Source of the DNA: Candidatus Nanosyncoccus sp.
GTDB lineage: Bacteria; Patescibacteriota; Saccharimonadia; Saccharimonadales; Saccharimonadaceae
DNA length: 64,000 nucleotides
Direction of reading: 5' to 3'
Assembly: GCA_045641305.1 (NCBI GenBank)
Contig: JAZUGS010000013.1
Coordinates: 421 to 64,420 of the forward strand
Shown piece by piece: positions 1 through 64,000 of the stretch. The notes under the pieces were generated by a model. It worked only from the letters and a program-made list of their open reading frames with translations, was not told where the DNA came from and ran no database searches. How positions within the stretch are numbered: position 1 is the stretch's first letter; each line of letters opens with the position of its first letter. A program made the translations under genes and the position numbers.

Positions 1-9395: not shown

Positions 9396-9944
9396 TTATT
9401 TTCTAGGTGCAGGAGCGCTCGAGATAATCTCGTCAAGGACTTTTTCAACATTCATGCCAGTTTTAGCGGAAACACCAATAATATCTTCTTTCTTACAGCC
9501 AAGGAGATTGATGATTTCGGCAGAGACTTTTTCGACGTCAGCAGCAGGGAGATCAACTTTATTGATAACTGGGATAATCGTAAGATCCTGTTCAATCGCA
9601 AGATAAACATTTGCAAGCGTCTGCGCCTGCACACCCTGAGTAGCATCAACCACAAGGATTGCAGTTTCAACGGCCTGGAGGGAACGTGAAACTTCATAAG
9701 AGAAATCTACATGGCCTGGCGTATCGATGAGGTTAAGCGTATAGCCTTTCCAGTGCATCGTGACAGGCGCCAGTTTAATTGTGATTCCTTTTTCGCGTTC
9801 AAGCTCCATGGAATCGAGAAGCTGCGATTTCATTTCGCGCTTCTCGACCGTACCCGTAAGCTCCATCATGCGATCGGCCAGGGTAGATTTACCGTGGTCG
9901 ATGTGAGCAATGATGCAGAAATTGCGGATTTTATCAGTATTCAT
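9396..9944 (-). CDS. lepA: Elongation factor 4 (LepA), N-terminal GTPase domain
   Basis: [26 protein letters not shown]-like [15 protein letters not shown] and NKVD motifs; stops after the G domain. Confidence 0.95.
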
Positions 9945-9946
9945 TT

Positions 9947-12121
9947 TTAGTCCAAATTACGCATTGTGAGGGATAAGCGACCCTTGTCATCAATAGCGAC
10001 GAGGCGAACGCGAATTTTATCACCTTCGTGGAGTGCATCGGTGACTTTCTCAAGACGTTTGTCGCTGATTTGAGAGATATGAAGCATGCCGTCGATGCCT
10101 GGCATAATGTTAACGAAAGCGCCAAAATCTTTAATTGTGACAACTGTTCCTTCGTAAATTTTGCCGACTTCTGGTTCCTCGGTGAGAGATTTAACCCAAT
10201 CAAGAGCTTTTTTGATCTTTTCTGGATCGTTGCCAGCAATAGTAACAAGACCCGAGTCATCGATATCGACCGTGGCACCAGTTTCGGTAGTAATTTTATT
10301 GATCATTTCACCACCTTTACCAATTACGGCACCGATTTTTTCAGGCTTAATCATGATCTTCTCAATGCGAGGTGCATAAGGGCTGAGCTCTTTCTTTGGC
10401 TCTGAGATTACAGAAAGCATGTGCTCCAAGATGAACATGCGTCCATCGTGAGATTGCTTGATGGCTTTTTCCATAATTTCAACTGGGAGGCCGTGAACCT
10501 TCATATCCATTTGAAGTGCAGTAATACCCTCTGTAGTACCAGTAACTTTGAAATCCATATCGCCCGCAAAATCTTCGGCGTCCATGAGATCGGTGAGGAC
10601 GTAGGCTTTATCGATATCGTCAGCAGTAATTTCCTGCCCCTTAGGCACATCCACCATAAGGCCTATAGCTACACCAGAAACCGGGCGCTTTAACGGCACA
10701 CCAGCGTCCATCAAGGCCATACAGCTTGAGCAGGTTGCCGCCATCGAAGTTGAGCCGTTCTGCGACATAATCTCGGTGACAGAGCGGATTGCATATGGAA
10801 AATCTTCCTCGGATGGCAAAACTGGTATAAGCGCACGTTCAGCAAGATAGCCATGGCCAATCTCACGACGTCCTGGAGAGCCGATGCGGCCTGGTTCGCC
10901 AACCGTATAAGATGGAGCATTATAGTGATGCATATAGCGACGTTTGCCATCTGTGACTTCCATCGTGTCAAGCTCTTGCGCAAAGGAAAGGGGTGCCAAT
11001 GTCACGATATTCATAGCTTGAGTAACACCACGAGTAAACAATGAAGACCCGTGCGTGCGTGGCAAAATGCCAGTTTGTGAGCTAAGTGGGCGGACTTCGT
11101 CTAATTTGCGGCCGTCTGGGCGGACACCCTCTTCGACGATACCACGACGAACTTCATGATGAACGGCAAGCTCAAAAGCTTGATCATAGACGTCGCGCAA
11201 GTTTTGGTCATACCATTCAACTTTTTCGTTGTCGGTTTCACCTTCACCGTGTTTCAAAGCCATCTCATCATGCATGGCATATTTAATTTCGTCAAGAATT
11301 TGCGCACGCTCCATGACATTGCCACGAACTTTGGAGCCAAATTTACCATTTGTCCACTCCTCAACTTCCGTTTGAATTGCTTCATCTGGGAGAACTAGCT
11401 CGTATTCTTGTTTTTTCGCATCAACTTGTTTGGCTAATTCACGTTGCAAATCAAGAACTGGTTTAACATTTTCAACTGCCCAATGCATGGCTTCGATAAT
11501 AGTATCTTCTGGAACTTCCTTAGCACCAGCTTCAACCATCATGACTTTACCATCTTTACAAGCAACGACAAGGTTGAGTGGAGATTTTTCGCGTTCTTCT
11601 GGATTCAAAAATGCTTTAAATTCGCCACCAAGACGGCCAATACGAAGCCCGGCAACTGGACCATCAAATGGCACGCCAGCATTCATAAGCGCAGCCGAAG
11701 CGGCAAGCATTGCTACGCAGTCTGGACGAAAACTTGGATCCATCGAAAGGACGGTGGTAACTACTTGTACTTCCTGACGATAGCCTTTTGGGAAAAGTGG
11801 GCGAATTGGGCGATCAATAAGACGACCAACAAGAACTGCTTCGTCGGCAGGCTTGCCTTCGCGCTTGATAAATTTGCTACCACTGATTTTGCCAGCAGCA
11901 TAAAACTTCTCTTCGTAATCGATTGAGAGTGGGAAGAAATCTTGCACAACAGGCTTTGTTCCTACAACGACCGAGCCAAGAATAACGGTATCGCCATAGG
12001 TAACGAGTACTGAGCTAGTGGTGCGAAAACCAACGCGGTTAACCTCGAGGGTCAACGTGCGGCCGAGCCATTCGGTAGAAACCTGCAGGGTTTTCTTACC
12101 GTTAGGGTTAATAATATCCAT
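9947..12121 (-). CDS. pnp: Polyribonucleotide nucleotidyltransferase
   Basis: [25 protein letters not shown] and GDMDFKVTG motifs, plus KH and S1 domains. Confidence 0.97.
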
Positions 12122-12129
12122 GAAAAATG

Positions 12130-12200
12130 TTCCTTTCCTCAGGAAAACCTCAGATATAAGCCCGCCTCTTGTATCTGCCGTCTTCCCGATGGTTAATTAC
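12130..12200 (-). promoter_or_regulatory. Long stem-loop in the pnp 5' leader
   Basis: CAGATACAAG/CTTATATCTG stem extended by outer pairing. RNase III-type autoregulation is known for pnp leaders elsewhere and is inferred here. Confidence 0.4.
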
Positions 12201-12297
12201 TACTATTATTATATCTTTTATTGACTTTTTCGTCAAAGTGTGCTATAATTAAAGGACAAATCGTTATTTTCATGTCGATACGGGGAGGGTATCAAGA

Positions 12298-12906
12298 GTG
12301 AGTAAAGAACTTTATAAAAGACTAATCGTTCAATATGAGAACGCCATGAATACTGTAATGGCACAACTGCAAAATATGCAGCACGAGCTCTCAGAAAGCG
12401 ACGCTATTCGTAATCCCATAGACAGTTTTAAACCTAGAATTAAAACTTACGAGTCTTTGACTGATAAATGTATCCGTCGTGGGATTGACCCGAATGATAT
12501 TCGCCGAATAAGAAGTGAGATTCGCGACATCGCGGGCATCCGCGTCCTTTGCGTCTATCGAGACGATATCGATCGAATCGAAGAGATGATTGGTAAAATG
12601 CCCGGCCTCTGGATAAAGGAAACAAAGGATTACGTAACGAATCCAAAGGAGAACGGATACCAGAGTAAACATTTGATTGCTTATGTAGAAGTAAGCTCTC
12701 TGACGGAAGGACAGCTCAAGGTGCCAGTGGAAATTCAGATTAGAACCCTAATGATGCAGGCTTGGTCACAGGTTGAGCATCGCAGTAAATACAAGGCAAA
12801 AAATCCGAATCCCGAAACACCAGCAAAATTGCTGAAAGTGGCAGAGTTACTGCACGAAGTCGACGATATCTTCGTCGAAATTAGGTTGCAAGATGGCGAA
12901 GGATGA
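12298..12906 (+). CDS. Small alarmone synthetase (RelA/SpoT synthetase domain)
   Basis: RIKTYESL, DIAGIRVL, KENGYQSKH and EIQIRTLMMQAW motifs. Confidence 0.9.
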   Translation: MSKELYKRLIVQYENAMNTVMAQLQNMQHELSESDAIRNPIDSFKPRIKTYESLTDKCIRRGIDPNDIRRIRSEIRDIAGIRVLCVYRDDIDRIEEMIGKMPGLWIKETKDYVTNPKENGYQSKHLIAYVEVSSLTEGQLKVPVEIQIRTLMMQAWSQVEHRSKYKAKNPNPETPAKLLKVAELLHEVDDIFVEIRLQDGEG

Positions 12907-12965
12907 AGGTTTTAACCTTCTTTCGCCTGTCCCCCTCACGGACCCCTTCCCGTGAGGGTTCACCA

Positions 12966-13004
12966 TAAAACCCCCGGCTTAAAAACCGGGGGTTGTCTTT
13001 TTTT
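12966..13004. terminator. Bidirectional intrinsic terminator between the SAS gene and rpsO
   Basis: AAAACCCCCGG-loop-CCGGGGGTT followed by a T-rich tail, between convergent genes. Confidence 0.7.
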
Positions 13005-13016
13005 AATTTAGACGTA

Positions 13017-13283
13017 CTATTTGCGTAAGCCAAGTTTGGCAACAGTCTTTTTATAAAGCTCGAAATCGGTGGTCTCGAGATATTTGAGGAGCTTTTTGCG
13101 CTTCCCAACCATCTGCATTAAACCTCTTTTAGCCATAAAGTCATCTCTGTTATTCTTGACGTGCTCCGTAACTTCTTTGATACGTTCGGTCAAGATAGAA
13201 ACTTGAACTTCAGGAGAACCGACGTCGGCCTTTGAACGCGCGACCTTGGCAATAGCTTTGTCTTTATTCTCTTTTGTTATCAT
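13017..13283 (-). CDS. rpsO: 30S ribosomal protein S15
   Basis: DVGSPEVQVSILT, RGLMQMVGKRKKLLKYL and LGLRK. Confidence 0.97.
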   Translation of the reverse strand: MITKENKDKAIAKVARSKADVGSPEVQVSILTERIKEVTEHVKNNRDDFMAKRGLMQMVGKRKKLLKYLETTDFELYKKTVAKLGLRK

Positions 13284-13296
13284 AGGGGTAATTATA

Positions 13297-14094
13297 TCAC
13301 TTTACACCAAAATCTTCAAGAGTTTTTGCGTCTTCTACCTTATAATCCGCAATTTCAGTACGACGAAGTGCCGTGAGATAGGCTCCAGTGCCGAGTTTTT
13401 TGCCAATATCTTCGGCAAGTGTACGAATATAAGTACCACTTGAAACATGAGTTTTGATTTTGAGATACGGATAATTGTATTCGAGAATATCAATAGAATA
13501 AATTTTAACTTTACGAACTGGCGTCTCAAAAGATTTGCCGGCACGTGCTAGTTTATAAGCACGCTGGCCATCGATTTTAACAGCGGAAAAGGCGGGGACA
13601 CGTTGGGAGATTTCACCTACCATGGACGAGATTACTGCTTGCAGGAGACGCTCGCTCGGTCCCGTAGGCCTTCGGCCTTCCGCGTCCCAAGGGGCGGTCG
13701 TTACGGGCCTCGCTTCGCTTAAACCGCTCCCCGTTGGTCGCGGACACTCCTGAAAGTCAGTAATCTCGTCCCCGCAAAGATTTCGGGACATGGTTTCAAG
13801 AGATTGAACTTGCACTTCAGTAATCTCGCCCTCGGGGTCGCCGGTGGTGGAAGTATAACCAAGCTTCAATGTAGCTTCGTAAGTTTTGTCAAAATGAAGG
13901 AATTCGTCGGATTTTTTGGTCATTTTACCAGTAAGCAAGATAAGCAGACCGGTGGCAAATGGGTCGAGGGTCCCCGTATGACCTACTTTAACCTTTTTCC
14001 CTGCTTTTTCGGACAAGACACGGCGAATACGAGCCACAACACCAAAAGAGCTCATGTCAGCGGGTTTATCAATCAATAAAATCTCATTTTCCAT
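13297..14094 (-). CDS. truB: tRNA pseudouridine(55) synthase TruB with an internal insertion of about 50 aa
   Basis: KVGHTGTLDPFATGLL, SAVKIDGQRAYKLAR and SSGTYIRTL motifs. Confidence 0.95.
   Translation of the reverse strand: MENEILLIDKPADMSSFGVVARIRRVLSEKAGKKVKVGHTGTLDPFATGLLILLTGKMTKKSDEFLHFDKTYEATLKLGYTSTTGDPEGEITEVQVQSLETMSRNLCGDEITDFQECPRPTGSGLSEARPVTTAPWDAEGRRPTGPSERLLQAVISSMVGEISQRVPAFSAVKIDGQRAYKLARAGKSFETPVRKVKIYSIDILEYNYPYLKIKTHVSSGTYIRTLAEDIGKKLGTGAYLTALRRTEIADYKVEDAKTLEDFGVK
13624..13771. repeat. GC-rich palindromic element inserted in frame in truB
   Basis: Bounded by a 14-bp inverted repeat, GGACGAGATTACTG (13624-13637) and CAGTAATCTCGTCC (13758-13771), with internal small hairpins such as GGCCTTCGGCC. 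Confidence 0.7.
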
Positions 14095-14127
14095 GCCCCT
14101 TATTATAACATATGATATAATAAGGTT

Positions 14128-14739
14128 ATGTTAGTCTATGGCTCACGTCTTAAAAATATGCCAATTATTGGTTTTCAGGAAAGCGAAGTTTTGGGTTGGG
14201 TCAAGGATTTTATAATAGATCCAGACACTTTAAAAATTCTCGGATTCAAGGCGTATGGCAGATTGGTCGGGCAACGTGATGAAAATATTTTAGATATTAA
14301 AAGTATTCGTGAGTATTCGCCGCTAGGCATCGTAGTTGATTCACTAGATGAAATGGTAGCGAAAGACGACGTAGTAAAAATCGCTAAAGTTTTAGATTTA
14401 GGGTTTGCTCTTGACGGATTGAGGGCGGAAACCAAAAAAGGCACGAAGCTAGGCAAAGTAATTGATTTTTCTTGCACAACTGAAGATTTCGTGGTGCAAC
14501 AAATCGTAGTGAAACGCCCGGTAGTAAAAGCATTTTTAGATCCCGAGTTAATTATTCCACGAAAAGAAGTCGTAGAAATTACTGATTACAAAATTATTAT
14601 TAAGGACGAAGAAAAAACCATTAAAAAGAAAGCCGAAACTACTGAATTTGTGCCAAATTTTGTTAATCCGTTTCGGAAGTCTGAACCAGATTACGCGCCA
14701 GCTCAAAGTCAAAACCCTGACGGACAAGATACTGAATAA
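14128..14739 (+). CDS. PRC-barrel domain protein
   Basis: Two repeats of the pattern LGxVxDFxxDxxxxxI; leaderless promoter. Confidence 0.7.
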   Translation: MLVYGSRLKNMPIIGFQESEVLGWVKDFIIDPDTLKILGFKAYGRLVGQRDENILDIKSIREYSPLGIVVDSLDEMVAKDDVVKIAKVLDLGFALDGLRAETKKGTKLGKVIDFSCTTEDFVVQQIVVKRPVVKAFLDPELIIPRKEVVEITDYKIIIKDEEKTIKKKAETTEFVPNFVNPFRKSEPDYAPAQSQNPDGQDTE

Positions 14740-15286
14740 GCTTTACATCGTCATATTTGTTGCGTTTTTTTGCGATAACTTTTTTAATTTCTTCTTCGTC
14801 GTTACGCAGGTTGCTTGATAGGACTTGTTCGATAATAGCACTAGATACACCTTTCTTCATAAGTTCCATCTTGAGGCGTTTTTTACTAATTCCCTTTTTG
14901 GTAAAACGATTTTCGGCGTAGTACTTGGCAAAGGCATAGTCGTTGAGATAGTGCTTTTTCGTAAGAGTTTCTAGAATGTCTGAAATAGTTGAATCATTTT
15001 CTTTCAGCTTTCTCAATAAATAATCATGCGTTTCTCTAACTGAGCGAGGGCGCACCAAAACCCATTCTAGGGCACGTTGATAAAGTTTACCAAATGCAGA
15101 TGCTTGCTGGTATTCAGCAAGCTCCGCTTCGGTGATTTCTTGTCCTATTTTAAGCTTAAAATCTACTAGCTGAGCAATATCCAACGAAAATGAATATTTA
15201 CCGTCAATAAAAATGTTGGCACGATTTTGGTTTTTGACGCCTTGCTTGATATCGGTAATCCGTAATTTTTTATTGATAATTTCCAT
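14663..15286 (-). CDS. recX: Regulatory protein RecX
   Basis: Lies downstream of recA; RPRSVRE, YLNDYAFAKYY, LMKKGV and YLVRQGF motifs. Confidence 0.9.
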   Translation of the reverse strand: MEIINKKLRITDIKQGVKNQNRANIFIDGKYSFSLDIAQLVDFKLKIGQEITEAELAEYQQASAFGKLYQRALEWVLVRPRSVRETHDYLLRKLKENDSTISDILETLTKKHYLNDYAFAKYYAENRFTKKGISKKRLKMELMKKGVSSAIIEQVLSSNLRNDEEEIKKVIAKKRNKYDDVKLIQYLVRQGFDFELARNLVQTSETD

Positions 15287-16311
15287 TAATCTTCGGCAGC
15301 AGCTTTTTCGCGAACTTTAGCTTCAATTTCGGCCATTAATTCTGGTTTTTCTTTGAAAAGTTTTTTCACGGCTTCACGACCTTGACCAATAGTCTGACCA
15401 TTGTACTTGATGAAAGCGCCGGCTTTTTCGAGAATATTGTTTTGAACGGCGAGGTCTAAAATGTCACCAGTCTTTGAGATACCTTCATTATACATAATGT
15501 CGAATTCAGCCGTGCGGAATGGCGCAGCGATTTTGTTTTTAACGACTTTAACTTTGGTACGGTTGCCAGAGATATTATCGCCATCTTTAATCTGGCCGAT
15601 ACGACGAATATCGAGACGAACAGAAGCATAGAACTTGAGAGCATTACCACCTGTTGTGGTTTCTGGATTACCAAACATGACACCAATTTTCATACGAATT
15701 TGGTTAATGAAGATAACCGTCGCTTTGGATTTACTAATAATACCCGTGAGCTTGCGCATGGCTTGAGACATAAGACGTGCCTGAAGGCCCATTTGGGAGT
15801 CGCCCATATCACCATCAATTTCGGCCTGAGGAACTAGGGCCGCTACAGAGTCAACTACGATAAGATCAACTGCGTTGGAACGTACGAGAGTTTCACAAAT
15901 TTCAAGTGCCTGCTCACCATTGTCTGGCTGAGAGATGAAGAGGTTGGCGGTATCAACGCCAATTTTCTTAGCGTAAGCCGGATCGAGGGCATGCTCGGCA
16001 TCAATAAATGCTGCTTGACCGCCTTGCTTTTGAATTTCAGCAATCGCGTGAAGCGCCAGAGTTGTTTTACCCGAAGATTCTGGACCGTAGATTTCAATAA
16101 TGCGACCTTTAGGATAGCCACCACCGAGCGCCAAGTCCAACGAGAGTGAGCCGGACGGCAAAAGTTCTACATCCATTTTGGGATTTTCACCCAACTTCAT
16201 GATTGCACCTTCACCAAATTGTTTGGTGATTTGGGAAATCGCTAGCTTTAGAGCCTCGGATTTGCCGTCATTTTTAGTATTATCGTCCACCGCTTCTGAT
16301 TTTTTTGCCAT
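15286..16311 (-). CDS. recA: Recombinase RecA
   Basis: [26 protein letters not shown] and [10 protein letters not shown] motifs. Confidence 0.98.
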
Positions 16312-16394
16312 AGTATTACCTTTTTTATGATTGATATTATTATACCACATAGCACGCTATTCTTTATAATACAACCCCATGATATAATAATGTA

Positions 16395-17396
16395 ATGAAA
16401 GTCAAAGAGAATGTGCTTATTTCGGAACTTACCACCATGCGAATTGGCGGTGCGGCGCGTTATGTGCTGGAAATTGAAAGGCCTGAAGAAGTTCCAGAGG
16501 CTTACGAATTTGCCAAGTTATATCTTTTGCCAACTTTTGTCCTCGGTGGCGGAGCAAATACGATCGGGCACGACAGCGGTTTTAATGGCGTAATTTTAAT
16601 GAATAAAATGCGCGGAATTACTCTTGATGGCACAAAAATTCGTGCCATGGGTGGCGAAAACTGGGATGATGTAGTAGCATTTGCCTGCGAGCATGAGCTT
16701 ACTGGCATTGAAGCGCTCAGCAAAATTCCTGGAACAATGGGTGCGGCACCAGTACAAAATATTGGTGCATACGGCCAAGAGATTGCAGCGGTGTTTGAAT
16801 CTGCAGAAGTATATGACACCGAAGAAAAAACTTTTAAAACTTTAACAAAAAAAGATATGAATTTTTCATATCGTAAAAGTATCCTGAATACTACAGGGCG
16901 CGGACGCTATTTTGTAATTGCCGTTACGCTTAATTTAAGCGTAGGCAAGATGCGCCGACCATTCTATAAATCGATCGAAAGTTATATCGCCGAACATAAT
17001 GAAACAGATTTTACTCCTATGGGAATTCGAAAAATTGTTTCAGAAATTCGTGCAGATAAATTACCAGATCCGGCGAAATTTGCAAGCGCAGGCAGTTTCT
17101 TTAAGAATGTCTATCTTGACGATATTGAAGCTCGCAAAGCGGAAGGTCAAGGGCTACCAGTGTATCATGGTAAAGATGGAAATAAAATTAATTCAGGTTG
17201 GTTAATAGAGAAAGCAGGGTTTTCTGGTAAAGTTTTGCATGGGATGCGCGTGAATGAAAAAGCGGCATTGGTTTTGATCAACGAAGGTGCCAAAGGATAT
17301 AACGATCTAGCAGCAGCACGCAACGAAATTGTGAACACAATTTACGACAAGTACGGTTATTGGCTAGAACAAGAGCCAGTGGAGATCCCAGAATGA
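16395..17396 (+). CDS. murB: UDP-N-acetylenolpyruvoylglucosamine reductase
   Basis: LGGGAN, IPGTMGAAPVQNIGAYG, FSYRKS, SAGSFFKN and LEQEP motifs. Confidence 0.95.
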   Translation: MKVKENVLISELTTMRIGGAARYVLEIERPEEVPEAYEFAKLYLLPTFVLGGGANTIGHDSGFNGVILMNKMRGITLDGTKIRAMGGENWDDVVAFACEHELTGIEALSKIPGTMGAAPVQNIGAYGQEIAAVFESAEVYDTEEKTFKTLTKKDMNFSYRKSILNTTGRGRYFVIAVTLNLSVGKMRRPFYKSIESYIAEHNETDFTPMGIRKIVSEIRADKLPDPAKFASAGSFFKNVYLDDIEARKAEGQGLPVYHGKDGNKINSGWLIEKAGFSGKVLHGMRVNEKAALVLINEGAKGYNDLAAARNEIVNTIYDKYGYWLEQEPVEIPE

Positions 17397-18187
17397 AAAT
17401 TTTAGACGGAAAAGAACTTGCAGGCTTTATTAAAGAACGACAATATCACGTCGTTTCTGGAATGCACCGCAAACCGAAATTGTTGATTATTCGTGATAGC
17501 GATAATCCCGTAATTACGAAATATGTTGAGCTTAAAAAACGCTACGGTGACGATATTGGCGTAGTAGTAGAAGATTTTTACGCAAGATCGACAGACGAAA
17601 TTCGCGAGAAAGTTTTGGCAGCGAATATCGATACATCAATAGACGGAATAATCATTCAGCTGCCAATTATTGAGCGTGAGAAAACCGATGAATTGACGGG
17701 GCTGATTGCGGCGGAAAAAGATGTGGATGGGCTTAGTGATAATGGCGATTTTGATTCGGCAACCGCCACGGCAATTAATTGGCTACTGGCTGGATACGGG
17801 ATTGAAATGTCGCAGGCGGCAATCGCATTGGTGGGGCGTGGCAAGTTGGTGGGGGCGCCCCTCTACAAAATGTGGACAAATTCAGGATACCACGTAACGA
17901 TGTTCCATAGAGGTGATGACTTGACAAAGCTTAAGGATTTTGATATAATAGTGACAGCGACTGGTAGTCCGCGTTTGATTTTGAATGATTATGTAAAATC
18001 TGGCGCCGTAATAGTGGACGCAGGGACTGCTTCGGAAAATGGGGTTCTAATGGGTGATGTTGATGATACCATAAGAGAGCGGACCGATCTTGCTGCCATT
18101 ACGCCAAAAATTGGCGGCGTGGGACCTTTGACCGTAACCTGCTTGTTCGAGCATGTGATTGAGTCCGCAAAAAGCAAAAGCGCCTAG
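17393..18187 (+). CDS. folD: Bifunctional methylenetetrahydrofolate dehydrogenase/cyclohydrolase
   Basis: ILDGKELA, DGIIIQLP, EKDVDG and TPKIGGVGPLTV motifs. Confidence 0.93.
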   Translation: MKILDGKELAGFIKERQYHVVSGMHRKPKLLIIRDSDNPVITKYVELKKRYGDDIGVVVEDFYARSTDEIREKVLAANIDTSIDGIIIQLPIIEREKTDELTGLIAAEKDVDGLSDNGDFDSATATAINWLLAGYGIEMSQAAIALVGRGKLVGAPLYKMWTNSGYHVTMFHRGDDLTKLKDFDIIVTATGSPRLILNDYVKSGAVIVDAGTASENGVLMGDVDDTIRERTDLAAITPKIGGVGPLTVTCLFEHVIESAKSKSA

Positions 18188-18229
18188 TGGGCGCTTTACT
18201 TTAGAAGGAGGAAGTGATAGAATGTAGAC

Positions 18230-18300
18230 ATGGATGAGCTCTAGAAACTCATCGTTTTGGTTGGTGATTACTGTTCTGTTTGAACAGTAATCTTTTTAAT
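18230..18300 (+). ncRNA. Candidate antisense (antitoxin) sRNA to copy 2 peptide mRNA
   Basis: A TTTACT...TGaTAGAAT promoter at about 18195-18223 is followed by hairpin GATGAG/CTCATC, then terminator ATTACTGTT-loop-AACAGTAAT plus a T tract. Confidence 0.6.
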
Positions 18301-18342
18301 TTTAGGCTTTACTACAAGTTTGAAATGAAATTCAATCTCCAT
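18268..18342 (-). CDS. 24-aa small peptide MEIEFHFKLVVKPKIKKITVQTEQ, candidate type I toxin (copy 2)
   Basis: AAGGAGG SD; promoter TTGCAA-N16-TATTAT at about 18485-18512; paralog of 1248-1322. Confidence 0.7.
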   Translation of the reverse strand: MEIEFHFKLVVKPKIKKITVQTEQ

Positions 18343-18575
18343 AGCATCCTCCTTAGTTTTTGTTTTTATCTAACTAAACTTTGGGGGACTTCACCCAACT
18401 TATCTAGAATTGTCACGATTTATAAATCCCCCTCACACGAAGGATCTATAATGTTCGAAAATTAAAAATCTCCAACCCGATGTCTATAATACATAGATTG
18501 TGTAGTTTTGCAACCCCGTGAGAAAATTTTGTGAAAGATAGGGAAATTTTAAGCCTAGGCGGGATGAATAAACTA

Positions 18576-21500
18576 CTATGCAATGCCAAAGAAAGTGCGT
18601 ACTTCGGGCTTGAGGTTTTGTTTGAGGCGCGGATTTGTTTGAATACGATTTTTAATAGCTGCCAAATCTCCTGCAACTGGGGAACCGCTCATACTGCTAC
18701 TACCGGCAATAGCTTCTACCATATCAATAGACATCTGGCTCCATTGGGTATCGGAGAAAGATTTGAGAATGCCACTACGATCTGTAGTACAACGTTTTTG
18801 AAGAAGCTGTAATGCATATTGGCGGTCTTCGCCTTTAGCAGCGAAAGCAAGGTTAGCAATTTGTGGCGATGAGATAGCATTAAGAACTCCACTATTATTG
18901 GTTCCAAGTATAAACTTAATAGCATCTTTATTGGCAGTATTGAAGCCATTATCACCAAGTGGCGCTAGGTAGGCTCCAAGCGAACTTACTCCACCATCTG
19001 CTCTTGGCGCAGCAGTACCTTCAACAAATTCTTTAAAGCTGCCAGAGCCGCCAGCAGCAACATATTTACCATATTGTTTAGCAATTGGTTCAGACATAGT
19101 AGCCATGAAATCTGAAACTGTTTTACGAACGAATGGATCTGTAATGTTAGAGTTATAAACAACGGACATAATGTCTTCAACGCCACCCTTGTCATAGATA
19201 TCTTTGAGTGCAGCACCAACGCGGTTGGTATCAGCATTAGAATTAATGATCTCAGAGGCAAGTACTTTCTTAACATCGCCACGAGTTTGACGAGCAAATT
19301 CTTCGGCATGTTCCTTGAAGCGAGCAGCATCTTGACGTTCTCTTGCAAGACTGGTGGCACGCTCATGAGAGATACGAATTTCACCAACGGCATTAGTGGC
19401 GCTTTCTAACTCGTATTGGTTAGAAAGCTTGTTGGTGCCAGTGTCAACGGCCTGCGTGAGCTGTGCGGTGGTCTGGCCAAGAGTAGCAAGGGACGGCATT
19501 GCGGCGGTGAATGCGGGTCCGGCTACTCTGGCCGCTGCGGCAGCTAATTTATCATCCACTCCAACAAGATTGGCAATTTCTTGAAGTGATTTCCCTGTAA
19601 AGTTTGTGCCACTACTCGATAATGCGTTAGCAAAATCTATTTGACCTTGGCTAAATGTGCCGTTAGTGTTACTAGTAATATACGAAAGACTTCCCGCCAT
19701 AGCTGCTGCAAGAACCGGAGCAAGTGCGTTATTGCTAGAGACACCTGAAACACCACGCATAGCAGTGAGGATATCCTGAGAGGATTTGCCAGCCAAAGAT
19801 GCCCCGGTAGCATCTTGAAGCTTGCGGGCAAGCTCGCGTTGACCGTTAGTATAAGCGCCCGTGGTATCATTGATAATAGAAGCAAGATTACCGGCTTTAG
19901 CAGCACGACTTACGGCTGCGAGTTCACTAGATGGCGGCAGCGAACCATTTTCTGGTAGATTACCTAGTATTGCTTCTCTGCTGATATTAGTATCTTTCAG
20001 TCTGTCTGCGGCTTGGTTGGCAGATACAGTGTCTTTAAGTTGCTGACCAGATTTGATAGCGGCCGCAAGACGACTAGTCTCTGCAGAACCAACACCGTAT
20101 TCAGATTCAAATGTACGAATAGCGTCAGCCTTGCCAAGTGTGCTGTTAATCTGTGAACCAGCATCCGTGAAAGCATTCTGGCGGGCGGCTGTACGCAATT
20201 CTTCGGCATTCGTTTCGGCGTGGCGTTCGGCATTTCCAGCACCATTAGCTTGCTGCGCAGATTGCTGGCGATAAACGCCTTCTGCAATTAAGGCATCGCT
20301 AGCAAAGCGATTGTTTTCGCGTTCTAATCTGCGTTTGGTGTCCGCTTGGTTAATAGAAGCAAGGCGTGCAGCACGAGCATCGCTGAGTTTGTATTTGGAG
20401 CTGTCTATCTTTTCGTTTAGCTTGTTGTAATCTTTTAGATCTTGGCCTTTTAATTCTTCCCCACTGCGTATACGCTGGCGGAAACCTTGCATCTTGCTAC
20501 GCTCTGCTTCGTTTAGCGCTCTATCCTGGCGTCCTTCCAGACGACGACGCGCACGATTATCTAGGCCACCCTGGATACGATTGCGGCCAAAATTTTGACC
20601 TCGTTTGTAGGCTTCTGTGCCTTTGGCGGCATTAAGACCAGATTGGTAACCACGTTTGAGGCTATTACCAATGCCGGCGAGTTTTTCACCTACCATACCA
20701 AGACCAGATAATGTCTTTTTAAGTAAGGACGGGAGAATAAGCCATGGCATGAATGATGCAATTAATGCAACCATAGCCATTGGAAATTCTAATTGTGGAC
20801 TAGAAAAAGCAATGGCACGAACTACAAAGCTTAAGCCATACATAGCGCCACAAATTGGATAGACTAAGAGTGCTGCTTTAAATACATTCCACCATTTTTT
20901 GAATAGGATTTGAGTGTTAGGCAAAATATAACAAGCGCAAGCGAGTGGCGCGAGGCCAATGAATAATGTAATGATAAGAATGCGCGCAGCAAGAGAGGCG
21001 AAGAACATTGTGACAGAGACAACGACAATAAGCAATACAAGAACAGCGATAATTACAATAAGACCAACGCCACTAGCACCTGCACCAGCAACAAGAGTGA
21101 TTCCTGAAGCTAATGCTCCAACTCCGGCAGCAGCACCGCCAGCTACAGCAATAAAGCTACCAACAATATCTGAGACAGTAACGCTCTCTGCCTTGCTATA
21201 ACCAGGCATTCTTTGCGCAATGATTTGGAAAAGCTGGTTAAGACTAGTACCAAGAATGTTAGAAAGATCCACAAGCACTTGGCAAATAATAAAGCTTAAG
21301 TTAATTAGTATGGCCATTGCAATAAGGCGCGGAAGAATCTTTTTAATGCCGTAATTATCTATGCCTACACCTGTAAGTTGAGAAAATATGACTACTAGAA
21401 GAACAACAATGATTAGCACGTTGGCAATATCACGGAAGGCCGCCCATGCCTCGTGTGCTCCACTATTTGAATCATAGAGGTCTGTTTTTACTTCAAGCCA

Positions 21501-22856
21501 TTGATCTATCCATCCTAACAAGCCATCCGTAGTCTTGGTTAGATTGGATTGAGCTGGACACAGAATCCAGGACATAGATTCAATATCACCAGAGTAGCAA
21601 GGGTCACTAGTTGGGCCATTCTCGCCAGCAACTGGATCGGTATAATCTTCTACGTCGACTATAACATCTGGAACATCAACACATTGCAGTCCACCAGCAT
21701 CCGTCGCTGAAGTATAATTGCCGCTACTTTTAATATTTTTAAGTTCATCAAGTTTAGACTGAGCTTCGGCTTTTGCTTCTTCGCTAGATTCGGCATTATT
21801 GATAATCTCTTGATTTTGTGTAATTTTTTCGTCTACAGCACCTGCAAGAGCGGTTTTGCATTGATTCTTAATTTCAGTTTGAATTTTTTCTTGGAATTCT
21901 TCTGCGTAAGTATTAATCTTATCTACCAACGCACCACATGTTGTGGGGCCACCGTCTACAAAAGAACTATGAGAATTACTGTTGTCCGTCTTGCCGTTGC
22001 GATTATAATAAACTGTGCCAATTTCGCCTTTATCATTAACTGTCTTGATGCTAAAATACAAATCATCGTGTTTTAGTTGCCCATCATATTCTTCTTTAAA
22101 GATACTGCCGCTACATGCAGTTTTGAAATCATTAAGATAAAGATAGTAGCCGTCTATTTTGTCGTAATTGCCAAGCGAATCAAAATCTAAAAGATATGGA
22201 TTGTTTGCACCGCTTTTATACTCATCATAAAGTTGTTTAATATAGGTATCTCCGCCATAAATATCTTTAGACGCGTCACGATTAAATACTGGATCATTAG
22301 TATTATATAAATAAGTGGACGCATTTGAACAGTTTTTGTTTTCTCCCAAAACATATCTATAACCACCGCCATAATAACTTCCGGAGGTAGAGTCGTATTC
22401 TGCTGGAGCAAGTAGTCCACCGTAATATGGATCTTTTTTATTACAGATAATATCATTTACACTAACACCAATGGCCTGGGCGAAAAGTTGGGTAATATTT
22501 GCGCTATCATCATTTGAACACCAAATTTCACCATTTTGCACTTTACCCTGAATTTTGTTCTCAAGGTAGGCGCCGGATAGGACATTTGTCGTGCCGGCGA
22601 AAAAATTACCAGTTTTGGCGGTTGAACTAGAAATTCCAGTAGAACTGATAGAGCCGTGACCATCATCGCCGTAACCAATACAAGCTTGAAATTTTTGAGC
22701 AACGAGATGAACCCAGGCTGCTTGCTCAATTTGCTGACGGACGTTGTCTACTGTCACGGTTGTAGGAGCAGCAACGGCCATTGGGGAAAGTACCAAAGAG
22801 ATTAATACTACAATTGTAAGAGCCCATGCTGAAAATTGTTTTAGACGTGTTTTCAT
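18576..22856 (-). CDS. Large membrane protein, TrbL/VirB6-like core with extended termini
   Basis: 1426 aa: signal peptide, Cys-containing extracellular region, and a multi-TM core (WAAFRDIANV, KKILPRL, LARILII, KKWW pattern) followed by a long helical tail. Confidence 0.65.
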   Translation of the reverse strand: MKTRLKQFSAWALTIVVLISLVLSPMAVAAPTTVTVDNVRQQIEQAAWVHLVAQKFQACIGYGDDGHGSISSTGISSSTAKTGNFFAGTTNVLSGAYLENKIQGKVQNGEIWCSNDDSANITQLFAQAIGVSVNDIICNKKDPYYGGLLAPAEYDSTSGSYYGGGYRYVLGENKNCSNASTYLYNTNDPVFNRDASKDIYGGDTYIKQLYDEYKSGANNPYLLDFDSLGNYDKIDGYYLYLNDFKTACSGSIFKEEYDGQLKHDDLYFSIKTVNDKGEIGTVYYNRNGKTDNSNSHSSFVDGGPTTCGALVDKINTYAEEFQEKIQTEIKNQCKTALAGAVDEKITQNQEIINNAESSEEAKAEAQSKLDELKNIKSSGNYTSATDAGGLQCVDVPDVIVDVEDYTDPVAGENGPTSDPCYSGDIESMSWILCPAQSNLTKTTDGLLGWIDQWLEVKTDLYDSNSGAHEAWAAFRDIANVLIIVVLLVVIFSQLTGVGIDNYGIKKILPRLIAMAILINLSFIICQVLVDLSNILGTSLNQLFQIIAQRMPGYSKAESVTVSDIVGSFIAVAGGAAAGVGALASGITLVAGAGASGVGLIVIIAVLVLLIVVVSVTMFFASLAARILIITLFIGLAPLACACYILPNTQILFKKWWNVFKAALLVYPICGAMYGLSFVVRAIAFSSPQLEFPMAMVALIASFMPWLILPSLLKKTLSGLGMVGEKLAGIGNSLKRGYQSGLNAAKGTEAYKRGQNFGRNRIQGGLDNRARRRLEGRQDRALNEAERSKMQGFRQRIRSGEELKGQDLKDYNKLNEKIDSSKYKLSDARAARLASINQADTKRRLERENNRFASDALIAEGVYRQQSAQQANGAGNAERHAETNAEELRTAARQNAFTDAGSQINSTLGKADAIRTFESEYGVGSAETSRLAAAIKSGQQLKDTVSANQAADRLKDTNISREAILGNLPENGSLPPSSELAAVSRAAKAGNLASIINDTTGAYTNGQRELARKLQDATGASLAGKSSQDILTAMRGVSGVSSNNALAPVLAAAMAGSLSYITSNTNGTFSQGQIDFANALSSSGTNFTGKSLQEIANLVGVDDKLAAAAARVAGPAFTAAMPSLATLGQTTAQLTQAVDTGTNKLSNQYELESATNAVGEIRISHERATSLARERQDAARFKEHAEEFARQTRGDVKKVLASEIINSNADTNRVGAALKDIYDKGGVEDIMSVVYNSNITDPFVRKTVSDFMATMSEPIAKQYGKYVAAGGSGSFKEFVEGTAAPRADGGVSSLGAYLAPLGDNGFNTANKDAIKFILGTNNSGVLNAISSPQIANLAFAAKGEDRQYALQLLQKRCTTDRSGILKSFSDTQWSQMSIDMVEAIAGSSSMSGSPVAGDLAAIKNRIQTNPRLKQNLKPEVRTFFGIA

Positions 22857-23491
22857 TTTTTAGGCTCGCTTTCTTTAATAAGCTCAACGATATGATATAT
22901 TTTTTCTTCATATAAAAAGTCTGTCTCTGCGGAAAAAATTTCTGTTGCCTTTGAAGTGTCATCTAATGGCAACACATTATCTTCGCTACTATAGGATTGG
23001 TAAAAGGACTCGTAGCTAGAAAAAGATCTTTTGTATGCTTCAACATCAGATATAATTTGCGCGAGAAGTGCTTGATATTCTGCCTTTACGTCGTTATTAA
23101 AAGTTTTTTGCGAAAGCGTAGCCAACTTGGTTGAGAATGATTCAAAGTTCTCCATGTCTTGGCGAATTGAGTTATAAGTGTCCGGCTGAATGATATCTAC
23201 GACTCTTAAATCTCCGTCTTTGGCAGCGAGAAAGATTTCTTGGAGATGATTTGCAGACGGGGCATATTCTTCAAGAGTTTGTGCCAATTCGGACTGATTG
23301 GAGTGGATTTCTCTTTGCTGTGAACCCGCAAAAAAATACCACGCGGCAGCACCGGCGGCGAGGAGAATGAGGATAATTAAGACAATGACAAGGGGTTTCT
23401 TGGACTTTTTGGCGGGAGCGGAAGGTGACAAAATGATATCACCAGTATTCGGGCTAGGTGAAAAAACAGCATTATTCTGAAATGGGTCCAT
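22853..23491 (-). CDS. Hypothetical single-TM protein
   Basis: 212 aa with a Pro-rich N-terminus and one TM segment. Confidence 0.7.
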   Translation of the reverse strand: MDPFQNNAVFSPSPNTGDIILSPSAPAKKSKKPLVIVLIILILLAAGAAAWYFFAGSQQREIHSNQSELAQTLEEYAPSANHLQEIFLAAKDGDLRVVDIIQPDTYNSIRQDMENFESFSTKLATLSQKTFNNDVKAEYQALLAQIISDVEAYKRSFSSYESFYQSYSSEDNVLPLDDTSKATEIFSAETDFLYEEKIYHIVELIKESEPKK

Positions 23492-23544
23492 ACATTTTTA
23501 ATTATATCATAAGCATTTTGAAATGACGATAAAAAACGCAACAA

Positions 23545-23572
23545 AAAATCCCTCACGAGGAGGGATTTTTCG
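23545..23572 (-). terminator. Intrinsic terminator after the DUF11-like gene
   Basis: AAAAAATCCCTC-loop-GAGGGATTTTT. Confidence 0.7.
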
Positions 23573-23594
23573 CATTAACGTGAAGCGGCCAAGA

Positions 23595-24881
23595 CTACAT
23601 CAATTTTTTGCGGCTAGCAACATAGTAACCAAGGCTGGTCACGATAGAACCGGCACCGATTGCGCCAGAGACGATGGTACCAGCACCGGTATCAACGATA
23701 ACTTCTGGAGTTTCGCCTGGATCATCTGGAGTTGGATCATCTGGAGTTGGCTTGTCTTTACAAGTCTCGTCGTTTTTCTCAACCATTACTGAAGCGTCGT
23801 CTTTGGTAACTTTAGAGTTTACCGTAGAACTTGCCCAGTTAACAAGCTTGTTGGAACCACAAGCAAGAGATTTGTCGGTAACTTTGGCAGTGAAACGAAC
23901 ATAGGCGTTACCCTTGGCAGAGTAGCTACCAATGTTGATGCCAGAAGTTGTGACAGTGTTATCTTTCAACTGAACACCAGATTGGTATTTAGCATTGTAA
24001 AGATAGGTAGAATCTTTGACATATTCCATATTGGTTGGAAGAATGTCGCGGATCATAACGTTGTTAACGGTTTCAGCAGAAAGGTTAACGTATTCGATTT
24101 GGTATTCAACCTCATCACCGATTTTAGCGGTAACGGATTCAGACCAGTTTTTAGTACCTTTGATACGAACGGTCTTGGAAAGTTTGGTAGAAACGGATTT
24201 ATGGACTTTGACGTTAATAGTAACGACACCGTCATATTCGTAACAACCAGGGATTTTACCGTTTAAGGCTTCATAACCGATAGTTGCACCAGAGGTGATA
24301 ACTTTGTTTGGAAGAGAGACGGTACCAAGTTTGGCGTTGGTATATTTAGCAGAACCTTCGACGTATTCGATATAAAAATCGTCGTTAGATTTCAGGGTTA
24401 CTTCATCCCAATAACGGCCTGGAGTGGCGTTTGAAGAATCAAGATAACCGATTACAGTATGAGAGGTAGAAACGGTGGTTGGAAGGCTAAAAGTAGCTTT
24501 TACGCCTTCAGCAATGGCTTCTTTACCTTTTGGACTGTTATTGTGAACGTAAAGACGGATAGTATAAGTTTCACCATCTTTGACGTTAATTTCATCAGCT
24601 TTCCAAGTTAAGTTGGAAGAGCCGGTGTTGCTCCAATCAATTTTGGAGGTTTCGATAGCACCGACGAAGTTTTTCTCGTCGCCGATTTTACCATCGGAAA
24701 TAGAGTTAAAGGTAATGGTGTCACCGAGTTTGCCATCGTTGATTTCAGCGATAGTGTAGCTAGGACGACCATTATCAGAGTCACCCCAAGCACGTACAAT
24801 GGCTGGGGTAGCAAGAGCACCAGCAACCGTAGCAACGGCAGCGATACTCAAAATAGTTTTAGAAACTTTTTTCATAAGCAT
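23595..24881 (-). CDS. Surface protein with DUF11-like repeat domains and a C-terminal anchor
   Basis: Signal peptide; GDEVEYQIEY...NVMIRDILPTNMEYV...VRFTAKV; PDDP linker; VDTG plus TM plus a basic tail. Confidence 0.7.
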   Translation of the reverse strand: MLMKKVSKTILSIAAVATVAGALATPAIVRAWGDSDNGRPSYTIAEINDGKLGDTITFNSISDGKIGDEKNFVGAIETSKIDWSNTGSSNLTWKADEINVKDGETYTIRLYVHNNSPKGKEAIAEGVKATFSLPTTVSTSHTVIGYLDSSNATPGRYWDEVTLKSNDDFYIEYVEGSAKYTNAKLGTVSLPNKVITSGATIGYEALNGKIPGCYEYDGVVTINVKVHKSVSTKLSKTVRIKGTKNWSESVTAKIGDEVEYQIEYVNLSAETVNNVMIRDILPTNMEYVKDSTYLYNAKYQSGVQLKDNTVTTSGINIGSYSAKGNAYVRFTAKVTDKSLACGSNKLVNWASSTVNSKVTKDDASVMVEKNDETCKDKPTPDDPTPDDPGETPEVIVDTGAGTIVSGAIGAGSIVTSLGYYVASRKKLM

Positions 24882-25044
24882 CCTTTCTAATTAATTTAAT
24901 TTAGGTTGGTTTTTGCTAGCCGAATTGTTAATTTTCGTCTTTTACCACCAACCGAATCGTCTCAGTTTCAAATATCATAGAGTTGCCTGGCGGTTTTTAT
25001 GCCGCCAGGCGGGAAAGTGCGGTCTATACGATGACGAGTTTGAC

Positions 25045-26850
25045 TCAATCTGCGGGTCCCCCCCAGGATCCAGCAGGATTACTCTCGTCATTTGCAATGG
25101 TATTGCCATCACTAGTTTTTGCCTCATCCTCTACAGGAGTCGGCGTGTCGATACCACCGTTACCGGTGCCCTTTGCAGAATTATCATCGACCTTGGTATT
25201 TTTATCCTCAGTCTTCGGTTTCTGCTGCTCTTCCTGATCTTCGTTGGCCTCTTTGATTTCTTCGATCGCCTCTTCATACTCGTCGTAGGTCATATAATCA
25301 GAGTTTGTAGCCTGATCTTCGGTTGAGATAGTGGCGCCTTCACCATTGTTGGTATCTTTGCCAGGTCCCTTGTTGTCATTCGAAGCAACGAGATCTCCCT
25401 GAGTACCCTGGGTTTTGTCTTTATTGTAACCAGAGTCATCGGAATTACCAGAGTCATTACCGCCAGAATTTTCAGTTTCGGTCTCAGAAGTCGACTTGGA
25501 CTCAGCCGGAGTGTCATCCAGGATTACCGGTGCGCGGTCATAGATGTCGAAATATTCAACATACAGAACCTTACCTTTTTCCTTTGTGAGGTGAGTAATG
25601 ACAATAACATCGTTATAATCCTCATCCTCAACATACTCTTTCTTGATGGTTTTCAACTTGGATAAGTCGAAAGTGCCATCCGCAGAGTAAGCCCCGGTTT
25701 CATCCAGTCTCCAGACATACTTGGTGGTAACGTCTTTCCTGACTTCCGTGGTAGTACAGTCGAAGAGGAGTTCGCCAATTACCGCGTATCTAAGATACTC
25801 TTTGGTGAGCAAGAATTCTCCGTCTTTGTTCTGCTCCTCAACAAAATACTCTACGCCTTTCTCATTAAAGAGTTCGACATATTTCTTAACTGCCGGGTAC
25901 TTGTCTGCCACGGTGGTGCCATCCTTGTAGGTGATTTCGGACAATCTGTCGAAACGAGCTGCAAGCCAAATGGGGTTTCTGAGCTCGTCCATCAGTTCGT
26001 CTTTCATCACTTTTTCGGATTTGCCGCTGCTGAGCGGGATGCTGATACCGTCCTCGAACAACCTGTCTCTCTTAGAAGAAGGAAGACTGTTGCAATTAAG
26101 GGTGGCGTCTTTCAAGCCAGATTTTTCGAGAATGACCTCAAATTCACTGTCCGAAAGGCTCATGACCTTAGCAATTTCACTCGCCTGGGCATCTACTTCC
26201 GTTTGCTCAGCTTTGGTTAGGTCATCGTTTCCAAAGCTGAGCTTAGGAAAATTTGACCAAGCACCTCCGGTGATGAGCATGATTGCCAGGATAATGGTGA
26301 ACACACCCATCAGCACTCTGCCGACGACAAGGTGATTACGACCGATCCCCAGGCTATAATGCCTGTAGAGGAACCAGAAGACCACGAATACGCCAATGCC
26401 ACCCACCAGAAGCAGGCTCGGAAGAAGCATAATAAGGCTTCCCCAAAATGCGCTCTGGATAAGTGCGGCAGTCATTGCAGCGGTGGATTTGGTAGTAAAG
26501 AATACCACCAAGAGCAAGAGTGTAAGCCAGAAAAATTCCTTGACTTCACATGCTCTGATGCGTCCCCACGCAATGATACCGATCATGACGGCGAGCATAG
26601 CGATGAAAAACACCGGTGCCAGCCACAGCAGATTTGCCAGTTCCGGAGTGAAATAATTGATTGCCCCTACGCCAGCGCCAAGAATTGCGGACATCATCCA
26701 AGTGGTGCTGTCGGTTCTGTTGAACCAACTAATTTTAAACGAAGGGTTGCGTACAAATAACGTTCCGCCTGCAAGCAGGTGGAAGCAAGTGGATGCAATC
26801 AGCATGATGCCGATCGCTAAAGCGATTGAAAAAATGATTAAAAACAACAT
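25045..26850 (-). CDS. Hypothetical membrane protein (multi-TM N-terminus, acidic low-complexity C-terminus)
   Basis: 601-aa ORF with an AAGGAGG SD and a leader of about 190 nt. Confidence 0.75.
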   Translation of the reverse strand: MLFLIIFSIALAIGIMLIASTCFHLLAGGTLFVRNPSFKISWFNRTDSTTWMMSAILGAGVGAINYFTPELANLLWLAPVFFIAMLAVMIGIIAWGRIRACEVKEFFWLTLLLLVVFFTTKSTAAMTAALIQSAFWGSLIMLLPSLLLVGGIGVFVVFWFLYRHYSLGIGRNHLVVGRVLMGVFTIILAIMLITGGAWSNFPKLSFGNDDLTKAEQTEVDAQASEIAKVMSLSDSEFEVILEKSGLKDATLNCNSLPSSKRDRLFEDGISIPLSSGKSEKVMKDELMDELRNPIWLAARFDRLSEITYKDGTTVADKYPAVKKYVELFNEKGVEYFVEEQNKDGEFLLTKEYLRYAVIGELLFDCTTTEVRKDVTTKYVWRLDETGAYSADGTFDLSKLKTIKKEYVEDEDYNDVIVITHLTKEKGKVLYVEYFDIYDRAPVILDDTPAESKSTSETETENSGGNDSGNSDDSGYNKDKTQGTQGDLVASNDNKGPGKDTNNGEGATISTEDQATNSDYMTYDEYEEAIEEIKEANEDQEEQQKPKTEDKNTKVDDNSAKGTGNGGIDTPTPVEDEAKTSDGNTIANDESNPAGSWGGPAD

Positions 26851-27181
26851 AGTGTTTACCTCCTTTTGAGATTTTTATTTTTCAGATTGGAGGCAAACAC
26901 GCCTCCGTTTGGGGGGGTGTTTGTAGTCATCGTATAGACTTTATAAAAAACAGATTTCAAAATTTGAAATCTGAGATGATTCGGTTGTTAATGGCCGTCA
27001 AGCTTAAGGGGTTTCACCTCTAAAGCTCAGACTACTTACATTGTATCACACTTTAGCTAATTTGTCAATATAATTACCATATTTATTGCTTATGGTAAAA
27101 TTTTTCTAAACAAAAAGAAAAACGCCGGATAAACCGACGTTTTCCCCCTTAAAAGGTGCGTAGTGTAGTTGTGTACCCAAG

Positions 27182-28096
27182 TTAGCCGAGGTACTTGATC
27201 TTGTGAGGTGAAGCGGTAGCAAGTTCGTAGCTGAACTTATCGCTGCCGTCCGCCTTGACGCCAATCATGACACGAGCAAGCTCGTACCAAACGACAGGAT
27301 CGTCGTAATCGTTCGCTTCCGCAAACGAGGTGAAAACTTCGCTACCATCTGCAGCCGCGAGGGCGTAGGTGCGAGTCTTCTTAGTCTTGCCGGATACAGA
27401 GGTCTTGGTGATAACCGGAACGCTGAGCTTTTTGCCGTTGAATTTGATTTTGAGCTTCTTGACGGAATCGTCATCAGAATCTTCATCATCAGGATCATCG
27501 GTAGCTTCGGGTTCGTCGGGGTCGCCAGACTTCTTGGGCTTTTTGTCCTTGTTGCCCTCGCTCAGCGTAGTGATAACAGGGAGGCCAGCATCATTATACG
27601 AGATCTGCTGGATGTTCTTTCCCTGGTTCATCGCGGCAATCAGCTGCGGAATTGCGAGCGGATCATCTGCTGCGATGGTGGCGCCGTCGATGAGGTAGTA
27701 AGCCTTGGGCTTATCCTTATCTTTGGCGGAATCGCTGGGGTCGTCGTCATCGTCGTCTTCGTCGTCACCGAAATAATCGGAGGCGAGATCAGAGAAGGTG
27801 GAGTAGCGCTTCTTCATGATCTCCTTGAGGTCATCATGAGAAAAAGGCTTCTTGCCTGCTTCAACGGCCTTGACGTCGCCAGAGAGGGCCTGGCCGAGGT
27901 CATTCAGGATAACCTGAAGATCCTCTTCGATAGCCTTGGACTTGTCCTTCTTGCCATTACGGTCTGCAGAGCGCTTTGCGCGGGCGGCGAGCGACTTGAC
28001 ATAGTTCATCACATCACCGTACTGGTGGCGAATTTCTTCCGCGGTGGGAAGAGCAGTTGTGGTTTCGGGTTTCTTTGAATAAATGTTCTGAGGCAT
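27182..28096 (-). CDS. Hypothetical acidic protein, GC-rich codon usage
   Basis: AAAGGAG SD before MPQNI; poly-Asp tracts. Confidence 0.7.
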   Translation of the reverse strand: MPQNIYSKKPETTTALPTAEEIRHQYGDVMNYVKSLAARAKRSADRNGKKDKSKAIEEDLQVILNDLGQALSGDVKAVEAGKKPFSHDDLKEIMKKRYSTFSDLASDYFGDDEDDDDDDPSDSAKDKDKPKAYYLIDGATIAADDPLAIPQLIAAMNQGKNIQQISYNDAGLPVITTLSEGNKDKKPKKSGDPDEPEATDDPDDEDSDDDSVKKLKIKFNGKKLSVPVITKTSVSGKTKKTRTYALAAADGSEVFTSFAEANDYDDPVVWYELARVMIGVKADGSDKFSYELATASPHKIKYLG

Positions 28097-28296
28097 GATA
28101 AAATCTCCTTTTCTAAAAATCGTTCTGTGGCTGGACCACAATTTTTGGGACAGGCTAACTTGTTAAACTACGGTTTTACAACTACGCTTTCATTATAGCA
28201 CATATGTTAAAATATGTCAATAGTTATATCATAAAAACCATATGCTTAACAAAAAAACAGCCCTCGCGGGCCTCCGTCCAATCCTCAAAGACTTGT

Positions 28297-28370
28297 TGGT
28301 GCGAGTGGAGGGAGTCGAACCCTCATCCCAAGTTTGGAAAACTTGTATACTAACCGCTGTACTACACTCG
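28297..28370 (-). tRNA. tRNA-Gly(TCC)
   Basis: Cloverleaf GCGAGTG...TT-TCC-AA...GGTTCGACT...CACCA. Confidence 0.92.
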
Positions 28371-28384
28371 CATTTTAAGGGGTA

Positions 28385-28462
28385 TGGGGCGAGATATCGG
28401 GATCGAACCGACGACCTTCTGGACCACAATCAGACGCTCTAACCATCTGAGCTAATCTCGCC
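28385..28462 (-). tRNA. tRNA-His(GTG)
   Basis: Cloverleaf with anticodon loop TT-GTG-GT, G-1 and an encoded CCA. Confidence 0.92.
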
Positions 28463-28484
28463 ATGTTTTGTATTATATCACACT

Positions 28485-29048
28485 TTATTTTGGAAGTAAA
28501 AGAAAGGCAATAGTGCCGACAGTGGCGCCAAAGATAATGGTCAAAATGATTGTGATAGCGAGGCCAACTTTGGACTCTTTTTTTGGCTTATCAATAATCG
28601 TGATAGTGGCAGCCGGCTCCTCTTTGATAGGCTCTGCCAAAGGTTTTTTATAGACATTTTTAGAGAGCGGACGCTTTTTGATGGCCGTGGTATTGATAAA
28701 TTGTGGCTGAGTGGCACGGGCAGCAGGTTTTGCGGGCTCAATGTTAAATGGCTCGTGTTCGATTGATTGAGATGTGAGAGAAACAGTGGAAACCGATTTT
28801 TGAGGAGTAGCAGGCTGAGTGGCTGAGGCAATAGGATGCTTAACTGGTGCGGCAGGAGTTTTAAGTGAATGGTCTGAGATTTTGCGAGCTTTAATAATTT
28901 CGATTTCGGTTTTTTCAACAACAAAATGTGGGGTCTCTTTGGGAGTAGCTTTTACAGTAGCCTTAACTGGAGTGGGTTTGACAGGGGTAGGTTTAACCGG
29001 CTCTTTATTAGGTTTTACTGGGACGAAATCGATATAACGTTTGTTCAT
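28485..29048 (-). CDS. Hypothetical Pro/Lys-rich protein with C-terminal TM
   Basis: PVKPT repeats and a C-terminal hydrophobic helix. Confidence 0.7.
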   Translation of the reverse strand: MNKRYIDFVPVKPNKEPVKPTPVKPTPVKATVKATPKETPHFVVEKTEIEIIKARKISDHSLKTPAAPVKHPIASATQPATPQKSVSTVSLTSQSIEHEPFNIEPAKPAARATQPQFINTTAIKKRPLSKNVYKKPLAEPIKEEPAATITIIDKPKKESKVGLAITIILTIIFGATVGTIAFLLLPK

Positions 29049-29815
29049 GATTTGACTCGTTTAGCAATTTCGATTATATCAGCAAATTCCCCTAATATCA
29101 AGCTGGAACTACCAGCAAGCAGGCCGTTAACCCCTGGGACGGTGAGGTAGGCGCCAGCATTTGATGGATTGACGGAGCCACCGTACAAAATAGGAATAGA
29201 TTCGGATAGCTTTTTAGTGTATGTTTCTTTTATGGTTTCGCGAATTAAATTGACAATCTCTGAAACTTCATCAGGGGTGGCAAGCTTAGCCGTACGAGTA
29301 GTAGAAATTGCCCAAACAGGCTCATAGGCAATAATAACCTTGTCTAAATCCTCCTCAGAGACATCTGCAAGACCGCCAAGGAGCTGGTCGCGAATGACGT
29401 CTGCTGTTTCGCCAAAAGCACGTTCGGACTCAGTTTCACCAATACAGAGGATAGGAGTAATTTTATTACGAATGGCAGCCGCTACTTTATCCCTAAGGGA
29501 TTTGTCGGTTTCATGAAAAACATGGCGGCGTTCGGATTGGCCGATAATACAATAATCAACAATTCCCCGTAGTTGCGAAAAAGACGTTTCGCCGGTATAG
29601 GCACCATAATCGCGAGGAAAAGCGTTTTGTGCGGCAAGCTTCATCTTGTGACGGTCGATTTGCAGAGATAGAGGTTGCAGAGCGACCGTTGAAGGCGCAA
29701 CAACGACTTCGATATCACGATGCCCCGGAATAGTTTTCAAGAGTTTATGAAGATAGATAGAAGCTTCACCAACGGTGAAATTAAGCTTCCAGTTGCCCAC
29801 GATATAAGTTTTCAT
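29045..29815 (-). CDS. tpiA: Triosephosphate isomerase
   Basis: VGNWKLN, AYEPVWAI and ILYGGSV motifs. The usual catalytic-His motif reads IGQSERR here. Confidence 0.93.
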   Translation of the reverse strand: MKTYIVGNWKLNFTVGEASIYLHKLLKTIPGHRDIEVVVAPSTVALQPLSLQIDRHKMKLAAQNAFPRDYGAYTGETSFSQLRGIVDYCIIGQSERRHVFHETDKSLRDKVAAAIRNKITPILCIGETESERAFGETADVIRDQLLGGLADVSEEDLDKVIIAYEPVWAISTTRTAKLATPDEVSEIVNLIRETIKETYTKKLSESIPILYGGSVNPSNAGAYLTVPGVNGLLAGSSSLILGEFADIIEIAKRVKS

Positions 29816-29822
29816 ATTTTAA

Positions 29823-30587
29823 TTATAGCACGCCGAGAATTCCGCGCAAGGCATAAGCGGTATCTTCGTGATTGCGAACTGTAATTGTATCGATGCCCAT
29901 CTGGACAACAGGGTAATCGTTGCCGCCAGGCTGAGTCATGTCGCCAAAATAAAGGATATCGGATTTTTCAACTTTTAGTTCTTCCAAGAGATGCGTCATA
30001 CCGAAAACTTTGTTCATGCCAGGAGTGATGGCGTTTATAGAGGTAGTGCCACCAATTTCATACTCAAATTCTGGGGCAAGCTCTTTGCAACGTGCAACGA
30101 TTTTTTCGCGTTTTTTGCAATCTGGATCCCAGGCATATTTGGCCTCGGTGCCAGCTTTTTGGCCAAGAGCTGAGAAAGTGACCTGAGAAAGACGGTTTTC
30201 GATGATTTCATCGCCATCAGCAAGCTTATCCTCTTCCCAAAAGCCCAGTTCCTTGGCGGCCTGTTCAATAGTAGCAGTAATCTTAGCAACTTGCTCATCT
30301 GTTAGCGGATAGTTATAGACCTGTTCCCAATCGTTTTTCTCGGCGCTAAAACGGTAGTATTGCGTTCCCTGGGCCACAAAAAGGTGTAGGTGGCTTAAGA
30401 GGGCTGGAGTAGGGTGTGGGAGCCGGTTGACAATTTGAATAAGGAATTGGTCGAATTTTTGGCCCGAAATAGGGCAAATTTCGAATTTTTCGAGACATTT
30501 CTCGAGCAGTTCAGCAATGTCGTCGGTAATAGGGGTTTTGGCGACATTAAGAGTTTGGTCAATATCGAATGCTAAAACTTTTTTCAT
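29823..30587 (-). CDS. HAD-IIB hydrolase, phosphomannomutase-like
   Basis: FDIDQTL, GGTTSI and YFGDMTQPGGNDYP motifs. Confidence 0.85.
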   Translation of the reverse strand: MKKVLAFDIDQTLNVAKTPITDDIAELLEKCLEKFEICPISGQKFDQFLIQIVNRLPHPTPALLSHLHLFVAQGTQYYRFSAEKNDWEQVYNYPLTDEQVAKITATIEQAAKELGFWEEDKLADGDEIIENRLSQVTFSALGQKAGTEAKYAWDPDCKKREKIVARCKELAPEFEYEIGGTTSINAITPGMNKVFGMTHLLEELKVEKSDILYFGDMTQPGGNDYPVVQMGIDTITVRNHEDTAYALRGILGVL

Positions 30588-30601
30588 GATATAATGATAT
30601 C

Positions 30602-31372
30602 ATGAAAATCTTGGTTGTGGGCAATATCCTGAAAGATGTGTATCTAAATTTGGATTCTCGGACAGAGAATTTTGAGACCGACAGGGATGGCGTGCAGTGG
30701 TTGAATCTCGGTTTTGATAACAGTGAACATCATTTTTTCCGAAGAAATAGCTGCTTGGGCGGTGCAACAATTACTCTCGAAGTGCTACAAAAAATGGGAC
30801 TCTCGGCAACTATTTCGGGAAATAAGGTAGATTTTACAGAAGATGGGGTGGAATATGCTGGAGTAGCAGATAGCTATCGGTATATTTTGGTGGCGAATGA
30901 ACAAATTAGCTATTTAACATCAACTGGGCGACGAACAAGCATTTTTGAGGCTCCTACAGAGGCTGTGGATTATATTTTCGTGGATCGGTCGGCAGAGCTA
31001 GACGAACAAGTTGCGCGACGAATCATGGCGTATCTTGACATTTCGCCAGCAACACGATTAATTTTGCATGCTAGAAAGACTTCTAGAGGAGATTTTGAAA
31101 AAGAATTGATACGGCGGTCGGCAATCGTATTGGCGGAACGAAGACTTGATGGCGCCGAGGCTGGACGAGTGATTTATTTGGACGGTTTTCAAAATGAACG
31201 CGAAAATCTATTAACACATTTGTCGGTGTTTTCGATTGCCGCGGCCACGATACTCGGTGGAATTTTGGCTGGCAAAGATGAGGAGATGAGCATAAAAATG
31301 GCGAAAATAAACATCGAGGGGTCGAGCCTCGACGCAACTTTAAGTCTTGATTCAATTATGCAGCGTGTTTGA
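30602..31372 (+). CDS. PfkB/ribokinase-like protein (degenerate)
   Basis: ILVVGNILKDVY...GGATITLEVLQKMGL resembles the PfkB N-terminus; the C-terminal motif is not canonical. Confidence 0.45.
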   Translation: MKILVVGNILKDVYLNLDSRTENFETDRDGVQWLNLGFDNSEHHFFRRNSCLGGATITLEVLQKMGLSATISGNKVDFTEDGVEYAGVADSYRYILVANEQISYLTSTGRRTSIFEAPTEAVDYIFVDRSAELDEQVARRIMAYLDISPATRLILHARKTSRGDFEKELIRRSAIVLAERRLDGAEAGRVIYLDGFQNERENLLTHLSVFSIAAATILGGILAGKDEEMSIKMAKINIEGSSLDATLSLDSIMQRV

Positions 31373-31778
31373 CGCGCACCATTGCTGGACGTAAAACTTC
31401 TTTTTCGTAATAATAGCCTGGGCGGAGAGTTTCGGCGATTACTTCCCTGTCTCCTTCGCCGTCATCCATTGAAATGGCATCGTGAAAATCAGGATTAAAA
31501 TCGGCACCTTCGGAAGAGTCAATTTTTTCAAGGCTTAGCTCTTGCATGGCTTTTTCTAGGGATTTTTCTAGAGGGGCAAGTTCTGGGTAGGTAGCAATAG
31601 CGCGGTCGATATCGTCAAGCAACGGGAGAAGCTTATAGACGGTAGCAAGCTTGGCGGCATTTTTTTCGTTAGCTTTTTGAACGTCAACTTGTTTGCGGAA
31701 ATTTTCAAAATCAGCACGCGTACGCTGAAGATCGGCAGTAAGTTCGGCTATTTTATCTGGGGCTGGGGTTTTTGGCAT
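31356..31778 (-). CDS. grpE: Nucleotide exchange factor GrpE
   Basis: LQRTRADFENFRK, FNPDFHDAI and LRPAMVRV motifs. Confidence 0.95.
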   Translation of the reverse strand: MPKTPAPDKIAELTADLQRTRADFENFRKQVDVQKANEKNAAKLATVYKLLPLLDDIDRAIATYPELAPLEKSLEKAMQELSLEKIDSSEGADFNPDFHDAISMDDGEGDREVIAETLRPGYYYEKEVLRPAMVRVKHAA

Positions 31779-31790
31779 TTTTTCTCCTTT

Positions 31791-32507
31791 TTATAATAAA
31801 TTTTCTAGCATACTACCAGCATGACGCACGAGAGACATGACACGAGAATAATTTTGACGGGTTGGACCCAAGACTCCGATATAACTATTATCGGAGTACT
31901 GGGAACGGAATTTGGAGATAATAAGTGAGACTTCAGAATTTTTGCCAATTGGGTTCTCGTGGCCAATAAAAATATTGAGAGCTTCGCCTGGGGCAGCTTC
32001 ACGAAGCCAAGGCTCAAGATTATCAAGGAGCTTGGCGACTGCTTGAACGCGCGAAGTATCTAAAAATTCAGGCTGCGTAAAAAGGCGAGAGATACCAGCA
32101 AGGTAGAGTTGGTCGCCGATAGTAGCGAGGCCAAGATTGCCGGTAAGCTCGACAAGAGAGTCGACGGCGCCACGAATGGCAGCATCAATGCGAGATTGTG
32201 AGCTAACGCGAACTTCGAGAGCGTGCGCGCTGCGACTTAGTGGCTTTTCTTCATCTAGCATAGGGTCGGTATCCTCAAGGCTATTTACATAATAGCGGTA
32301 GCCAGCATCGGTAGGTACACGACCAGCTGAAGTGTGGGGCTGAGCAATAAGACCAAATCCCTCAAGACGAGCCATTTCGGCACGGATAGTGGCGGGGGAT
32401 ACATCAAAAAGCTTGGCTAAAGTAACGCTACCAACAGGGGAAGCGGTCTCGGCATATTCCTCAATAACAGCATAAAGAATATCTTTTTGACGCTCAGTTA
32501 ATTCCAT
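31791..32507 (-). CDS. hrcA: Heat-inducible transcription repressor HrcA
   Basis: [39 protein letters not shown] and [10 protein letters not shown] motifs. Confidence 0.95.
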
Positions 32508-32524
32508 AAGAGTATTATACAAAA

Positions 32525-32551
32525 TTAGCAGAGTATAGTCAAGAGTGCTAA
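32525..32551 (-). promoter_or_regulatory. Imperfect CIRCE operator overlapping the hrcA -35 box
   Basis: TTAGCACTC-N9-CTCTGCTAA versus consensus TTAGCACTC-N9-GAGTGCTAA. It overlaps TTGACT-N17-TATAAT-N6-ATG. Confidence 0.8.
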
Positions 32552-32670
32552 TTTCCAACTTTGATTACGATTTTGCTTGTAATCCCCTGATATATAGAGT
32601 ATAATTATCCTACGCTTGGCCGCTAAGAAGGGGTGTCAAGTGAATCGCACTTTTTATAGGAGGTTGTAGT

Positions 32671-32919
32671 ATGAGTTACAAATGTTACGAGGTTGGTCGC
32701 GAGCCGAGAGAGAACCATAAGGGACAACAGAAAGCTGTGCTTTATTGGATTCATGACGGAATCAAGGAGAAGGTGAATGTATGGAAGCCGGGTTACGAAG
32801 ACCCGAAGGTGCCCCTTGCTGGCATTCCCGACATTTCGCCGCAAATATGGAAGGAGTTTGAGCAGACGAAAGAAGATATCCGCATCGAAGAAGAAGCCCT
32901 TGGCCTCAACGACTGGTGA
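32671..32919 (+). CDS. Hypothetical 82-aa protein
   Basis: AGGAGG SD and a downstream terminator at about 32955-32990. Confidence 0.6.
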   Translation: MSYKCYEVGREPRENHKGQQKAVLYWIHDGIKEKVNVWKPGYEDPKVPLAGIPDISPQIWKEFEQTKEDIRIEEEALGLNDW

Positions 32920-33018
32920 TCCACCTGTCATTTTAAACTTTATACCCACTTCATTTCCCTGCGCCCTTTACGGCGCGGGGATATTTTTTTATGCGAAATA
33001 TGATATGATAAAGATACT

Positions 33019-33630
33019 ATGGAAGAGAAAATTGCAAAAATCCGAGAGTGGCTCGGAACGGGGTCGATAAATATTTTTGGCCTGCCAATGTCTGGAAAAG
33101 ACACTCAGGGAGTGCGGCTGGCAGAAGCCCTAGGAGCAAAATTTTTATCGTCTGGAATGATTATTCGGGCGATGGAGGCAGAAACTCATCAAGGTTTGAC
33201 CAAAAATGGCGAATTAATCCCAACCAATATATTTTATGACTGGGTGTTACCATATTTTGAACGTAGGGATTTGTTTGATTATCCGTTGATTTTGTCATCG
33301 ATTGGGCGTTGGCATGGCGAGGAAACTCAGGTAATGAGCGTGGCTGCGGGAGCCGGACACGACATTAAGGCTGTCGTCGTGCTAAATGTGTCCGAGGCGG
33401 ATGTACTTAATCGCTTTAATGAAGCTAAGGTTCTAGGAGACCGTGGAGAGAGGGCGGACGATAAAGATGAAACAACATTTAGGACTCGGCTTACAGAATT
33501 TCGCGAAAAAACTTTGCCAGTTTTACAGCATTACCGTGAGCTTGGGCTGCTAATTGAGGTTAATGGCGACCAGAGCCGGGACGAGGTTTACGCGGAACTC
33601 GTCGAAAAACTTTATCAAAAAGCCGTTTAA
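33019..33630 (+). CDS. adk: Adenylate kinase family protein
   Basis: GLPMSGKDTQ, LSSGMIIR and RADD...FRTRL...TLPVLQHY motifs. Confidence 0.85.
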   Translation: MEEKIAKIREWLGTGSINIFGLPMSGKDTQGVRLAEALGAKFLSSGMIIRAMEAETHQGLTKNGELIPTNIFYDWVLPYFERRDLFDYPLILSSIGRWHGEETQVMSVAAGAGHDIKAVVVLNVSEADVLNRFNEAKVLGDRGERADDKDETTFRTRLTEFREKTLPVLQHYRELGLLIEVNGDQSRDEVYAELVEKLYQKAV

Positions 33631-34909
33631 TTTCGTGACGAAATTCATAAATAATATAAACTAAGCCGGCGGTGGCGACAATAATGACAGCGATAAGTGC
33701 GGCAAAAGACGATTTGCCGTCTTCGGTAGTGGCAAGAGAATATTCGGCGCCATCATTATCTTTAATTTTCTTGCAGCGGTTAGTTTCGGGGTTGAGATAA
33801 TATCCCTCGTCACAGACTTTTTCTTCGGCAATTTCGTATTTTTTGCAGCGATTAGTGAGAGGGTTAAGATATTTCCCCTCTTCGCAGACTTTATCAGCTT
33901 CATCAGCAATTTTAACGCAATTTCCCGTATCGGTATTGATGACTTTCCCAGCCTCACAGGTACGGTATTCTTGATAGATATTTGGCTCGCCTGGAGTGGG
34001 ATGGTAAGTAGTGCGCCAAAGTTCTTCCCCACTATTATCGTAACCAACCATAGCGTAAGAAGTGGCTTTCTTTTGGCCGTTTGGGTAAGTAAGGGTATCG
34101 GCCGTGGAACTATCAGCGTCAATTAGTTCGATAGTATTGGAAGTGGTGGGATTTTTAGTAAGTGAAAAATCATCGAGTAAGCGCAGAAAATAACCGTCAG
34201 GTGAAACAGTGCCAGATAACGGATAGAGTTTATTCTTATATTTAATTTGGCAGTGATTAAGTATAATTGGATCAGCGGTTGGATTGTAAAATTCGATAAA
34301 TTGTTCAGACTTGGCCGTCTCATAATAGCTTAGAATTTCAGAGAAACGGAGATTATGGCATTCACGCGGAAGAGTTTCATCGTTCGTCACTTCGACGTAA
34401 TAACTTGGGTGAGTAGCATCAAAAGACGGTAAGTAAGCGGATTGATGAGAAAAGTCAAAAGAATCAAGATCGCGCACGAGTGTAGTAGGATTAGCAGCAG
34501 AAAAAGCGGGGAAACAATCATTCCTGCCTGTCCAACAAACACTATCAATAATTTTGTCGTTTAGATTTAGGGTAAGTGGGCCAGCAGAGAGAGCGAGGGT
34601 CTTGGAATAGTTGAGGTCGGCTTGAGGAGCTTTGGGCGAGCTAGCAAGGCGAAGCAAAATGGTGTCGCCGGTCATCCATGAATTGTCGGGGAACTCGTAG
34701 AGGACGACCGAGTTGCCACTAGAATTCGTATAGCCAATAGATAGGCCGGCGAGCGATAACGGGGTGTCGGAGGAGGCTTCGGAATTTTCGGGGGTTTCGG
34801 GAACGCGGGCAAGTTCGATAAATTCTCCGACGTTTGAACGACCATCAATGGTATAGCCTGGGTTGATGGCTTTTATAAAAATGGCAAATGATAGTAATAT
34901 ATTTTCCAT
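33560..34909 (-). CDS. Secreted protein with lamin-tail-like domains, Cys-rich repeats and a C-terminal TM
   Basis: FSEIL...EQFIEFYNPT; three C-x-EG-x-NP-xT-NRC-K repeats. Confidence 0.65.
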   Translation of the reverse strand: MENILLSFAIFIKAINPGYTIDGRSNVGEFIELARVPETPENSEASSDTPLSLAGLSIGYTNSSGNSVVLYEFPDNSWMTGDTILLRLASSPKAPQADLNYSKTLALSAGPLTLNLNDKIIDSVCWTGRNDCFPAFSAANPTTLVRDLDSFDFSHQSAYLPSFDATHPSYYVEVTNDETLPRECHNLRFSEILSYYETAKSEQFIEFYNPTADPIILNHCQIKYKNKLYPLSGTVSPDGYFLRLLDDFSLTKNPTTSNTIELIDADSSTADTLTYPNGQKKATSYAMVGYDNSGEELWRTTYHPTPGEPNIYQEYRTCEAGKVINTDTGNCVKIADEADKVCEEGKYLNPLTNRCKKYEIAEEKVCDEGYYLNPETNRCKKIKDNDGAEYSLATTEDGKSSFAALIAVIIVATAGLVYIIYEFRHEIKRLFDKVFRRVPRKPRPGSGRH

Positions 34910-34969
34910 GAGACGAAAGCTAACAGAAATTATCTAGGATTGCAACCCCACATATGGTATAATATAAGC

Positions 34970-35617
34970 ATGGGCGTTTTGGTATCTTTGGGAATTGTTA
35001 TATTGGCTATGCTTGTTCAGGCTTTTTTGCAGTTAACGCCTGGGCTTTATATGCTTTTTCGCCATCAAGCTAATGGCAAATGGCGTGGTTATTTTGCTTT
35101 GGGTGCGGCCACGACAATCGCCGTTCTTCTAATGATAGTTAACTATGTGGTGTTTGATAGCGTAACTTTAAGATGGATAATGGTGGGCGTCTTGGTAGCA
35201 TATGGTGCTTTTTGCTTTTTCTCTTACTATCGCAAAGGCGAAGGGACAGAGTTGATTCTTCCACGAAAAGTGGCGAAAACTTTAACAATTCGAGCAAAGC
35301 GTGCTAAGAGTGGTTCTGACGCTTTTATTCTGGGTGCAATGGGGGAATTTGCAGAGTCTATCTTTATAGTGCCGCTCATGATAACGACCGTACTTGGAGC
35401 AAACGGCATAGATGATGCGCGTCTATGGGTGCTTTTGTTTTATGTAGTGGCAGCAGTCATGCCATTGCTTGCTATGGAGATTTATTATCAATGTGGTAAA
35501 AATCTGTCGGAAATCCAAAAAATTAGAGTAAAAAATAAGAATTTTTATCGTATTATGATTAGTGTTTGTTGTTTAGTGATGGCGATATTGGTGGCTAATG
35601 TCGGGGTATTGCAATGA
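34970..35617 (+). CDS. Hypothetical multi-TM protein
   Basis: About 6 hydrophobic helices; TGgTATAAT-N6-ATG start. Confidence 0.7.
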   Translation: MGVLVSLGIVILAMLVQAFLQLTPGLYMLFRHQANGKWRGYFALGAATTIAVLLMIVNYVVFDSVTLRWIMVGVLVAYGAFCFFSYYRKGEGTELILPRKVAKTLTIRAKRAKSGSDAFILGAMGEFAESIFIVPLMITTVLGANGIDDARLWVLLFYVVAAVMPLLAMEIYYQCGKNLSEIQKIRVKNKNFYRIMISVCCLVMAILVANVGVLQ

Positions 35618-35856
35618 TAGACAAAAAGCTAGAGTCTGAAATTGTCTGCGATTTAAAAACCGATGCAAAGGCATTAGGCATTCCGAGTGGTGCGGCAGAA
35701 ATTTTTATTGAAAAATCACTCTCGGCAGCGAAGAAAACAATTAAAACAAAGAAAATCATCACAATGGATGATTTGGAAAGGGCGATTTATAAAGAGCTAA
35801 AAAAATACAATACTGATTTAGCTTATGTTTTTCAAAATCGTGATAAAATAATATAA
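35614..35856 (+). CDS. Hypothetical 80-aa protein
   Basis: ATGA overlap with the upstream gene. Confidence 0.6.
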   Translation: MIDKKLESEIVCDLKTDAKALGIPSGAAEIFIEKSLSAAKKTIKTKKIITMDDLERAIYKELKKYNTDLAYVFQNRDKII

Positions 35857-35857
35857 A

Positions 35858-37234
35858 ATGGGCAAGAAGTTTGACTTTGAATTTATTGTAATCGGTAGCG
35901 GACCAGCTGGTAGTGCTGCGGCGCTTGATTTGGCACGCGCCAAAAAACGTGTAGCAATTGTAGAAGCTAACAGGTTTGGCGGAAGCAATCTAAACACGCG
36001 CGACGTGCCGGAACGGGCTGGAATGTATTTTTCACATTTGTATGCCAATTTGCGTGATAGTGCAAAATTTGGGCTTACTGCAATGAATTTAAATTTTAAT
36101 TATCCAACTCTTGCAAGCTGGAAAGAGCATGTGATATCGGAGGCTGGCGGGGATAGGCGTAGGATATACGAAGAATCTGGAGTAACTTGCATTCGTGGAT
36201 ACGCCAACTTCTTGGATGGACACACCATAGCTGTAGGAGACAGAAAATATACCGCTAGCAAGTTTATTTTGGCGACTGGATCCGAATTGACTACTGGTGG
36301 AATTTCGGGGGTTGAAAATGTTGGTTTCTTAACGCCAGAAACCGCCACTACACTCCGACGAGCTCCACGCGCCGTGGTTGTTGTGGGTGGTGGTGCGGCA
36401 GGTTGCGAAATTGCAGAACATTACGCTGAACTCGGCGCTAAAGTTCTGATCATGGAAATGTCTGGACGATTATTACCTCGTGAAGATAAAGAAGTAGGGG
36501 AAACTCTAGCAAACTATTTCACTAATAAACTCGGGATGATGGTTTTAACTGGTTCGCGAGTAGTAGCCTTAGAACAAGACGACCAGGGTAAAAAGGTAAT
36601 TTTCGTAAACAACGGGAACGAAAAAATGGTGCGCGTAGAAACAGTAGTGCTAGCTACTGGATATCAACCGGCATTAGATTACGGATTGCAGAATGCGGGA
36701 GTAAAATACCGCAAGATAGGAATTTTAGTAGATAAGACATTACAAACGACAGCTAAAAATATTTGGGCGGTAGGCGACGCGATTGGTGGAGAATCTTCAA
36801 CCGAGCGCGCAAATTATCAAGGTTCATTTCTCGCGAATAGTTTGCTTAGTAGGTCTAAGACCTTGTTGAATTATAGTGGTTTTATGCGAATAGTAAAAAC
36901 CTTTCCAGAGATCGCCGTAGTGGGGATGAATGAAGATGATCTTATAAGGAGAGATCGCAAATATAATAAAGTCATAGTGCCTTTATCCGACGTAACGGCT
37001 AGTAAGATTGCTGATTTTAGTGATGGCTTTGTGAAGTTAATTACTGATAAGAGCGGGAAAATAGTTGGGGCGACCATCATGGCTCCCGAAGCAGAATTGA
37101 TGGCTGGCGAAATTGCAGTAGCAGTAAGGCATCGTTTATCCGCGCTAGAGATTGCCAGTACTCCGCATGCAGTAAATAGTTTTGCGATGGCAGTGAAGTT
37201 GGCGGCTAAGCGATTAGTAAAAAATCAGCGCTAG
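35858..37234 (+). CDS. Dihydrolipoamide dehydrogenase-like flavoprotein lacking the redox cysteines
   Basis: IVIGSGPAG, ILATGS, VVVGGGAAGCE, NIWAVGD; the CxxxxC position reads GGSNLNTRDVP. Confidence 0.85.
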   Translation: MGKKFDFEFIVIGSGPAGSAAALDLARAKKRVAIVEANRFGGSNLNTRDVPERAGMYFSHLYANLRDSAKFGLTAMNLNFNYPTLASWKEHVISEAGGDRRRIYEESGVTCIRGYANFLDGHTIAVGDRKYTASKFILATGSELTTGGISGVENVGFLTPETATTLRRAPRAVVVVGGGAAGCEIAEHYAELGAKVLIMEMSGRLLPREDKEVGETLANYFTNKLGMMVLTGSRVVALEQDDQGKKVIFVNNGNEKMVRVETVVLATGYQPALDYGLQNAGVKYRKIGILVDKTLQTTAKNIWAVGDAIGGESSTERANYQGSFLANSLLSRSKTLLNYSGFMRIVKTFPEIAVVGMNEDDLIRRDRKYNKVIVPLSDVTASKIADFSDGFVKLITDKSGKIVGATIMAPEAELMAGEIAVAVRHRLSALEIASTPHAVNSFAMAVKLAAKRLVKNQR

Positions 37235-37275
37235 TTGGGGGGGCAACATAGCGCTGATTTTTTTCCTGAATATTT

Positions 37276-37352
37276 TGGTTGCGGGGGTTGGATTTGAACC
37301 AACGACCTTTTGGTTATGAGCCAAACGAGCTACCAGGCTGCTCTACCCCGCG
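37276..37352 (-). tRNA. Initiator tRNA-fMet(CAT)
   Basis: CGCGGGG acceptor stem with C1:A72 mismatch; D and T arms match the bacterial initiator tRNA. Confidence 0.92.
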
Positions 37353-37412
37353 GCGTACAACCGTGGCATAGTATTATTATAGCGCAGTCTGGTAGATTTT
37401 GCAACCCCTAGC

Positions 37413-38726
37413 CTAAAAATCGTATTCGGAAGTGGTATAGAAATCTTTTTGGAGATTTGCGCTACCATCATTGCCGAGTAATTGAAGAGCATAGTCTGGA
37501 TATGAGAAATACGAATTGGAGTTGTCTAGACGGACTTCGACACGACGGAAGAGGTCGTTGGCGCGTCCGGTGGAGTCGATGAGGACTTGAGAACTGATTT
37601 GAATTTTGTCGTTGTTGCCGCTGGCATTTTCGAGGTCGGTATATTCAGAGTAGGCTTTTTTACTACAGACACTTTCGGTACAAAGTTCGATAGCAAAATC
37701 GGTGTCTGGAACGCCGTAAGGCAAGGAGACGATAAACATTAGAGTATCGGGATTACGCGTATCGCCAATAGGGCGCGGAATAGAAATAGAAGCGGAGCAG
37801 GCAAACTCGGCACTAGAATTCTCTGGACAATAAATAGTGTATGGAACGTTGATAGCGGTTTTATCGTTGGCTTTGACGAAGGCATTGGATCTAATAACAT
37901 TGTCGTTCTTGGTGGAATCCCAGGTGGCAAGATGATTAGAAATATCTGTAGAGGAAGTTTCCGTTGATTTAGTAGGGACGAGATAAATCGTGCCGCGATC
38001 GGTTTGGTTACCTTTGGACATAGTGAGGTCGTCTAATGTAAATGAAGAATTGGTCTGGAAGAGTTGAAGTGAGAGCGTAGGAGGAACAGAAGCACTAGTA
38101 ACATCAAGCGCAGGAAAAGTTACTTTATTACCATTAACGTTGCCATAATTATAGACGGTGCCGTCGTTTTTGTTTGAATACCAACTGAGGCGGATGGCAT
38201 TGAGGCTATTGGCCTCGTCCTCGGTGAGACTAATGTTGATGGCGCGCGACGAAGTGGACTGCGTGAGGCTGGAACGATAGTCGTTGAGTTTGTTTTGAAT
38301 TTTGACACAAGTGTAAGCCTGCTGGAGGTTGTTCCCTGTGCCAGCAGTGGTGGTTTCCTCGACTAAAACTTCTTGGCTATCAGATTTGCGAATACGACCG
38401 AGGATATGACCGACCATGTCGCAATCTGGATGATTCATGTACCAAATGATTTCTCCACAGGTGAGAGTATCATTGGTAGTATTAGGTGTCGTTTCTTCGT
38501 AACCTTGATTGATACAACTTTGATAGTTGAGTAATGCGGCCTTCGCGTCCTCGATGCCAGCGAGTGCGGAATCGTAAGCAGAGGCGGAAAGATCGCTATT
38601 GGACGTGCGGACAATTTCGGAAATAATTACAGTAACAAAGCTGAGCGCGATAATGCTTAGAAGAAGTGTCGAGAAGGCAACGATATAAAATGCGGCAGCG
38701 CCAGATTTGGTACGAACTTGTTTCAT
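37413..38726 (-). CDS. PilX/PilK-like minor pilin
   Basis: KSGAAAFYIVAFSTLLL...SAYDSALAGIEDA; last gene of the pilin cluster. Confidence 0.75.
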   Translation of the reverse strand: MKQVRTKSGAAAFYIVAFSTLLLSIIALSFVTVIISEIVRTSNSDLSASAYDSALAGIEDAKAALLNYQSCINQGYEETTPNTTNDTLTCGEIIWYMNHPDCDMVGHILGRIRKSDSQEVLVEETTTAGTGNNLQQAYTCVKIQNKLNDYRSSLTQSTSSRAINISLTEDEANSLNAIRLSWYSNKNDGTVYNYGNVNGNKVTFPALDVTSASVPPTLSLQLFQTNSSFTLDDLTMSKGNQTDRGTIYLVPTKSTETSSTDISNHLATWDSTKNDNVIRSNAFVKANDKTAINVPYTIYCPENSSAEFACSASISIPRPIGDTRNPDTLMFIVSLPYGVPDTDFAIELCTESVCSKKAYSEYTDLENASGNNDKIQISSQVLIDSTGRANDLFRRVEVRLDNSNSYFSYPDYALQLLGNDGSANLQKDFYTTSEYDF

Positions 38727-38729
38727 GTT

Positions 38730-39650
38730 TTAATCTCCAGTCGCCTGAATGGCGAAGTTAAATTTGTTGATAGCACAGTAATTAAAATCTTGAACTTTGT
38801 AGTTTTCGGGGGTAGAACAGTAATTGCCGCCGGCCATGATATTGATGCCACCCTTAACCGTAGCGAGAATGAAAGTACCAGAATAAAGGGCGTTTTTGGT
38901 ATATTCGTTTTGAGCAGGTTTGGCAAGATTAAGATCATAGAAAGCGAGATTGTCGTTGCCACTACTTAGAATAATGTCGATAGGGTCTTCGGAAAGTTTG
39001 CCAAAGCGATCGGCGTCGGAGATGTCAAACTCGGTATTGAGATCGGCGGGGGCTTCGTAATTGTCGGCGTCGGTTTTGGTAATGGACGAAACGCAAACGG
39101 AGCGGTTGGGATCGAGAACCTTTAAGAGTCGGAAGTTACTGATGGTTTTCTTTTCGTTGGCATTGTTGCGGTAAGTGAGACTGGCCTTGTCGGGAGTGGC
39201 AACGATATAGCTATTAGAATCAAAGAAATATCCGCTATTCCAGAGATAGGAATAGGTACCTGTACAGAAGGCGCCATAGACTGGGGTGCTCGAAATAACG
39301 GTGCCCTCAGAACCAGCATCTTTGCCAATGGTGACAGTGGCGGTGCGGGTGAGGGAGACAAAATTGTAGGCGCCGTCAGATTCGCAGGCTTCGCGTGGGG
39401 TAGAATTAGCATAGACCGTGGAGCAAAGATTGGTGATTTCCTTGGCGGAAGAATTGGAGATGGCGCTCTTCAAATCGTCGATAATATCCATGCCAGTGGT
39501 GTTAACCTGCTTCATGGTGAGGCCACGTTGATAAGCGGAAACGAGATTAGTAGTGATAACCGCAACTGTAATAGAAAGCAGAGCAATAAAGCCAATAGAA
39601 ATAGCAAGCTCTACAAGAGTAAAACCGGTACGTTTCCGTGTATTATGCAT
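38730..39650 (-). CDS. Type IV minor pilin (PilW-like)
   Basis: Prepilin motif GFTLVELAISI. Confidence 0.85.
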   Translation of the reverse strand: MHNTRKRTGFTLVELAISIGFIALLSITVAVITTNLVSAYQRGLTMKQVNTTGMDIIDDLKSAISNSSAKEITNLCSTVYANSTPREACESDGAYNFVSLTRTATVTIGKDAGSEGTVISSTPVYGAFCTGTYSYLWNSGYFFDSNSYIVATPDKASLTYRNNANEKKTISNFRLLKVLDPNRSVCVSSITKTDADNYEAPADLNTEFDISDADRFGKLSEDPIDIILSSGNDNLAFYDLNLAKPAQNEYTKNALYSGTFILATVKGGINIMAGGNYCSTPENYKVQDFNYCAINKFNFAIQATGD

Positions 39651-39676
39651 ATGTTTATTATAACACATTTGGTATT

Positions 39677-40468
39677 TTACTTGCACCTATTTTGACTTGG
39701 ATCGTCGAGTGGGATTACCTCGACGCTGGAGGAATTACGAGCGCCAGCAGAGAGGCGGACGTTGCGACGTTTGCCACCATAAAGAGTATCGTCGCTGGTG
39801 CTAATGCAAAAATCAACATCTTCGGTGTTTTTGAAATTGCTGAGCGCGGCGAGAAGTGGGTTGAATGGGTTGCCGGTCTGGTTGTGAATGGCCTTGTTGA
39901 CCTCGACGGTCTGGTTGCTGAGTTTTTGCATGACGTAGGTATAGATAGTGCCGGACATGGGCGAGCGAACCACCATGATGGCGCCGTAAAAATCATTGCC
40001 ATTCGTGTCCTGGAGTGTGGCGTCCCACTTAAGCGAGTAGCCTTCGGCATAGCCGGCAGGGGTATAGGTGGTATCACCGTCTTTTTTAAGGACGACATTG
40101 GCATTTAATGTTTTAAGTGCAGCGAGAACATCACTACCGCTAATGGCGCCGTCGGCATCGCCGATGATATCGTAGGTGAAGATTTCTTGACGATTATTGT
40201 CGCCACCACCAAGATTGACAGATTCACCAAAGGTAACGAGCTTGCCATAAATGGCTTTGTCGGAACGACCTTTGTCGATTCCCTGCGGGTCAGAAACTTT
40301 GGAATAAATGCCACGGAGAAACTCGGCAAAATCTTGAGTAGTGTCGTTGTAACGCTGTTGCGAAATGGAATTGTTGGTACTAACCATAATGCCGGCCACA
40401 AGAAGCCCAGTGATAGCAAGAAATAAACCAATTTCAATAAGTGTAAAGCCTTTGCGCATTTTGCTCAT
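39677..40468 (-). CDS. Type IV minor pilin (FimT/GspH-like)
   Basis: Prepilin motif KGFTLIEIGLFL. Confidence 0.85.
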   Translation of the reverse strand: MSKMRKGFTLIEIGLFLAITGLLVAGIMVSTNNSISQQRYNDTTQDFAEFLRGIYSKVSDPQGIDKGRSDKAIYGKLVTFGESVNLGGGDNNRQEIFTYDIIGDADGAISGSDVLAALKTLNANVVLKKDGDTTYTPAGYAEGYSLKWDATLQDTNGNDFYGAIMVVRSPMSGTIYTYVMQKLSNQTVEVNKAIHNQTGNPFNPLLAALSNFKNTEDVDFCISTSDDTLYGGKRRNVRLSAGARNSSSVEVIPLDDPSQNRCK

Positions 40469-40526
40469 GGTTATATTATAACAAAAAATCTCGACTGTGC
40501 GTCGAGATTTTTTAGTATGCGGCTAA

Positions 40527-41051
40527 CTAGTTGTCGTTGCAGTAGGCACCGCTTTCGAGGTAGCCGTAAACGGCGTAGCGACGATCGCCGAGCTTGCTAT
40601 CAAACTCTGGTGCACCATCAGTACATTTTGCAGATTTAATTACATAGACAGTAGTAGCGCCACTATCTGAGCTGAGAGTATATTTCTTACCAGCTGCACC
40701 ATTTTGAACACTAACTAGGTAAGTATTACCGTTTGGATCTATGAAACCATCCTGTAAGTATGACTTGAGGAAGCCATCGGTATAGGTGGATGCGCCGATT
40801 TTAGCATTGGAACCATTCCATGCATAAGTGGCAATAGCTGGCAGAGCGCCACGGTTGTTGGATGAATAGTTAGTAATAGTGGTGGCAAGCAAAGCATAAT
40901 CATCTTTACGCTGCGTATCACGTTGCGAGCTTTGAAGTGCTGGTAAGGCAACGAAGACCATCAAGAAGATGAGACCAGCGATAGCAAGCACGAGCACGAC
41001 TTCGATGATGGTGAAGCCTTTTTTAGCTTTGGCCAAATTTGTTTTTTTCAT
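40527..41051 (-). CDS. Type IV major pilin
   Basis: KGFTIIEVVLVLAIAGLIFLMVFVALPALQSSQRDTQRK; own terminator at about 40486-40512. Confidence 0.9.
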   Translation of the reverse strand: MKKTNLAKAKKGFTIIEVVLVLAIAGLIFLMVFVALPALQSSQRDTQRKDDYALLATTITNYSSNNRGALPAIATYAWNGSNAKIGASTYTDGFLKSYLQDGFIDPNGNTYLVSVQNGAAGKKYTLSSDSGATTVYVIKSAKCTDGAPEFDSKLGDRRYAVYGYLESGAYCNDN

Positions 41052-41111
41052 TAATATCCTTTCTTTTATTAATTTAATCATAACAAAAACTCACAAAAAA
41101 GCAATAGCAGT

Positions 41112-42047
41112 TTAATTCCCTTTTTTGCGATTTTTAGATTTTGCCACAAGGTAGATGATGATGGATATAATAGCAAAGATAATAATGGCGAGCAGCCAGA
41201 TAGGGCAGACAATCAGATTTTTCTCAACAACCGAAATCTCTCCAAAGATTTTTACCACCTGCTTAGCCCTAAAAATCCCAACGAGTGGTAAACTACAAGT
41301 TTGTGAATGATAGCGATTGGTTTCTGGCATTACCAAACTTTTGTCTGGATTTTCTTCATTCGTACAGAGTTCCTCATTAGAGAATAGTGGCCAAACTTGC
41401 AAAGTGTATTCGGCATCAGTATGAATATTGCCGTCATTTTTCACCATTGAAGTCGCAGACAACTCATTGTTTAAGCTAAAGCTTGGAATGCTATTTTGAA
41501 GAATTTGTCCTTCTTCGCGGGTTTCACCAGCGATTTCGGCGTATATAATATATGCAATTTGCCGGTTTTCGACGATTGCAATACCTTCTCCGCCTTGATT
41601 TTTGTCACTATTGTCACGAACAAGAATTGTTGCATACTGGCCACCTGCCGGTGCATCGTTCGGTACATTGATAATATAGTGGATTTGTTGCGTCTCGTTA
41701 GGGGATACGCTCCCAGACTCTGTTATAACTTCGATCCAATCTTTAATCTGGTTATAGCTAGATGTTGCCTCGACGTCTACACTACCATAATCATCACCAG
41801 TCTTTTCGTCTTTCCCCTGGCTAAAAGAACCGACTGATGTTATAAACTCCAAATTAGCCTCGGCATCGTTAGGATTGGAGATATTAAAATACCCATCATA
41901 TCGCTCGCCGGGCGCCAAGATAATAGAATCAGCCATTGGTGAAACATTCATCGTAGATGTTGCGAATATATTTCCTGAACTAGCTAATCCGAAGAAGCCC
42001 GCAATTATTGCGGTAAAAACCGCTACTTTAACTTTTGATAATTTCAT
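41112..42047 (-). CDS. DUF916/WxL-interacting-like surface protein with C-terminal TM (cassette A)
   Basis: VSPMADSIILAPGE...ISNP...P.DAPAGGQYA..., C-terminal TM and basic tail; paralog of 47820-48743. Confidence 0.65.
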   Translation of the reverse strand: MKLSKVKVAVFTAIIAGFFGLASSGNIFATSTMNVSPMADSIILAPGERYDGYFNISNPNDAEANLEFITSVGSFSQGKDEKTGDDYGSVDVEATSSYNQIKDWIEVITESGSVSPNETQQIHYIINVPNDAPAGGQYATILVRDNSDKNQGGEGIAIVENRQIAYIIYAEIAGETREEGQILQNSIPSFSLNNELSATSMVKNDGNIHTDAEYTLQVWPLFSNEELCTNEENPDKSLVMPETNRYHSQTCSLPLVGIFRAKQVVKIFGEISVVEKNLIVCPIWLLAIIIFAIISIIIYLVAKSKNRKKGN

Positions 42048-42059
42048 AATCTCCTTTAC

Positions 42060-42620
42060 TTATTTATTAAATGTGCAAGAAAAATTCTTGTCTTCGTAGT
42101 TTTTTACAACTTCATCTGCTGACGAAAAATCGAGTTTTTCAAATGTGTCCGAATCGATATAAAACAACTTTGCTGTCTGGCTTGTAAGTTGACCTATCTC
42201 GCCAAATAAATTGATCTGCATTGAGGAATCCGTATGGGAAAAAGAGGGTGAGAAGGATTCGGGATTTTTTGAGGTAGTACTCATAAAGATATTGTAATCG
42301 GCATGAGCAGAAGCATCTGCGTATCTTGCGCTTTCTTCTGAGCCGTATTCGCCATTATAAGTGAATGATATTTTGTCTGCTGTGCCACTCCTAAAAGTAA
42401 GTTTTACGGTATAAAGCGAGGATTCGGAAATATCCTCAAAAAACGAAACAAAAGATGGTTTTGAAGATTTGCAAATAACTGGGCTAATACTGTCCTGAAC
42501 TTTTTCCACTGAGGTTGTAGTAGTTTTTTCTTGAAAAAGAAAATATATTCCAACGGACACAATGATAAAGCACAGAATTATTATTGCATATTTAAAAGTA
42601 TAATCTTTTTTCTTATCCAT
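42060..42620 (-). CDS. N-terminally anchored surface protein (cassette A)
   Basis: Single TM and a terminal Cys pair; paralog of 47194-47778. Confidence 0.7.
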   Translation of the reverse strand: MDKKKDYTFKYAIIILCFIIVSVGIYFLFQEKTTTTSVEKVQDSISPVICKSSKPSFVSFFEDISESSLYTVKLTFRSGTADKISFTYNGEYGSEESARYADASAHADYNIFMSTTSKNPESFSPSFSHTDSSMQINLFGEIGQLTSQTAKLFYIDSDTFEKLDFSSADEVVKNYEDKNFSCTFNK

Positions 42621-42692
42621 AATTAGTCCTAAAAGCACAGCCCCCTAAAGAGCTGTGCTTAATAACTTGCCCACTAGCAATCAGGCACCTAA

Positions 42693-43262
42693 TTAGTTCT
42701 TAGGGTGTGCGAGGGTGTAGGTTACTTTACCAGTATAGGTATCAGCTTGTTGAGTGTCGCTGATCCAGACTTGGTAGGTAGAAGTGATGGTCGTACCAGC
42801 CTGACCAATAGAGCCGTCAGTGTCAGAGGCAACATCGGTTGCAGTAGATGGAATGGCCATAAAGGATTTGTATCCTTCTACAGCTTTGTCACCAGCAACT
42901 TTGAATGCCCAGTTGGAAGTTGCGCCAGAAGTTGCCGTACCAGTAGCGATATCGGTGCCATTTTTAGTAGCATTCATTGCGGTTTTATTAGTAGTATCGT
43001 CACCAGCTCCAACAGCAGTCAAATGCCAACCAGAAACATCGTTACATTTAATAGTTAATTCTGAACCAGCAAAGTCGCTTTTAAGTTGGTTGTTGGTCAT
43101 AGTTTCTGTCGGGGTAGCACCAGTGCCACTCAAAGAACAAGCTGAATCGATGGTAACCGTAACTGTATCAGTAATTGGAGTTAAGGTATCCGCCGCAAGG
43201 ACACCCATAACTGGAGTGGCGGCTAAAGCTGCAGCTGCGACTACACCTAAAGTTTTTTTCAT
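42693..43262 (-). CDS. Secreted WxL/Csu-pilin-like beta-sandwich subunit (cassette A)
   Basis: Signal peptide; VTVTIDSACSL...LTIKCN...WAFKV...TYTGKVTYTLA; paralog of 46416-47111. Confidence 0.65.
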   Translation of the reverse strand: MKKTLGVVAAAALAATPVMGVLAADTLTPITDTVTVTIDSACSLSGTGATPTETMTNNQLKSDFAGSELTIKCNDVSGWHLTAVGAGDDTTNKTAMNATKNGTDIATGTATSGATSNWAFKVAGDKAVEGYKSFMAIPSTATDVASDTDGSIGQAGTTITSTYQVWISDTQQADTYTGKVTYTLAHPKN

Positions 43263-43326
43263 ATTAATATGTTTCCTTTCCCACCTTTTATGGCGGAAAT
43301 TATAGTTTATATTTGTGTTAAAATAT
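43227..43326. repeat. Left arm of a 99-100 bp inverted repeat
   Basis: Reverse complement of 46353-46451 except for a 1-nt indel in a T run; covers the 5' UTR and first 12 codons. Confidence 0.95.
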
Positions 43327-43344
43327 GACCTTTAACATTTCTTA

Positions 43345-43373
43345 TTATACGTAAGCGTAATGTGGTTGTCAAG
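43345..43373 (-). promoter_or_regulatory. Consensus sigma70 promoter driving cassette A
   Basis: TTGACA-accacattacgcttacg(17)-TATAAT, just inside the left inverted repeat. Confidence 0.9.
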
Positions 43374-43639
43374 CATTTTTGTGAAAAAATTTCTACATAA
43401 AATACGGCAGGGTATTATAGCTGAGCAAAATTAGCCGTAATTGATTAATGCCTCAAAAAACCGGCATTCGCGGTCGGTACAAGAACCAAACAGAAAATAA
43501 TTGCACGCAGATGTATATACCGAGAGTAGATTTTGATATTTTACAAATATTTTGTGAGAAAATTTATACAAAAGCTTAGGCTAAATTACTCTAAATGCTT
43601 GATATATACGATTCCTATTATCTGTGATAAAATATAATT

Positions 43640-44341
43640 ATGAAAGAAAAAAACCGTCAATTTGTAATATTTGGGGATTTTCGCAAGATTTCTTCTGGCG
43701 AACTAACAGAGAAACTTGCAAAGCTAAAAGACACCTTTAAGTATCAACCTGGGTTGTCGCTAGATCCGGATAGCTTTGGCTTAGGGCAACCTAGCTTTGT
43801 CCCACAATTGTCTAGACCAGCGTTTTATTCACAAAGTGGTAACGAATCTATAATTTTTGGAGTTAATAGAATTGTCCTACAGGAAAATACGGCCGACATA
43901 GACAACTATGATGATTTTATTCTAAACTGCATTAACATAACAGAAGAAATTATAAAAAAATTGGGAACTCGTGTTGCGCGGATAGCGGTAAATGGAGCTT
44001 TCTTATCCGACCAGACGCAAAAGACAGACGCTATCTATGATAAAATATTTAATTCTGATTATTCTTTGTGCGATAGTTGTTCTGATGAATGGAGAATAAC
44101 GACAAACGGCAAAAATAATGACGTGAATTTAGGTTGCTCCATCAATAGGGTTGTAAACATAATAAGGGGTAACGGAATTATTTCACCGGATGGAGCAATT
44201 GTTGGTCCCCTTGTGACTATGTATGATTATAACACCGAGGCCGAATATGCTGGCGATTTCCATCTTAAAGATATAAAAATTTTTGCAGACACAGCTAAAG
44301 AATTCAGGAAGCAAGTAAAAAGTTTATGTTCCAACCAATAG
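43640..44341 (+). CDS. Hypothetical protein, TIGR04255-like
   Basis: Low-GC 233-aa ORF with RIVLQ...RIAVNG...DYNT pattern; first gene of a 3-gene operon. Confidence 0.5.
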   Translation: MKEKNRQFVIFGDFRKISSGELTEKLAKLKDTFKYQPGLSLDPDSFGLGQPSFVPQLSRPAFYSQSGNESIIFGVNRIVLQENTADIDNYDDFILNCINITEEIIKKLGTRVARIAVNGAFLSDQTQKTDAIYDKIFNSDYSLCDSCSDEWRITTNGKNNDVNLGCSINRVVNIIRGNGIISPDGAIVGPLVTMYDYNTEAEYAGDFHLKDIKIFADTAKEFRKQVKSLCSNQ

Positions 44342-44877
44342 CAATACCGCAACCAGAAACATCATATATATTATACAACTGCCCAAGCGAGGATAGCTTA
44401 TCGATAAGTGTGCCTGCAAAAAATTTATCTTCTGCTTTTAGTGATAGTACCATACAATGTACAAACAATTATAAAAATAACGGCGACATAGCAATATATA
44501 GTCTTATCACAAGGTTGAGTACACTTACCGCGGAAGATTTTTTACCAAGCAACGATACTACGTGGTATTTAGATGAGATTGCAAAAACAAAATATAGCCC
44601 TTGGTATAATTCGCTTCTGTCCAAGATTAAGAGTGCTCCATTTGTTGTTCAATATGCGTTTCTGTCATTTTTGTCAGACCAATCTTATAATGAAGTTAAT
44701 CCATACGAAGAACAGTTGACGTTTAGTGTGTTAAAATCCAACGATGTCATTTTGCAAGAACGAGCGCTTAATGTCCTATTATCTTGGGGAAATTTTTCAA
44801 ATAAACAGGCTCTGGTTGGTATAAAAATAAAAAATAAGTTTCTTAATAAGATTTTTATGGATTTTATAAATGCCTAA
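44326..44877 (+). CDS. Hypothetical protein
   Basis: Overlaps both neighbours; low GC. Confidence 0.65.
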   Translation: MFQPIAIPQPETSYILYNCPSEDSLSISVPAKNLSSAFSDSTIQCTNNYKNNGDIAIYSLITRLSTLTAEDFLPSNDTTWYLDEIAKTKYSPWYNSLLSKIKSAPFVVQYAFLSFLSDQSYNEVNPYEEQLTFSVLKSNDVILQERALNVLLSWGNFSNKQALVGIKIKNKFLNKIFMDFINA

Positions 44878-45442
44878 TCCTAGCGGCAGATATTTTGCAC
44901 GTCTACTCACGTTTGGGGTAGGACTTTGGCCAGACGGCGAAAATACTCCATTTGAAAATGTGAATAAAATATGTGCAGATGTTATAACGCAAGAGTTAAA
45001 AACGGCACAAAATACTTTGTCTTGGTGGGTATTAGATAGTCTAGACGATAACAATATTATAACTGCCGTTGCAGCCATAATATCTACTTTTAATAAACCT
45101 ATCGATGAGATAATGTACTTAGTGGCTATACCCGTGGAGGCTATGCCTGAAAAAATAGTATTTAAGAACAGCCCAGAAAATGCACGCGTTGCGATAGTTG
45201 ATTTCAAGTCTAATCATTTTGATTCTGTGGACATGAATTATAATAGCATAGGGATTGTCGCAGAGATAATTGCGCGAGGAACTAGCGGGATTGATGATAC
45301 GATAAAAATAATACCAGTATGTACAAAAAATGCTGTAAAGCTATTGGCGTCACTTAGCGAAGAAGATGGAAAACTTGATGCAACCGCACTTGGAGATAAG
45401 ATGCGGAAGCTTATCCGGCAACAAATAGACCAACCAAAATGA
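44870..45442 (+). CDS. Hypothetical protein, possible ADP-ribosyltransferase-like toxin
   Basis: YFAR and ELKTAQNTLSWW could correspond to the R and S strands of an R-S-E ART fold (inference). Confidence 0.4.
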   Translation: MPNPSGRYFARLLTFGVGLWPDGENTPFENVNKICADVITQELKTAQNTLSWWVLDSLDDNNIITAVAAIISTFNKPIDEIMYLVAIPVEAMPEKIVFKNSPENARVAIVDFKSNHFDSVDMNYNSIGIVAEIIARGTSGIDDTIKIIPVCTKNAVKLLASLSEEDGKLDATALGDKMRKLIRQQIDQPK

Positions 45443-45495
45443 CCTCGATCGTATAGTTAAATACGAAATTTACGATTCCAAGACTTTGGTATAAC

Positions 45496-45666
45496 TTAAT
45501 TTCGTTGTGTCATCCCTGCTTTTTTGATTATTTTATCTTGTTCCCGTTTAGCTTCACTTAAAGAAACACGAAAGATAATTCTGGCATTTTCGCTCATATT
45601 CGGCGAAACCATATCATCTAATGTTGGTTTATTTTTCATGAATTTAAGTTTTATTTTATCAATCAT
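45496..45666 (-). CDS. 56-aa protein translationally coupled to the zeta-like gene
   Basis: Hand-translated MIDKIKLKFMKNKPTLDDMVSPNMSENARIIFRVSLSEAKREQDKIIKKAGMTQRN; start overlaps the upstream stop. Confidence 0.55.
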   Translation of the reverse strand: MIDKIKLKFMKNKPTLDDMVSPNMSENARIIFRVSLSEAKREQDKIIKKAGMTQRN

Positions 45667-46348
45667 TTAAGATATATTCCTTTAAGCTTTCTCTATTATA
45701 ACAGTTATATTGAATTTTGTCAATTTCATTTATTGAAACGTCTTCCTTATAATCGCCTACAATATTATCCTTATTTTTTACAACTACATCTAATATTATT
45801 TTATCACATTCTATTTTTACATCTTTTATATTTTTTGTGATTTTAAAATAAGAATCAATAAAGCCATCTATGGCAATAGCACGATGTTCGACCTTCTCCC
45901 TAGCGAGAGTAAAATTCCATGCTATTTTTGGGTCTTGAAAGATGTATATGATTTTGACCTTATAGCCATGCGAAATTGCCCTTCTTACATCAAAAAGCGC
46001 ACTTTTACTGCTGAATGTGCCGTCCATAATAAAATCAATGCCTCTTTTCACTACGATGTCATAAGTTTTATTTAGTAAAGCTGATGCTCCAGCTCGATAT
46101 CTATCCGCTATCTCTGGACTATATCCGTCAATCTTCGTGGCGATTTCGTCCATATCCAGACGAACCACATTTAAATTGGATAAGCGGATGAGGCTCTTTG
46201 TAAATTCCGTTTTTCCAGCTCCAGGGAGACCAGCCATAAATATGGCTGTTTTTTGGCCATCTGATTTTGCACCAGATTCGCTAATCAATTTGTTAGCAAA
46301 ATCTTTTTTATGTGAATTAATCCATGACTTTATCCCTACATAATCCAT
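45659..46348 (-). CDS. Zeta toxin-like P-loop kinase
   Basis: IFMAGLPGAGKTEF, LDMDEI, FIMDGTF, GYKVKIIY and REK..HR motifs. Confidence 0.8.
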   Translation of the reverse strand: MDYVGIKSWINSHKKDFANKLISESGAKSDGQKTAIFMAGLPGAGKTEFTKSLIRLSNLNVVRLDMDEIATKIDGYSPEIADRYRAGASALLNKTYDIVVKRGIDFIMDGTFSSKSALFDVRRAISHGYKVKIIYIFQDPKIAWNFTLAREKVEHRAIAIDGFIDSYFKITKNIKDVKIECDKIILDVVVKNKDNIVGDYKEDVSINEIDKIQYNCYNRESLKEYILND

Positions 46349-46352
46349 GTGT

Positions 46353-46451
46353 ATATTTTAACACAAATATAAACTATAATTTCCGCCATAAAGGTGGGAA
46401 AGGAAACATATTAATATGAAAAAAACTTTAGGTGTAGTCGCAGCTGCAGCT
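46353..46451. repeat. Right arm of the 99-100 bp inverted repeat
   Basis: Reverse complement of 43227-43326. Confidence 0.95.
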
Positions 46452-47111
46452 ATGGCTGCTACCCCGATGTTTGGCGTTTTGGCCGAAGGCCCAGTAGACG
46501 TGACTTCGCACACTGATAATATTTCGGTCAACATTGGCGCAGTTTGTACTCTCGGTGGCGTTACTGAAGGTGTTACTACTGGCGTTAATGCCACTACTCA
46601 CGCAAATGGCGACGGTTCTCCAGCTTTGGGCGCTTGGGATAAAAGTGATGCTTCTGGGACCAATACACTTAGCGGCACAATGATTCCGGGTTCTGCCGAT
46701 GCAGATTTTGGTTCTAGTACGTTCACCATTAAATGCAACAACGCTAAGGGATATACGCTTTCCGCTATTGGTGATGGCACCGAAAACCATACTACCCAAC
46801 TTTATGATTCAACAAGCGAAAAATCCATTGCCACTGCTGATGGCACTCCAGCTAAAACTTCGTCCGCTTGGGCATTCAAGTTTGAATCTACAGCAAAGAA
46901 AAAAGATGGCAATACTTCAATCATTGCCACTGGCTATGATGCATTCAAAGGCATCCCAGCAGCTTCTACTGTAGTTGCTTCTCAAGACAAAGCCAATGAT
47001 TTGGCTACTGGTGAGACCGTTAAGGTTACTTATGCCGTTAGTGTTTCTACTGCACAGGAAGAGGGTACTTATACCGGTGCAGTTGCCTATACGCTCGCTC
47101 AAGTCAACTAA
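46416..47111 (+). CDS. Secreted WxL/Csu-pilin-like subunit (cassette B)
   Basis: Same first 12 residues as 42693-43262; ISVNIGAVCTL...FTIKCN...WAFKF...TYTGAVAYTLA. Confidence 0.65.
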   Translation: MKKTLGVVAAAAMAATPMFGVLAEGPVDVTSHTDNISVNIGAVCTLGGVTEGVTTGVNATTHANGDGSPALGAWDKSDASGTNTLSGTMIPGSADADFGSSTFTIKCNNAKGYTLSAIGDGTENHTTQLYDSTSEKSIATADGTPAKTSSAWAFKFESTAKKKDGNTSIIATGYDAFKGIPAASTVVASQDKANDLATGETVKVTYAVSVSTAQEEGTYTGAVAYTLAQVN

Positions 47112-47193
47112 TTTGATTCAAGCTAGAGGCTTTAAAAGCTACCGTCTGATTGTGGGCGGTAGCTTTATTGCTAAAAATATTTAAGGAAATACC

Positions 47194-47778
47194 ATGGGAT
47201 CAGAAAAATTAGAGAAGAAAGACGGGGATAAAAAAAATAAGGCTACTAGTATTATGATTATAGCCACGATTTTGGCTGCCATAATTATTGTACTACTAAC
47301 ATTATTGCTTAGCGGAAAAACTACTACTACCGGCAATTATCCAGATAATGAAAGTAACAAGTCATTGACATGTGTTAGTAATGATATCAATTATCCTATC
47401 TTTACTTATGATAATTCCACTAAGAAAGAAGCTAAAATTAATATATTATTTTCTAATGATAGCATAAGATCTATTGCTCTTACATACAGTTTGTATTATG
47501 GCGATGCTACTAGTATTATAGCTAGCGAGGCGCATAATCATGCAGCGATGAACATCAGCTTTGGTGCTAATAATTTAGGCACAGACGCCCTTAATGCGAA
47601 ATATGCCAAATTAGAAAATCGTATGCAAATGAACTTATATGCTACCAATAGCGAAATAAATAATGTTGCTTTGAGATATTTCTTGATAAACATAGATAAT
47701 GATCCTACCCCTGATACCGTGTCTAGTTACAAGGCTATTTATGAAGATGAAGGCATGAATTGTGAAGAAAGCGAATAA
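47194..47778 (+). CDS. N-terminally anchored surface protein (cassette B)
   Basis: Paralog of 42060-42620 (A(E/H)..H(A/D)..NI..., MQ.NL(F/Y), terminal Cys). Confidence 0.7.
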   Translation: MGSEKLEKKDGDKKNKATSIMIIATILAAIIIVLLTLLLSGKTTTTGNYPDNESNKSLTCVSNDINYPIFTYDNSTKKEAKINILFSNDSIRSIALTYSLYYGDATSIIASEAHNHAAMNISFGANNLGTDALNAKYAKLENRMQMNLYATNSEINNVALRYFLINIDNDPTPDTVSSYKAIYEDEGMNCEESE

Positions 47779-47819
47779 TAGAGAATGAGCTCTTAAAATT
47801 ATTAATAACAAGGAGATAT

Positions 47820-48743
47820 ATGAATAAATTAAAGAAATTGGGCAATAAAATAACCTGCGGTGTTTTAATGATGGTTTTTACCCTATGTGGTGGTAGTGCT
47901 AGCGTGTTTGCAAGTTCACAATTTTCAGTGTCGCCGATGAATCAACGAATTATTCTTACGCCAGGTGAATCCTATATAGGCTCTTTTATGGTATCAAATC
48001 CAGCAGATAGCACTAGTGATTTTAACTATAAAATTACCGTTAGACCAGTTTATATTGATAACAATTATAATGTCGTCAGTGAAAATAATGGCGATTTTAA
48101 CCAAATAGTTGATTGGACCAAAATAAATAATCCAGAGGGGACTCTTGCGCCAAATGAGGCAAGGGAAATTACTTTTCAAGTGAATGTGCCAATGGATGCG
48201 CCTGCTGGTGGGCAATATGTTGCAATTAATGTTATGTCGGCCGACCCAATTGGGGATGATGGTGCTGTCAATATTCAGTCTAAATATGCCATTATGCACA
48301 TTGTATATGCTGAAATTGCTGGAACTACGATTCGCCAAGGTGAAGTACAGGATGCTCATATACCTAGTTTCTTGTTTTCTGGAAATATCTCTGGTATTTC
48401 TACAATTAAAAATACTGGCAATGTACACTCGGATGGTATTTATAAACTCCAAGTGTTCCCTCTATTTTCAGACGAGGAACTCTACACTAATGAAGAAAAT
48501 CCAGAAAAAAAGATCATCCTACCAGATCGCACCCTCATGAATACTACATATTGGGAGGATACTCCGTCCGTGGGCATCTTCAATGTGATTTACACCGCCG
48601 AATTCGAAGGAGTAACCACCGAGGTTAAGAAAATGGTCATCGTCTGCCCTATCTGGCTCCTTGCCATTATCATCTTTGCCGTCATTTCCATTATCATCTA
48701 CCTCATCACAAAGTCCAAAACGCGCAAAAAGTCTAGCCGTTAG
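47820..48743 (+). CDS. DUF916/WxL-interacting-like surface protein (cassette B)
   Basis: Paralog of 41112-42047; shares PLFS.EEL.TNEENP and VCPIWLLAIIIFA. Confidence 0.65.
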   Translation: MNKLKKLGNKITCGVLMMVFTLCGGSASVFASSQFSVSPMNQRIILTPGESYIGSFMVSNPADSTSDFNYKITVRPVYIDNNYNVVSENNGDFNQIVDWTKINNPEGTLAPNEAREITFQVNVPMDAPAGGQYVAINVMSADPIGDDGAVNIQSKYAIMHIVYAEIAGTTIRQGEVQDAHIPSFLFSGNISGISTIKNTGNVHSDGIYKLQVFPLFSDEELYTNEENPEKKIILPDRTLMNTTYWEDTPSVGIFNVIYTAEFEGVTTEVKKMVIVCPIWLLAIIIFAVISIIIYLITKSKTRKKSSR

Positions 48744-48819
48744 TCGCTGGCGATAAAAAAGTTTCAATAAATAATCCCTAAAACGGGGATTATTTATTTT
48801 TTCATACTATCATACCTAT

Positions 48820-49662
48820 ATGAAACCTATTTATTCCCAAATCAATCAATATCTGGACTATTGCGAGCACGCGCGCAATATGTCGCCAGCTACTATGCGC
48901 GCCAAACGTAGTATTTATCATCGTTTTGCTGAAGTTATCGCGTGCGACAATCTCAAAAAACTCACCAATGCTGATTTTGATCGCTGGACCCGCTATGGGC
49001 TGTCGCGCGGAGCTTCACCGCGTAGCATTAATGCTTATAATGCCAATATTATGGCAATGCTGAATTATTATCGGGAGATGGGCATGAAAATTCCCCTCAA
49101 AAGCCCACTAGTGCATAAACTCAAAGAAGGAGAGGTGCGTCGGAGCTTTTATACGCGCTCCCAAATTCGCGAAGTTTTGCGCTATGCCAATCCTACAACC
49201 GCGCTAATGATTAAAATCTGCTTTGACAGCGGTATGCGTATTGCTGAACTTACAAATCTTAAACTCGCCAATATTCATGAAAATCGGATTAATTTTGTAG
49301 GCAAGGGCAACAAACCGCGCGAAGTATATCTTTCTGACGGCACAATGCGGTTGCTGCAAGAATATATTAAACGCCACCAGATTAAAAATTATCTCTGGCC
49401 AAGCCCGCGGAATAGTGGAGTGGAGCGACCTCTTACCGTTCACGCTGTTCGCAAACGTCTTCGCCAACCTTTTTACCGAGCGGGGTATATAGATTTTTAT
49501 CCTCATTCCCTGCGGCATTCTTTTGCTACTGATCTTGAGTTTCGTGGCGCTTCTGTCGCCGAAATTCAACAGATGATTGGGCATTTTTCGATCGCAACCA
49601 CCGAACGCTATGTCCATGCGCTAGATGGCCATCTGGCGGAGTTATTTGCTAAATATAGATAA
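48820..49662 (+). CDS. Tyrosine recombinase (XerC/D-like)
   Basis: Full catalytic set: GMRIAEL (R), GKGNK (K), HSLRH, GH and RY. Confidence 0.93.
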   Translation: MKPIYSQINQYLDYCEHARNMSPATMRAKRSIYHRFAEVIACDNLKKLTNADFDRWTRYGLSRGASPRSINAYNANIMAMLNYYREMGMKIPLKSPLVHKLKEGEVRRSFYTRSQIREVLRYANPTTALMIKICFDSGMRIAELTNLKLANIHENRINFVGKGNKPREVYLSDGTMRLLQEYIKRHQIKNYLWPSPRNSGVERPLTVHAVRKRLRQPFYRAGYIDFYPHSLRHSFATDLEFRGASVAEIQQMIGHFSIATTERYVHALDGHLAELFAKYR

Positions 49663-49668
49663 GACAAT

Positions 49669-50103
49669 TTAGAACATAAGATTTAAGAACAGGAACCATT
49701 TTTCGGGGTTGGTGCGGGACTTTTCGACGGGTTCGGCGGTGACGGTTTGATGCTTGGTCTTGGCCGTGGTGCTATTTTCGGGGAGATAGACTAGGTGCTC
49801 GCCTGGTAGCTGCTTGTTTAGGAATTTGCGAGCGGCGAGTTCTTGGTATTCTTCGGTCTTGTAGTAGGTGTTTTCGAGCTCTAAGGCTTCGACTTCAAGG
49901 CTGATTAGATCGAGATTTTTCTTGCTATTTGCGAGGGTTTCGGTGAGTTCCCAGCTGCGCGACATCGAGCAGATGGATTGATAAGTCCAGGTGAGACAGA
50001 GAAAAATACCGAGCACGAGCACGACGTTTTCAATGGTCAAAAAGTCGTGTTTTAAGCGATATGTGAGCTGATGAAATTTTTGTTGAATTTTAATCTTGCT
50101 CAT
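49669..50103 (-). CDS. FtsL/DivIC-like septum formation protein
   Basis: TM, coiled coil, then EYQELAARKFLNKQLPGE. Confidence 0.6.
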   Translation of the reverse strand: MSKIKIQQKFHQLTYRLKHDFLTIENVVLVLGIFLCLTWTYQSICSMSRSWELTETLANSKKNLDLISLEVEALELENTYYKTEEYQELAARKFLNKQLPGEHLVYLPENSTTAKTKHQTVTAEPVEKSRTNPEKWFLFLNLMF

Positions 50104-50142
50104 GCTTAGTATTATAACATTTTGTGGTAAAATAGAGTAGTC

Positions 50143-50219
50143 GGGGGTGTAGCTCAGTTGGTTAGAGCATGCGTCTTATACACGCAATGTCCTAGGTTCG
50201 AGCCCTAGCACCCCTACCA
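50143..50219 (+). tRNA. tRNA-Ile(TAT)
   Basis: Cloverleaf with anticodon arm TGCGT-CT-TAT-AC-ACGCA and encoded CCA. Confidence 0.85.
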
Positions 50220-50308
50220 GATTTACTATTTTGCACCCGTAGGCTATCGCCTTCGGGCGCGGCATTCGTCGAAAGAGCAAGAGCAAGCTCTTGTCTTTCT
50301 CCTCATTT

Positions 50309-50385
50309 GCACCCGTAGCTCAGTGGATTAGAGCACTTGTCTTCGGAACAAGGTGTCGTGGGTTCGAGTCCCTCCGGGTGTACCA
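50309..50385 (+). tRNA. tRNA-Arg(TCG)
   Basis: Anticodon arm CTTGT-CT-TCG-GA-ACAAG and encoded CCA. Confidence 0.92.
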
Positions 50386-50549
50386 GGTTTGAAATTTCGA
50401 AAAAATTATACTAAAAGAGTTTATCAAAAACAGCCCAAAGAAATTTGGCCACGTAGTGGTAGAATAATATATTTTAATTCGATAAGACGCCGCCACCCAT
50501 GATTGGGTGGCTTTTTACGCCAAAGTGCCAAGTTTATGATATAATTACT

Positions 50550-50635
50550 ACATAAAAGTCCCGCCATCCCCCAGGATGGTGACGGGATTGTATGGTTTTG
50601 TAGTTAACTAGCCTAGCTAGTTAACTTTTTTAGTT
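50550..50635 (+). ncRNA. Candidate antisense sRNA to copy 3 peptide mRNA
   Basis: TGaTATAAT at about 50538-50546, hairpin TCCCG..CATC/GATG..CGGGA, terminator GTTAACTAG-loop-CTAGTTAAC plus T6. Confidence 0.55.
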
Positions 50636-50694
50636 TTCAATCTCTTGATTGAGAGTTTAATACTAAACTTAAAGAATTTAATCTCGAAGCTCAT
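50617..50694 (-). CDS. 25-aa small peptide MSFEIKFFKFSIKLSIKRLKTKKVN, candidate type I toxin (divergent copy 3)
   Basis: AAAGGAG SD; promoter TTGCAA-N17-(TGc)TATCCT about 150 nt upstream; same stop-in-hairpin layout as copies 1 and 2. Confidence 0.6.
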   Translation of the reverse strand: MSFEIKFFKFSIKLSIKRLKTKKVN

Positions 50695-51027
50695 ATTTTC
50701 ACTCCTTTCCGCTGGGAGACCTCTAATAGCCTGGGTCTATCGTTCAGCAAGATCGCCCGTCAAACCCTCAAAGAAACTTTAAGAATTGGCACCTCGCCAG
50801 AACAACTAAAAATTTTAACGAACCACACGGGGAGGATAGCATGGCTGGGATGGTTTTGCAACCGCATGAAAAATATTTGTGGAAGCTAAGGAAATTTTAA
50901 GCCTAGGCAGGATGGGTTTTACGCCAAAGTGCCAAGTTTTTATCCTCTTGCGCTTTGGGTTTGTTTGGTGTATAATGTGGGGGTAAATCCCGTAAGGGTC
51001 GGCCCTGCTTAAGCGGGGAAAACAATC

Positions 51028-51420
51028 TCACAATAGGCGCTTTAGCCTATTTTTTATTTCTGCCAAATCTTCTTTCTTCATTCTCCCCATTAGCTTTCCT
51101 GAAATCCTTGATGTATCAAACGCCCTCAACTGACTTAAAATAGCTACGCTATGCTGATTATCTAGAAATGTAAAAGAAAAATAATATTTTCCAGATTTAT
51201 TTCGTGAAGTCAATGGCACGCCCCAGAATAATTCTTTTGAAAAACCACGAATTATTGCGACTGGCCTAGAAAATAGTTCACCTTTGCCGTCCTGCTCCAT
51301 ACCGATGTTATCGCCAATTAACACCCAATAAATGCCGCCTTCCTTGTAGTTGGGTCTAGCATCGGTATTATTGTTTACTACCATTTTAACTGGTGTCCAT
51401 TTTTTATAATCTTTTTTCAT
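51028..51420 (-). CDS. PemK/MazF-family endoribonuclease toxin
   Basis: GGIYWVLIGDNIGMEQDGKG..FSRPVAII, GVPLTS, ILSQLRAFDTSRI. Confidence 0.9.
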   Translation of the reverse strand: MKKDYKKWTPVKMVVNNNTDARPNYKEGGIYWVLIGDNIGMEQDGKGELFSRPVAIIRGFSKELFWGVPLTSRNKSGKYYFSFTFLDNQHSVAILSQLRAFDTSRISGKLMGRMKKEDLAEIKNRLKRLL

Positions 51421-51648
51421 GTTTACTCCTATTTTAATTTAACAAAAAAACGCGCTGAGCGCGGTAGCGCGATTGTAGCGCGGATGGGTGGATTTTGCAA
51501 CCCCATGAGAATTTTTAAGCCTAGGCGGGATAGTTATAGATGATAGCCATAATAAGTGGCTATTTTTGGGCTTAGGGAAGGTGCGGCATAATAAAATAGT
51601 AGGTAGTGGGCAAAAGGTGGGAAGGAACAATAATTAAAGGAGGATAGC

Positions 51649-52626
51649 ATGACGAATGCTTCAAACACTACCCCAAAAACCCAAAACACCAAAAATACTA
51701 ATACTACCGAAAACAAAACGACAAAAAGTAAAATAGTAGAAATAAACACCATTGCAAAACTTGAACAGAAAATCAAAGGCCTACAAGTATCAAAAACAAA
51801 ATCTGCTAAACAGGATATTGATGAACTTAAACGGGAAATACGGCATTTACAAGAAAAATATAAAGCCGCCGCAATGGAGCTGGAGAAAAATAATCTATCG
51901 GAATTAATATTCATAGACTCTACAAATGGCTTTAAAAAATTAGTGGGAAATTCGGCACTATTTTACACACACGATATTGCTAAACGGATTGGGCGTCGCG
52001 TCAACCTGTTGGCGGATACGGACCGTTATTCCCGCTCAGAAAATGGTGTAGTTTGCTTAAAACTTACGGGCGATTTAGAAAATAGTTTGGCGAGTGTATT
52101 TATTGTGCGAAGTTCAGAACAACAAATTGAGGGTTTAACTCGTTTCATGCTACCAGCAAAACATTCAACAAAAGAGTTAGAAGAAATAAAAAATGATGCC
52201 AATAAAATTTCGGAGCAGATTAATACTATAGTAGTACCAAAATCTTTGATACCAACTATTTTTAGTGATTTGAGAGAGCTAAATGTGATCGTCTTTCAAC
52301 ATACGCAAAATATGCCACCATTCGCGAGAAACATTATCGGCTCCGAATTATTAGCAACTAGTGACAAAATGTTGCTAAGGTATTGCGAAACTACGAATGG
52401 CGATTTAAAAGTTGAAGACGGTTTGCTGCGAATTATAAAAGGTGCAAGATTTATCAAATATGAAATGAAAAATGTAGAAAGTTTGAGGTTGATGCATAAT
52501 AAAACGATTATGCAGATTTTGGAACTAGTAGTCAGAATTGAAAAAGAGGCTTTGAAAGAATATAAGATTCGTAAAATGGCAGTTGAGAAAATCATTAAGA
52601 ACGCAGTGCGCGAGGAGCAAAAATGA
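51649..52626 (+). CDS. DGR accessory protein: coiled coil + MutS-I-like domain + Avd-like four-helix bundle
   Basis: LIFIDSTNGFKKLVGNSALF resembles MutS domain I, and PTIFSDL...MPPFARNIIGSEL resembles Avd. Its stop overlaps the RT start (ATGA). Confidence 0.65.
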   Translation: MTNASNTTPKTQNTKNTNTTENKTTKSKIVEINTIAKLEQKIKGLQVSKTKSAKQDIDELKREIRHLQEKYKAAAMELEKNNLSELIFIDSTNGFKKLVGNSALFYTHDIAKRIGRRVNLLADTDRYSRSENGVVCLKLTGDLENSLASVFIVRSSEQQIEGLTRFMLPAKHSTKELEEIKNDANKISEQINTIVVPKSLIPTIFSDLRELNVIVFQHTQNMPPFARNIIGSELLATSDKMLLRYCETTNGDLKVEDGLLRIIKGARFIKYEMKNVESLRLMHNKTIMQILELVVRIEKEALKEYKIRKMAVEKIIKNAVREEQK

Positions 52627-53732
52627 GTCAGGCGTTTAGTGATTGGCTATTAAACCAATTATGGATTGCGTATTTGGAGGCAAGAAAGGGCAAGCGTAAA
52701 ACCGTTGACGAACATAGATTTGAAACAAATGACATGGCAAACGTTATAGCTTTGCGTGATGAAATTATGGAGCGAAGATACCATCCGCGACGTGGTGAGG
52801 CGTTTATTATCTATGATCCTGTGCGCAGAGAAATTTTTGCGGCACCATTTCCAGATAGAGTAATACACCATTTTTTATACAATGTATCGGCAGATTGGTG
52901 GGACAGGAGATTCATTAATGATTCTTATTCTTGTCGGGTGGGCAAGGGGACGTTATATGGGCATCAGCGTCTTACGAAACACATCCGTCAGGTTTCGCAA
53001 AATTATAAAGAACCCGCTTTTGTCGTAAAACTTGATATTCAAGGTTATTTTATGAGCCTTAGTCACAAAAGACTATACGAGCGCGTGTGTTGGGGGCTCG
53101 ACAGACAGTTCAAAGACGACAAAGGGCAACTTTACAGAACAGTAAAATATCTTTGGCGGGAAGTCATTTTTGATAACCCAACTGACAAAGTCCATATTAA
53201 AGGTAAGCCATCAGACTGGAAGGATTTTCCGCGTAATAAATCACTATTTTGCCAACCAAAAGGTCAAGGTATCGTAATCGGCAATCTCACGAGTCAACTA
53301 TTATCTAATATCTATTTGGATCAAGTGGATAGATTCATTACAATGAAACTAGGATATAAGCATTATGGAAGATATGTAGACGACTTTTACTATGTTGTTC
53401 CCTGGTCGCAAAAAGACCGTGCAATTCGCGATATTAAAGTGATTGAGGATTATATGAGAAGTTTAGGTTTGACGCTACATCCGCGCAAGAGGTTTATGGG
53501 AGATTCAAGGAAAGGTGTGCCTTTTCTTGGCGTTGTAGTCTATAATGGTTACACGGTACCTGGGGAGCGAGTAAAGAAAAAATGTAAAGCAGCAATGGTA
53601 AAATTTGCCTGCGGGCAAGATGGTGCAAAATACGAATCGGTAGTATCCTATATGGGGCATCTTGAGCACATAAACAGCAAAAAGTTTCTTAAAGGACTTT
53701 TTGACTCTCTGGGATGGGATTATCACTTGTGA
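52623..53732 (+). CDS. DGR reverse transcriptase
   Basis: APFPDRVIHH, CRVGKG, KLDIQGYF, GNLTSQLLSNIYLD (SQ signature) and YGRYVDDF; adjacent TR/VR pair. Confidence 0.96.
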   Translation: MSQAFSDWLLNQLWIAYLEARKGKRKTVDEHRFETNDMANVIALRDEIMERRYHPRRGEAFIIYDPVRREIFAAPFPDRVIHHFLYNVSADWWDRRFINDSYSCRVGKGTLYGHQRLTKHIRQVSQNYKEPAFVVKLDIQGYFMSLSHKRLYERVCWGLDRQFKDDKGQLYRTVKYLWREVIFDNPTDKVHIKGKPSDWKDFPRNKSLFCQPKGQGIVIGNLTSQLLSNIYLDQVDRFITMKLGYKHYGRYVDDFYYVVPWSQKDRAIRDIKVIEDYMRSLGLTLHPRKRFMGDSRKGVPFLGVVVYNGYTVPGERVKKKCKAAMVKFACGQDGAKYESVVSYMGHLEHINSKKFLKGLFDSLGWDYHL

Positions 53733-53739
53733 AAATTTG

Positions 53740-53990
53740 AGAAGATCGAGGGGCGAACACGCGGAACTAGGAACCGCCGAAACCCTAGCGAGCGACACAA
53801 CGCACGGACATGCCGTTGTACCGATTGTTGTTGTTGGACGGGTTGACGTTACTGGAATTGAAGTTCAAGTTGTACGCGTTGCTGCTATTGTTGGACGTAG
53901 ACGACCAGTAGTTGCCGTTGTTGCCGGTATTGTAGACAGCACCGTAATTTCCGTTGTAGTTGCCACTACGCAGGAAGTAGAAAGGCGAAA
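53740..53990 (-). ncRNA. DGR template region (TR)
   Basis: 251-bp homolog of 54237-54487; the minus strand carries 20 AAC/AAT codons and no upstream start of its own. Confidence 0.95.
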
Positions 53991-54187
53991 GGACAAAACA
54001 TCAACCACCGAAAAACCTACTTTGCTATCATAAAGACCTTGACCCTTATGAAAATATCGACCTGCGCGCGTCGCTAAAGCGACGCGAACAAGGAGGTTTT
54101 AGATCTTCTCACGAGTCTAGCGGGAGGCGGAGCCAAATCCTCAATGCCTCAGGAATAGACCCACGGGAGAACATTACCCGTGGGTTT

Positions 54188-54196
54188 ATTATACCA
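54188..54196 (-). promoter_or_regulatory. Extended -10 promoter positioned to transcribe the TR RNA
   Basis: TGgTATAAT between the VR and TR, pointing toward the TR. Confidence 0.6.
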
Positions 54197-54236
54197 TACA
54201 TGCAGTAATAACCTAAAGCGTTTTTTCTCCGAGTTC

Positions 54237-54487
54237 AGAAGATCGAGGGGCGAACACGCGGAACTAGGGACCGCCGAAACCCTAGCGAGCGACACAACGC
54301 ACGGACATGCCGCGGTACCGATTGAGGTCGTTGGACGGGTTGACGCTACTGGAATTGAAGTACAAGTAGTACGCGCAGCTGCTATTGGTGGACGTAGACG
54401 ACCAGTAGCGGCCGTAGCGGCCGGTACCGTAGACAGCACCGTAAAGCCCGAGGTAGAGGCCACTACGCAGGAAGTAGAAAGGCGAAA
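54237..54487 (-). repeat. DGR variable region (VR) plus IMH
   Basis: 26 mismatches to the TR by hand alignment: 25 at TR adenines and one non-adenine difference (54269 vs 53772) after the stop codon. Confidence 0.95.
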
Positions 54488-56447
54488 TAGAGATATTAGA
54501 TTTTGTTAGCCCCAATTTACTAAACTCACCAGAGGAGCCACCAGTTGGTAAGCGCCAGCCTTTTGGACAGATGGAATCAGAGACGTTAGTACCGCTACTA
54601 GTTACGCTGGCATTTCCGGAACCAGCTGTAGCAGCAAACCACGAATAGAATGTACCTACGCTCCAGTGAGCACAAGTTTCAGCACTATTGCCTGCACCTA
54701 TACAGTCGTCTTCAGTCTTCCAATTTACGAATGTAGTGCCGTTTTGCATATAGACTGGGGAGAAATAGGTATCGCCGTCATTGCCATAGTCGCCAGAGGT
54801 GCCGGCTGCTACGTCTGAGGCGGGACGGTAGGAATGAGCGGTTGTGTTAAAATCACCATCCCATTGACCATCTGGATCTTCAATGCCACTGGCGGTCTTA
54901 TATTGATGGTCTTGAGTGCTGCGATTTGGTGTCCAGCCATTTGCTACTGCTGTGGCAGAGTTTAAATCTGTATCTGCGGCGGTTAGAGTAGTTCCTGTGT
55001 CTAACACAAAGTCTAGGTTCTGCGTCATCCAGATGTTGCCGTCGGCTTGCTTGGCAGCGTAGTAGGTTTTACCATCGCGCTCATCGCAGAGTTGAACTTG
55101 GGTGTTAACATCCTTAAATAGCGTACTTTTGAGATTAGTGATATTCTGCATGGCAGGAGTGGTACCGCATAAACTGGCTACTTCCCAGATAGCATAGAGG
55201 GTCTTGGTGGTGTTTTTGGGGACGGAGATGGTAGCTGGGGTGTAAGAGTTATTGTCGGGGTCAAATGCATAGGTTGGGGTGGTAGCAGTGGAGTTTTCGT
55301 CGTAGCCGAGGAAGTTGTAGCCGGAGCGAACTGGCTTGCCTGTAACATTGAAGCTGAGTGATGCGTCGTCAGGATCGTCACTACTATCTTCTACGCCTTC
55401 TGGAAGGCTGGTAACTGTATCGGTGGTGTTTTTGTTGTATTCTAGATAGAAGAAGTTTTTGATGGTGAAGAGGTTTTCTTTGGTGTGGGTCCAGATGCCA
55501 GTCTCGACGGCGACATCGTATGAACCAAGTGCGAGACTATTTGGCAATTTGCAGCTCAGAGTGAGGGGGTTCTGTGTGGTGATAACGATATCTGCGCAGG
55601 AAGATGTGGTGTCGCCATTGGTGAGGTTGACGGCAACGTCGCCGAGGTAGAGGTTGGTAGAAAGGCTGGTGGTAAGGTGGATGGTCTTATTGCTGTAGTC
55701 GCCCGGGATGGTGGTTTCGCCCTCGGCAATGTCAATCTCGCCAATAGTGGAGGCGGAATCGACAAGGTGACCGATGACAAGGTAGCTTAAGGTAGTAGTG
55801 TAATCGCCTGGAGTGAGGGTCATGTTGGCCTTGGTACCGAGGTAAACGGTAGTGGTCTCTGGAGTGATGGCAGAGGCGGTCTTATGCTTGATGGCTTGAG
55901 TAGTATCATGATCTACATTAGCATAAAGCGGCATGGCGGCGAACTTGGCATCGGCGGAAGGACTAGTGGTATCGTAAGTAGCGTCAAAATTGGCAACATT
56001 AGCAACGGCATAGCCCCAAGAATTATTATCTAGCGCAGCAGGACTGGCGAAAGTGCCAGTGGTGGCATTGATAGTGTTGGTGTTGTCCTTGGTAGTGGCA
56101 CCTTCGAGGTAGATTTTATTATCTGTGACGCCTTTATTGGTGGCGATGTAAAGTGTGTAGCCAGAAGGGGAGTTGGCCGTGACGCTGATACTGTTCTCGG
56201 CGATACCAACTGCGCCTGATGATGACGGGTTGATAGATAGATTAGTACTCTGCGGTGTGGAGAGGGATAGAGAGTAATTTTGTGGATCGATTTTGGCCGT
56301 AGCGCTGTCATCTCTACGGGCCAGAGGTAAGATTGTAAAGAACAAGAGAAGGCCAAGCGTGCCACAAGCAAAATAAGGCACAAAATGTCGCACTTGTGGG
56401 GACAATTTGAGCCTGTTTATTTTATTTTTGTGACAGCTATTAACCAT
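54282..56447 (-). CDS. DGR target: membrane-anchored surface protein with C-terminal FISUMP/C-type-lectin-fold domain
   Basis: N-terminal TM; InlB B-repeat-like segment (RSGYNFLGY...TLYAIWE); WMTQNL, CPKGWRLPT, YWSST and SVRCVAR. Confidence 0.9.
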   Translation of the reverse strand: MVNSCHKNKINRLKLSPQVRHFVPYFACGTLGLLLFFTILPLARRDDSATAKIDPQNYSLSLSTPQSTNLSINPSSSGAVGIAENSISVTANSPSGYTLYIATNKGVTDNKIYLEGATTKDNTNTINATTGTFASPAALDNNSWGYAVANVANFDATYDTTSPSADAKFAAMPLYANVDHDTTQAIKHKTASAITPETTTVYLGTKANMTLTPGDYTTTLSYLVIGHLVDSASTIGEIDIAEGETTIPGDYSNKTIHLTTSLSTNLYLGDVAVNLTNGDTTSSCADIVITTQNPLTLSCKLPNSLALGSYDVAVETGIWTHTKENLFTIKNFFYLEYNKNTTDTVTSLPEGVEDSSDDPDDASLSFNVTGKPVRSGYNFLGYDENSTATTPTYAFDPDNNSYTPATISVPKNTTKTLYAIWEVASLCGTTPAMQNITNLKSTLFKDVNTQVQLCDERDGKTYYAAKQADGNIWMTQNLDFVLDTGTTLTAADTDLNSATAVANGWTPNRSTQDHQYKTASGIEDPDGQWDGDFNTTAHSYRPASDVAAGTSGDYGNDGDTYFSPVYMQNGTTFVNWKTEDDCIGAGNSAETCAHWSVGTFYSWFAATAGSGNASVTSSGTNVSDSICPKGWRLPTGGSSGEFSKLGLTKSNISISPFYFLRSGLYLGLYGAVYGTGRYGRYWSSTSTNSSCAYYLYFNSSSVNPSNDLNRYRGMSVRCVAR

Positions 56448-56498
56448 AACTACATTTAATTATACAATGCCGTGATGGTTTTGTGAATAGGTTTTATG

Positions 56499-57404
56499 CT
56501 AAAAATCTATTTTGAAATAGCCTAATAGAGATTTGAATTTGTCTTGTGCGGCAAGGCAGGTATCACGGAGGTAACCTGGCTGATTTTGCCATTCTTTGAG
56601 ACCACGATAATAGAACATTTTGAGTTCATCATCAATAATAAATGGCACGATGCCAAGGCGGAGGCACTCTTTAAATAAAATGAGGCGCCCAACGCGGCCA
56701 TTGCCGTCTTGGAAGGGATGAATCGCCTCAAAACGATAATGAAACTCCAAAAGGTCATCGAGGCCGAGTACCTTGCGTGAGCGATACCATTTGAGAAGCT
56801 TTTTCATTTCCTTGCTAACGTTTTCTGGTGCGGTGGTAGACTGACCACCAACTTCGTTGGGGAGCTTCTTGTATGCGCCGACAGCGAACCAATCTTCGCG
56901 ACTATCAGAGGTGCCGTTTTTGAGGATGAAATGGAGGCGGCGAATCATGGTCTCGGTAGGCTTGCGCTTGGCGTTTTCGATAATATAATCAATGCAACGG
57001 AAGTGATTGGACGTCTCGACAACATCATCGGCACGAACGCCAGCAAACTTATGCTCAATGCCGACGGTGTTGGTCTCGAAAATGTAGCGAGTCTGGTCGT
57101 GGGAGAGGCGGCTGCCCTCGATATGATTGGAATTATAAGTGAGGTCGATTTGCACACGATGATAGATGCCACCAGAGATATTTTTGCGGTCTTCGAAGCG
57201 GAGCACAGAAAGCAGGTCGCGAGTAGGCGACTGGCTAGCATTGAGGCGAGCAGGCTTGGTGGCGTTGGCTGGAATATACCAAATTCCGCCCTCGCACTTG
57301 GCGCCTTCGATACGCCCCTTGGCGCAGTAGTCGCGAACAGCGCGCTCAGAAATCTGCCATTTTGTGGCGATGACGGGAATAGTAACATAATGTTGATCTG
57401 CCAT
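56499..57404 (-). CDS. Fic/Doc-family protein with N-terminal HTH
   Basis: Canonical HPFQDGNGRVGR motif; HTH IATKWQISERAVRDYC. Confidence 0.92.
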   Translation of the reverse strand: MADQHYVTIPVIATKWQISERAVRDYCAKGRIEGAKCEGGIWYIPANATKPARLNASQSPTRDLLSVLRFEDRKNISGGIYHRVQIDLTYNSNHIEGSRLSHDQTRYIFETNTVGIEHKFAGVRADDVVETSNHFRCIDYIIENAKRKPTETMIRRLHFILKNGTSDSREDWFAVGAYKKLPNEVGGQSTTAPENVSKEMKKLLKWYRSRKVLGLDDLLEFHYRFEAIHPFQDGNGRVGRLILFKECLRLGIVPFIIDDELKMFYYRGLKEWQNQPGYLRDTCLAAQDKFKSLLGYFKIDF

Positions 57405-57543
57405 AAGCCTATTATACTCTCTTAAACGGCAAAAATCAAGAATAGTTTTGCAAAACTTTTTAGGTTTTTGCCGATTGGTTTTAGTACGAAAAAATGCCAC
57501 CGAAGTAGCATTTTTTCTTGCACCTAATTAACTTGCGCGCTGG

Positions 57544-57747
57544 TTATTTTTTCTTGAGGGTCAAGAAACCGTTGCGTGGATTTTCGCAGACCATACGGTC
57601 AGCAGGGAGATCACATGGTTCACCTTTACCGGCTTTGTCATCTTTGACGAAGAAGTAGATAGTTTGTGGTTTACCACCGCGAAGAGTAACTTCGGATTTA
57701 TGAAGGTAGTATGTGGTTCCCTTGCCGTTGGTATGTTCGTAAGCCAT
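57544..57747 (-). CDS. Conserved-looking 67-aa hypothetical protein
   Basis: AAGGAGG SD and a downstream terminator. Confidence 0.75.
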   Translation of the reverse strand: MAYEHTNGKGTTYYLHKSEVTLRGGKPQTIYFFVKDDKAGKGEPCDLPADRMVCENPRNGFLTLKKK

Positions 57748-57833
57748 TTAAGCTTTCCTCCTTAAGTTAATATATCTCTATCTTATGACCCCAGCGAGAT
57801 AAAGTCAAGAGGGATTTTGGGAAATCTTGAGTT

Positions 57834-58517
57834 TTAGAGAAACAATAGAGAGAGGCGGAGGATAATCCAAATAATAAAGCGAATAAAAATTACAACAATA
57901 ATAAGCGCAGTGATAAGTAATAGAAAGCCAGAGAGAGTGGGAGCCCAGATGGGAGAGGCGTAATTTTTGCGATAAAGTTCGGTAGAAGGAAGTGCGGCGG
58001 TGATTTGGTCTTTGATGTCGTCGGCGGCGGGGTATTTTTCGATTTCACTAGTCATACAATTGATAAACTCTGGAGAACTCCAAGTCCAACCATTGGCGAT
58101 AGCAAGAGGTCTACAAGTATTCGAGGCCATGGCATAGACGTTGCCGTTGGGATTCTCGTCGGAGGCGAAGGATTCTTCAGCTTCTTCTAAAGCCTTCTCG
58201 GCGGCGCGGCGATATTGATGCTCTAGATAGAATGGGCCAGTGCCAAAAGCGACTTTTTGGATACCATTATCATCGGTAACGTTAATAACAATATTGCCAA
58301 AGGTGTAGTTCTTGAGATTATCGAGAGCTGAAGCGAGGCGCTCGTCATCTTCGGCTGCGTCGGCAGCGAGGACAGCATCGCGCAGTTCGACCATTTTGAG
58401 GTGATCGAAACGCATAGCCGTAGCATCGAGAAAACCGAGAGGAATAAGTACCAAAAGTAATTGCCAAGTTTTGAGCTTTTTGAATTTAAGTTTATTTAGT
58501 ACCACCCTTTTATTCAT
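57834..58517 (-). CDS. Hypothetical membrane protein
   Basis: TM segments at both ends; coupled to aspS. Confidence 0.7.
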   Translation of the reverse strand: MNKRVVLNKLKFKKLKTWQLLLVLIPLGFLDATAMRFDHLKMVELRDAVLAADAAEDDERLASALDNLKNYTFGNIVINVTDDNGIQKVAFGTGPFYLEHQYRRAAEKALEEAEESFASDENPNGNVYAMASNTCRPLAIANGWTWSSPEFINCMTSEIEKYPAADDIKDQITAALPSTELYRKNYASPIWAPTLSGFLLLITALIIVVIFIRFIIWIILRLSLLFL

Positions 58518-58519
58518 AT

Positions 58520-60274
58520 TTAGTCCTCTTCAGGAATAATGGCCAGATGGGTTTCATCGAGCTGTGATTGATCAACTACGGACGGGGAGTTCATCATGAG
58601 GTCGACACCGTTACCGTTCTTTGGGAAGGCGACAATATCACGAATGTTGTCGGTGTTTTCGAGTACCATGAAAATACGGTCAATGCCAGGAGCACAACCA
58701 GCGTGCGGTGGAGCACCAAACTTGAAAGCGCTGAGCATTCCGCCGAAGCGAGATTCGACATATTCGTTGTTATAACCCAAAATGTTAAATACTTTGTACA
58801 TGATTTCAGGGTTGTAATTACGGACGGCGCCAGAGCAAACCTCATAGCCATTCATAACCATGTCATATTGGTCAGCGACAATGTCGAGCTTATCCTCGGT
58901 TTCTTCAAGTGCTTTCAAGCCACCTTTTGGCATACTGAATGGGTTGTGACCAAAGTCGAGTTTGTTGTTTTTGTCGTCCCATTCGTAAAATGGAAAATCT
59001 ACTACCCAACAGTAGGCAACGATATTGTCATCCTTAAGATGGAAATGGTCGGCAAAGGCGATACGGAGCTGGCCTAAGACTTTGTTAACTTTAGCGCGGT
59101 CGTCAGCGCCGAAAAATACGGCATCACCATCTACTGCGCCGGTTTTTTCCTTGACGGCGGTGAGTTCGGCGGGGGACATAAATTTAGCAATAGGAGACTT
59201 GGCTTCACCGTTTTGATAGAGAATGTAGGCGAGACCACCAGCACCTTCTTTTTTGGCTTTTTCGGTGAAAATGTCGATTTCACGACGAGTGAGGCTGGCA
59301 CCACCTTTGACGCAAATAGCCTTGACACATTCGGCTTTGAAAACTTTGAAATCGGTATTTTTGAAATCATCGGTGAGGTCGATAAGCTCCATGCCGTAGC
59401 GAAGGTCAGGCTTATCAACGCCGTATTTTTCCATAGCTTCGCGATAAGGAATGCGGGGGATATCCTCGGAGAGGAGTTTCTTACCAGCGAAATCAGTTAC
59501 GAGTGCCTTATAGAGAGGCTCGATGGTCTGGCGGACGATTTCACCATCCTCGACAAAAGCCATTTCCATATCAAGCTGATAGAAATCACCATAAAGACGG
59601 TCGGCACGAGGATCTTCGTCGCGGAAGCATGGGGCAATTTGGAAATAACGATCGAGGCCACCCACCATTAAAAGCTGTTTAAATTGTTGTGGAGCCTGGG
59701 GGAGAGCGTAGAACTTGCCCGGATGCAGACGGGATGGCACGAGAAAATCACGAGCGCCCTCAGGTGATGAATTAGAAAGAATCGGCGTAGCAACTTCGGT
59801 AAAGCCGTGGTCATACATGTAATTGCGCAAAAAACGGATAAACTCGGAGCGACGCTTGAGAATTTTTTGCATAGATGGACGACGAAGATCGAGATAACGG
59901 TAGCGAAGACGCATCTCCTCGCTGGATTTTTCGCCATCGTCATGAGTATTAACCGGGAGAGGTTCGGATTTGTTGAGTAGGGTAAGGTTTTCAACGACAA
60001 GTTCGATGTCGCCGGTGGCGATATTAGGGTTCTTGAGCTCGGGGGCGCGCTCGCGCAAAGTACCAGTAGCGGAGAGAACGAACTCATCGCGGACAGATTC
60101 AGCAAGTTTGAAGGCGTCGACAGTTTCGGGAGTAACAACAAGTTGGATAATTCCCTGGTGATCACGCAAATCAATAAAGATAAGGCCGCCATGATCGCGG
60201 CGGGAATTCACCCAGCCCATGACAGTTACAGTTTTACCAAGGTAGTTTTTTAGTTCGTTAGTCAGAATTCTCAT
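58520..60274 (-). CDS. aspS: Aspartate--tRNA ligase
   Basis: RRDHGGLIFIDLRD, LPQAPQQFKQLLM, FRDEDPRADR and GAPPHAGCAPGIDR motifs. Confidence 0.97.
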   Translation of the reverse strand: MRILTNELKNYLGKTVTVMGWVNSRRDHGGLIFIDLRDHQGIIQLVVTPETVDAFKLAESVRDEFVLSATGTLRERAPELKNPNIATGDIELVVENLTLLNKSEPLPVNTHDDGEKSSEEMRLRYRYLDLRRPSMQKILKRRSEFIRFLRNYMYDHGFTEVATPILSNSSPEGARDFLVPSRLHPGKFYALPQAPQQFKQLLMVGGLDRYFQIAPCFRDEDPRADRLYGDFYQLDMEMAFVEDGEIVRQTIEPLYKALVTDFAGKKLLSEDIPRIPYREAMEKYGVDKPDLRYGMELIDLTDDFKNTDFKVFKAECVKAICVKGGASLTRREIDIFTEKAKKEGAGGLAYILYQNGEAKSPIAKFMSPAELTAVKEKTGAVDGDAVFFGADDRAKVNKVLGQLRIAFADHFHLKDDNIVAYCWVVDFPFYEWDDKNNKLDFGHNPFSMPKGGLKALEETEDKLDIVADQYDMVMNGYEVCSGAVRNYNPEIMYKVFNILGYNNEYVESRFGGMLSAFKFGAPPHAGCAPGIDRIFMVLENTDNIRDIVAFPKNGNGVDLMMNSPSVVDQSQLDETHLAIIPEED

Positions 60275-60331
60275 AGAGGTTATTATACCATAACTTGCAT
60301 TATTTCGAAAGCTTTGCTAAAATATTACGAT

Positions 60332-60418
60332 ATGCGTATCAAACGACTAAAGCGTTCAGATGAGCGCAAGAAGTCCAAAATCGCTCCTGCCGCTTGGCAA
60401 GAGTTTATTGAAATTTGA
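60332..60418 (+). CDS. 28-aa basic peptide in its own transcription unit
   Basis: TTGCAT-N17-TAAAAT-N8-ATG; MRIKRLKRSDERKKSKIAPAAWQEFIEI; terminator AAAATCCCCTT/AAGGGGATTTTTT follows. Confidence 0.55.
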   Translation: MRIKRLKRSDERKKSKIAPAAWQEFIEI

Positions 60419-60470
60419 TTTCGGACAAAATCCCCTTAATTTAAGGGGATTTTTTGTTACAACTGACTGG

Positions 60471-61217
60471 TTAATTACCGAGTTTAGCGTCAACAATATC
60501 GGTAAAGAGGTTAAGAAGGTCGGACTCTGCACCACGGGACGAGTCCCACGAGATAGTCTTACCGTTTATAGTAATGCTACCAGCACCGCTCCAGTTGATA
60601 TTTTGGCCATCAACATAGAGTGCTGGAGTTCCGCCAATATCGATACGTTTGGCAATGCCCATGTCGAAACTGATTTTCTTTGATACCTTTTCACTTGCAA
60701 TATCTGCGTTGAATTTATCGAGGTCGCCCTGATTATTGGTGGCTTCATTAAAGTATTTATTGAAATATTCGGTGCGGTTAGAAGCATTGGCATATTCCCA
60801 TTCCGCTTGATTGTCAAAAAGTATGTCAGCATAGGATTTCCAATAACCTTGCAGGCCAGCAGCTTCGGCGGCAGACGCGGCGGCAGTGCCGTTTTGATGA
60901 TAAGAAAGTAAGAAGCTGCGATAGACTACAGCAACTTCGTCGCCTAGCTGGTCGAGGATATTATTAATCTTGGTATTGATTTGCGCACAGCCTGGGCATT
61001 GGTAGTCGGCATATTCAAAAATGAGAACTGGCGCGGTGGCTGAACCTTTGACATGATCGCCGATAAACCCATTATCCGCACTAGGCTCGATAACTGAGTA
61101 AAAATCATATTTTGCGAAATCGGTAGCCTTGGAATTGCCGTCAATGATTGAGTAGGTAGCAAAACCGAGCAAGGCAGCTCCAGCCACACCGATGATAGTA
61201 CCGATAATTTTATTCAT
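60471..61217 (-). CDS. DsbA-family thioredoxin-fold protein
   Basis: EYADYQCPGC and GGTPALYVDG motifs; N-terminal anchor. Confidence 0.9.
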   Translation of the reverse strand: MNKIIGTIIGVAGAALLGFATYSIIDGNSKATDFAKYDFYSVIEPSADNGFIGDHVKGSATAPVLIFEYADYQCPGCAQINTKINNILDQLGDEVAVVYRSFLLSYHQNGTAAASAAEAAGLQGYWKSYADILFDNQAEWEYANASNRTEYFNKYFNEATNNQGDLDKFNADIASEKVSKKISFDMGIAKRIDIGGTPALYVDGQNINWSGAGSITINGKTISWDSSRGAESDLLNLFTDIVDAKLGN

Positions 61218-61249
61218 AAAACTCCTAGTTAGTGTATAATTATTATATC

Positions 61250-61822
61250 ATGTGGGAACAATTTATGCGGAAATTAGTTGCGTGGCTCGACCCAAAGCTA
61301 GAGCCTTACCGCAAAAAGATTCAGGCGCCTAAGTTTGCTCCGAAAACTTTTGAAGAATTTGTGGAAGTTTTGAAGCGGACGCCACGCAATATCTTGAGTA
61401 ATGATGACCGCGCAAGAATTGCGGCGGTAATGGGATTTGAAGGACGAAAAATTGCAGATTTAATGGTGACGAAAGCGGATATGGTTTTTGTGTATGAAAA
61501 GGACTTTTTGGGTCCACTAACATTGGATAAACTGTATCGGTCGGGTTTTACGCATTTCCCCGTGGTAGATGAGAAAAGTCATATTAAAGGCGTGATTCAT
61601 ACTGACGCATTAAATGCTTTAGAAATCAAAAAGACTGATAGAGCAGCAAAATATTTGGATAAAACTTTTGAATTCTTGCACGAAAAAGATAGCCTAGAAT
61701 TCGCAGTTGAAAAAATGCTCAAAACAAATACGTTTTACTTTATGGTGGTCAACAAAAATGAAGAACTAGTGGGGTTCTTCACGGTGGAAATGCTGATAAA
61801 CTATTTGCTAGGTAAAAAATAA
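61250..61822 (+). CDS. CBS-domain protein
   Basis: SGFTHFPVVD...GVIH and FMVVNKNEELVGFFT. Confidence 0.85.
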   Translation: MWEQFMRKLVAWLDPKLEPYRKKIQAPKFAPKTFEEFVEVLKRTPRNILSNDDRARIAAVMGFEGRKIADLMVTKADMVFVYEKDFLGPLTLDKLYRSGFTHFPVVDEKSHIKGVIHTDALNALEIKKTDRAAKYLDKTFEFLHEKDSLEFAVEKMLKTNTFYFMVVNKNEELVGFFTVEMLINYLLGKK

Positions 61823-61897
61823 TGGTAGGGCCAGCAGGAATCGAACCTGCATTGTAGACTTAGAGGGTCTATGTCCTATCCGTTGAACGATGGCCCC
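61823..61897 (-). tRNA. tRNA-Arg(TCT)
   Basis: Cloverleaf with loop CC-TCT-AA, A20 in the D loop and encoded CCA. Confidence 0.8.
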
Positions 61898-61908
61898 AAC
61901 CTATTATA

Positions 61909-63531
61909 TTATATCACACGTGAGACTTCTTCGAGAGTAGTTTCACCACGAAGCGCGGCAAGAACGCCTTTTTGCTCGAGCGTAAGCATGCCGTGCTGCT
62001 TGGCAGTTTCTTCGATGGCTTTAGTGTTGATGTCTTTGACGTCGCCACGAATAAAGGCTTGGATATCATCGCTAACAACAAGTTGTTCCATAATAACGGT
62101 GCGGCCAGCATAACCAAATGGGTTGTCTTCGGTCTTGGTCGCGTCGTAGAGTGTGATATGGCCAAGATCGATACCGGCAAGATGGGCAGGGTCGATACCC
62201 TCAAGAGTGGAACGAATATAATTACGTTCAGCCTCAGTGGCTTCACGTGGAGTTTTATTGTCGACTAGTTTACGGATAAGGCGCTGTGCCACTACGAGAC
62301 GAATTGAGCTACTGAAAATTGGGTTAGTACCAATAAGATCAATCATGCGTGAAAAAGCAGCAGAAGTAGAGTTGGCATGGAATGATGATAATACTAAGTG
62401 GCCAGTAATGGAAGCCTGAATAGCAGTTTTAGCAGTATCGCCATCACGGATTTCGCCAACCATAACAACGTCAGGATCAAGACGTAAGACGCTACGCAAC
62501 CCTTCGGCAAAAGAGCCGCCGTTGCTGGTGTTAATAGGAATTTGCGAAATACCGGTAATGCCATATTCAATCGGGTCTTCCAAAGTAATAATCTTACGGT
62601 CGGTAGTATTTAAAGCATTTAGCATCGAATAAAGCGTTGTAGATTTACCGGAGCCGGTAGGGCCGACCATAAGCACAAGACCGCGAGGATGTGAGATGAC
62701 TTCGTTGATTTCTTTGAGTTCGGCTTCGGAAAGGCCAAGAAGATCGAGATTTAGTAGCGATTCGTCAAAATTGAATAGACGAAGTACAGCATCTTGCCCA
62801 TACATAGTTGGAATTGTTTCGACGCGGATATTGAGAAGATGAGAAACACCATCGCGATAAATTTCTTTTTGCATGTGACCGGATTGTGGAGTATTCGAGG
62901 CAGTAGAAACGTTAGAACGAGAGCTGAGCTCACCCATAAAAATACGATAGCGATCTTTGTCGATAGTAGCGACAGGATGGAGTAGGCCATCTACACGCAT
63001 GCGAATACGAATTTCGTTTCGCATATTCTCAATGTGGATATCGGACGATCCGAGCTTGTCGGCTTGGTCGAGAAGAAAATCAAAAACTTTTTCGGTAGAA
63101 ACCGAGCTCAAAGTTTTGGATACGGCAGCGATAGTCTCGGAGTCTCCTTCATCGCCAATCTTGATATCGTCGTATTGAACCTGCTGTGGCGGGTCGTAGC
63201 GAAGCATGAAAACTTTGTAGGCAGAATTCGAGATAAGGAAGAAATCTACACGCTCGCCTTCATCTTCATACTTGCGATGCATTTGGGTAATCAAAGTACG
63301 AGGAGTCTGACTGGTGACCATAAACTGAAAATGATCTTCCCCACCGCCTTTTTGAAGTGGGAGAATGAAATTTTTATGCATTTCATCAATAGTGAGAAGT
63401 CCTTGAGTTAAGGGGATATCATTTTCAAAATCACGCGTATCAAGATATGGTAAACCTAAAATACGAGCACGGCCAGCGGTCGCTTGCTCTTCGTTGATAC
63501 GACGTTTGTTTTGTACCTCACTTTCGTCCAT
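61909..63531 (-). CDS. pilB: Type IV pilus assembly ATPase (PilB/GspE family)
   Basis: SDIHIE, RIRMRVDG, GPTGSGKST, TLEDPIEY, LRLDPDVVMVGEIRD and TGHLVLSSFH motifs. Confidence 0.9.
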   Translation of the reverse strand: MDESEVQNKRRINEEQATAGRARILGLPYLDTRDFENDIPLTQGLLTIDEMHKNFILPLQKGGGEDHFQFMVTSQTPRTLITQMHRKYEDEGERVDFFLISNSAYKVFMLRYDPPQQVQYDDIKIGDEGDSETIAAVSKTLSSVSTEKVFDFLLDQADKLGSSDIHIENMRNEIRIRMRVDGLLHPVATIDKDRYRIFMGELSSRSNVSTASNTPQSGHMQKEIYRDGVSHLLNIRVETIPTMYGQDAVLRLFNFDESLLNLDLLGLSEAELKEINEVISHPRGLVLMVGPTGSGKSTTLYSMLNALNTTDRKIITLEDPIEYGITGISQIPINTSNGGSFAEGLRSVLRLDPDVVMVGEIRDGDTAKTAIQASITGHLVLSSFHANSTSAAFSRMIDLIGTNPIFSSSIRLVVAQRLIRKLVDNKTPREATEAERNYIRSTLEGIDPAHLAGIDLGHITLYDATKTEDNPFGYAGRTVIMEQLVVSDDIQAFIRGDVKDINTKAIEETAKQHGMLTLEQKGVLAALRGETTLEEVSRVI

Positions 63532-63563
63532 AATTTCATTATAACATAAGTTCAATAAAAAAA

Positions 63564-63649
63564 TGGCGGAAAGGACAGGATTCGAACCTGCGAGGCTTTC
63601 GCCCTCTGGTTTTCAAGACCAGTGCCATCAACCACTCGGCCACCTTTCC
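63564..63649 (-). tRNA. tRNA-Ser(TGA)
   Basis: Long variable arm; anticodon loop CT-TGA-AA; encoded CCA. Confidence 0.93.
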
Positions 63650-63669
63650 GCTATCTATTATATCACACT

Positions 63670-64000: not shown

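Follow-up and report, generated by a model that had tools for sequence, protein, structure and literature searches.

The locus at 18512..18165 on the reverse strand of the window (the whole stretch of 64,000 nt analysed here) is the second copy of a cassette whose counterpart, copy 1, lies at 1072..1421 on the forward strand, in the genome of a gut Saccharibacterium. The cassette is probably type I toxin-antitoxin-like, with a peptide that is atypical in not being hydrophobic.

Copy 2 begins with a predicted sense promoter (18486..18513, reverse strand), in which sequence reading places a -35 element TTGCAA (18513..18508), a 16-nt spacer and a -10 element TATTAT (18491..18486), and transcription is predicted to start near 18480 on the same strand; the layout GGGGTTGnnn-N16-18-TAnnnT recurs upstream of the cassettes of relatives. 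A box, AGCCTAGGCGGGAT (18552..18565, forward strand), lies some 40 nt ahead of the sense -35 and has four copies in the whole genome, three of them beside cassettes of the same family. The mRNA would start with a structured 5'UTR of about 138 nt (18343..18480, reverse strand) that contains, on this strand, a U-rich element UUUUUAAUUUU (18468..18458) complementary to the lysine-codon A-tract at 18303..18293, a hairpin P1 (about 18451..18419), a hexamer UCUAGA (18408..18403) whose pairing partner is the apical loop of hairpin 2 in the same mRNA, a C-run (18388..18383) and the Shine-Dalgarno sequence AAGGAGGA (18354..18347). It is followed by an ORF of 24 codons and a stop, given by the ORF listing at 18342..18268 on the reverse strand and encoding MEIEFHFKLVVKPKIKKITVQTEQ. 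The stop codon lies inside hairpin 1 (GATTACTGTTC/GAACAGTAATC, 18266..18292), which on the forward strand is followed by the U-tract TCTTTTTAATTTT (18293..18305) and is the predicted intrinsic terminator of an antisense RNA. Hairpin 2 (18233..18253) has the stem GATGAG/CTCATC and the loop UUUCUAGAG, with UCUAGA at 18240..18245, and an anti-Shine-Dalgarno sequence UUCCUCCUU is found in the 3'UTR (18205..18213, reverse strand), inside the spacer of the antisense promoter. The cassette ends in a bidirectional terminator hairpin, AAAGCGCC-TAGT-GGGCGCTTT (18177..18197), which it has in common with folD. The whole copy-2 mRNA has a fold z-score of -5.1, and an Rfam scan of 17900-18800 with E values up to 10 returned chance-level matches only, the best of which (ncr952) reached 21 bits compared with a gathering score of 100.

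On the forward strand, an antisense RNA gene is predicted at 18195..18305. Its predicted promoter (18195..18223) is composed of a -35 element TTTACT (18195..18200), a 17-nt spacer and an extended -10 element TGaTAGAAT (18215..18223), and its RNA, with a start near 18230 and a length of about 75 nt, is predicted to fold into a short 5' end, a hairpin 2' with the 9-nt loop CUCUAGAAA, a spacer and a hairpin 1' that is followed by CUUUUUAAUUUU. Such an RNA would be fully complementary to the last eight codons and the 3'UTR of the peptide mRNA, and this predicted layout corresponds to that of a type I antitoxin RNA convergent with its mRNA and overlapping it at the 3' end. In most of 95 family loci the antisense strand has a sigma-70-type promoter, often a perfect TTGACA-17-TATAAT, whose end lies 9-10 nt ahead of hairpin 2; its sequence varies among subfamilies, and its distance to hairpin 2 is constant. 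As for expression, the host-labelled RNA runs gave zero reads over the window, and the public runs in which the copy-2 sequence occurs are DNA-like metagenomes with contigs of related strains. Contigs of the family, 79 to 1141 nt long and without strand information, were found in two bovine gut metatranscriptome runs, the 1.1-kb contig being of a kind that allows for DNA carry-over.

The existence of a second copy, as proposed in the preliminary description, is confirmed by a 52-nt copy-2 probe, which matches just 1234-1285 (forward strand, one mismatch) and 18305-18356 (reverse strand) against a chance expectation of zero matches, and by a genome-wide BLASTN copy count in the 620-kb assembly, in which exactly two close copies were found (100% and 91% identical). 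Copy 1, whose ORF (1248..1322, forward strand) encodes MEIEFHFKLVVKPKIKKVTVQLER, lies next to a short tsaB (1409..1741, reverse strand) and tsaE, and residues 1-17 of the two peptides are the same, as had been stated. The same is true of the tail-to-tail arrangement with tsaB and folD and of the terminator hairpin in common with these genes. Both stop codons fall inside terminator hairpins: the folD stop (TAG, 18185-18187) is in the loop of the hairpin at 18177..18197, and the homologous copy-1 terminator (1386..1414) has the stop of the short tsaB (1409-1411) in its outer arm.

Differences between copies 1 and 2 cluster in the antisense overlap: 17 of the 71 positions between the A-tract and the predicted antisense start differ, compared with 3 of 185 between the predicted transcription start and the A-tract (Fisher p = 1.4e-5). 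Four stem pairs are altered on both sides with pairing kept, by the swaps G-C to A-U and C-G to U-A in hairpin 1 and A-U to G-C and G-C to A-U in hairpin 2, and a fifth goes from C.A to U-A; in the stems of these two copies there are zero differences that break a pair. The paired compensatory changes noticed at the outset are present, but to call them most of the differences goes slightly too far: about nine of the 17 overlap-region differences are in stems, and those outside fall in the hairpin-1 loop and the spacer. The description of the loops as diverged is inaccurate, in that the hairpin-2 loop is the same in both copies; what has diverged, apart from the stems, is the spacer and the loop of hairpin 1.

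It is plausible that the antisense RNAs of copies 1 and 2 are non-cross-reacting. The differences are concentrated in the overlap, and a similar pattern is seen in 17 within-genome copy pairs from other genomes, in which the 5' parts differ by 3% on average and the antisense overlap by 19%, a value that is possibly inflated by MAFFT misalignment in hairpin 1. Against this, the non-cognate duplexes are still predicted at about -75 kcal/mol, the cognate ones at -130.

Homologues about 70% identical occur in genomes of the same genus. A covariance model built on the segment from the Shine-Dalgarno sequence to hairpin 2 matched 72 of 201 genus genomes (36%), frequently at contig ends, with up to six matches per genome and about 95 distinct members in all; it gave zero matches in 217 other genera of the order, although it may overlook very divergent members, given that the third copy in the window was barely detected (E = 0.004). 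The 620-kb genome itself has four members: besides copies 1 and 2 there is a divergent one at 50556..50709, and a further one lies on a different contig. The relatives with a cassette are Candidatus Nanosyncoccus or Candidatus Saccharibacteria from ruminant guts. An antisense promoter is at least plausible at every locus with an intact ORF and leader. Decay of the loci is asymmetric: at least 10 have kept the hairpins and the antisense promoter and lost the ORF start or the leader, and the reverse was not found among the loci of the family, a pattern that would suit a toxin-antitoxin pair. Since a third of the species of this gut and rumen genus keep one to six cassettes although their genomes measure only about 0.6 Mb, neutrality of the cassettes is improbable.

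This family allowed the proposed selection on RNA structure to be examined in an alignment of about 95 members, and the covariation, whose disappearance in a larger alignment had been set beforehand as grounds for rejection, persisted, so that this selection has strong support. In 95 distinct sequences, 93.2% of the stem cells of hairpins 1 and 2 pair, in an alignment that was fitted to the covariance model and whose sequences are mutually related, while the slid controls for the stems pair at 24-50% only. Compensatory changes occur in all 17 stem pairs across the 95 loci, including nine of nine in hairpin 1, and stem cells altered on both sides number 332 against 89 in shuffles, a control that overstates independence because many of the loci are related and all come from one genus. 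The stem of hairpin 2 is 95-97% paired and each of its pairs covaries, and the CUAG core of its loop is invariant. In 48 of 95 loci one hairpin-1 pair reads C.A on the sense strand, equal to G.U on the antisense strand, and U.G occurs on the sense strand at a second hairpin-1 pair and at the pair that closes the hairpin-2 loop; the core pairs are mostly Watson-Crick and compatible with both strands. From these wobble pairs, favorable to one strand or the other, both strands appear to be read as structured RNA.

Besides the hairpins, the mRNA is predicted to make long-range contacts. The leader hexamer and the hairpin-2 loop pair in 99.2% of cells over six pairs (66 loci), through the combinations UCUAGA/UCUAGA, UCUAGG/CCUAGA, GCUAGA/UCUAGC, GCUAGG/CCUAGC, ACUAGG/CCUAGU and CCUAGC/GCUAGG, and with CCCAGG/CCUGGG in the two divergent members of the genome itself. 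The two outer pairs of this contact occur in four or five pair types each, among them UA/GC/UG/CG/AU and AU/GC/CG, and in a separate count 125 of 138 outer cells were Watson-Crick, compared with a permutation maximum of 94. Pairing of the hexamer with the loop of the antisense RNA was considered and rejected, since among non-palindromic variants it leaves 41 mismatched cells, compared with three for the sense loop. The U-rich leader element and the lysine-codon A-tract form an 11-nt perfect inverted repeat in both copies; in 47 loci the cognate complementarity of these two elements exceeds the non-cognate one, with none of 2000 permutations reaching the observed value, and the classes include UUUUAGUUU/AAACUAAAA, UUUUGUUU/AAACAAAA, UUUUUAUUUU/AAAAUAAAAA and UUUAUGUUU/AAACAUAAA. 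The two 3' partners of the leader, that is, the hairpin-2 loop and the A-tract, are the sites covered by the predicted antisense RNA, and both leader elements match parts of that RNA in sequence, one its loop and the other its 3' tail. The two sites addressed by the leader would therefore be those addressed by the antisense RNA.

The Shine-Dalgarno sequence is further predicted to pair with the 3' anti-Shine-Dalgarno UCCUCCUU, with a probability of 0.8 in copy 2 and 0.95 in copy 1. This pairing is predicted in copies 1 and 2 alone: the third, otherwise divergent cassette of the same genome has kept the anti-Shine-Dalgarno sequence and the same 3' end, and no such pairing is predicted there. 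Hairpin P1 is conserved in 34 relatives, with one-sided Y-G changes together with compensatory changes in the flanking and inner pairs, and in relatives a variable hairpin is inserted in its loop. Taken as modelled, and with the covariation of the 5'-3' contacts in support, the mRNA would be structured and would conceal its ribosome-binding site through long-range pairing, as in typical type I systems.

The comparison of homologues shows that the ORF is a real coding sequence under purifying selection as protein. About 73 intact homologous ORFs of 21-30 codons were collected, in which indels preserve the frame, entropy is higher at codon position 3 than at the other positions by a factor of 2.3, and where codons differ by a single base the change is synonymous in 72% of cases, with 18% expected; their Shine-Dalgarno sequence is strong and conserved in the family. 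The family consensus, MEIEFYF(K/R)F(K/V)RKPK(T/N)KKVTVVVEDEQ, describes a cationic peptide, charged throughout and beta-strand-prone, with a longest hydrophobic run of about five residues, so that the membrane-spanning hydrophobic helix typical of type I toxins is absent. Four family peptides had no match in Pfam.

These properties bear on the main rival explanation, in which the micropeptide is non-toxic, a cis-antisense RNA adjusts its synthesis, and the cassette, for all its likeness to toxin-antitoxin loci, serves neither addiction nor a stress response by a toxin; the product could be a regulatory peptide, a ribosome- or nucleic-acid-binding peptide, or a cationic peptide directed against the host bacterium. 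A basic peptide that lacks a membrane-spanning hydrophobic segment and is strongly conserved as protein is what would be expected in this case. Nevertheless, an ordinary regulated gene would hardly be present in many copies with a patchy distribution (36% of genus genomes), nor would it be expected to leave loci that retain the antisense part alone, to diverge rapidly between copies of one genome only in the antisense overlap, or to have an mRNA that is predicted to be heavily self-locked, all of which are typical of type I toxin-antitoxin families; a signal peptide and a nearby export gene are also lacking. We regard the non-toxic micropeptide as a serious but rather unlikely explanation. A much less probable one dispenses with the antisense RNA altogether and takes hairpins 1 and 2, together with AT-rich promoter-like sites, as 3' stabilisers or bidirectional terminators between convergent genes. 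Both copies do abut convergent genes with a terminator in common, and AT-rich DNA commonly holds promoter-like hexamers; but the antisense promoter scores at least 10 in 74% of loci and in only 3.5% of shuffled flanks, its -10 is always 9-10 nt from hairpin 2 despite differing promoter sequences, the U-tract behind hairpin 1 is found on the antisense strand only, one hairpin-1 pair is maintained as G.U on that strand only, and about a third of the loci examined have no convergent gene (17 of 26 face a convergent ORF).

The remaining reading, that of a non-autonomous mobile element (MITE-like or another selfish repeat) in which the ORF is incidental, is about equally improbable, even though the copies are numerous, the matches often lie at contig ends, as those of repeats do, and empty sites exist in relatives. 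In the empty-site comparison, about 20 species of the same genus were without a cassette downstream of folD, and as many downstream of tsaB, the exact junctions not being drawable with the closest folD at 74% identity. The early observation that terminal repeats and a transposase are missing was upheld: neither copy is bounded by terminal inverted repeats, flanking direct repeats or target-site duplications, and no transposase is encoded among the adjacent ORFs, which are folD, a gene for a 1426-aa protein, radA, tsaB and tsaE. In addition, the homology between copies starts at the promoter and stops at the terminator, the ORF has the clear coding signature described above, and the phage and viral collections have no copies, given that BLASTN of the phage collection gave no cassette match and that the cassette is in none of six viral-contig pattern matches. 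Other cassettes adjoin unrelated genes (LiaF-like, Fic, CysS and DNA-alkylation-repair). Two ideas about the effect of the cassette on its neighbours were discarded: tsaB is not truncated by it, since other members of the genus also have the 110-aa form, with a conserved C-terminus, and the terminator arm does not donate a stop codon to the adjoining gene, since at the fourth cassette the adjoining gene stops short of the hairpin.

Returning to the type I toxin-antitoxin-like cassette, the elements described can be joined in a mechanism as follows. One promoter would give an mRNA of about 310 nt, in which a folded leader of 138 nt and a strong ribosome-binding site precede the 24-codon ORF, and the opposite-strand promoter, 9-10 nt from hairpin 2, would give an RNA of about 75 nt ending at hairpin 1 and the U-tract. 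The mRNA would close back on itself via its 5'-3' contacts, and in copies 1 and 2 the anti-Shine-Dalgarno would also pair with the ribosome-binding site, leaving the full-length mRNA poorly translated. The antisense RNA would compete with the 5'UTR for the hairpin-2 loop, and once docked there it would extend into a long duplex by which the mRNA is blocked or destroyed. Peptide in excess would be harmful, and the copies would diversify the overlap so that each antisense RNA prefers its own mRNA. It is also possible, and we suggest it only tentatively, that the 5'UTR is a built-in mimic of the antitoxin, with the competition between this cis mimic and the trans antisense RNA setting the opening of the ribosome-binding site, and that the copies recode their shared address (stems, spacer and loop ends) fast to stay independent.

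Several features of the cassette are known from other type I loci. In Bacillus subtilis, bsrG/SR4, txpA/RatA and bsrE/SR5 are type I loci with convergent, 3'-overlapping antisense RNAs, and the cassette resembles them in its small ORF, its structured mRNA and its predicted convergent antisense RNA, which would have its own strong promoter and overlap the ORF end and the 3'UTR; a first contact between loops would be expected here as well. In bsrG/SR4, binding at the 3' end refolds the region of the ribosome-binding site, and a similar remote control is proposed for the cassette. However, the cassette has no Rfam or sequence similarity to these loci, its peptide is cationic whereas theirs are hydrophobic membrane peptides, and its 5'UTR, unlike theirs, bears copies of the two contact elements of the antisense RNA. 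The predicted 5'-3' closure of a full-length mRNA that hides the ribosome-binding site, and an antisense RNA that would compete with the internal fold, are shared with hok/sok of plasmid R1 and aapA1/IsoA1 of Helicobacter pylori. In both of these, however, it is the 5' part of the toxin mRNA that the antisense RNA covers, and 3' trimming is required for activation, while the predicted overlap in the cassette is at the 3' end. As with Ibs/Sib and Ldr/Rdl of Escherichia coli, there are several diverged intergenic copies beside unrelated genes without the hallmarks of mobile elements, and the hypervariable overlap has its parallel in the copy-specific antisense recognition known for Sib/Ibs; the antisense RNAs of those families, in contrast, span the whole ORF, their toxins are very hydrophobic, and no homology to them was found. 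No match to known type I families, such as RatA, SR4, Sok, Sib, Fst, Ldr and Hok, was obtained in Rfam or Pfam, and a full-text literature search returned no report linking type I toxin-antitoxin systems or antisense-RNA control of toxins with Saccharibacteria or Patescibacteria.

Peptides of such small size are overlooked by gene callers. About 95 diverged copies with four separately covarying RNA contacts make up an unusually clean natural data set, useful for the study of competition among mRNA, leader and antisense RNA and of the separation of regulators among copies in one cell. If the peptide is toxic, it would represent a non-membrane type of small toxin, and if the 5'UTR does act as an antitoxin mimic, the cassette would bring a new control logic for antisense-regulated micropeptides, in ultra-small episymbiotic bacteria.

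With regard to the history of the two copies, mosaic alleles in related strains point to recombination between copies. In four gut metagenomes, contigs of related strains pair the copy-2 form of the overlap region with a copy-1-type upstream flank; since the copy-2 form stands behind that flank in these strains, it is the common form, and copy 1 as found here the derived one.

The AGCCTAGRCGGRAT box occurs only four times in the entire 620-kb genome, and a genome-wide count places every one of these occurrences inside the window, at positions 1023-1036, 18552-18565, 50900-50913 and 51518-51531. Three of the four adjoin cassettes of the family, approximately 40-45 nt 5' of the GGGGTTGCAA-type -35 element, and the box at 1023-1036 lies, in addition, upstream of the divergent radA promoter. 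The box may be an operator through which these genes belong to one regulon. Upstream of the sense promoters at many loci, such as L012, L076, L036, L053 and L084, a CCAGAGGTGAAAAC..CTTATGC element recurs, approximately 25-60 nt ahead of the -35 element and often with the AAGCCTAGRCGGAATAG box on its 5' side. In many genomes the conserved unit therefore reaches past the transcribed part.

Within the transcribed part, the conserved leader hairpin P1 of the 5'UTR carries, in relatives, a variable inserted hairpin whose loop region contains a conserved GGUGCGGUG motif (columns approximately 106-116 of alignment A6). This inner hairpin is wholly absent from both copy 1 and copy 2.

A fourth member of the family lies outside the window, on another contig of the same genome (C16:5202-5352; positions 803-953 of locus L094, minus strand), and a 245-aa ORF of unknown function faces it. 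Its peptide, MSLEFKFFKFSIKLSVKRLKH, terminates four codons earlier than that of the third copy, and its contact pair of 5'UTR hexamer and hairpin-2 loop is CCCAGG/CCUGGG. This member is very different from copies 1 and 2 except for its 3' end, in which the anti-Shine-Dalgarno sequence and the terminator AAGTAATGCGCC..GGCGCTTTACTT are of the type seen in those two copies.

Tandem clusters of cassettes are present in some relatives, at L045 (G066:C1:164200-168700) and at L008 (contig C4 of genome G026). One relative's cluster packs four covariance-model matches into less than 3 kb, of which two lack an ORF start, and another relative has two full cassettes arranged head to tail. In a Saccharibacteria MAG from roe deer, a small unit is located between folD and recA, in the orientation of folD (L167, 2310-2490), and comprises a GGGGGGTTGATT promoter, GAAAGGAGG, a 23-codon ORF (MQIELEEMKVTIKLKITSAKKQK) and a hairpin with the stop codon inside it. 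This unit, at the same folD flank, may be very distantly related to the cassette family.

Regarding tsaB, the neighbor of copy 1, the TsaB of the genus is a short form of approximately 110 aa (window 1409-1741), which is kept at full length in 21 relatives. Of the 264 positions in the Pfam TsaD model, this form spans no more than 27-85. Elsewhere in the window, a direct repeat of 254 nt, with 89% identity between its copies (53737-53990 and 54234-54487), was observed at a copy spacing of 497 nt.

Follow-up and report, generated by a model that had tools for sequence, protein, structure and literature searches.

The window, i.e., the whole 64,000-nt stretch of Candidatus Nanosyncoccus sp. DNA analysed here, carries two divergently oriented, paralogous three-gene cassettes, as a preliminary description had proposed. 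Cassette A is read on the minus strand and consists of gene 1 (A1; 42693-43262), gene 2 (A2; 42060-42638) and gene 3 (A3; 41112-42047), and cassette B is read on the plus strand and consists of B1 (46416-47111), B2 (47194-47778) and B3 (47820-48743). All six reading frames are intact in the ORF list, and the proteins of the two cassettes are 45% (gene 1), 24% (gene 2) and 44% (gene 3) identical. A1 is predicted to be a secreted, single-domain Ig-like pilin-type subunit and B1 an alternative pilin-type subunit, while A2, the paralog of B2, is small, has an N-terminal transmembrane segment and contains a KTTTT motif. [quoted passage not shown] A bidirectional terminator-like hairpin (48766-48798) separates cassette B from the gene of a Xer-like tyrosine recombinase (48820-49662, plus strand), which directly follows the cassette, is intact and had been overlooked in the preliminary description.

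At their thresholds, neither Pfam nor NCBIfam recognised any of the cassette proteins. The Pfam family WxLIP_PGBD reached only E 0.041 on gene 3, below the cut-off, A2 had no family match in either database, and the WxL domain PF13731 found no Pfam match in the subunit, where the motifs are W-A-F and Y-T-L rather than a dual Trp-x-Leu. The structure of A1 was predicted using AF2 (pLDDT 88.6), and the top folds in a comparison of the model with the PDB were CsuA/B, Caf1 and FimA (E 1.6e-3, TM 0.42-0.57). The best PDB match of the B3 model was the Enterococcus faecium WxLIP (9i1y/9i25; E 7e-11, though with a TM of just 0.35-0.41), followed by the chaperones CfaA, CsuC, FimC and PapD. The earlier annotation of the products as WxL/Csu-like and DUF916-like is thus supported by the fold but not by the Pfam thresholds, and the predicted structures point to two cassette products, a Csu/Caf1-like pilin and a chaperone-like protein that is anchored in the membrane and resembles WxLIP and PamC. 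A1 has 266 homologs, the named ones being from Saccharibacteria, and for B1 no relative above 42% identity was found, so that its junctions are not comparable with those in other assemblies.

Inverted repeat, promoter and enclosed segment

A blastn alignment of the outward-read cassette starts matches 43227-43326 to 46353-46451 over 100 columns, with 99 matches and one gap, in agreement with the inverted repeat of 99-100 bp and one indel reported earlier. The left arm (minus strand) is the 5' box of cassette A, running from a core through a UTR hairpin and a ribosome-binding site to the ATG and the first 12 codons, and the right arm (plus strand) is the 5' box of cassette B, with its core at 46353-46374 and its hairpin at 46380-46400. 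In the left arm, the core ATATTTTAACACAAATATAAAC (43305-43326, minus strand) is a candidate recombination site identical in distant relatives, while the hairpin TTTCCGCC-ATAAAA-GGTGGGAA (43278-43299, minus strand) lies immediately 5' of the ribosome-binding site. The sole difference between the arms is one A in the loop of this hairpin. The match ends sharply at the inner edge of the arms and fades within the signal peptide at the outer one. Exact copies of the 15-nt core TAACACAAATATAAA number two in the 64 kb, one per arm, and allowing up to two mismatches retrieves the same two sites only, against 0.37 expected. The two cores are intact and match the family consensus exactly, and the window holds no other similar repeats except one unrelated non-coding pair. 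A symmetric 6-6-6 recombinase core, ATATTT-TAACAC-AAATAT, was also considered and was dropped because its left arm is not conserved in promoter-less copies.

A promoter matching the TTGACA-N17-TATAAT consensus at 12 of 12 positions (P; 43372-43344, minus strand) lies 17 nt inside the edge of the left arm, is found at this arm only and now faces cassette A; the conserved tail of P, GTTAAAGGTC (43327-43336), lies directly against the core. The window has four such perfect sites, where its base composition would predict 0.06. The inner edge of the right arm lacks a comparable outward promoter and is bounded solely by the start of the zeta-like gene (ATG at 46348). Both the promoter just inside the left arm and its lack of a counterpart on the right had been recognised in the preliminary description. 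P is presumably functional, judging from its sequence, and, as the only strong outward promoter, located 17 nt from the left core, it suggests that the assembled state expresses cassette A. The box itself also contains a TATAAT, earlier raised as a possible weak promoter that would speak against a switch. The equivalent in relatives is CTAATT or TTAATT, and since the TATAAT is confined to this lineage, it is unlikely to be a functional promoter and was dropped as a candidate, yet it might still give basal expression of both cassettes.

The arms bound a predicted invertible segment of 3,026 bp (43327-46352), which holds P and several cargo genes and has homologous counterparts seen in both orientations. 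On the plus strand, three overlapping ORFs of 233, 183 and 190 aa (43640-45442; ORF list) had no matches in Pfam, NCBIfam or PADLOC, and the third matches phrog_10743, a PHROGs family of unknown function (E 1e-13). The remaining cargo (45496-46348, minus strand) consists of a gene for a zeta-toxin-family kinase (45659-46348; Pfam PF06414, E 6e-30) and a 56-aa ORF (45496-45666) that overlaps its stop and is preceded by a second perfect promoter, with a TG (45723-45695). A scan with Rfam returned tRNAs only. The segment is unusually large and its cargo is unrelated, and the recombinase gene lies outside it. This combination of an external recombinase and a large, cargo-bearing segment means that the copy in the window could be a frozen derivative.

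Related loci, recombinase and observed inversions

The comparison set consisted of 75 loci from gut and rumen Saccharibacteria, 20 of them multi-copy and 55 other. In relatives, the starts of the gene-1 paralogs form near-perfect inverted or direct repeats of 100-140 nt, and the multi-copy loci hold two to four paralogous genes or cassettes each. Exactly one box copy is linked to the TTGACA-N17-TATAAT...GTTAAAGGTC module in 18/20 multi-copy loci, as in the window, and in 17/20 if the core is defined more loosely. The comparison of synteny suggested in the preliminary description recovers the same design, with one promoter per locus in 17-18 of the 20 multi-copy loci. Box identity has a median of 98.8% within a locus and is 75% between loci, and the mature proteins encoded after boxes of the same locus are 35% identical. 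Such homogenisation of boxes within genomes, a case of concerted evolution, implies gene conversion. Conservation between species reaches 100% over the innermost 22-24 nt of the box, with 22 nt identical even where the proteins are ~50% identical, while the rest of the box drifts. Several relatives display promoter-only segments of 150-450 bp between divergent cassettes, and four loci (L005, L012, L032 and L106) have invertible-type elements of 150-330 bp. A broad search of metagenomes using the core pattern yielded 77 loci, only 13 of which were real boxes.

The recombinase is the single gene of its type in the window. It scores against NCBIfam models of the XerA/XerC/XerD type with E 1e-38 to 5e-30, below their equivalog cut-offs, and its alignment to Pyrococcus abyssi XerA (4a8e) places the R, K, HxxR, H and Y motifs. 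Homologs were found in 16/20 multi-copy box loci and in 0/55 of the others (Fisher p = 6e-13), often inside the repeat pair. The encoded enzyme would thus be the likely catalyst of inversion, a link between recombinase and site that is correlative.

Inversion itself can be observed at homologous loci. In a sheep-gut run (X36), both orientations of the 170-bp promoter segment of L005, flanked by a 21-nt repeat, coexist without other polymorphism, the reference junctions having depths of 3 and 4.6 and the inverted junctions of 2 and 2, and in a further run (X37) a contig joins 3319 and 3539 on opposite strands. An exact copy of protein P0103 is encoded in a block of 5,025 bp, over which assemblies are 99.98-100% identical (L153-L155). 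Depending on the assembly, the promoter module is joined to gene 200, gene 222 or gene 202, giving three junction configurations. Here, differences within the boxes stay with their gene, and the third box recombines although it has only 23 nt in common with the others. In L005 and L153-L155, the crossover falls within the homologous 21-23 nt, and relatives show inversion of a 5-kb block of genes that lies between such cores. Among the closest relatives of A1, the gene is promoter-linked in L169 and not in L165, L166 and L168; it is apparently promoter-linked in L167, where the sole sign is a 6-nt AAGGTC at the contig end and the sequence is 99.86% identical to L165 from the core onward. Three loci from the metagenome search with the core pattern (L092, L098 and L101) agreed with one another, and none showed an alternative orientation.

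For the window strain, a single orientation is known, from the assembly. Exact-protein look-ups of the zeta-like protein and A1 gave no matches, the species-specific repeat pattern gave 0 matches in metagenome contigs, and a single partial read, with <90% identity, came from the four 2026 raw-read runs that bear the same organism label. The best public runs contain just 5-24% of the 31-mers of the window, and orientation cannot be phased in them as their Logan contigs break at the repeat; no RNA runs with the window sequence were found. As the strain was absent from the runs and contigs searched, it is by homology that it may be expected to switch orientation.

Proposed switch and alternative explanations

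Taken together, the locus is likely, with a probability of roughly 80%, to be a site-specific DNA-inversion switch of the type with one promoter and several silent cassettes. Each cassette would supply a secreted pilin-type subunit with an Ig fold and two membrane proteins, one of them small and the other anchored and chaperone-like, and would start with the same 100-nt box holding a recombination core of ~22 nt. The recombinase encoded at 48820-49662 would bring the inverted cores together, with strand exchange falling roughly within TTTAACACAAA, where homology places the putative crossover (43312-43322). The segment would then flip, and P would read through the right box into cassette B. The earlier proposal that inversion moves a single promoter from cassette A to cassette B is supported by the one-promoter design of the relatives and by the inversions at homologous loci, and would extend to the window strain by homology. 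This gut saccharibacterium, an episymbiont, can thus probably alternate its surface fibres.

The preliminary description had cited as precedents the sap locus of Campylobacter fetus and the slp loci of Lactobacillus, where DNA between conserved 5' regions is inverted. General, RecA-type homologous recombination at the 100-nt repeats, with the neighbouring recombinase as a housekeeping Xer, would fit a repeat of 99% identity that far exceeds the length of a recombinase core, the within-genome homogenisation of boxes with the gene conversion it implies, and the best scores of the recombinase being to Xer-type models. Yet this explanation is improbable, as 21 nt are enough for coexisting orientations in one sample (L005), a third box recombines with 23 nt while box-internal differences never cross over (L153-L155), the core stays unchanged between species as the remaining box drifts, and the recombinase tracks multi-copy boxes. 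With the recombinase gene adjacent and so short a repeat sufficing in L005, the mechanism is most likely site-specific recombination at the conserved core of ~20 nt at the inner edge of the repeat. Since the repeat is far longer than such a core needs, homologous recombination or gene conversion also acts on it.

Marginally less improbable is that the switch is static in the window strain, the repeat being a regulatory and signal-peptide region that two paralogous operons share and that gene conversion keeps similar, with both cassettes or only A expressed. The one orientation observed, the TATAAT within the box and the atypical architecture, in which the segment carries 3 kb of cargo and the recombinase gene lies outside it, are all consistent with this. 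It is difficult to reconcile, however, with two intact cores matching the family consensus, an intact recombinase and intact frames in cassettes A and B, the inversion of a 5-kb gene-carrying block between cores in relatives, and the absence of a conserved box TATAAT from them. Finally, metagenome assemblies often break or misjoin at repeats and many related contigs end near boxes, raising the concern of an assembly artefact, voiced in the preliminary description, which would here be a collapsed or chimeric join of two strains. The probability of such an artefact is negligible: the same architecture recurs in dozens of assemblies that are independent of one another and come from different assemblers, which excludes an assembly artefact as its origin, and the arms differ by an indel and lead into different coding sequences. 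The concern is therefore effectively refuted, and the site-specific switch stays the preferred reading.

Implications and comparison with known systems

Saccharibacteria, whose genomes are very small, live as obligate episymbionts and are believed to contact the host bacterium through their surface fibres. The switch could therefore reprogramme the host or receptor to which the cell attaches, and, if it operates as proposed, escape from phage or mucosal antibody would also be possible, amounting to programmed host-range or antigenic variation in a small-genome CPR bacterium. A conserved, dedicated inversion switch would represent an investment in programmed surface variation, as in mycoplasmas and Bacteroides, and would make host attachment, host range and the evasion of immunity or phage accessible to experiment in a hard-to-culture phylum. 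It may tentatively be speculated that gut and rumen Saccharibacteria share a lineage-wide, recombinase-driven promoter shufflon alternating two to four antigenically unrelated, chaperone-assembled fibres per cell line. As the recombinase gene is sited downstream of cassette B behind a terminator, orientation-dependent feedback on its expression is a further possibility. Inversion at the boxes would also lead assemblies of these genomes to break often at such loci, and the compact core site and its recombinase form a candidate genetic tool for CPR bacteria.

Regarding the products, the Pam pili of Ca. Mycosynbacter amalyticus consist of Ig-fold, Sec-secreted subunits, with PamC/PamD having two beta domains and a C-terminal anchor (bioRxiv 10.64898/2026.03.03.709456); pili of this type are built by donor-strand exchange, and their chaperones are FimC/PapD-like and held in the membrane. 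WxLIP of the WxL/WxLIP clusters of Firmicutes likewise combines two beta domains, the Ig-like DUF916 and DUF3324, with a transmembrane helix at the C-terminus (PMC10599100). Gene 3 resembles PamC/PamD and WxLIP in predicted fold and C-terminal anchor, and gene 1 has a predicted pilin-like fold but encodes a single domain of ~160 residues, whereas PamA/B have two domains. Neither publication mentions a recombinase or inversion, and full-text literature searches, in keeping with the preliminary description, found no account of a promoter-inversion switch in Saccharibacteria.

Promoters of the fimS type (invertons), as in Escherichia coli, Bacteroides and Clostridioides difficile, are short promoter elements between inverted repeats that are flipped by a tyrosine recombinase. 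The short promoter-bearing elements of L005, L012, L032 and L106 resemble them. Yet, fimS-type elements switch one operon ON or OFF, whereas the choice here would be between ON-A and ON-B, or three-way in three-box relatives, and the window element spans 3 kb and carries cargo. The sap locus of Campylobacter fetus reportedly undergoes RecA-dependent inversion at conserved regions of ~600 bp, as described by Dworkin and Blaser in 1996-97. It has in common with the window one promoter on an invertible segment between opposed cassettes with a conserved 5' region, and its segment can carry other genes, as here. It differs in that a core of 21-23 nt suffices in the homologs of the present locus and a dedicated tyrosine recombinase appears to be linked to it, and in that its products are S-layer proteins rather than the pilin-type fibres predicted here.

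The closest parallels are in kind already known: in vpma of Mycoplasma agalactiae, vsp of M. bovis and vsa of M. pulmonis, inversion by Xer1, Mbr and HvsR, respectively, moves a unique promoter to silent genes (PMC2268961). These loci and the window all combine several paralogous surface-protein genes with a single promoter upstream of one copy, a 5' UTR and signal-peptide region shared by all copies (99% identical in the window) that holds the recombination site, a candidate one in the window, and an adjacent tyrosine recombinase gene. The saccharibacterial loci differ in belonging to another phylum, in comprising three-gene pilus-type cassettes or single pilin genes instead of lipoprotein genes, and in an apparently unrelated core sequence. 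Many of the saccharibacterial relatives, unlike the mycoplasma loci, form a minimal two-cassette toggle around a promoter-only segment.

Two cassettes sharing one start

Re-examination of the window bore out every sequence statement of the preliminary description, which had proposed an invertible-promoter switch between two surface-protein cassettes. Two divergent paralogous three-gene sets face outward, cassette A on the minus strand (gene 1, 42693-43262; gene 2, 42060-42638; gene 3, 41112-42047) and cassette B on the plus strand (46416-47111, 47194-47778 and 47820-48743), with protein identities of 45%, 24% and 44% for genes 1, 2 and 3. Their starts form an inverted repeat with one indel (43227-43326 and 46353-46451; 100 columns, 99 identities, one gap). 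Each arm, here termed a box, spans ~65 nt of leader and runs on through codon 12, and identity stops sharply at the inner edge. A TTGACA-N17-TATAAT promoter with a 12/12 match (43372-43344, minus strand) lies 17 nt inward of the left arm and points toward cassette A. The right arm borders inward on nothing but the start codon (46348) of a zeta-toxin-family gene, with no comparable promoter there. Since four perfect sites of this type occur in the 64-kb window against 0.06 expected from composition, such consensus promoters are real signals in this organism.

Searches of Pfam and NCBIfam did not recognise the cassette proteins at threshold. A single Ig-like sandwich makes up the gene-1 model (pLDDT 88.6), with the chaperone-usher pilins CsuA/B, Caf1 and FimA as its top matches (E 1.6e-3, TM 0.42-0.57). 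In the gene-3 model (pLDDT 88.5), a signal peptide is followed by two beta domains and, at the C terminus, a transmembrane helix, an arrangement that agrees with the published WxLIP architecture (PMC10599100); E. faecium WxLIP (9i1y, 9i25; E 7e-11) matches it best, ahead of the pilus chaperones CfaA, CsuC, FimC and PapD. From these predicted folds, we interpret each cassette as encoding a small system for surface fibres built with the help of a chaperone, and leave the WxL/Pam family unassigned.

The gene-3 3' ends are alike too, from the transmembrane helix onward, with 79% identity in the window (41122-41228 and 48624-48730) and 92-98% in relatives (L069, 5153-5313/10602-10762; L041, 10853-10995/11605-11747). 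Together with the 5' boxes, the cassettes are thus bounded by conserved blocks at both ends, between which homologous recombination could replace whole cassettes. Downstream of cassette A lie three pilin-like genes with prepilin-type N-termini (GFTLIE/GFTLVE; 38730-41081, minus strand), an arrangement not seen among the relatives examined. The gap measures 30 nt if the ORF starts at 41081 as listed, or ~60 nt with the likelier start at 41051. No terminator-like hairpin was found in between, so these genes may share a transcript with cassette A and be affected by the switch.

Box and promoter module in related loci

An alignment scan with gene 3, using one genome per species, found 75 related loci with proteins 40-59% identical. 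Nearly all belong to Saccharibacteria of the gut or rumen, comprising Nanosyncoccus and further lineages sampled from goat, sheep, deer and yak. Many carry near-perfect repeats of 100-140 nt, inverted or direct and in two to three copies, which start gene-1 paralogs. The inner 22-24 nt of the window repeat, ATATTTTAACACAAATATAAAC, here called the core, is identical across many distant genomes, and the remainder of the box varies by genome. Boxes evolve in concert, as median identity within a locus is 98.8%, compared with 35% for the mature proteins behind them and 75% between boxes of different loci.

Every box copy was oriented by the direction of its gene before the upstream DNA was compared. 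This revealed a promoter module consisting of an A-rich tract, TTGACA, 17 nt, TATAAT, ~13 nt and GTTAAAGGTC abutting the core. The same design of boxes with a single promoter recurs in 17-18 of the 20 multi-copy loci: the module precedes exactly one box copy in 18 of them, as in the window, and in 17 under a looser definition of the core. Upstream of box copies without a module, the DNA is unrelated. In five loci (L005, L012, L032, L106, L030), the promoter is the sole content of the 150-450 bp between inverted boxes of divergent cassettes, as in a textbook invertible promoter; in five others (L036, L020, L069, L003, L013) the segment also contains a recombinase gene. The window segment (43327-46352) is a larger variant of 3 kb with four or five unrelated genes.

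The motif (C)TTGTGGAAAA(G/C)T is conserved in the promoter segments of L005, L012, L032, L106, L030, L008 and L153, where it precedes the -35 hexamer by ~40 nt, and absent from that of the window; a regulator or some accessory factor may bind there. Two promoter modules occur in L095 (318 and 3052), one for each of two box families, and L155 holds the promoter segment and a 202-aa gene in two diverged copies (1110-1520 and 6430-6840), so larger shufflon-like arrays exist. Elsewhere in the window, the spacer of a further perfect promoter (28192-28220, minus strand) contains CATATTTTAACA, an 11-12-nt match to the core that is probably a coincidence.

The leaders also share RNA features. A GC-rich hairpin immediately 5' of the ribosome-binding site occurs in 52 of 59 distinct leaders (mean for shuffled leaders, 0.85), and its stems vary by compensation (CUGC/GCAG, GCGC/GCGC, CCAC/GUGG, CCGC/GCGG, CUGG/CCAG and others). 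In the window it lies at 43278-43299 and 46380-46400, and the sole difference between the arms, one A, falls in its loop. A transcript initiated at the promoter would open with an 8-bp stem between module tail (UGUUAAAG) and core (UUUUAACA), which can form only with promoter and box joined. Our guess is that both structures stabilise the mRNA.

Several further elements were noted. A second perfect TTGACA-N17-TATAAT with upstream TG (45723-45695, minus strand) is embedded in the final part of the zeta-toxin-family coding sequence and is followed by a 56-aa ORF (45496-45666, minus strand) whose ATG overlaps the zeta stop (ATGATTGA). This ORF may encode an antitoxin-like partner in reversed order, and both genes are carried on the predicted invertible segment. 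A ~310-nt non-coding element forms an inverted pair 17 kb apart (1040-1420 and 18170-18560; 90-93% identical). It carries a TTGCAA...TATTAT promoter and a 24-codon ORF (MEIEFHFKLVVKPKIKKVTVQLER), and in the hairpins further downstream compensatory changes distinguish the copies; a partial third copy (50840-50914) has the promoter part alone in common, and an Rfam search of the element gave no family match. A 254-nt direct repeat (53737-53990 and 54234-54487) is 89% identical with a spacing of 497 nt.

Inversion observed in homologous loci

Both orientations can be followed in relatives. In L005, from a sheep-gut genome, a 170-bp promoter segment (3340-3509) is flanked by the repeat CATATATTGACACAAATATAA, which at only 21 nt can be crossed by 31-mer contigs. 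Sequencing run X36 contains 99% of the locus words with otherwise no difference; the reference junctions have depths of 3 and 4.6, and both inverted junctions are present at depth 2 each, their extra letters being exactly those predicted from the flipped segment. In run X37, one contig links 3319 to 3539 on opposite strands.

A second case was obtained by tracing the exact gene-1 protein P0103 on 24 ENA contigs. L153, L154 and L155 share a 5,025-bp block, delimited by two inverted cores, at 99.98-100% identity. The gene to which the promoter module is joined differs: gene 200 in L153, L156 and L157, and gene 222 in L155. L154 has the block in inverted orientation and the module flipped toward a third gene, 202. 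Two inversions, with three sites involved, account for these junction states. For the closest relatives of the cassette A gene-1 protein (81-83% identical), linkage of the gene to the promoter is seen in L169, is lacking in L165, L166 and L168, and appears to hold in L167, whose contig begins with AAGGTC, the 6 nt that end the module. From the first base of the core on, L167 is 99.86% identical to L165, and differences occur solely ahead of the core.

In the P0103-type loci, small differences inside the boxes remain with their own genes, and the third box has just TACATAACACATTTAACATAAAA in common with the others. Taken together with the L005 repeat, this limits the crossover to about TTTAACA(C/T)AAA. 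By homology, crossover in the window would fall at 43312-43322 and 46357-46367.

Recombinase, alternatives and known systems

An intact tyrosine recombinase gene (48820-49662), missing from the preliminary description, lies 77 nt past the cassette B stop, beyond a bidirectional hairpin, and no second gene of this type was found in the window. It matches XerA, XerC and XerD models (E 1e-38 to 5e-30) under the equivalog cut-offs, and alignment to archaeal XerA (4a8e) shows the Arg, Lys, His-x-x-Arg, His and Tyr motifs. Homologs 44-53% identical lie beside or between boxes in relatives. Counted by locus, recombinase homologs are present in 16 of 20 multi-copy loci versus 0 of 55 others (Fisher p = 6e-13). 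The recombinase and zeta-like genes have no ribosome-binding site (48800-48822 and 46348-46360), and -10-like hexamers (TACTAT and TAAAAT, respectively) ending 6-8 nt before the ATG would yield leaderless mRNAs; the zeta hexamer sits within the repeat arm and would thus be retained after inversion.

The promoter-flip reading of the preliminary description was essentially right and is now backed by family-wide and population evidence from relatives. The feature in the window is real, and at a probability of about 0.8 we propose that the recombinase brings the two inverted cores together and flips 43327-46352, by which the only strong outward promoter would pass from cassette A to B. Homologous recombination as the driver seems quite improbable, as repeats of 21-23 nt recombine in relatives and a recombinase gene is linked to the locus. 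That the strain in the window itself switches we infer from its intact, fully conserved anatomy; a switch frozen in this strain is unlikely, and a repeat created by assembly is hardly credible.

Full-text literature on phase or antigenic variation, inversion and WxL in Saccharibacteria, Patescibacteria or TM7 yielded no description of such a switch. The inversion systems found for Saccharibacteria were solely hsdS invertons of type I restriction systems (PMC7672463), and a preprint on Pam pili mentions neither recombinase nor inversion (bioRxiv 10.64898/2026.03.03.709456). The proposed promoter-inversion switch is of a known kind, but none had been described before in this phylum or for this cargo. 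As a two-cassette toggle it resembles C. fetus sap. Inversion at sap is RecA-dependent. In the vpma, vsp and vsa systems of Mycoplasma, site-specific rearrangement places silent genes behind a single promoter; the sites there lie within 5' untranslated regions of identical sequence, and an adjacent gene encodes a tyrosine recombinase (PMC2268961). The window shares this design: one promoter, candidate recombination sites in the 5' region and an adjoining tyrosine recombinase gene.

Follow-up and report, generated by a model that had tools for sequence, protein, structure and literature searches.

A 64-kb window of the genome of a Nanosyncoccus-like gut Saccharibacterium, the whole stretch of DNA analyzed here and the frame for all coordinates below, contains a cassette of ~380 bases adjoining two tRNA genes (50537–50914; copy 3) that very probably consists of a real micropeptide gene and a cis-antisense RNA gene. 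We give about even chances to the further proposal, by analogy with characterized modules, that this self-contained two-gene cassette may be a toxin–antitoxin in function, resembling type I systems. The genomes of Saccharibacteria, which live attached to host bacteria, are tiny, and to our knowledge almost no small RNAs or micropeptides have been annotated in them. A micropeptide family that is conserved, mobile, guarded by antisense RNA, and represented by several copies per genome would add RNA-based regulation to a phylum thought to be poor in regulation.

Layout of the copy-3 cassette

Each element of the layout originally predicted for copy 3 was found in the sequence and could be assigned coordinates, as follows.

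50895–50907, minus strand: upstream box CCTAGGCTTAAAA with core palindrome GCCTAGGC, part of a 62-nt element
50854–50863, minus strand: extended -35 element GGTTGCAAAA of the peptide mRNA, containing TTGCAA at 50856–50861
50833–50838, minus strand: -10 hexamer TATCCT, with a 17-nt spacer from the -35
50695–50826, minus strand: predicted structured 5' leader of ~132 nt, with a long imperfect hairpin at 50739–50806
50700–50710, minus strand: Shine-Dalgarno (SD) region GGAAAGGAGTG, with GGAG at 50702–50705, 7 nt before the ATG
50617–50694, minus strand: 25-codon ORF encoding MSFEIKFFKFSIKLSIKRLKTKKVN, net charge +7, hydrophobic and basic residues alternating
50557–50589, minus strand: hairpin on the mRNA strand with CUUUUAU behind it, probably the peptide mRNA's intrinsic terminator
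50537–50545, plus strand: extended -10 promoter TGATATAAT of the antisense RNA, without a good -35
50552–50632, plus strand: predicted antisense RNA of ~81 nt, with hairpins at 50557–50589 and 50602–50626 and a U tract at 50627–50632

Copy 3 thus has what a type I toxin gene has, a small ORF (25 codons, where the limit is <~60) with its own promoter (TTGCAA-17-TATCCT) and ribosome-binding site (GGAG). Because the predicted transcription start lies near 50826, the leader measures ~132 nt; its presence agrees with the original prediction, the length of ~150 nt given there being an overestimate. With a terminator at 50557–50589, the predicted mRNA is ~277 nt long. The first 20 nt of the leader are kept in the related loci L041 and L054, where, as in a strain variant found in run X12, TATCGT is the equivalent of the -10 hexamer. 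A G-rich TTGCAAAA -35 like that of copy 3 also precedes the tRNA-Met at 37397–37407. The 62-nt element upstream of the promoter (50853–50914), which includes CCTAGGCTTAAAA, is common to copy 3, copy 2, and the promoter of a nearby MazF-like gene, and it is 85% identical to 18505–18566 of copy 2; as had been claimed, copy 3 resembles copies 1 and 2 little in nucleotide sequence, but the identity is not nil. A 23-nt box, TTTTACGCCAAAGTGCCAAGTTT (50513–50535, plus strand), abuts the antisense -10 and has an exact second copy at 50917–50939.

The mRNA segment is predicted to fold at -71.5 kcal/mol (z = -4.4), with the SD core GAGU paired locally to the ORF nucleotides ACUC (p ~0.99). In the X12 variant, all three substitutions in leader stems keep pairing, their positions having been mapped by hand onto the predicted fold.

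The predicted antisense RNA, on the opposite strand, and the mRNA overlap in the final 16 nt of the ORF and in the 3' UTR. The stop codon TAG (50617–50619) lies within the 11-bp hairpin 50602–50626 that is the antisense terminator, and the hairpin at 50557–50589 doubles as the 5' hairpin of the antisense RNA and a possible terminator of the mRNA. The predicted fold of the antisense RNA (-31.5 kcal/mol) has a z score of -5.1, compared with -4.1 for copy 2 and -3.2 for copy 1. Could such a layout be a chance product of AT-rich intergenic DNA? Its single elements (a TG-n-TATAAT box, a hairpin, a 25-codon ORF) are indeed common in such DNA. The shuffle control named with the original prediction nevertheless came out above chance: the window holds seven units combining an extended -10 with a terminator, versus 1.5 +/- 1.3 in shuffles, and three of the seven coincide with the 3' ends of the three peptide ORFs. 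Together with the fold z scores of -3.2 to -5.1 and the occurrence of cassettes in at least eight other contigs with selection at the protein level, this leaves chance a negligible probability, and the comparative data effectively refute it.

A search of Rfam with region 50380–51100 returned only tRNAs at the gathering score and nothing credible at E <= 10; the copy-3 region is not a known RNA family. The sequences of copies 1, 2, and 3 were not found in any RNA run searched, and three RNA-seq runs carrying the same organism label have zero reads on 50100–51700, which makes them uninformative about transcription. Two other ORFs on the plus strand were considered as genes and rejected: a 19-aa ORF at 50841–50900, with an SD-like GGAGGATAGCATG and a 13-nt match to 51639–51651 at chance level, and a 45-aa TTG ORF at 50645–50782, which lacks an SD and does not overlap the predicted antisense RNA.

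The cassette family and its coding sequence

Copy 3 has two counterparts in the window, which are 93% identical to each other.

1094–1383, plus strand: copy 1 cassette, with peptide MEIEFHFKLVVKPKIKKVTVQLER at 1248–1322 and antisense TGATAGAAT
18205–18495, minus strand: copy 2 cassette, with peptide MEIEFHFKLVVKPKIKKITVQTEQ at 18268–18342 and antisense TGATAGAAT

Related cassettes, both orthologous and paralogous, occur in at least eight other contigs, and the window and its relatives together contain nine distinct cassettes of three sequence types: copies 1, 2, and 3, L002, L041 (counted once, with an identical peptide in L042 and L046), L007, L012, L016, and L056. Every one of the nine has an ORF of 21–25 codons and, predicted and conserved throughout and enriched relative to shuffles, an antisense promoter (TGnTAnnAT) and an intrinsic terminator that lies within the C-terminal codons. 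A strong SD at the right distance is present in all eight cassettes with upstream sequence available, L002 lying at a contig end.

The relationship among the three peptide types is faint. HMMs built for each type do not detect the others. In Smith-Waterman comparisons with composition-preserving shuffles, copy 3 scores p = 0.007–0.011 against copies 1 and 2 and p = 0.0004–0.003 against L007 and L012; judged by these alignments, homology of the three types is weak. A degenerate peptide pattern gave no match in genome and viral contigs; since it was derived from the three window copies, its three matches out of three in the window show only specificity. Its single match in a metagenome contig (L001) is a false positive within a longer phage ORF. 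A BLAST search of the cassette against phage and plasmid collections gave no match, and viral scans returned no match to the copy-3 peptide core and one to the box, which we read as unrelated. An HMM match at 24928–24978, MIFETETIRLVVKDEN, was also rejected: it is conserved at the nucleotide level, has a frame-breaking indel relative to L044 and no SD, and resembles a promoter.

It is conceivable that the functional products are RNAs only, with the convergent small transcripts acting as an insulator between convergent genes or as a trans-acting sRNA, and the ORF being incidental. The antisense terminator hairpin and U tract have clearly left their mark on the C-terminal codons, and cassettes sit between convergent genes with terminators facing both ways, as such a role would predict. 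Between copies 1 and 2, base changes preserve both antisense hairpins while the peptide C-terminus differs (VTVQLER versus ITVQTEQ). The part of the ORF that is free of the antisense RNA speaks against RNA-only products, with its third-position periodicity of substitutions and with a pN/pS of 0.2–0.37, as does the strong, correctly spaced SD in eight of eight cassettes. In five cross-cassette ORF pairs, pN/pS is 0.21–0.37, with pS of 0.28–1.0. In codons outside the antisense RNA, copy 3 and L002 differ by six synonymous and two non-synonymous changes, and L007 and L012 by six and one, respectively; in the X12 variant, all four ORF substitutions are synonymous and fall in third positions. We therefore consider RNA-only products quite improbable. 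By its substitution pattern, the copy-3-type ORF genuinely codes for protein and evolves under purifying selection.

Slots, exchange, and neighbors

In related genomes, the slot downstream of folD, which copy 2 occupies in the window, holds a cassette of the copy-1/2 type, of the copy-3 type (L041, L042, L046, and L002), or of the recA type (L007), or is empty. The copy-3-type cassettes in this slot share with copy 2 both the 5' promoter element and the 3' flank made up of antisense promoter and terminator: in L041, L042, and L046 a copy-3-type core lies between copy-2-type flanks, and in L002 and the X12 variants such a core is joined to a copy-1/2-type antisense promoter. Because the copy-3 type replaces the copy-2 type in a shared slot with shared flanks, copies 1, 2, and 3 form one cassette system by flanks, slot, and layout alike. 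The original description of a third family member whose architecture is conserved beyond sequence similarity is thereby borne out, the layout recurring in nine cassettes of three types.

The L041 and L046 cassettes differ at ~3 of 197 nt, whereas the aligned folD region (~1 kb, cassette included) is 78% identical. Cassettes lie between core genes, at folD/TrbL-like, at radA/tsaB, and upstream of recA. As judged from slot occupancy and these identities, the cassettes are patchy, found in some genomes but missing from others, and undergo exchange across species.

In L007, L012, L016, and L056 the ORF precedes recA by 100–130 nt on that gene's strand, and no mRNA terminator is obvious in between, as would be expected if it were a leader peptide or upstream ORF regulating the downstream gene by attenuation or translational coupling. 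However, recA has its own extended -10 promoter at these four loci, and the outward-facing antisense promoter separates the ORF from it. Copies 1, 2, and 3 have no downstream gene on the same strand; their neighbors (tsaB, folD, and tRNA-Arg, respectively) are convergent, so there is nothing downstream for them to regulate. As a general explanation a leader peptide is thus highly improbable, although another role, as an upstream ORF of recA, is possible in the recA-type cassettes because no mRNA terminator lies between ORF and recA.

The neighborhood of copy 3 contains one gene of particular interest.

51028–51420, minus strand: MazF/PemK-like gene, with the same promoter type as copy 3 at 51472–51504

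This gene, and not the DGR, is the only conserved neighbor of the copy-3 type, the adjacency recurring in L054; a zeta-toxin-like gene neighbors the L002 cassette. We also considered whether the peptide is an antitoxin or partner of the MazF-like protein, which is unlikely because copy-3-type cassettes occur without a MazF-like gene in L041, L046, and L002. The suggestion that copy 3 stabilizes a tRNA-adjacent or DGR island is unsupported, with nothing pointing to such a role and cassettes also sitting between core genes.

Possible function and relation to known systems

Based on this arrangement, we propose the following model. A moderately strong minus-strand promoter would yield an mRNA of ~280 nt, in which a structured leader and a sequestered ribosome-binding site would hold down translation of the strongly basic, amphipathic 25-residue peptide. 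On the plus strand, a strong promoter of the extended -10 type would produce the two-hairpin RNA of ~81 nt, whose complementarity to the final codons and 3' UTR of the peptide mRNA is perfect. Pairing of the two RNAs, probably begun by loop–loop contacts between the mirrored hairpins, may lead to cleavage of the duplex and decay of the mRNA, or lock the mRNA in a non-translatable fold, such that peptide would be made only once the antisense RNA runs out. Transcription of both RNAs, the mode of repression and, above all, inhibition of growth by the peptide are what we infer from the layout. A search for an RNase III signature in the window and the related loci found none, and, as these sample small fractions of the genomes only, this is uninformative.

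What speaks for and against a type I-like reading? Counted in its favor are coding selection, enrichment over shuffles, conservation in nine cassettes, hairpin-preserving changes, and predicted SD sequestration, as well as selfish-element behavior, MazF- and zeta-like neighbors, and the bsrG/SR4 precedent. Counted against it are the lack of a transmembrane segment, the lack of a family match, and the weak homology among the three peptide types; in addition, copy 3 has no 3' anti-SD, and its antisense promoter has no recognizable -35. The peptides differ from small hydrophobic membrane toxins in their maximal 15-residue Kyte-Doolittle mean, which is 0.2–1.3, in keeping with the absence of a transmembrane segment, compared with, presumably, 1.8–3.2 for nine known type I toxins. 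Five family peptides have no match in Pfam-A or NCBIfam at E <= 10, there is no profile match to the type I toxin families in Pfam/NCBIfam (Hok, Ldr, Fst, TxpA/BsrG, Ibs, ShoB, TisB, AapA, and others), and seven peptides looked up exactly are absent from a collection of ~15 billion predicted proteins. The definition given in PMC3919570 and PMC6563280 describes type I toxins as proteins that are small and hydrophobic.

A non-toxic micropeptide, whose level is set by the antisense RNA in the absence of any addiction or toxin role, would account equally well for the coding selection and the antisense gene. Such a peptide might be a small protein with a regulatory or structural task, for instance one that adds a beta-strand to a partner or binds nucleic acid. 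That the peptides are not hydrophobic counts in favor of this reading. Cassettes lie directly upstream of recA in four relatives, and the GCCTAGGC box is also present in recA upstream regions, which together would fit a stress-response regulator. On the other hand, three divergent copies within 64 kb and presence or absence between close relatives would be unusual for a housekeeping regulator, as would near-identical cassettes in species with 78% folD identity; these traits, and MazF-like and zeta-like toxin genes nearby, are typical of toxin–antitoxin cassettes. We regard a non-toxic role as possible, if on the doubtful side.

A toxin–antitoxin function in the type I manner would have wider implications. 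Our literature searches found no report linking Saccharibacteria with type I toxin–antitoxin systems. In a joint reading, which we consider unlikely to hold in its entirety, the cassettes would be the first type I toxin–antitoxin-like system reported from Patescibacteria, the bacteria of the candidate phyla radiation, with a toxin of a new kind, a cationic amphipathic beta-strand peptide of 21–25 residues instead of a transmembrane helix; they would swap among fixed intergenic slots through recombination in their conserved promoter flanks; and they would have the GCCTAGGC operator in common with recA, radA, and a solo MazF-like toxin, giving an obligate epibiont a toxin regulon that stress or damage can induce. 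If the peptide is toxic, the definition of type I toxins widens beyond membrane helices; if it is not, what remains is a conserved micropeptide that is new and has a defined regulator, one that would be cheap to test as a synthetic peptide. The cassette, with its two promoters, two terminators, and one peptide, could serve as a strain-level marker of recombination in gut and rumen Saccharibacteria.

The closest parallels are found in Bacillus subtilis, where the toxins are hydrophobic membrane peptides of 38–59 aa and the antitoxin RNAs measure 100–220 nt. The cassette peptides differ from these in being basic, amphipathic, only 21–25 aa long, and devoid of a transmembrane stretch, without sequence or profile similarity, and their predicted antisense RNAs are 45–85 nt. 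As in the bsrG/SR4, txpA/RatA, bsrE/SR5, and yonT/SR6 modules, a small-ORF mRNA and an antisense RNA are predicted to converge here and to share their 3' portions. The SR4 antitoxin is complementary to bsrG mRNA at its 3' end, promotes RNase III-dependent decay of this mRNA, tightens SD sequestration, and also inhibits translation (PMC3834814; see also PMC3531473). Like the B. subtilis systems, the cassettes are multi-copy and tied to mobile regions, and their SD is predicted to lie in a double-stranded region.

In the par system of Enterococcus faecalis, RNA interaction also uses 5' direct repeats, and Fst is a transmembrane peptide; copy 3 differs in having no visible 5' direct repeats and a peptide without a transmembrane segment. 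What copy 3 has in common with par (fst/RNA II; discussed in PMC3834814), a system with a very small ORF whose convergent transcripts share bidirectional terminator hairpins, is the hairpin at 50557–50589, which can both end the mRNA and form the 5' hairpin of the antisense RNA.

A third likeness concerns the mRNA fold. In copies 1 and 2 and L041, the SD of the full-length mRNA is predicted to pair (p 0.84–0.97) with an anti-SD in the 3' UTR, CACUUCCUCCUU, which resembles hok/sok and aapA1/IsoA1 of Helicobacter; copy 3 lacks this anti-SD. The hok mRNA is kept inert by such fold-back inhibition, a long-distance locking of 5' and 3' ends. Sok and IsoA1 overlap the 5' region of their mRNAs, whereas the predicted cassette antisense RNA lies at the 3' end. 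In Clostridioides difficile, the toxins have an N-terminal transmembrane helix, which the Saccharibacteria peptides lack; their Lys-rich C-terminal tail is a point of likeness. The type I modules of this species (PMC6563280, a review; PMC5961336) are chromosomal convergent small-ORF/antisense pairs located by defense or mobile regions, and the Saccharibacteria cassettes are likewise, by prediction, chromosomal convergent pairs of a small ORF and an antisense RNA in a gut bacterium.

Layout and coding capacity of copy 3

Every element that the original prediction had listed for copy 3 (the cassette at about 50537-50914) is present, as judged from the sequence, the ORF list and exact string positions; its leader also exists, although at a predicted length of about 132 nt rather than the 150 nt proposed.

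Elements of the copy 3 cassette
50854-50863, minus: G-rich extended -35 GGTTGCAAAA (hexamer 50856-50861)
50833-50838, minus: -10 TATCCT of the peptide promoter, 17-nt spacer from the -35
near 50826, minus: predicted transcription start of the peptide mRNA
50700-50710, minus: SD region GGAAAGGAGTG (GGAG, ATG 7 nt further on)
50617-50694, minus: ORF of 25 codons, peptide MSFEIKFFKFSIKLSIKRLKTKKVN
50617-50619, minus: TAG stop of the ORF, within the 11-bp palindromic hairpin 50602-50626
50537-50545, plus: antisense extended -10 TGATATAAT, perfect
50557-50589 and 50602-50626, plus: antisense hairpins, followed by TTTTTT at 50627-50632

The G-rich -35 TTGCAAAA recurs as the -35 of a tRNA-Met promoter (37397-37407), which supports the view that this organism genuinely uses it as a promoter element. 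The predicted antisense RNA, of about 81 nt, covers the 3' UTR of the mRNA together with the ORF's final 16 nt. Since hairpin 50557-50589, read on the minus strand, is followed by CUUUUAU and was scored as a terminator in that direction too (terminator scan), mRNA and antisense RNA probably overlap along the entire antisense RNA. An Rfam search at copy 3 returned no match apart from two tRNAs just upstream. A tRNA-Ile gene with a UAU anticodon (tat; 50143-50219), uncommon in bacteria, is directly followed by tRNA-Arg(tcg) and the cassette.

Could such a layout arise by chance? The antisense RNA has a predicted fold of -31.5 kcal/mol (z = -5.1; equalled by 0 of 200 shuffles), and mRNA segment 50596-50830 one of -71.5 kcal/mol (z = -4.4). 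A scan of the window, covering both strands, sought an extended -10 with a hairpin and T run within 15-90 nt of the start. It yielded 7 units, whereas 20 Markov shuffles gave 1.5 +/- 1.3 and at most 4. Three of the seven coincide exactly with the antisense units belonging to the peptide ORFs, and a fourth, 50457-50517, adjoins copy 3. Layouts of this kind are thus not as frequent in shuffled DNA, and a chance origin is extremely improbable.

Substitution patterns bear on whether the peptide or only the RNA matters. Values of pN/pS (Nei-Gojobori) were 0.21 for copy 3 and L002, 0.34 for copy 3 and L041, 0.37 for L041 and L002, 0.32 for L007 and L012 (L numbers denoting contigs from related genomes) and 0.26 for copies 1 and 2 of the window, with synonymous sites close to saturation in the inter-species pairs. 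At codons free of antisense coverage, synonymous and non-synonymous changes numbered 6 and 2 between copy 3 and L002, and 6 and 1 between L007 and L012. In sequencing run X12, copy 3 has a strain variant, about 94% identical across 50557-50826, that carries four ORF substitutions (50686, 50662, 50656 and 50638), all synonymous and at third codon positions. When its stem substitutions were placed by hand on the predicted folds, all three in the leader hairpin retained pairing (A-U to G-U, G-U to A-U and U-G to C-G), and the single one in antisense hairpin 1 changed G-U to G-C. The synonymous bias in the ORF speaks against a function in the RNAs only, a reading that we judge unlikely. Use of the ORF as a leader peptide is very improbable. 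By these patterns the copy 3 ORF is a real gene, and we hold it highly likely that the cassette comprises a micropeptide gene and an antisense RNA gene.

Exchangeable cassettes in related genomes

FolD, encoded beside copy 2, assigns the window to Saccharibacteria; by this protein, Candidatus Nanosyncoccus MAGs from the guts of ruminants and other animals are the nearest named genomes, and the closest contigs, with 96% FolD identity, come from Logan assemblies. The peptide-profile search of small ORFs proposed at the outset, run with the window peptides on about 0.9 Mb of related loci and with the full layout checked by eye, brought the window and these loci to nine distinct cassettes, which fall into three types by sequence.

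Cassettes by sequence type (window positions from BLAST within the window)
Type A, copy 1: 1094-1383, plus, peptide 1248-1322, MEIEFHFKLVVKPKIKKVTVQLER
Type A, copy 2: 18205-18495, minus, peptide 18268-18342, MEIEFHFKLVVKPKIKKITVQTEQ
Type B, copy 3: MSFEIKFFKFSIKLSIKRLKTKKVN
Type B, L002: MCLEFRIFRFSIKLSIKRLKH
Type B, L041, L042 and L046: identical peptide MSLRIKLFRFIITLSITRAKNKKSL
Type C (upstream of recA), L007: MQIELEEMKVTIKLKITSAKKQK
Type C, L012: MEVEVENIKVTIKLKITPRKKGN
Type C, L016: MEVFEIDYVIIKLKKSSRPKAEKKQ
Type C, L056: MEVSEMKIVIKLKKVSSAREEA

A strong SD precedes the ORF in all eight cassettes with upstream sequence at hand, L002 ending at a contig edge. The antisense extended -10 reads TGATAGAAT, TGATATAAT, TGGTAAAAT, TGGTAGGAT or TGGTAGAAT, to which type C adds a consensus TTGAYY -35 at 17-nt spacing. 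All share an intrinsic terminator on the antisense strand: its stem falls within the C-terminal codons, and its U tract is complementary to the Lys (AAA/AAG) codons. Between copies 1 and 2 the hairpin changes are compensatory, though the encoded C-terminus shifts (VTVQLER versus ITVQTEQ). In keeping with the proposal of a layout kept beyond sequence likeness, the layout recurs in all nine; hairpin sequences differ completely from type to type. Scanning entire collections with a pattern derived from the peptides added no members, so the known range is the Nanosyncoccus-like clade, as sampled solely around folD and recA.

How, then, is copy 3 related to copies 1 and 2? The latter are 93% identical across 292 nt. 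Copy 3 had been described as having little nucleotide identity to them, which holds overall but not for the one stretch in common, an element of 62 nt that precedes the promoter (50853-50914 versus 18505-18566 at copy 2, 85%); a degenerate version lies upstream of copy 1, and a shorter one (51485-51531) precedes a MazF-like gene. Type-specific peptide HMMs did not retrieve the other types. Local alignments of the Smith-Waterman type, scored against composition-preserving shuffles, gave p = 0.007-0.011 for copy 3 with copies 1 and 2, 0.0004-0.003 for copy 3 with L007 and L012, and 0.04-0.06 for copy 1 with L007 and L012, pointing weakly to peptide-level homology across the three types. The best evidence that copy 3 belongs to the same system is allelic. 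The slot downstream of folD, held by copy 2 in the window, contains a type B cassette in L041 and L042 (96% FolD) and L046 (78% FolD). Its 5' element and promoter match those of copy 3, and homology to copy 3 extends to the leader start, SD region, ORF and antisense 5' hairpin, while its 3' flank is that of copy 2, with antisense promoter TGATAGAAT and the bidirectional folD terminator. In L002 and a contig of run X12, a type B core is likewise joined to a type A antisense promoter. From the shared slot and mixed flanks we conclude that the types are interchangeable alleles within a single cassette system; that the three peptide types descend from one ancestor is plausible, though unproven.

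No cassette occupies the folD slot in L043-L045, L047-L052, L056 and L057, where the gap measures 1-120 nt; in L044 and L045, a DUF5640 gene fills the copy 1 slot. Between L041 and L046, the type B cassettes show about 3 differences in 197 nt despite only 78% identity of the aligned folD region, which indicates recent exchange between species. Phage and plasmid collections contained no match to the cassette. In L002, a 49-aa ORF and a P-loop gene, zeta-toxin-like by eye (262 aa, motif GLPGAGKT, 962-1902, minus), occupy the interval from folD to the cassette; the slot therefore seems to gather toxin-type modules.

Neighbourhood of copy 3

Features near copy 3
50457-50517, plus: mini transcription unit directly behind tRNA-Arg
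50948-51059, plus: small RNA unit convergent with the MazF-like gene
51028-51420, minus: MazF/PemK-like gene (Pfam E = 3.6e-9)
51444-51504, minus: promoter and leader region of that gene, with a terminator-like hairpin in the leader at 51444-51463
52623-53732, plus: reverse transcriptase of the diversity-generating retroelement (DGR)
within DGR 52623-56447, minus: DGR target gene, 721 aa, Fib_succ_major / Lcl_C domains
56499-57500: Fic/DOC gene, after the DGR

The DGR is real: its 254-nt repeats (template 53737-53990, variable 54234-54487) share 89% identity, with 25 of the 27 mismatches at positions where the plus strand has T and the target-gene strand A. The adenine-specific signal thus lies on the minus strand, opposite the reverse transcriptase gene. 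A role of copy 3 in stabilising this tRNA-adjacent island found no support. No feature links the cassette with the DGR. Elsewhere, cassettes of its system sit between core genes, and the MazF-like gene is the sole conserved partner of the copy 3 type.

The MazF-like gene lies on the same strand as copy 3 and shares its promoter type and box; L054 repeats the order MazF-like gene (83% identical), convergent small RNA, box, type B cassette. The gene is solo, without a protein antitoxin ORF, and its promoter is GGGGTTGCAAAA-17-TACAAT with a GCCTAGGC box, as in copy 3. The convergent unit has a promoter TTGCGC-17-TATAAT (50948-50976) and a terminator (51032-51059) in the final codons of the MazF-like ORF; the pair may form a second antisense-controlled toxin. 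L054 keeps this full set of features, with a type B cassette after it. An exact 23-nt repeat, TTTTACGCCAAAGTGCCAAGTTT (plus strand, 50513-50535 and 50917-50939), precedes both plus-strand small-RNA promoters, that of the copy 3 antisense RNA and that of the convergent unit. The related CGCCAAAGTGCC stands at the equivalent place in L054 and in an X12 contig. The repeat is a candidate operator. The unit behind tRNA-Arg combines TGGTAGAAT, the box of recA-type antisense promoters, with a strong terminator GCCACCCATGATTGGGTGGCTTTTT (fold z = -3.6); it may be what is left of an antisense gene from another cassette, or a tiny sRNA.

The palindrome GCCTAGGC (usually CCTAGGCTTA) has 18 sites in 686 kb of Saccharibacteria loci, a biased sample chosen entirely around folD and recA; nine lie in the recA upstream region of relatives and five at cassette or MazF-like promoters. 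Window sites are 18553-18560, 50901-50908 and 51519-51526, others occur in L005, L014, L031, L043 and L049-L052, and a CCTAGAC variant stands upstream of the window's radA-like gene. The palindrome may mark where a common regulator binds, in a damage or stress regulon, or may be left over from cassettes since lost. The window's recA starts at 16350 in the mechanical ORF list and at 16312 by comparison with relatives (MAKK...; region 16300-16395); upstream of the corrected start lies promoter GGGGTTGTAT-17-TGGTATAAT, and the box is absent there.

Elsewhere, a nucleotide-conserved element, TTTGAAACTGAGACGATTCGGTTGGTGGT.AA.GACGAAAATTAACAATTCGGCTAGC, occurs at 24928-24990 (minus) and in L044 at 16771-16850 (minus), upstream of a DUF11/CLIPPER-domain gene in the TrbL-like cluster. 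A frame-breaking indel between the two led us to reject it as a peptide gene; its appearance is that of a promoter (TTGAAA-17-TGGTAAAAG) or leader RNA.

Possible function and comparison with type I modules

Family peptides (21-25 aa) have an acidic N-terminus, a basic C-terminus and a net charge of +2 to +7, and their residues mostly alternate between hydrophobic and polar; the beta-type hydrophobic moment exceeds shuffles in six of eight (p = 0.003-0.07). None contains a membrane-spanning hydrophobic stretch, the maximum 15-residue hydropathy being 0.2-1.3, compared with 1.8-3.2 for what we take to be the sequences of nine known type I toxins. Pfam and NCBIfam searches with the peptides gave no match, and the exact peptides are absent from a collection of 15 billion proteins, as expected because the ORFs fall below gene-caller thresholds. 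The literature library that was searched yielded no paper connecting Saccharibacteria with type I toxin-antitoxin systems, and a broader Patescibacteria query, judged by titles alone, suggests no such report.

We give a toxin-antitoxin function roughly even chances. A non-toxic micropeptide under antisense regulation, which would share the layout and be at ease with the modest hydropathy, is a possible though less favoured reading; the multi-copy, patchy spread, the exchange between species and the toxin genes nearby bear against it. If toxic, the peptide's chemistry would suggest a surface-active beta-sheet or nucleic-acid binding and not a helix pore.

In predicted full-length mRNA folds the SD sits in a helix, reminiscent of type I toxin mRNAs, whose ribosome-binding sites are occluded. 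In the folds of copies 1 and 2 and L041 the SD pairs with a conserved 3' UTR anti-SD, CACUUCCUCCUU (ensemble probability 0.8-0.96); copy 3 lacks this element, and its SD core is predicted to pair with an ORF-internal ACUC (p about 0.99). The anti-SD, found in type A and some type B mRNAs (1370-1385; 18203-18218; L041; L002), perfectly complements the SD of its own cassette in the predicted pairing, and its opposite strand reads GAAGGAGGAAGTGATAGAATGTAG, an SD followed by an ATG TAG start-stop that overlaps the antisense -10. In bsrG/SR4, the antitoxin bound at the 3' end extends the SD helix and triggers RNase III-dependent decay (PMC3834814).

Type I toxins are defined as small hydrophobic proteins (PMC3919570, PMC6563280), a property tested here and not found in the cassette peptides. 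The cassette is therefore classed by likeness, as one that appears to work like a type I toxin-antitoxin, and is assigned to no known family. It resembles 3'-overlapping type I modules in layout, in the asymmetry of promoter strength and in the predicted occlusion of the SD, and also in its multi-copy, patchy spread, its horizontal exchange and the presence of other toxin genes nearby.

Follow-up and report, generated by a model that had tools for sequence, protein, structure and literature searches.

The mechanism of reverse transcription in DGRs is known from one phage, and the elements for priming and stopping follow the template there (bioRxiv 10.1101/2023.10.23.563531). In this system, the Bordetella BPP-1 DGR (mtd-avd-TR-Sp-brt; PDB 8ub7; same reference), a 140-nt spacer (Sp) lies 3' of the template repeat (TR), a template:primer duplex is formed by TR117-129 with Sp47-56, and an adjoining cPRT-stop duplex is formed by Sp59-70 with avd369-379. 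The published survey of other DGRs covered no more than the 40 nt before and the 100 nt after the TR, and would therefore have missed a version borne by a leader. 'Inverted' DGRs, in which the reverse transcriptase (RT) is on one strand and the TR, variable repeat (VR) and target gene are on the other, have been known since 2012 and 2018 (Schillinger et al. 2012, group 4: Shewanella, Vibrio, Photobacterium, PMC3521204; Wu et al. 2018, PMC5758913; MyDGR 2019, PMC6602519). These elements have been described as rare, and their RTs fall into a single gammaproteobacterial cluster; their RNA architecture was not described, and it was concluded that TR and RT need not share a transcript (PMC3521204). 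In the cyanobacterium Trichodesmium erythraeum, a TR downstream of the RT and serving 12 targets gives rise to an abundant 265-nt non-coding RNA from its own start site, mapped by dRNA-seq and northern blots (Pfreundt et al. 2014, PMC4143802); its leader structure was not analysed.

The window, by which we mean the whole stretch of 64,000 nt that was analysed, contains a complete DGR, from a gut genome of Candidatus Saccharibacteria. It is identified as such by a TR/VR pair, an RT nearest to Bordetella bRT, an accessory protein with an Avd-like fold and a FISUMP-type target protein. The avd-like gene (51649-52626, 325 aa) and the RT gene (52623-53732, 369 aa, RVT_1) lie on the + strand, and the TR, VR and target gene (54282-56447, 721 aa) lie on the - strand; the ORFs and the TR/VR alignment bear out the strands assigned by the first-pass annotation. 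The best solved relative of the RT is the bRT of BPP-1 (8ub7_A, E = 7e-26), and the motifs GNLTSQ and YVDD are visible in its translation. It falls short of the cut-offs set for the group II intron, retron and Drt models (for the retron RT model, 48.5 bits where 235 are needed), and an Rfam scan of the window returned tRNAs only, with no retron or other RNA family. The RT has thousands of relatives, of which the named ones are from Candidatus Saccharibacteria; the closest RTs, where named, are from Candidatus Saccharibacteria or Nanosyncoccus.

Sequence searches of Pfam, NCBIfam and the PDB gave nothing significant for the accessory protein, and two of its relatives reach the bAvd-like family only at E = 0.07. 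In an AlphaFold2 model (pLDDT 79.6), its C-terminal ~120 residues form an Avd-like four-helix bundle that matches Avd in 8ub7 and 4dwl with Foldseek TM-scores (target) of 0.76-0.84, a range shared by the S23-family proteins 2gsc and 2rld; rmsd over the four structures is 1.6-2.3 Å across ~105 residues. As modelled, the protein therefore has the fold of an Avd partner, to which, unlike in BPP-1, an N-terminal extension of ~200 aa is joined (a coiled helix and an alpha/beta domain, with no function assigned). The N-terminal part of the target protein includes a hydrophobic segment, and the VR falls within its C-terminal domain of FISUMP / Lcl_C type (Fib_succ_major/FISUMP above its cut-offs; Lcl_C weak and below its cut-off). 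Judged by these matches, the VR occupies the 3' end of the target ORF within a putative ligand-binding (C-type lectin-like) domain.

The AAC-rich TR (53740-53990, - strand) and the VR (54237-54487, - strand) share 251 nt of homology at an offset of 497. Among the 26 mismatches, 25 are at TR adenines (T on the + strand of the TR copy), and the sole non-A mismatch (53772/54269) is located beyond the stop codon of the target gene, where a difference between IMH and IMH* would be expected. The 76 nt at the 3' part of the TR (53815..53740 in RNA sense) are identical to the VR except at 53772, and this segment without A-type differences is IMH*-like. The VR takes in the last ~68 target codons and 45 nt past the stop (IMH-like); no second VR was found in the 64-kb window. 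The locus thus shares with BPP-1 a DGR-clade RT, an Avd-fold partner, adenine-specific transfer from TR to VR and an IMH-like unmutated TR 3' part. Public DNA runs gave only low-coverage contigs of related strains, too shallow for VR diversity or the RT/TR junction.

The TR homology begins 7 nt past the RT stop codon (53730-53732), so that the adjacency claimed by the first-pass annotation stands and its distance of 8 becomes 7. The convergent arrangement had been put forward as novel, and a survey of related Saccharibacteria loci speaks against this: the TR is convergent with the RT in 42 of 49 TR/VR pairs, beginning a median of ~40 nt past the RT stop. Between TR and RT stop the relatives have 2-120 nt, often with a terminator. 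The convergent layout is therefore ordinary, being the norm in the clade and already described (PMC3521204, PMC5758913, PMC6602519). Three independent assemblies (L082, L084 and L086) have exactly the order of the window. In 36 of the 42 convergent pairs, the VR is on the opposite strand and upstream, which excludes co-transcription of the TR with the target; in most relatives the RT separates the TR from the target gene, which is on the other strand. Most Saccharibacteria relatives accordingly have the VR on the RT strand, with TR and VR on opposite strands, unlike the published 'inverted' DGRs. Those were called rare, and in the Saccharibacteria clade convergence of TR and RT is the rule (42/49). 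With the closest named RTs coming from Candidatus Saccharibacteria or Nanosyncoccus, an origin independent of the gammaproteobacterial cluster is likely. Any importance of the locus would lie in the position of its cis-acting RNA and not in the convergent layout.

An extended -10 box, TGgTATAAT (TGGTATAAT; 54196..54188, - strand), lies where the first-pass annotation had placed it and is the predicted promoter of a TR transcript. The window contains 32 copies of TGNTATAAT where 3.3 ± 1.7 would be expected (~10-fold), and copies are found 8-11 nt upstream of the tRNA-His, tRNA-Arg and tRNA-Ser genes; this enrichment and its placement before tRNA genes indicate a real promoter signature of the organism. 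In nine close-type leaders such a box precedes the TR by 173-203 nt, and across 47 loci its distance upstream of the TR peaks at 181-210 nt. In L082 a terminator lies between the target gene and the -10 box, and intrinsic-terminator-like hairpins are found 5-66 nt past the TR in 12 of 49 relatives. That the TR RNA is made from its own promoter, as first proposed, is well supported by sequence evidence: the -10 box keeps a near-constant distance, read-through from the target is impossible in most relatives, where the target is on the other strand, L082 has its terminator, and the leader is structured and conserved. The promoter, a structured leader of ~190 nt, the TR and a short tail would then form a separate transcription unit, tail-to-tail with the RT gene, and the RNA of this unit is predicted to start near 54181 and would need to reach only about the RT stop codon. 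The own start site and the TR downstream of the RT recall Trichodesmium, although the TR unit here is predicted. None of the public RNA runs contains this sequence; those that came up only share their species labels with some of the DNA runs.

All three stems claimed for this leader are present (54159-54185, 54067-54086 and a third, given as 54029-54050, at 54028-54051), and all structures described here are on the - strand. The first, P1, is a 9-bp palindrome (54159-54167 / 54177-54185) found both as an inverted repeat and in the MFE fold. The predicted start site falls within its 5' arm, and a transcript starting near 54181 would retain a 5-bp stem at its 5' end. All ten of the closest-type leaders have a hairpin that begins 6-8 nt past the -10 box, the position of P1; the P1 hairpin occurs only in the subgroup of the window and is not clade-wide (mean z = -0.44, 31 loci). 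In the P2 domain (54113-54162), a helix of 54162-54156 with 54119-54113 encloses a hairpin in the MFE fold, and the P2 motif pattern matches 10 loci, the window among them. By eye, the P2 sequence resembles the CCGAGGUNAAGC-type hairpin that lies upstream of the B5' strand (see below) in relatives. SL2 (54061-54092) has an 8-bp GC stem (54067-54074 / 54079-54086) with a UUUA tetraloop and a 5-bp base extension, and SL3 (54028-54036 / 54043-54051) has a GUCAAGG-type loop and is followed by an A-rich stretch.

A check of these hairpins for covariation had been suggested, and the equivalents of SL2 and SL3 in 17 leaders keep their pairing by compensatory changes. Pairing in the SL2 base helix amounts to 84.8%, and 5/5 of its pairs show compensatory changes; SL3, which RNAalifold recovers unaided, has 81.9% of cells paired and compensatory changes again at 5/5 pairs. 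The stems can be taken as beyond chance because of this comparative evidence and not because of folding energy; compared with its shuffles, the 246-nt intergenic RNA has only a modest folding advantage (z = -1.8). Divergence among the leaders was too great for a MAFFT alignment of whole leaders from 39 loci to be informative. It is the leader, not the tail, that is conserved in length and structure across relatives.

We found that the leader contains two adjacent strands that pair with the two ends of the TR region. The first, B5' (UGAGAAGAUC; 54102-54111), is complementary at 10/10 positions to B3' (GAUCUUCUCA; 53738-53747), which comprises the last nucleotides of the TR homology and 2 nt beyond; B5' is the proposed primer strand and B3' the proposed template strand. 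The second, C5' (54090-54100), begins 1 nt after B5' and is complementary at 10/11 positions to C3' (54012-54022), which lies 21 nt upstream of the TR 5' boundary and is the proposed equivalent of one side of the cPRT-stop duplex. Both helices appear in the unconstrained MFE fold of the 457-nt RNA, where the TR is looped out between them and one continuous leader strand contributes to both. A complement as good as helix B was obtained in 0/200 shuffles (p = 0.0). In L082, helix B has undergone a compensating 2-nt length change on both strands.

The pairing is kept across loci while the sequences vary: the helix sequences read UGAGAAGAUC/AAAACCU in the window, UGAAGAUC/AGAAUCC in L082, GGGAAA/AGGAGCA in L084 and GGAAAG/AAAGGAUCU in L078. 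Complements of the TR 3' end are enriched in the leader at 14 of 39 loci and downstream of the TR at 2 of 39. When cognate pairs of leader and TR end were ranked against swapped ones, the cognate was among the top three in 13 of 46 loci, compared with 3 of 46 for the downstream region. Under a strict joint test, which demands at least 6 Watson-Crick pairs in B and at least 7 in an adjacent C with a gap of 4 nt or less, 19 of 55 loci have the configuration in the leader (1.8-6.6% in cross-locus swaps) and 0 of 55 have it downstream. Loci with the joint pattern have a B/C gap of 0-4 nt and the C partner 11-38 nt upstream of the TR. Helix C also covaries, although the 17 leaders were picked by their B5' and C3' strings, which biases the helix C counts and leaves those of SL2 and SL3 unbiased. 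On a plain MAFFT alignment, 79.4% of cells are paired against 58.2 ± 2.2% when shuffled (0/500), and pairing falls to 41-51% on the same alignment with the partners slid. A covariance model finds one match in the window (54008-54113) as well as leaders outside its seed, including that of L041, with a predicted B5' complement 41 nt from the RT stop.

Some of these measures need to be interpreted cautiously. The strict complementarity test misses the known Bordetella duplexes, which are interrupted and G-U-rich, whereas helices B and C are plain Watson-Crick. An energy-based scan for the junction had no power, missing the BPP-1 positive control and giving z = -0.35 for the window, and RNAduplex energies compared with shuffles were noisy. 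In MFE folds of whole TR RNAs, helices between leader and TR end are in modest excess (43/58 vs 27/58 swapped). The automatic search for helix C after the best helix B was confounded, as it sometimes took instead a helix between the 5' end and the tail; in many relatives the extreme 5' end past the -10 box also pairs with the tail directly 3' of the TR.

We consider that the leader-TR unit, with B and C in a priming leader, is probably the DGR RNA of this locus, and that this is the best explanation of the sequence evidence. Helix B would be the equivalent of the Bordetella template:primer duplex, and helix C that of the adjoining cPRT-stop duplex. As in BPP-1, a continuous strand is paired first to the TR 3' end and, after 0-3 nt, to sequence just upstream of the TR, stem-loops flank the junction, and the TR is looped out. 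Unlike in BPP-1, the continuous strand is part of a leader of ~190 nt that precedes the TR, the TR 3' end is free, and the TR unit, apparently with its own promoter, is on the strand opposite to avd and RT. The RNA here would then be a circular permutation of that of Bordetella, in which the 'spacer' functions 5' of the TR, supplying the primer strand, the stop strand and probably the stem-loops P1/P2 and SL2/SL3 for binding of Avd and RT. Synthesis of cDNA would be primed in cis from the leader nucleotide at the B/C junction; copying of the TR would run from about 53748 upward and halt before helix C.

Other readings of these elements were weighed. The first-pass annotation had proposed a priming spacer antisense to the RT 3' end, and a Bordetella-like arrangement of this kind would place the functional spacer behind the TR, where it is antisense to the final ~140 nt of the RT gene, and leave the leader as no more than promoter and 5' UTR. 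This is how the sole biochemically studied DGR is arranged, the strict test would overlook weak G-U-rich duplexes as in BPP-1, and an A/U-rich hairpin (53678-53703) does occur in the antisense of the RT 3' end. Against this, no Bordetella-type non-coding spacer of ~100-140 nt is found directly 3' of the TR, complements of the TR end are enriched in the leader and not downstream (2/39, 3/46 and 0/55 for the latter), terminator-like hairpins lie 5-66 nt past the TR in 12/49 relatives, and relatives with the TR on the RT strand have a 209-283-nt gap upstream of the TR and not downstream. As conserved length and structure are likewise in the leader and not in the tail, we regard a 3' spacer as improbable. 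A somewhat stronger competitor, still unlikely in our judgement, accepts B and C as real but takes them for stems that close the ends of the RNA for stability or processing (e.g. of RNase III type), with priming achieved otherwise, for example from nicked target DNA. Closing stems are frequent in stable RNAs, the 5' end-tail pairing of many relatives would be of this kind, and target-primed models have long been proposed for DGRs (PMC3240598). A generic stem, however, would not need to cover exactly the last nucleotides of the TR/VR homology, to be abutted on the same strand by C (gap 0-4 nt, partner 11-38 nt upstream of the TR), or to reproduce the geometry and polarity of the Bordetella duplexes.

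The hairpin at 54159-54185 had been suggested as the target-recognition hairpin, and it might be, or also be, a DNA hairpin or cruciform by which the VR is marked for homing. In favour of this are its GC-rich 9-bp stem, of which only a part would be left in a transcript starting near 54181, and the lack of any other hairpin after the VR: none was found within 45 nt of the VR end. Yet 52 nt separate it from the VR homology, which puts it beyond the -10 box, and its loop is of 9 nt, whereas published examples are GC-rich inverted repeats 4-34 bp downstream of the VR with 4-nt GRNA loops (PMC3240598), an element present beside the VR in BPP-1 and absent at this locus. Hairpins on the VR side of relatives start 0-21 nt after the VR, and in close relatives whose VR lies across the RT at a distance of kilobases (L036, L067, L072 and L078), the first stem-loop is at the same position as P1. 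Only about a third of DGRs have such a hairpin at all, so that an element need not carry one to count as a DGR (PMC5758913), and we consider this role very doubtful. Least probable by far, and in our view barely worth entertaining, is that the convergent junction is an assembly artefact or that TR transcripts arise solely as read-through of the target gene. Assemblies are often interrupted at TR/VR repeats, a number of contigs from relatives stop directly after the RT, and the TR of the window is downstream of the target gene on the same strand; but more than 40 independent assemblies have the same RT-TR junction, 36 pairs have their target on the opposite strand, and both the terminator before the -10 box in L082 and the conserved position of that box argue against read-through.

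The leader-primed reading can be set beside more-distant systems. Same-strand DGRs of the order avd-leader-TR-RT in gut and environmental metagenomes (L120, L123, L134, L164 and others) have, like the window, a B5'-C5' junction in a leader, which in them is non-coding, ~200 nt long and placed between avd and TR; the junction reads ...AAUUC|AG... in these and GAUC|AG in L082. They differ in having all parts on one strand, with the RT start codon 17-49 nt after the TR, an Avd of ordinary size (113-131 aa) and no separate promoter required. It is possible, though we hold this broader claim tentatively and at somewhat less than even probability, that a permuted DGR RNA is spread across a large lineage comprising Saccharibacteria and many of these same-strand DGRs, primed in cis, yielding a retron-like branched RNA-cDNA and acting as a movable and invertible unit. 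A leader-TR unit that is self-contained would therefore be free to move and invert relative to the RT, and the Saccharibacteria clade would have moved it downstream of the RT, usually inverted and with its own promoter.

In retrons, the 5' strand of the msr-msd RNA pairs with the 3' end of the template RNA (a1/a2), stem-loops and then the template follow, and priming is from an internal 2'-OH beside the a1/a2 duplex. The topology of the leader-TR RNA resembles this, although the RT here is not of retron type, and where retrons produce msDNA this element would yield a long, adenine-mutagenised cDNA to take the place of a segment of a gene. If the leader-primed reading is true, it provides a second, naturally permuted example for testing which RNA elements are required, it explains how a TR unit can work on either strand and away from the RT, and it defines a minimal RNA for reconstituting or engineering the DGRs of Saccharibacteria and gut bacteria. 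Literature searches, in which coverage of CPR DGRs was incomplete, returned no upstream or permuted DGR RNA. Among the same-strand DGRs, L123 has a CCGAGGUCAAGC-type hairpin 5' of B5'; in this distant DGR, sequence similar to that of P2 is seen by eye.

The window contains a complete diversity-generating retroelement (DGR). On the + strand, an accessory ORF of 325 aa (51649-52626) overlaps by 4 nt the ORF for a reverse transcriptase (RT) of 369 aa (52623-53732), which matches RVT_1 and has the Bordetella phage bRT as its best solved relative (8ub7_A, E = 7e-26); its named relatives are Candidatus Saccharibacteria, for the most part gut MAGs. The - strand carries a target gene of 721 aa (54282-56447); it has a FISUMP/Fib_succ_major domain and, at the C-terminus, a weak match to Lcl_C that stays below threshold. 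The template repeat (TR, 53740-53990) and the variable repeat (VR, 54237-54487, - strand) share a homology of 251 nt with 26 differences. At 25 of these the + strand of the TR copy reads T, which makes the - strand the template sense strand; the remaining difference (53772/54269) lies past the target stop codon. The RT stop is followed after 7 nt by the TR homology, and no second VR was found within the 64-kb window.

The accessory protein has no family match at the sequence level. Its AlphaFold2 model (pLDDT 79.6) ends in a C-terminal four-helix bundle that matches Avd (8ub7, 4dwl) and S23-family proteins (2gsc, 2rld) across ~105 residues at TM-scores of 0.76-0.84; as modelled, the protein is an Avd domain with an N-terminal extension of ~200 aa. 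The extension (51649-52250) has a disordered Asn/Thr-rich start, then a long helix, then an alpha/beta domain. K72, E79, N82, S102, D123 and D125 of the Avd-like protein are invariant among 29 relatives, and the accessory ORF has a median of 295 aa in this clade, versus 113-131 aa in DGRs with TR and RT on the same strand.

[quoted passage not shown] We searched 80 GTDB loci encoding related RTs (49-61% identity) for A-biased repeats, and found the TR on the strand opposite the RT in 42 of 49 TR/VR pairs. The convergent layout is therefore neither unusual nor novel. These 42 TRs start between 33 nt inside the called RT ORF and 283 nt past its stop (median ~40 nt). The order is target-avd-RT-(TR), with the VR upstream on the RT strand, in 36 pairs, and avd-RT-(TR)-(target) in six, the window included. 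The three closest relatives (L082, L084 and L086, fetched separately; RT identity 63-66%) have the window's order, which excludes an assembly inversion at the RT/TR junction. More-distant metagenomic DGR RTs (about 38-45% identity) lie in the usual one-strand order, target-avd-TR-RT. In most relatives (L007, L019, L022 and about 30 more loci) TR and VR are on opposite strands, for example VR 4773-5010 (+) and TR 7132-7369 (-) in L007; there the cDNA must home to a VR inverse to the TR locus.

The first-pass annotation was partly supported: what it had observed is confirmed, with the - strand box TGGTATAAT (54196..54188), a 9-bp palindrome (54159-54185), an 8-bp stem (54067-54086) and a third stem (54028-54051) all in place between VR and TR. 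Its proposal that the TR RNA is made separately also holds. TGNTATAAT occurs 32 times in the window, compared with 3.3 +/- 1.7 in shuffles, and copies lie 8-11 nt upstream of three tRNA genes, which marks it as a promoter signature of this organism. Nine closest-type leaders (the ~190 nt from -10 box to TR) have a TATAAT-like box 173-203 nt upstream of the TR 5' boundary; L086 was left out of this count because a contig end cuts its TR boundary. Across 47 loci such boxes peak 181-210 nt upstream of the TR, with 27 spread over three 10-nt bins where the background is ~3 per bin. Most relatives carry the target gene on the opposite strand, so that it cannot be the source of the TR transcript there, and L082 has a terminator between target gene and -10 box. 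An experimental precedent is the Trichodesmium TR RNA (265 nt), transcribed downstream of the RT from a start site of its own (PMC4143802). No public RNA-seq run with the window sequence was found; the predicted start site is near 54181. Separate TR transcription and a structured leader are thus supported.

The hairpin at 54159-54185 had been read as a possible target-recognition hairpin. It lies 52 nt from the VR and has a 9-nt loop, whereas published VR hairpins lie 4-34 bp from the VR and have 4-nt GRNA loops. In ten closest-type leaders a hairpin begins 6-8 nt after the -10 box, with differing stem sequences, and it keeps this position in L036, L067, L072 and L078, where the VR is kilobases off on the other side of the RT; it therefore belongs to the TR transcript and not to the VR. 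The hairpin is not universal in the clade, and in other loci the 5' end, which is rich in G, is paired to the tail immediately beyond the TR. GC-rich VR-side hairpins, starting 0-21 nt after the VR, were found in about 13-15 of 39 relatives.

The most interesting result is a conserved pair of adjacent helices, by which the strands presumed to serve as primer and stop fall 5' of the template. The Bordetella TR is followed on its 3' side by a 140-nt spacer, which provides a primer strand (Sp47-56, paired with TR117-129), a stop strand two nucleotides further on (Sp59-70, paired with an avd segment just upstream of the TR), and Avd- and RT-binding stem-loops. The window has no room for these elements 3' of the TR; instead, the complements are in the leader. 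Leader positions 54111-54102 complement the TR 3' end (53747-53738) perfectly over 10 nt (helix B), and one nucleotide further on, 54100-54090 complement 54022-54012, 21 nt upstream of the TR, at 10 of 11 positions (helix C). By analogy with Bordetella, B would serve in priming and C as the stop. Folded without constraints, the 457-nt RNA has an MFE structure that contains both helices, the hairpin at 54159-54185, and stem-loops P2 (54113-54162), SL2 (54061-54092) and SL3 (54028-54051).

Long perfect complements of the TR end were enriched in the leader at 14 of 39 loci (p <= 0.05 versus shuffles) and downstream at two, and cognate pairs ranked in the top three at 13 of 46 loci for the leader and three of 46 for the downstream region. 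A strict joint pattern (at least 6 Watson-Crick pairs in B and at least 7 in an adjacent C, gap <= 4 nt, 3' strand of C within 60 nt of the TR) was present in 19 of 55 non-redundant loci, compared with 1.8-6.6% in cross-locus swaps. The downstream configuration was found in 0/55, although the test misses the known BPP-1 (Bordetella phage) duplexes, which are interrupted and G-U-rich, and so does not prove a 3' primer strand absent. Energy-based tests of the helices were without power. Junction geometry is constant, with the 5' strand of B 92-144 nt (one outlier at 208) and the 3' strand of C 11-38 nt upstream of the TR, while helix sequences vary; in L082 both B strands are shorter by a matching 2 nt. 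In four of the 19 loci the TR is on the RT strand, with the leader between RT and TR, and the leader-TR module thus works in either orientation.

Covariation supports the hairpins. In a plain MAFFT alignment of 17 leaders, unaided RNAalifold finds SL3, with compensatory changes at 5/5 pairs. For C, the SL2 base and SL3 together, 79.4% of cells are paired, compared with 58.2 +/- 2.2 in shuffles (0/500); the leaders were chosen using helix C, which biases its counts, while SL2 and SL3 played no part in the choice. The covariation score is 0.665 versus 0.300, and pairing falls to 41-51% when partners are slid. A covariance model from this alignment has a single match in the 64-kb window (54008-54113) and detects the unseeded leaders of L042, L041 and L019; in L041 the 5' strand of B is predicted to be GGAGAAC, and its complement forms the end of an AAC-rich segment resembling a TR, 41 nt away from the RT stop.

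A priming spacer antisense to the RT 3' end, as first proposed, is not supported: TR-end complements are enriched in the leader and not downstream. Two indirect arguments also stand against a 3' spacer: 12 of 49 relatives have a terminator-like hairpin after the TR, and the region downstream would have to encode the RT C-terminus too, on the other strand. We did not find a leader-borne or permuted DGR RNA described in the literature, of which our search coverage was incomplete; the published DGR survey covered just 40 nt of upstream and 100 nt of downstream TR flank. The last RT codons contain an A/U-rich inverted repeat of 8 bp (CAAAAAGU...ACUUUUUG; 53678-53703). On the - strand it lies 35-60 nt beyond the TR end, with a stretch rich in U after it, and it could act as a weak terminator of the TR RNA. 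L061 and L069 have canonical intrinsic terminators within ~5-15 nt of the TR 3' end, and a hairpin between RT stop and TR in L084 (5111-5156) could terminate both convergent transcripts.

Of 32 same-strand DGRs from gut and environmental metagenomes, 12 also have the B/C junction upstream of the TR, versus 7.6% in swaps, and none has it downstream. There, an avd of ordinary size (113-131 aa) is followed by a ~200-nt non-coding leader and the TR, with the RT start codon 17-49 nt on. The junction reads ...AAUUC|AG... in these DGRs and GAUC|AG in L082, and L123 and the close relatives of the window share a CCGAGGUNAAGC-like hairpin 5' of helix B. It thus looks as though an ancestral leader-TR unit was relocated in the Saccharibacteria clade. 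Leader-first same-strand examples are L120 (3030-3480), L123 (1250-1690), L134 and L164.

Directly upstream of the window's DGR is a PemK/MazF-like toxin gene (51028-51420, -) with a terminator-like hairpin beside it (51451-51463); directly downstream, adjoining the target gene, is a gene for a Fic/DOC-family protein with an N-terminal HTH (56499-57500, -), a neighbour shared with L082. Just upstream of this toxin-DGR-Fic block lie a tyrosine integrase (48820-49662, +) and then tRNA-Ile(UAU) and tRNA-Arg(UCG) (50143-50385, +), a stretch that may mark the edge of an integrated island. An integrase is also found beside the DGR in L089 and L090, where tandem AAC-rich TR-like repeats downstream of the RT (5392-8107 and 2959-5674, respectively), with at least seven segments similar to the window TR, may be a multi-TR or multi-VR array.
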